Notes under the pieces: model-generated
The model's database searches: none
What the model was told of the DNA's origin: nothing
The model's input: only the letters and a program-made list of their open reading frames with translations
Shown: positions 1 through 32,000 of the stretch, one piece after another
How the letters are laid out: every line of letters begins with the position of its first letter
Position numbering within the stretch: the stretch's first letter is position 1
Source: Candidatus Saccharimonadota bacterium
GTDB lineage: Bacteria > Bacteroidota > Bacteroidia > Cytophagales > Amoebophilaceae
DNA length: 32,000 bases
Assembly: GCF_965196625.1 (NCBI RefSeq)
Contig: NZ_OZ239769.1
Span: 450,001-482,000, forward strand
Reading direction: 5' to 3'
Translations under genes and position numbers: made by a program

Positions 1-6543: not shown

Positions 6544-9500
6544 CTAATCCTTTCCCATAGCTACATTGAATACCTTTTCAGTATGTAACTGTAATTCATG
6601 AGCAATATCGGCTAGTTGTATTTTCATCGCCAATGGCAGATAAAATTTTTGAATGAACCTTGCTTTTTCTATCTGTTTTTCAACAGTGTGTCCAGAAATT
6701 GTTCGTGCATTATGTAAAACATCTGCCAGCCTAACCAGAAGGGCATCATGATTTTTATCAGCTATGAGCGCTTCGATATAGGCCGTATAATCCTCTTTTT
6801 GGTTCGGTAGTTCTTTTTCCAAGCGCGCTGCAGCCGATACAATCTGTGCAATAGAAGGACCAAATAGAGTCGTTAAGCCTGCTGCTGTAAGGGGGGTATT
6901 TTGTACTACGTCGTGGACAAGTCCAGCAATAATAACCTTCGAATCCTGCGTTAAAGTGAGTAAAATAGAGGCCACCGCCATAGGATGTAAGTAAAATAGT
7001 TCACCTGTTTTTCTTCTTTGGGTGGTATAGTAGACTTTAATCAGCTGTAACGCATCCATAATGGCGTCAACATTGAGTCCTTTTTTTGCTTTAACTTTTT
7101 CTAAAAAAGCTACTTCTTCTTGCATACTGATTGGGTCCAATACCATCCTTTGGGTATACACGACAGGTGAAAGCGTAGCAAACGCCTTAGTAATTTCTTT
7201 GACGTTTACAGGTATGACATATAAGTGGGTAATTTCTGACTCAGAAGAGAATCGCTCATAATAGCCATAATGTGCATGCACAATATGTTGATTTTCTAAA
7301 TCTATTTTTTCTTCACTTTGCCCTAATATCTGAATATCTGCCATTTCTGCCACTTTATAGGTTGGACGTATAGTAGGCAATCTTATGGAAGTTGTGATCA
7401 CAAAACTGATCGCATTTATTTTTTGTACCTTCCCCTGTAAAAGCGTTAACCGATAGCCTAGCTGTGTATCATCTATATGTATATAGATATCTTTTTTTTG
7501 ATGGCTATATAGGGATGCCTGTAGGCTACAGGAGTGTAAACTGCTGATGATTAGCTGCTTGATGCTTTCTATGGCACACTGTATATAGAGGTGTTTTGTA
7601 TTGATCACTACATAAGGTGCATCATATATATTGCTAATCTTTATCGCATCGAAACATTCGGCTAATAGTTGATCAATACTAATCCAATTGGTAACTAAAT
7701 GGAGATTGTGCTTCAAGTGTTGAAAGATGCTGTTAAAATATTCATTTAACCGAATGGTTTGCACTGAATGCGTAATGAGACGCTGGTCGGGTTGTTCTAA
7801 TCGAATGAGTTGATCGTTCAATTGGCATATGATGTAACTGCTTTCATAGGCAAGTGCTTCTACTTGTTGTTTATTAAAAAACTGCCTTGCATTTTGTTCT
7901 TCTTTTTCACTGGTTAATGCTTGTATAATGGATAAAAGCTTATTTAAACCATTGTTGTGGTATAAAAAGCCACCCACTAAAACAAATAGCATAAATAGGC
8001 CATATGCAATATTCACATTCAAGCCCAAGCAGCAATCTATCCATCTGATATTACCATCCACATAATGGGGTAAGATCCAGACCATGATCACACTCATAAT
8101 CATACCAAACCATATCCTGATAAATGGAGTGATAAAGATCGATAAGAAAAGGTTAAGCACAAAAATGATAGCATGCAAATGGGTTAACTTATTAAGCATA
8201 GCCATGCCAGTACCTACCAAGAAAAAAAAATAAATATGGCTTAATGGCCATATCACTGAAGCAATTTTACGAATATATGATTGAGGGAAAATAAAGGTAT
8301 ATACTAAGAAAAATGTGGCAACAAAGAGACTGGGCAAAAGAATGAGTATTTCTAATCTAGTATGCCATATGGGATTACTGAAAAAAGTATAAAAAGAGCC
8401 ATATCCTGTGAGCAGAATATAAAAGCTAAAAAGTATATAAGGTAAGCTATCCTTAGGTAGTTGTTTCTCAAGGTAGTCTAAAAGATTGAATGTATGCATC
8501 CTTTGCAAAGTGATATTAGAGAGGTGCTTCCATAATGGTGGTGGCTTGGGGACGGCTTCTTGTACCAAACTATTGGCTAAGTAGTGCTGGCTTGGTATGC
8601 TTTTGCGCTTGAAAAATTGGATAACCATCATACTGAGTAGATTCATCAGCATAGCTGGAAGAATGCTATTGATACCTGCATTAGGTACAAAACACAACCA
8701 TGCCATAGTGGTTAAACCACCTGTTAACATACCTATTAAAACACTACATGGATGTAAGGAAATACCCATTAGAGAGAGTAGCAGGGGTAGACTCACAACT
8801 GCTTTAAATAAAATAATGGCTATCCATATGCATTCATCTTTAGTGTATAGTGCAAGAAGCGCTGCAATTGCGCCTACTATAACTTGATATAGAAACGAAT
8901 GCTTCGCCCATTTAAAAAGATTGGGTAGGTCATTTGTCATTAAAACAGTCGCTGCATGCAAGTTTGCGCCTGCTGTAGAGATGGTTAAAGCAGCAACACT
9001 AATCATAAATAGCCCCTTTAGCTGCACACAGCCGAAGGGAATGGTTGATACCATCAGCTTGCCAGAATTTTTCTGTACCAACAGGGCCACCCATAGTAAA
9101 AGCAAGTTGATGCTGAATGAAAAAAAACCGGCACTATTAAAAGAGCGTTTTATTTGCGCAGCATGCTCGGAAATTAAAATACGATCTACCTGAGCAGGAT
9201 AAAAAGCGGGTATGGAAAAAATGATAAAATAAATCATATAGTCCAGTGGAGTAGCATGAAAATGCGTCAAGCTATTCCAAGAGGCTTTAATGGCTAAAGC
9301 AATATGCGCTTGATCAGCATGATATTGGTTTGCCATATATTTCCATAAGTTCCAAGCGGTGATGGGTAACAGTATGCCAAAGGAAGCACAACGTACTACA
9401 CGTATCAGCGCTAGCGGTTGTATATGATTTGACCCCACACCAAACATTACAACTAGCGCTGCAATAAGTAGGCTATAACCAGGTTGAATGGCAAAAAACC

Positions 9501-9894
9501 AGGTTATAGCCATTGAGAGTATTTTGAATTGCATCGCAGCTACCGCAGCACTGTGCAATATACCGCATATGGCTACAATTTTCTGAACAGCGTTCCCATA
9601 AAACCGCCCCATTATTTCTGCTACCGAGCGATTATTTAAAAAAAGATGCAAACGATGTGCCAATAAGTTGCCTATTATAAAATAACTGATCATACCACCT
9701 CCCAAGCGCAATAAACCATCTATATCGAGCCGATTACATAACACTTCCCCTCCATAAGTTATGGCTAAAATAGCCGCTGTAATATGGGGGGTAGTAAAGC
9801 GCCTATCCAGAACACTAGAATGTTTAATAGAACGGATACCAACGAATAGATTAATCAGTAAAAAAAGAATAAAAATAACGCTGTCTAAATGCAT
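6544..9894 (-). CDS. Large polytopic membrane protein: sodium:solute-symporter-like N-terminal TM bundle, a second TM cluster, a degenerate histidine-kinase-like core and a C-terminal SpoT/Rel-type HD (ppGpp-hydrolase-type) domain
   Basis: 1116-aa ORF with many hydrophobic helices over residues about 1-660. The C-terminus carries GELFYLHPMAVASILL...IIAGLVHDVVQNT...FGPSIAQIV...LVRLADVLHNARTI. This matches the H...HD...D(RLHN) motifs of the RelA/SpoT hydrolase domain. No synthetase domain follows. Confidence 0.85.
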   Translation of the reverse strand: MHLDSVIFILFLLINLFVGIRSIKHSSVLDRRFTTPHITAAILAITYGGEVLCNRLDIDGLLRLGGGMISYFIIGNLLAHRLHLFLNNRSVAEIMGRFYGNAVQKIVAICGILHSAAVAAMQFKILSMAITWFFAIQPGYSLLIAALVVMFGVGSNHIQPLALIRVVRCASFGILLPITAWNLWKYMANQYHADQAHIALAIKASWNSLTHFHATPLDYMIYFIIFSIPAFYPAQVDRILISEHAAQIKRSFNSAGFFSFSINLLLLWVALLVQKNSGKLMVSTIPFGCVQLKGLFMISVAALTISTAGANLHAATVLMTNDLPNLFKWAKHSFLYQVIVGAIAALLALYTKDECIWIAIILFKAVVSLPLLLSLMGISLHPCSVLIGMLTGGLTTMAWLCFVPNAGINSILPAMLMNLLSMMVIQFFKRKSIPSQHYLANSLVQEAVPKPPPLWKHLSNITLQRMHTFNLLDYLEKQLPKDSLPYILFSFYILLTGYGSFYTFFSNPIWHTRLEILILLPSLFVATFFLVYTFIFPQSYIRKIASVIWPLSHIYFFFLVGTGMAMLNKLTHLHAIIFVLNLFLSIFITPFIRIWFGMIMSVIMVWILPHYVDGNIRWIDCCLGLNVNIAYGLFMLFVLVGGFLYHNNGLNKLLSIIQALTSEKEEQNARQFFNKQQVEALAYESSYIICQLNDQLIRLEQPDQRLITHSVQTIRLNEYFNSIFQHLKHNLHLVTNWISIDQLLAECFDAIKISNIYDAPYVVINTKHLYIQCAIESIKQLIISSLHSCSLQASLYSHQKKDIYIHIDDTQLGYRLTLLQGKVQKINAISFVITTSIRLPTIRPTYKVAEMADIQILGQSEEKIDLENQHIVHAHYGYYERFSSESEITHLYVIPVNVKEITKAFATLSPVVYTQRMVLDPISMQEEVAFLEKVKAKKGLNVDAIMDALQLIKVYYTTQRRKTGELFYLHPMAVASILLTLTQDSKVIIAGLVHDVVQNTPLTAAGLTTLFGPSIAQIVSAAARLEKELPNQKEDYTAYIEALIADKNHDALLVRLADVLHNARTISGHTVEKQIEKARFIQKFYLPLAMKIQLADIAHELQLHTEKVFNVAMGKD

Positions 9895-10045
9895 TGCCGG
9901 TCCTGTAATTATATTGCTGAAAAAATCTGTTTTTATAAAGGATTACACCACAGTCACCTGCCAACGTTTCTAGACAAGAAACAAAAAAATTGTAAATCAG
10001 TTACTAAAAACATACGAAACAGCAAAAGACACTACTGAAAAACTA

Positions 10046-10456
10046 TTAAGATAGTTCTTCATCTAGCAAAGCGCTAAAATGTTGCAACGATCTAATAACA
10101 GCCCTATTTACAATAGAATAGTGGATCTCTTCCTCTTTTCCAGTATAAACATATCCTATTAAAAAGACAAATTTAGAACGGGTGGTATCTAAGGCATCAT
10201 CCAATATATATTTATTGATGCGATAGGCCTCCCTAAGTAAGCGCTTCACTTTATTGCGCTGGACAGCAGAAGGAAAGTTCCGTTTAGAGGCAGAAAAAAG
10301 AACTTTATTGGATAAAAGCAGTTCTTTTTTTTGGAGGAGATAAAATACAGTACAAGGATGTAATTTTAAAATTTTTCCTTGCCGAAAAAGCATTTGTATA
10401 TGTTTCCGATTAGCTAGTCTATTGCATTTGGGCAGCCTATTTTTTCCCATAACCAA
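10046..10456 (-). CDS. rnpA: Ribonuclease P protein component
   Basis: It has the ASKRNFPSAVQRNKVKRLLREAYR motif and lies immediately downstream of rpmH, the conserved rpmH-rnpA arrangement. Confidence 0.9.
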   Translation of the reverse strand: MVMGKNRLPKCNRLANRKHIQMLFRQGKILKLHPCTVFYLLQKKELLLSNKVLFSASKRNFPSAVQRNKVKRLLREAYRINKYILDDALDTTRSKFVFLIGYVYTGKEEEIHYSIVNRAVIRSLQHFSALLDEELS

Positions 10457-10471
10457 TAGTAAAAGGCAGCA

Positions 10472-10630
10472 CTAGCACTTATGCCTAGGTTCATCAGAAA
10501 CGGTTAATTTAACTCTTCCTTTAGCACGTCTTCTAGCCAATACAGCGCGGCCATTGGCGGTTGACATACGCTCCCTAAAACCATGCTTATTGCTTCTTTT
10601 TCTAAGTGATGGTTGAAATGTTCTTTTCAT
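10472..10630 (-). CDS. rpmH: 50S ribosomal protein L34
   Basis: Hand translation of the minus strand gives [52 protein letters not shown] (52 aa). It is below the ORF-track length cut-off. Confidence 0.93.
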
Positions 10631-11018
10631 AGCTTAATGAATAACCTTATAGATTTTAGATAAATAAAACTTTTACTTTTATAGCTCCGCCATTACAAAC
10701 GGAGCTGCATTAAAAATGCCTTTGCGTATAAAATATAAATAACAGCAACAAAATTCAACTGATCTTGCCAGGGTTTATCGATCTGTGCTATTTGGATCTC
10801 AATAAGATCCAATGCACTACATCAGCTTTGGCAAAGTATATAAATATATGGTAGCATCCAAATTATTCTATCTATTTTTTCAGGAGATGGCATTAAATTG
10901 TATTAATTTTACTTATACTTTTAGGCAGTAAGCTGTTCTCCTATTTGGTTTCGGGCTATATCTTTTTAGATTAAAAACTTGCTTGATTTGCGCTTAATTT
11001 TTATTTCTAATACTGATT

Positions 11019-11573
11019 ATGGTAGATCGTTACGTACGAAAAATAAGGGTGGGCCACTTTGTATGGTCCTTTTTAATCGGCCTTATTGTGTCGATGGAGT
11101 CAAAGGCTGGACCTCCATCTAATTTAAAAAAATTAAAGAAAGGCATCTACGAAGAAAATCTTGCTGCATATAGGATTGAATTTTCCAAACGAGTTAAAGA
11201 AAAAAAGAGAGCGTCTTGTATACCCCTGCTCTGCCCATTGAATCAAGCCAAACCTTTAGAACAGCGTTTGGCACAGCGCAAAGCAGCTTATGAGCATATG
11301 AGTTGCCTAAAGGGTTACACCATACAGCTCTATATGGGTAGCAGTAGAACGGCAGCATTAAAGGCACAAGATTTGGTGAGCACTTTTACTTATCCTTCTA
11401 AACTCCATTACAGACAACCGCATTATATTGTGCAGCTTGGTTTTTTTTCGGACAGACTAGAAGCCTATTTTGTCTATTTGACCTTGGTAAAAAAAATAGC
11501 TACGGCTATGATTCGTCCTTGTATGCTCCCTAGGCAGGAGCATCTATGTATTTATGCAATAGCGTCAACTTAA
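11019..11573 (+). CDS. SPOR-domain (peptidoglycan-binding) protein with N-terminal membrane anchor
   Basis: YTIQLYMGSSRTAALKAQDLV...HYIVQLGFFSDRLEAYFVYLTL fits the SPOR pattern (y.vQ.g.f....A......yrV.vG.f....eA). A hydrophobic segment lies near the N-terminus. Confidence 0.7.
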   Translation: MVDRYVRKIRVGHFVWSFLIGLIVSMESKAGPPSNLKKLKKGIYEENLAAYRIEFSKRVKEKKRASCIPLLCPLNQAKPLEQRLAQRKAAYEHMSCLKGYTIQLYMGSSRTAALKAQDLVSTFTYPSKLHYRQPHYIVQLGFFSDRLEAYFVYLTLVKKIATAMIRPCMLPRQEHLCIYAIAST

Positions 11574-11598
11574 AGAGTATATTATTAGTTATCTAATA

Positions 11599-11770
11599 AA
11601 ACATCATTTTAATGGGTGGTTGTTTCCATTGCGACAATTTAAAGGGTTAATGACCGCTACTGTGTGCTGAACTTTTTATCGATGGCCAGCAGCGGTGGAG
11701 TATGCTAATGATCCATGTGCATCTCTGTGCTAGAATAGATTTTCCTTAAGCCCCTGCCATGATTGAACGA
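11599..11770 (+). repeat. Interspersed repeat family, copy A
   Basis: It shares catcatttt(t)aatgggg/tgg..tt(t)cccattgcg.ca...taatg.ccg at its 5' end and atctctgtgc.aga.tagatttt.cttaag....gccat at its 3' end with copies at 12561-12841 (reverse) and 24056-24172. The central part forms a hairpin (ccgctactg ... cagcagcgg). Confidence 0.8.
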
Positions 11771-11791
11771 CAGACACAAATAGAAAAACAC

Positions 11792-12558
11792 TTATCTGGA
11801 AGCTATCCGCTTCCAATTGTCACATAAGATAGCTGTAGCCATGGCTGCATTTAGGGAGTTGGCATGGCCATATTTAGGAATGGCAATAGCCTCTGTAAGG
11901 GTTTGTTGTACAGCAGGCTGAATCCCATGCGATTCATTCCCAATCACCAATACCCCATGTGCTGGAAATAAAAAATCATGTAGCGGCTTTCCATCCAACA
12001 TGGCACCTAGAATAGGCAGATTTAATCCTTGTAGATAGCAGGGTAAGTCTACATAATGTAGATTGACCTTTACAAAAGAGCCCATACTGGCTTGTAGTAC
12101 CTTTGGATTATATAATTCTACAGTGGTTTGAGAACAGAGTATGGTAGTTATGCCATACCAATCTGCTATGCGGATAATCGTTCCTAAATTGCCAGGGTCT
12201 TGAATGTCATCTAATGCAAGTGTAATGCCAATAGGGGATAGAGCAGGATCAGTGGGGCTGGGTATAGCTGCTACTGCCAGTACTTCATGGTTGTGTATAA
12301 AAGAACCTAGCCCAGAAAGCAGTTCCTGTTTCACTTCAAATACCTCTACTGCTTTAGGAATAGAAGCAACCATATCCTGATTTGCTAGAAAAAAAGAAGG
12401 CGTACCTACTATACACTTTATAGCATAATGAGAAGCAAGTAATGCTTGAATACTTTTTTTCCCTCTAAGACAAAAGCGGACTGTTCTAAGCGGTGCTTTT
12501 TAAGTGCCAGCTGACGGATGGATATAGCTTTTTTTTTACTTAAAGTATAGCTGTTCAA
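11792..12558 (-). pseudogene. TrmH/SpoU-family RNA 2'-O-methyltransferase, frame broken at a homopolymer
   Basis: The C-terminal ORF (11792-12373) carries SpoU motifs NLGTIIRIADWYG, VLVIGNESHGI and ANSLNAAMATAI. The upstream frame reads (TTG)NSYTLSKKKAISIRQLALKKHRLEQSAFVLEGKK, the typical N-terminal substrate-binding segment. It is 1 nt out of register at gagggAAAAAAAgt, which is the T7 run at 12454-12460 on the plus strand. Confidence 0.75.
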
Positions 12559-12560
12559 GG

Positions 12561-12841
12561 TAGTATCTGTTCAGGCCAATGGCGCCAACTTAAAGAAAAT
12601 CTATTCTCGCACAGAGATAAAAAAGGCGTTTTACGGATGGTTCCTATGCCCTCTCGCTTGCGGAAGCTGATAAAGGAATTTCGCGCTTTCAGTAAAACGG
12701 TAGCCTTTGAGCGATCTGTTTTTCAGTGGGAAAAACAGATCGTTGCATTATTTTGCTGTGTACCAAATTCCTTTATCGGCCGGCCATTAGCGTTTTAAAA
12801 TTGACGCAATGGGAATAACCGCCCCATTAAAAATGATGCTT
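12561..12841 (-). repeat. Interspersed repeat family, copy B (longest, carrying a large nested central hairpin)
   Basis: The reverse complement aligns end to end with copies A and C. The centre holds gataaaggaattt ... aaattcctttatc enclosing gatctgttttt-cagtggg-aaaaacagatc. Confidence 0.8.
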
Positions 12842-12870
12842 TGTATTAATATAATAATCAATAAAATATG

Positions 12871-12892
12871 CTCCTTAAGCCCCCACCATACA
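12871..12892 (+). repeat. Solo fragment of the repeat 3' end (ctccttaagcccccaccataca)
   Basis: It resembles tttccttaagcccctgccatga of copy A (11741-11762). Confidence 0.5.
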
Positions 12893-13212
12893 GCTAAAGG
12901 AATACAAAAAAACCTCTATTGGGCTTCACCTACTTGCTTATTGATCGGCCTGCTTCTTACATAACGCAACAATAAATAATTGATTGCAATCACGCATGGC
13001 ACTACTACAAGTTTTACGATGAAAGTTAATGACAAAAAAGGCAATAACAATATACCCATTGCCATTGCAAAACCAGTTTTAAATGAGATCATAGATAAAA
13101 AATAAATTAGCTACTTGAATTAAAAACGACCCCAATTCTAGTTTACAACTATTCCAGAAGCAATCCAAAGCATCTTGCCATGCTACGCATGGTAAGATTG
13201 GGCAATGTAAAG

Positions 13213-14556
13213 TTAGGGATGAAACATACCAACCAGTTGATAGAGATCAAATTCTGCTTTTTTTACCTTAAAAGCCTGTTCTATTAAACCGATTTCTACT
13301 TTTTGGGTAGCCTCTTCTGCTTCATGTAACTCAAGCAGCTTTACTTGCTTGAGCCGATACTTCTCTCTTACAAAAACCAACTTTTGTTTGCTTATTTTCA
13401 GTTGTTCCTCTCCTACTTTATAGGCATCTAAGGCATGTCGATAGTTCCATTTTTTATCTTCCAAACTACCCTCTAAAGCCAATTTTTGCTGCTTTAACGC
13501 AAGCTTTGCATTATTGAATAGCATCCTTTCCTGTTTAACCTTCGCAGGCATGAGCAGCAAAGCAGCTATATCAATAGTAACTCCAACAGTCCCAACCCAT
13601 TTACTAGCTTTATGATCACGATACCATTTATCATCTTTTAAATCATATAGAAAACCATTCGAACAAAAACTACCAGATAGGCTTAAACAAGAAAGCGGAT
13701 AAGCCTTTGCTCTACTTAACTTAGTTGCTGCTATGGCGACTTGTTTTTCTTGTATCGCAGTCTCCAAATCAACCACTTTTTCTTTTGTAACCGCTTTAAT
13801 ATCCCATATAGGTTGCACAGAAATGGTTGATTGAACCAATGTTTCTTCATTGAGGGGTTTACCAAGTATTAAATTTAAACTTCGGCGCTTTGCTTTCAAG
13901 GCTTCTTGCCGCTCTAATAAGCTTAATTTTACCTGTTTAAGCGCCAGTTGCGCATCCAAACAATCTATCTTAGAGATGCGCCCTACCTTTAACTTCTCTT
14001 CCTCTATCTTTAATCTAGCTATAGCAAGCTTGAGTAAGCTATTGGATAATTCCCATTTTTTTTGCGCCAATGCCAGTTCATAATAAGCGGTCACTACCTG
14101 CTGTAGTTCTTTTTCTACTGATTTTTTTGCAACTAGCTTATAAAGAAAATTATTTTGACCATGTATTTTAGTTTGGAACATTTTATCAAATAGTGATGCG
14201 AGCTCCCATTTTAATGTGAAAACAGGGGTAGATCGAATGCGGTATTTCATTTTTACAATGTCTGGCTGGGAGCCGTTTTGCTCAGAAGATGGTAGGGGTG
14301 ATTTCCGAATGCCTTCATAAGCGAGCATAAAAAGCGCCTGAGGCGCCCATATGCGGAAATTATCTATTCTGCCCGAAAGCATCGATTGCTTTTTAGTATT
14401 TTCGGCCATCTGAATATTTAAATTATCCTTTAAGGCAGTCTGTATGGCCTCTTCCAAACTTATGGGCTTGTTTTTTGCCTGTGCTAGGCTATGGCCTAAA
14501 AGGATTAGGCTGCAGAGCATGCTTAAACGTAAAAATTTTTTTTTATTTAGCCACAT
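13213..14556 (-). CDS. TolC-family outer-membrane efflux protein
   Basis: Two long heptad-rich halves are typical of OEP/TolC proteins. A signal peptide MWLNKKKFLRLSMLCSLILLGHSLAQA follows if the start is at 14556; the track ORF extends to 14616 and would overlap the upstream gene. It is the last gene of the efflux operon. Confidence 0.8.
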   Translation of the reverse strand: MWLNKKKFLRLSMLCSLILLGHSLAQAKNKPISLEEAIQTALKDNLNIQMAENTKKQSMLSGRIDNFRIWAPQALFMLAYEGIRKSPLPSSEQNGSQPDIVKMKYRIRSTPVFTLKWELASLFDKMFQTKIHGQNNFLYKLVAKKSVEKELQQVVTAYYELALAQKKWELSNSLLKLAIARLKIEEEKLKVGRISKIDCLDAQLALKQVKLSLLERQEALKAKRRSLNLILGKPLNEETLVQSTISVQPIWDIKAVTKEKVVDLETAIQEKQVAIAATKLSRAKAYPLSCLSLSGSFCSNGFLYDLKDDKWYRDHKASKWVGTVGVTIDIAALLLMPAKVKQERMLFNNAKLALKQQKLALEGSLEDKKWNYRHALDAYKVGEEQLKISKQKLVFVREKYRLKQVKLLELHEAEEATQKVEIGLIEQAFKVKKAEFDLYQLVGMFHP

Positions 14557-14573
14557 CTTAAGTAAAATTTTTA

Positions 14574-15233
14574 TTAGACAATTTTTCCATCTACAATTTC
14601 TTGAATACTGTTGCATTGCCGTGCTACCTGCACAGAGTGTGTTACGATAAGAATCGTATTGCCCTCTCTATTCATCTCTTTCAGTAAAGCCATGATTTCA
14701 TGCGCAGTACTGCTATCTAAAGATCCAGTTGGCTCATCTGCTAGGATTAAAGGAGGAGCGGTTACCAACGCACGTGCAATGGCTACCCTTTGTTGTTGGC
14801 CACCTGAAAGAGCATCTGGTTTATGGTTAGCATAGGCAGATAAGCCAACTTTATCCAGCATGGCCCACGCACGCTTGGAACGTTCTTCCCTTTCTATACC
14901 TTGATAATAGAGCGGCAAAGCTACATTCTCCAAAGCCGTTTTAAAAGGAATCAAATGAAACCGCTGAAAGATAAAGCCAATTAACTGGTTTCTATAGCTA
15001 CTGGCTTCTTGGTTAGAAAGATTTTTCATGTGCACACCATTAAGATAGTAATCTCCATGGTTATAATCATCCAATATACCAATTATATTCAATAACGTAG
15101 ATTTTCCAGCACCAGATTGCCCCATTAAGGCAACGAGGTCTCCCTTTTCCAGGTGAAAATTTATACCAGTAAGTACCTCCCGAATAACGGTTCCATTTTG
15201 ATAGGATTTATATAAGTCCTGAATCTGAATCAT
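14574..15233 (-). CDS. ABC transporter ATP-binding protein (MacB/LolD-type)
   Basis: Walker [10 protein letters not shown], signature [15 protein letters not shown], Walker [13 protein letters not shown] and an H-loop (VTHS). Confidence 0.92.
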
Positions 15234-15234
15234 G

Positions 15235-16365
15235 CTAGGTTTCTACAATTAAATGATCTGCTTCTGTAAGACCTTCTTTTATCTCAACATAAAGGCCATC
15301 TGAGAGCCCCAACACTACATTTTTTTTAACCACTTTATCTGCACACAAACATTTTACGAAATAGGTTGTGCCTTCTGTTTGAATCATGCTTTCTGAAACA
15401 GCCAACACATCGTCCACTTGTTCTAGAATCACTTCTGCTAGCGCTAAATAACCTGCACGTAGCGTCACCTTTGATTTTTTGGGTTTATGTACCACCCCTT
15501 CTATTTCAAATTTAATTTCTTCATCTTTAAATTCTTTTTCACTGGCTTTTGGTGCAATTTTGGTTAAAGTAACTTGCAATTGCTCGTCATTAAAAGCATT
15601 TAATGAAGCAGTAAAGGTCATCCCTTTGGTAAGATGTACCACATCTAATTCACTGACCTTAGCTGAGAACAAGAAACGATCTATATCTCCAATCAGGGCT
15701 ACAGTGGCGCCAGAACCTTTTTCACTGACGGCCTGCACCATACTGCCTTCTTTAACGGATAAGTCTAAAATCGTACCTTTTATAGTAGCTTTAACGATGT
15801 TGGCACTTTCCCCTTTTGCAGTAGTATAGCCACGCTGACTAAGTTCTAACGCCTTCTGGGCCGCAGTCCATTCTTCTTTGGCTTGCGCCCAGGTTGCCAA
15901 AGCAGCTTCATAATCTTCTTTAGCCAACATCTTTTTACTAAAAAGCTGCTTACTTCTTAAATATTTAGCTCTGGCTTGATTGAGATGAATAGCAGCCAAA
16001 CGCAACTTGCTTGCTGCAGCCTCAACCTTTTGGGGGCTAGGCTGTATTTTAATACGGGCAATAGGGGTGCCCTGTTGCACAGCATCACCTACACGTACAA
16101 ATAATTTCTCTACCACGCCGGTAACATGCGCCTCTACCTGCACTTCCTTATGGGGTATGAGGCTACCAGAAAAAACTTTTTTTCGAACAATCGTTCTTCG
16201 AGTGGGTTGCGTGGTTTGAAAGGTTGGCTGATCTAACTTGCGCCAAAAGGCTCGTGGATTTAACCTGTTCCATTGATCTTTATATACTTTAGAGTAGGCA
16301 AAAGCGCCTCCCGTGAAGATTATAATGGTTAAAATAAATTTGGTTCTTGTACGCATTTTATTCAT
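15235..16365 (-). CDS. HlyD/MacA-family periplasmic adaptor (membrane fusion protein)
   Basis: N-terminal anchor, lipoyl-like VGDAVQQGTPIARI, a long alpha-hairpin segment, then a beta-barrel region. It sits between the permease and ATPase genes. Confidence 0.85.
   Translation of the reverse strand: MNKMRTRTKFILTIIIFTGGAFAYSKVYKDQWNRLNPRAFWRKLDQPTFQTTQPTRRTIVRKKVFSGSLIPHKEVQVEAHVTGVVEKLFVRVGDAVQQGTPIARIKIQPSPQKVEAAASKLRLAAIHLNQARAKYLRSKQLFSKKMLAKEDYEAALATWAQAKEEWTAAQKALELSQRGYTTAKGESANIVKATIKGTILDLSVKEGSMVQAVSEKGSGATVALIGDIDRFLFSAKVSELDVVHLTKGMTFTASLNAFNDEQLQVTLTKIAPKASEKEFKDEEIKFEIEGVVHKPKKSKVTLRAGYLALAEVILEQVDDVLAVSESMIQTEGTTYFVKCLCADKVVKKNVVLGLSDGLYVEIKEGLTEADHLIVET

Positions 16366-32000: not shown

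What the first reader, a model, noticed from the sequence alone, without database searches (positions are those of the whole stretch)
6544..9894. Transporter-like sensor fused to a stand-alone SpoT-type (p)ppGpp hydrolase domain
The protein has four parts. The N-terminal 440 residues or so look like a sodium:solute symporter (SLC5-type) helix bundle. A second cluster of about 6 TM helices follows. Next comes a cytoplasmic segment with a histidine-kinase-like layout: a possible H-box relic ITHSVQTIRL, then IDQLLAECFDAIK...IQCAIESIKQLIISSLHS, but no N/G1/G2 ATP-binding boxes that I can see. The C-terminal 190 residues or so carry the RelA/SpoT hydrolase motifs (HP....., HDVVQNT, RLADVLHNARTI) with no synthetase, TGS or ACT domains. 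SLC5-like domains are known as sensory inputs of kinases such as CbrA. Small alarmone hydrolases are normally soluble single-domain proteins. A membrane-embedded, possibly solute-gated alarmone hydrolase would link nutrient availability in the host compartment directly to (p)ppGpp or related nucleotide turnover. I am not aware of this architecture being characterised.
Basis: partly seen in the sequence, partly recalled or inferred. Interest (0 to 1): 0.7.

Follow-up and report, generated by a model that had tools for sequence, protein, structure and literature searches.

The report
Membrane sensor with inactivated SpoT domain
This Cardinium endosymbiont gene encodes a 19-helix membrane receptor, descended from transporter-like sensor kinases, whose kinase core is dead and whose SpoT-type end domain lacks two residues needed to cleave the alarmone (p)ppGpp, so it probably binds rather than hydrolyses.

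Summary
The ORF (6544-9894, minus strand, 1116 aa) is real and is 100% identical to an "HD domain-containing protein" of the Cardinium endosymbiont of Nabis limbatus.
- an SLC5/SSF-like 13-helix bundle;
- six further TM helices;
- a DHp+CA histidine-kinase core with every catalytic box lost (hhalign 98.5% to sister kinases; all top fold hits are kinases);
- a C-terminal RelA/SpoT-type HD domain with no synthetase, TGS or ACT.

Two corrections change the interpretation.

First, the architecture is not rare. It is an expanded, generically annotated family in Cardinium, Amoebophilaceae and small-genome Cytophagales MAGs: about 65 full-length clusters at 50% identity and 39 genomic loci. Two papers mention it only in passing.

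Second, this protein's "HDVVQNT" is not an intact hydrolase motif. The invariant ED diad is QN and the ADR arginine is V. All 12 Cardinium orthologues show changes at these positions, while about 41 other family members are canonical. In A. baumannii SpoT, E82Q abolishes activity and D83N cripples it. Metal ligands and guanine-contact residues are kept, and the HD is the best conserved domain.

Most likely this is a kinase-derived receptor with a non-hydrolytic, nucleotide-binding pseudo-SpoT output. I could not test whether Cardinium makes (p)ppGpp.

The parts
6544..9894 (-). Whole gene, 1116 aa plus stop. It is the orthologue of the Cardinium 'HD domain-containing protein'.
   Evidence: ORF list. 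100% identity to the protein of Cardinium endosymbiont of Nabis limbatus, and 48-74% identity to full-length orthologues in other Cardinium.
8605..9894 (-). SLC5/SSF-like 13-TM bundle (aa 1-430). It is divergent and falls below the Pfam threshold.
   Evidence: AF2 helices. Foldseek hits to CHT1, SiaT, NIS, SGLT and vSGLT. BLASTP E 2e-23 to the SSF-histidine kinase P0016. PF00474 hits in homologues P0014 and P0015. No PF00474 hit for the query itself.
8446..8604 (-). Basic cytoplasmic loop (aa 431-483). Low model confidence and the least conserved segment.
   Evidence: pLDDT 42-50. Mean identity among Cardinium orthologues is 0.46.
7954..8445 (-). Second membrane module of six TM helices (aa 484-647). 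It is shared with the sister histidine kinases and no Pfam family covers it.
   Evidence: Hydropathy peaks. AF2 helices 484-502, 508-534, 539-567, 572-588, 591-611 and 626-647. The alignment with P0016 extends to residue 608.
7696..7953 (-). DHp-like helical hairpin (aa 648-733) with no phospho-acceptor histidine.
   Evidence: hhalign against the sister-kinase core. AF2 helices 626-697 and 702-730. There is no His in the H-box-equivalent stretch QFFNKQQVEALAYES.
7195..7695 (-). CA-like alpha/beta domain (aa 734-900), a pseudo-HATPase. N box, G1 and G2 are all absent. It carries the family signature AHYGY...YVIP.
   Evidence: hhalign 98.5%. The best 50 PDB fold matches are all histidine-kinase DHp/CA structures or proteins containing that module. 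No HATPase_c hit in Pfam. G877 and P895 are invariant and H875 and Y876 are nearly invariant (>=90%) across 67 family members. Translation checked.
7063..7194 (-). Linker between the CA-like and HD domains (aa 901-944).
   Evidence: AF2 model. Conserved among Cardinium orthologues at 0.67 mean identity.
6547..7062 (-). RelA/SpoT-type HD domain (aa 945-1116). Metal ligands are kept but the catalytic ED diad is lost.
   Evidence: PF13328 E 6e-19. TIGR00691 matches the N-terminal part only. PDB Rel/SpoT hits. Residue table.
6895..6915 (-). HDVVQNT: the mutated HDxxED motif. H994 and D995 are metal ligands. Q998 and N999 sit where the invariant Glu-Asp diad should be.
   Evidence: Translation. Mapping to RelSeq H77, D78, E81, D82. 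Family table. SpoT E82Q and D83N data.
6709..6729 (-). LADVLHN: D1058 is a metal ligand, V1059 replaces the conserved Arg (RelSeq R145), and N1062 is kept.
   Evidence: Translation. Mapping. In the 67-member table R is present in 51 and V/A/T in all 12 Cardinium orthologues.

Best explanation
The gene encodes a polytopic inner-membrane receptor that descends from SLC5-type sensor histidine kinases of Bacteroidota.

Shown by the analyses here:
- An SLC5/SSF-like 13-TM bundle plus a 6-TM module forms the input. The same membrane part occurs in sister proteins that still carry HisKA and HATPase_c.
- The former kinase core (DHp hairpin plus CA domain) is retained as a fold but has lost the phospho-acceptor His and all ATP-binding boxes. 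It cannot work by phosphotransfer.
- A RelA/SpoT-type HD domain replaces the usual output. In most members of this Amoebophilaceae-centred family, that HD has every catalytic residue.
- In the clade holding all Cardinium orthologues, including this gene, the Glu-Asp diad is Gln/Lys/Arg-Asn and the Arg next to the metal-binding Asp is Val/Ala/Thr. The four metal ligands and the residues that contact guanine are kept.

Inferred:
- The pseudo-kinase core serves as the dimeric transmission scaffold that links the membrane input to the HD domain.
- The HD domain of this protein no longer hydrolyses (p)ppGpp at a useful rate.
- It acts as a conserved nucleotide-binding or partner-binding pseudo-enzyme. 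Either it reports occupancy or the conformational state of the SLC5-like domain to the cytoplasm, or it lets a cytoplasmic nucleotide modulate the membrane domain.
- Canonical paralogues of the family are the probable signal-regulated (p)ppGpp hydrolases.
For: Architecture: Pfam and NCBIfam; AF2 at pLDDT 80.5; Foldseek hits to SLC5 transporters and Rel/SpoT HD.

Kinase ancestry:
- BLASTP to the SSF-HisKA-HATPase-receiver protein P0016 over residues 3-608, E 2e-23.
- About 45 of the top 150 profile hits are true SSF+HisKA+HATPase_c kinases.
- hhalign of the middle region against their kinase core gives probability 98.5%, E 2.8e-14.
- A model of the middle region alone retrieves only histidine-kinase DHp/CA structures or proteins containing that module. 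RetS is the best hit.

Loss of catalysis:
- Residue mapping to RelSeq.
- All 12 Cardinium orthologues have E81->Q/K/R, D82->N and R145->V/A/T. About 41 other full-length representatives are fully canonical.
- The nearest non-Cardinium relatives, P0019 and P0021, have lost metal ligands as well and form one NJ clade with Cardinium.
- SpoT(Ab) E82Q has no activity. D83N is poor with Mg2+ (PMC11554896).
- hMESH1 E65A and D66K are compromised.
- RelA, which lacks HDxxED, is an accepted pseudo-hydrolase that still has a regulatory role (PMC8012599).

Still under selection:
- The HD is the most conserved domain among Cardinium orthologues, with mean identity 0.71 and 43% invariant columns. The SSF-like part is at 0.54.
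- The RelSeq residues that contact pppGpp (R44, K45, S46, N148, T151) correspond to R961, K962, T963, N1062 and T1065 here.

Link of the family to alarmone metabolism: in MAG locus L022, a 387-aa HD+RelA_SpoT synthetase ORF lies 48 bp upstream of a family member on the same strand.
Against: - No biochemical data exist for any family member.
- Gln and Asn are isosteric with Glu and Asp, and SpoT D83N regained activity at millimolar Mn2+. Residual or metal-dependent activity cannot be excluded.
- Nucleotide binding by the pseudo-HD is inferred only from residue conservation.
- The direction of signalling, from membrane to HD or from HD to membrane, is unknown.
- I could not establish whether this genome encodes any (p)ppGpp synthetase.
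- The orthologue in Cardinium of Oedothorax gibbosus is broken after 716 codons. This suggests the cytoplasmic part can be dispensable, or it reflects an assembly error.
- The NJ tree is a simple distance tree with no support values.
Confidence: 0.55

Rival explanations
1. One reading: the protein is an active, membrane-anchored, solute-gated (p)ppGpp (or related alarmone) hydrolase.
For: - HD_4 and spoT_relA homology.
- All four metal ligands (H970, H994, D995, D1058) plus R961 and N1062 are kept.
- The HD domain is strongly conserved.
- Canonical paralogues exist, and in one MAG a family member sits beside a synthetase gene.
- SpoT D83N is partly rescued by high Mn2+.
Against: - Q998 and N999 replace the invariant ED diad. 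E82Q alone abolishes SpoT activity, and E65A inactivates MESH1.
- V1059 replaces the conserved Arg.
- More divergent Cardinium orthologues carry Lys or Arg at the Glu position, so that position is not held for catalysis.
- The sister sequences P0019 and P0021 have lost their metal ligands yet keep the domain.
Confidence: 0.12
2. The HD domain has become a different enzyme. It would use the retained 2H2D metal centre on another phospho-ester substrate, for example a 3'- or 2'-phosphorylated nucleotide or cofactor as MESH1 does with NADPH. It would no longer need the ED diad.
For: - The metal ligands are intact and the domain is under strong constraint.
- Other HD phosphohydrolases work with a 2H2D centre alone, and RSH hydrolases show shifts in substrate (MESH1 on NADPH and CoA).
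Against: - MESH1 also needs its ED residues for NADPH phosphatase activity.
- No compensating acidic residue is evident in the alignment.
- The guanine-contact residues are unchanged, which argues against a new substrate pocket.
Confidence: 0.15
3. The protein is primarily an SLC5 transporter importing a host metabolite. The cytoplasmic pseudo-kinase and pseudo-HD are only a regulatory or anchoring tail, so the signalling reading is overstated.
For: - The SLC5 fold is confidently predicted.
- Cardinium depends on imported metabolites and encodes many transporters (PMC3486910).
- The CbrA SLC5 domain is reported to have transport activity (PMC7096432, listed).
- Some family members lack the HD domain altogether (P0036, P0050, P0058, P0060, P0065, P0092).
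Against: - The SSF-like part is the least conserved folded domain among Cardinium orthologues, at 0.54 against 0.70-0.71 for CA-like and HD.
- It falls below the Pfam SSF threshold and has deletions in the first loops.
- The membrane module is otherwise found fused to signalling outputs.
Confidence: 0.13
4. The gene is a decaying remnant of the Amoebophilaceae family expansion, on its way to becoming a pseudogene in a reduced genome.
For: - Catalytic residues have been lost in both the kinase and the hydrolase parts.
- The orthologue is interrupted in Cardinium of Oedothorax gibbosus.
- The second paralogue is patchy or truncated among Cardinium: 965 aa with no HD in cEper1.
Against: - An intact full-length ORF is present in this genome and in at least 11 other Cardinium lineages spanning 48-74% identity.
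- The altered HD is the best conserved domain.
- The position next to rnpA is conserved.
Confidence: 0.05

Closest known systems
SLC5/STAC sensor histidine kinases (CbrA, CrbS, RpuS)
   Same: An N-terminal SLC5/SSF-type helix bundle serves as the sensory or transport input, fused to a cytoplasmic DHp-CA transmitter. The true-kinase sisters of this family (P0016, P0082, P0087, P0100) have SSF+HisKA+HATPase_c.
   Different: - No STAC or PAS domain was detected here. Six extra TM helices connect the SLC5 part to the DHp.
- The kinase core lacks the His and the N, G1 and G2 boxes.
- The output is an RSH-type HD domain rather than phosphotransfer to a response regulator.
RSH hydrolase domains: long Rel/SpoT and small alarmone hydrolases (Mesh1, PbcSpo, rickSpo)
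   Same: - HD_4 fold.
- 2H2D metal ligands.
- R44, K45, N148 and T151 equivalents.
- Sequence is closest to the HD of long Rel enzymes (E about 1e-20) rather than to Mesh1 (E about 1e-6).
- Atkinson et al. 2011 placed the Amoebophilus expansion in rickSpo.
   Different: - The HD is the C-terminal part of a 1116-aa, 19-TM protein, not a small soluble single-domain enzyme.
- The ED diad and the Arg after D144 are replaced.
- I did not test assignment of this protein to rickSpo with that study's HMMs.
RelA pseudo-hydrolase domain (gamma/beta-proteobacteria)
   Same: An RSH HD domain that has lost HDxxED yet is retained and conserved because it has a non-catalytic role (PMC8012599).
   Different: - RelA's pseudo-HD has also lost the HD metal ligands, and it regulates an adjacent synthetase domain.
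- Here the metal ligands are kept and there is no synthetase domain in the protein.
Non-phosphorylating histidine-kinase-like signalling proteins such as RetS
   Same: A DHp-CA fold is used for signalling without canonical autophosphorylation. The RetS kinase region is the best structural match of the middle domain.
   Different: RetS acts by binding another kinase (GacS). I have no evidence for such a partner here, and the similarity is at fold level only (12-13% identity).

Membership tests
RelA/SpoT homologue (RSH) hydrolase domain (Pfam HD_4, PF13328) | Significant sequence match to the HD_4 / spoT_relA N-terminal model | tested here: met
   PF13328 E 6.2e-19, 68.7 bits against a cut-off of 27.2. 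TIGR00691 positions 2-158, E 3e-28. Rel/SpoT PDB chains E about 1e-20. Structural match at rmsd 2.4-3.9 A.
RelA/SpoT homologue (RSH) hydrolase domain (Pfam HD_4, PF13328) | 2H2D metal-binding residues (RelSeq H53, H77, D78, D144) | tested here: met
   H970, H994, D995 and D1058 are present in all Cardinium orthologues.
Catalytically active (p)ppGpp hydrolase (SpoT/Rel HD, small alarmone hydrolases) | Invariant Glu-Asp diad of HDxxED (RelSeq E81 and D82; SpoT-Ab E82 and D83; hMESH1 E65 and D66) | tested here: not met
   Q998 and N999. E82Q is inactive and D83N is poor. E65A and D66K are compromised.
Catalytically active (p)ppGpp hydrolase (SpoT/Rel HD, small alarmone hydrolases) | Measured Mn2+/Mg2+-dependent hydrolysis of the 3'-diphosphate | not testable with these tools
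   This needs the purified protein.
Small alarmone hydrolase (SAH) class | Small soluble protein consisting of the HD domain only | tested here: not met
   1116 aa with 19 predicted TM helices and a pseudo-kinase core upstream of the HD.
Long RSH (Rel/RelA/SpoT) | Synthetase (PF04607), TGS and ACT/RRM domains after the HD | tested here: not met
   No such Pfam or NCBIfam hits. TIGR00691 and PRK11092 match only their first ~160-185 positions, and the protein ends after the HD.
Sodium:solute symporter family (SLC5, PF00474, TC 2.A.21) | Sequence match to PF00474 at the gathering threshold | tested here: not met
   The query has no hit at E<=1. Homologues P0014, P0015, P0016 and the L027 paralogue do pass, so the region is a divergent homologue.
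Sodium:solute symporter family (SLC5, PF00474, TC 2.A.21) | LeuT-type SLC5 fold | tested here: met
   The AF2 model matches CHT1, SiaT, NIS, SMCT1, SGLT1/2 and vSGLT with E 6e-10 to 1e-5 and target TM-score 0.54-0.67.
Sodium:solute symporter family (SLC5, PF00474, TC 2.A.21) | Na+-coupled solute transport and an intact Na2 site | not tested
   S306 is invariant in A1 and at least 90% conserved across the family, within the 'STA' stretch that resembles the SSF TM8 motif. I did not align it to a solved Na2 site.
Sensor histidine kinase (HisKA + HATPase_c) | DHp/CA fold homologous to kinase cores | tested here: met
   hhalign probability 98.5%, E 2.8e-14 against 34 sister kinase cores. All top 50 Foldseek matches are histidine-kinase DHp/CA structures or proteins containing that module.
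Sensor histidine kinase (HisKA + HATPase_c) | Phospho-acceptor His in the H box, plus N, G1 and G2 ATP-binding boxes | tested here: not met
   No HisKA or HATPase_c Pfam hit. In the hhalign register the H box, N-box Asn, DxGxG and GxGxG all align to non-matching residues. No conserved His is found in that stretch across the family.
SLC5/STAC histidine kinases (CbrA/CrbS type) | STAC domain linking SLC5 to the cytoplasmic signalling domains | tested here: inconclusive
   No Pfam domain was reported between SSF and the DHp in the query or in any relative scanned. The AF2 model shows six TM helices there instead. I did not confirm that the Pfam copy used contains a STAC model.

The most novel reading that the evidence does not exclude
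The Cardinium-wide orthologue is an alarmone (or related nucleotide) receptor rather than an enzyme. In this reading, a SpoT-derived pseudo-hydrolase binds but does not cleave (p)ppGpp. Through the dead kinase scaffold, it couples cytoplasmic nucleotide status to the conformational cycle of an SLC5-type membrane domain, or the reverse. That would be a new class of (p)ppGpp effector, evolved by inactivating the hydrolase in an endosymbiont lineage that may no longer run a classical stringent response.
Probability: 0.15. Interest if true: 0.8.

Novelty: new variant of a known kind. Interest (0 to 1): 0.55.

Why it matters
(p)ppGpp hydrolases are generally treated as soluble enzymes, either long RSH proteins or small alarmone hydrolases. 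An expanded family that wires a SpoT-type domain to a transporter-like membrane sensor through a dead kinase core would be a direct, one-protein route from solute availability to alarmone turnover. It occurs in obligate intracellular Bacteroidota (Amoebophilus, Cardinium and relatives), organisms that cannot be manipulated genetically.

The Cardinium copy adds a natural experiment. The same two substitutions that biochemists engineer to kill SpoT (E->Q, D->N) are fixed in the main Cardinium clade, and other non-acidic residues with Asn occupy these positions in the divergent lineages. Even so, the domain is the best conserved part of the protein. This points to a selected non-catalytic role for an RSH hydrolase fold.

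The finding also corrects database names, such as 'bifunctional (p)ppGpp synthase/hydrolase RelA', that would mislead metabolic reconstructions of these symbionts.

Tried and rejected
- Sequence search of the middle region against the PDB with a 9-sequence profile found nothing meaningful (best E 0.35). Homology to kinases emerged only from profile-profile comparison with sister kinases and from fold search.
- A second word-index protein search, using the alignment, returned the same 16 proteins. The exhaustive representative search was needed to see the family.
Its His is not conserved, and it lies about 35 residues downstream of the H-box-equivalent stretch.
- I could not settle whether Cardinium has a (p)ppGpp synthetase:
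  - Literature searches found only Prokka-style 'relA/spoT' labels for this same family.
  - The supplements of the 2020 RSH census are not held.
  - No long RSH labelled Cardinium appeared in the three protein searches, which is weak negative evidence.
  - A long RSH hit, P0205, lies on an unlabelled contig next to rpoZ. I inferred that this is probably not a relative.
  - A local tblastn of that Rel against all fetched loci found a synthetase only in MAG locus L022.
- I considered dN/dS between orthologues but did not run it. At 48-74% protein identity, synonymous sites are expected to be saturated. I used per-domain amino-acid conservation instead.
- The neighbouring genes give no functional link: rnpA upstream, unannotated ORFs downstream.

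Full report
**The observation**

The window carries one uninterrupted ORF at 6544..9894 on the minus strand, 1116 aa, starting with ATG. It is 100% identical to an NCBI "HD domain-containing protein" of the Cardinium endosymbiont of Nabis limbatus. Full-length orthologues at 48-74% identity occur in other Cardinium strains and in metagenome contigs. The alignment of 13 homologues starts at the same Met. The window has 30-46% G+C. rnpA lies directly upstream on the same strand. Other genes in the window include a MacB/TolC-type efflux cluster, lnt, fabH, accC and fabF. None of these suggests a functional link.

**Domain anatomy**

On the query, Pfam finds only HD_4 at residues 948-1091 (E 6e-19). 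NCBIfam matches only the first ~160 positions of the RelA/SpoT model.

*N-terminal bundle.* The N-terminus gets no SSF hit at E<=1. However, residues 3-608 align with a protein that is SSF+HisKA+HATPase_c+receiver (BLASTP E 2e-23). Distant full-length homologues pass PF00474. An AlphaFold2 model built on 67 family sequences has mean pLDDT 80.5. It shows:
- 13 helices at 3-428;
- a poorly predicted basic loop at 429-483;
- six further TM helices at 484-647;
- a long helix running out of the last TM (626-697) with a return helix (702-730);
- an alpha/beta domain at 736-895;
- an all-helical domain at 921-1115.

Foldseek against the PDB returns SLC5 transporters for the N-terminal bundle: CHT1, SiaT, NIS, SMCT1, SGLT1/2 and vSGLT, with E 6e-10 to 1e-5 and target TM-score 0.54-0.67. 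It returns Rel/SpoT hydrolase domains for the C-terminus, at rmsd 2.4-3.9 A over about 190 columns.

*Middle region.* A 9-sequence profile found nothing in the PDB by sequence. The exhaustive representative search supplied sister proteins that share the whole membrane part but still carry HisKA and HATPase_c. A profile of 72 middle regions aligned to a profile of 34 sister kinase cores with hhalign probability 98.5%, E 2.8e-14, over 218 columns.

In that register, the H-box His, the N-box Asn, the G1 DxGxG and the G2 GxGxG all face non-matching residues. No conserved His is present in the family at the H-box position.

A model of the middle region alone has pLDDT 60 overall and 65-89 in the CA-like part. 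It retrieves only histidine-kinase DHp/CA structures, or proteins containing that module, among the 50 best PDB matches. RetS is the best hit, followed by ThkA, CckA, EnvZ, HK853, NtrB and VanS.

His candidate H-box relic ITHSVQTIRL is not: the His is not conserved even within Cardinium, and it sits downstream of the H-box-equivalent stretch.

**The family**

The profile search of 1.84 billion representatives gave 2323 hits at E<=1e-30. Among the best 150:
- about 65 are full-length (1090-1200 aa) proteins with the same four-part architecture;
- about 45 are true SSF-kinases of about 930 aa;
- about 10 have the SSF part and pseudo-kinase but no HD.

Named members come from Cardinium and Amoebophilaceae. 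Their labels include "HD domain-containing protein", "Na+/proline symporter" and "Bifunctional (p)ppGpp synthase/hydrolase RelA".

A scan of one genome per GTDB species found 39 loci. All are in Cardinium or in Amoebophilaceae, Cytophagales or unclassified Bacteroidota MAGs. The complete genomes among them are small (1.06-1.45 Mb), and several genomes hold more than one paralogue.

Two papers touch on this. Brown et al. 2018 note 18 homologues of "spoT ... /sodium glucose cotransporter" in Amoebophilus and 7, 3 and 2 in three Cardinium strains. Atkinson et al. 2011 list Amoebophilus as "Rel + rickSpo expansion", with 15 RSHs, and do not mention membrane domains. I found no paper that characterises the architecture.

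**The hydrolase active site**

Alignment to RelSeq (1VJ7) gives this mapping:

| RelSeq | This protein |
|---|---|
| R44 | R961 |
| K45 | K962 |
| H53 | H970 |
| H77 | H994 |
| D78 | D995 |
| E81 | Q998 |
| D82 | N999 |
| D144 | D1058 |
| R145 | V1059 |
| N148 | N1062 |
| T151 | T1065 |

I tabulated these positions across 67 full-length family members:
- About 41 non-Cardinium representatives are fully canonical.
- All 12 Cardinium orthologues have Q/K/R at the Glu position, N at the Asp position and V/A/T at the Arg position. Their metal ligands are intact.
- About 11 other members have lost metal ligands too.

In an NJ tree, the Cardinium orthologues group with P0019 and P0021 (one is a named Amoebophilaceae MAG protein, the other an unlabelled metagenome sequence). 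Both lack the ED diad and also some metal ligands. Other degenerate HD domains are scattered through otherwise canonical clades.

Published experiments bear directly on these substitutions:
- In A. baumannii SpoT, E82Q abolishes hydrolysis. D83N is poor with Mg2+ and only partly rescued by millimolar Mn2+. The authors regard the ED diad as essential and as the ligand of a second metal (PMC11554896).
- hMESH1 E65A and D66K are severely compromised.
- RelA, which lacks HDxxED, is the accepted pseudo-hydrolase (PMC8012599).

"HDVVQNT" is thus a naturally inactivated motif, not a hydrolase motif.

**The domain is not decaying**

Among 11 Cardinium orthologues, the HD is the most conserved domain: mean pairwise identity 0.71, with 43% invariant columns. 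The CA-like domain follows at 0.70. The SSF-like bundle is at 0.54. The residues that contact the guanine of pppGpp in RelSeq (R44, K45, S46, N148, T151; PMC13299517) are conserved or conservatively replaced here. This pattern fits a binding-competent, catalysis-incompetent module. Binding itself is inferred, not shown.

**Paralogues and the link to alarmones**

Cardinium cBtQ1 has the intact orthologue (L004, 1117 aa) and a second family member (L027). L027 has strong SSF and HD_4 hits and canonical HDTIEDT and LADRLHN motifs.

That paralogue was found only in cBtQ1, in cEper1 (965 aa, no HD) and on one metagenome contig. No protein of the Nabis limbatus symbiont appeared among its hits. This is weak evidence that the second paralogue is absent from this genome.

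In the MAG locus L022, a 387-aa HD+RelA_SpoT synthetase ORF lies 48 bp upstream of a family member on the same strand. This supports a connection between the family and (p)ppGpp metabolism.

The orthologue in Cardinium of Oedothorax gibbosus is interrupted after 716 codons.

I could not determine whether this Cardinium encodes any (p)ppGpp synthetase.

**Interpretation**

What the data show:
- The protein is a receptor derived from SLC5-type sensor histidine kinases.
- Its kinase core survives as a fold only.
- Its output is a SpoT-type HD domain that has lost the ED diad in the whole Cardinium clade yet remains under strong constraint.

What I infer:
- The pseudo-kinase acts as the dimeric transmission scaffold.
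- The HD domain no longer hydrolyses (p)ppGpp at a useful rate.
- It works by binding a nucleotide or a partner.

The rivals are a residually active hydrolase, a re-purposed phosphohydrolase, a transporter with a regulatory tail, and gene decay. I rank each lower, for the reasons given under each.

It is untested.

**Novelty and score**

The building blocks are known kinds: SLC5-sensor kinases, RSH hydrolases, pseudo-kinases and pseudo-hydrolases. The combination is uncharacterised experimentally, but it is common in this bacterial family and has been glimpsed in two papers. I therefore rate it a new variant of a known kind.

The natural E->Q/D->N pseudo-SpoT, conserved across Cardinium, is the most interesting element.

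Interest is 0.55. It is not low, because the family offers a testable link between membrane sensing and alarmone biology in unculturable symbionts.

Noticed in passing
window 78-728 (-): A 216-aa ORF with ankyrin repeats followed by a C-terminal RING finger (zf-RING_2). This is a eukaryote-like candidate E3-ligase effector.
   Followed up: no
window 1860-2456 (+) and 4191-4502 (+): Two ORFs made of eukaryote-type C2H2 zinc fingers (zf-C2H2, zf-H2C2_2) in the AT-rich left end of the window, at 30-32% G+C. This is unusual for a bacterium. They may be effectors or host-derived genes.
   Followed up: no
L022 599-1762 (+) and 1810-5313 (+): In an uncultured Cytophagales MAG, a 387-aa HD+RelA_SpoT synthetase protein with no TGS or ACT lies 48 bp upstream of a 1167-aa SSF...HD family member on the same strand. 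They are probably an operon.
   Followed up: partly
L027 5971-9009 (+) (Cardinium cBtQ1): A second family paralogue in Cardinium with canonical HDTIEDT and LADRLHN motifs and strong SSF and HD_4 hits. Its ORF starts at SSF model position 115, so it may be N-terminally shortened. The cEper1 counterpart (P0175, 965 aa) has no HD.
   Followed up: partly
L006 5995-9430 (+) (Cardinium of Oedothorax gibbosus): The orthologue is split: a 716-aa ORF followed by fragments of 150 and 104 aa. tblastn still matches residues 1-1116 at 68% identity. This is either a real pseudogene or an assembly frameshift.
   Followed up: partly
family alignment A4 (67 sequences): HD domains of this family have lost catalytic or metal-binding residues repeatedly in separate clades: P0025/27/38, P0028, P0030, P0037, P0048, P0106 and P0151. 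The strongest family-wide signature lies instead in the dead CA domain, AHYGY...YVIP: G877 and P895 are invariant, and H875 and Y876 are >=90% conserved.
   Followed up: partly
window 10046-10456 (-); L004 5428-5832; L006 5446-5850: The RNase P protein gene rnpA sits directly upstream of the gene in the window. A 134-aa ORF occupies the same position in two other Cardinium genomes, so the synteny appears conserved. I did not scan those two ORFs against Pfam.
   Followed up: partly
window 1133-1519 (+): A 128-aa ORF with a PD-(D/E)XK_9 nuclease-superfamily hit, lying among short ORF fragments at 1520-5555. It may be the remains of a mobile element.
   Followed up: no
window 13213-18872 (-): A complete MacB-type efflux cluster: a TolC-like OEP, an ABC ATPase, an HlyD-type adaptor and two MacB/FtsX permeases. 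A XerC/D-type integrase gene follows at 18903-19847.
   Followed up: no
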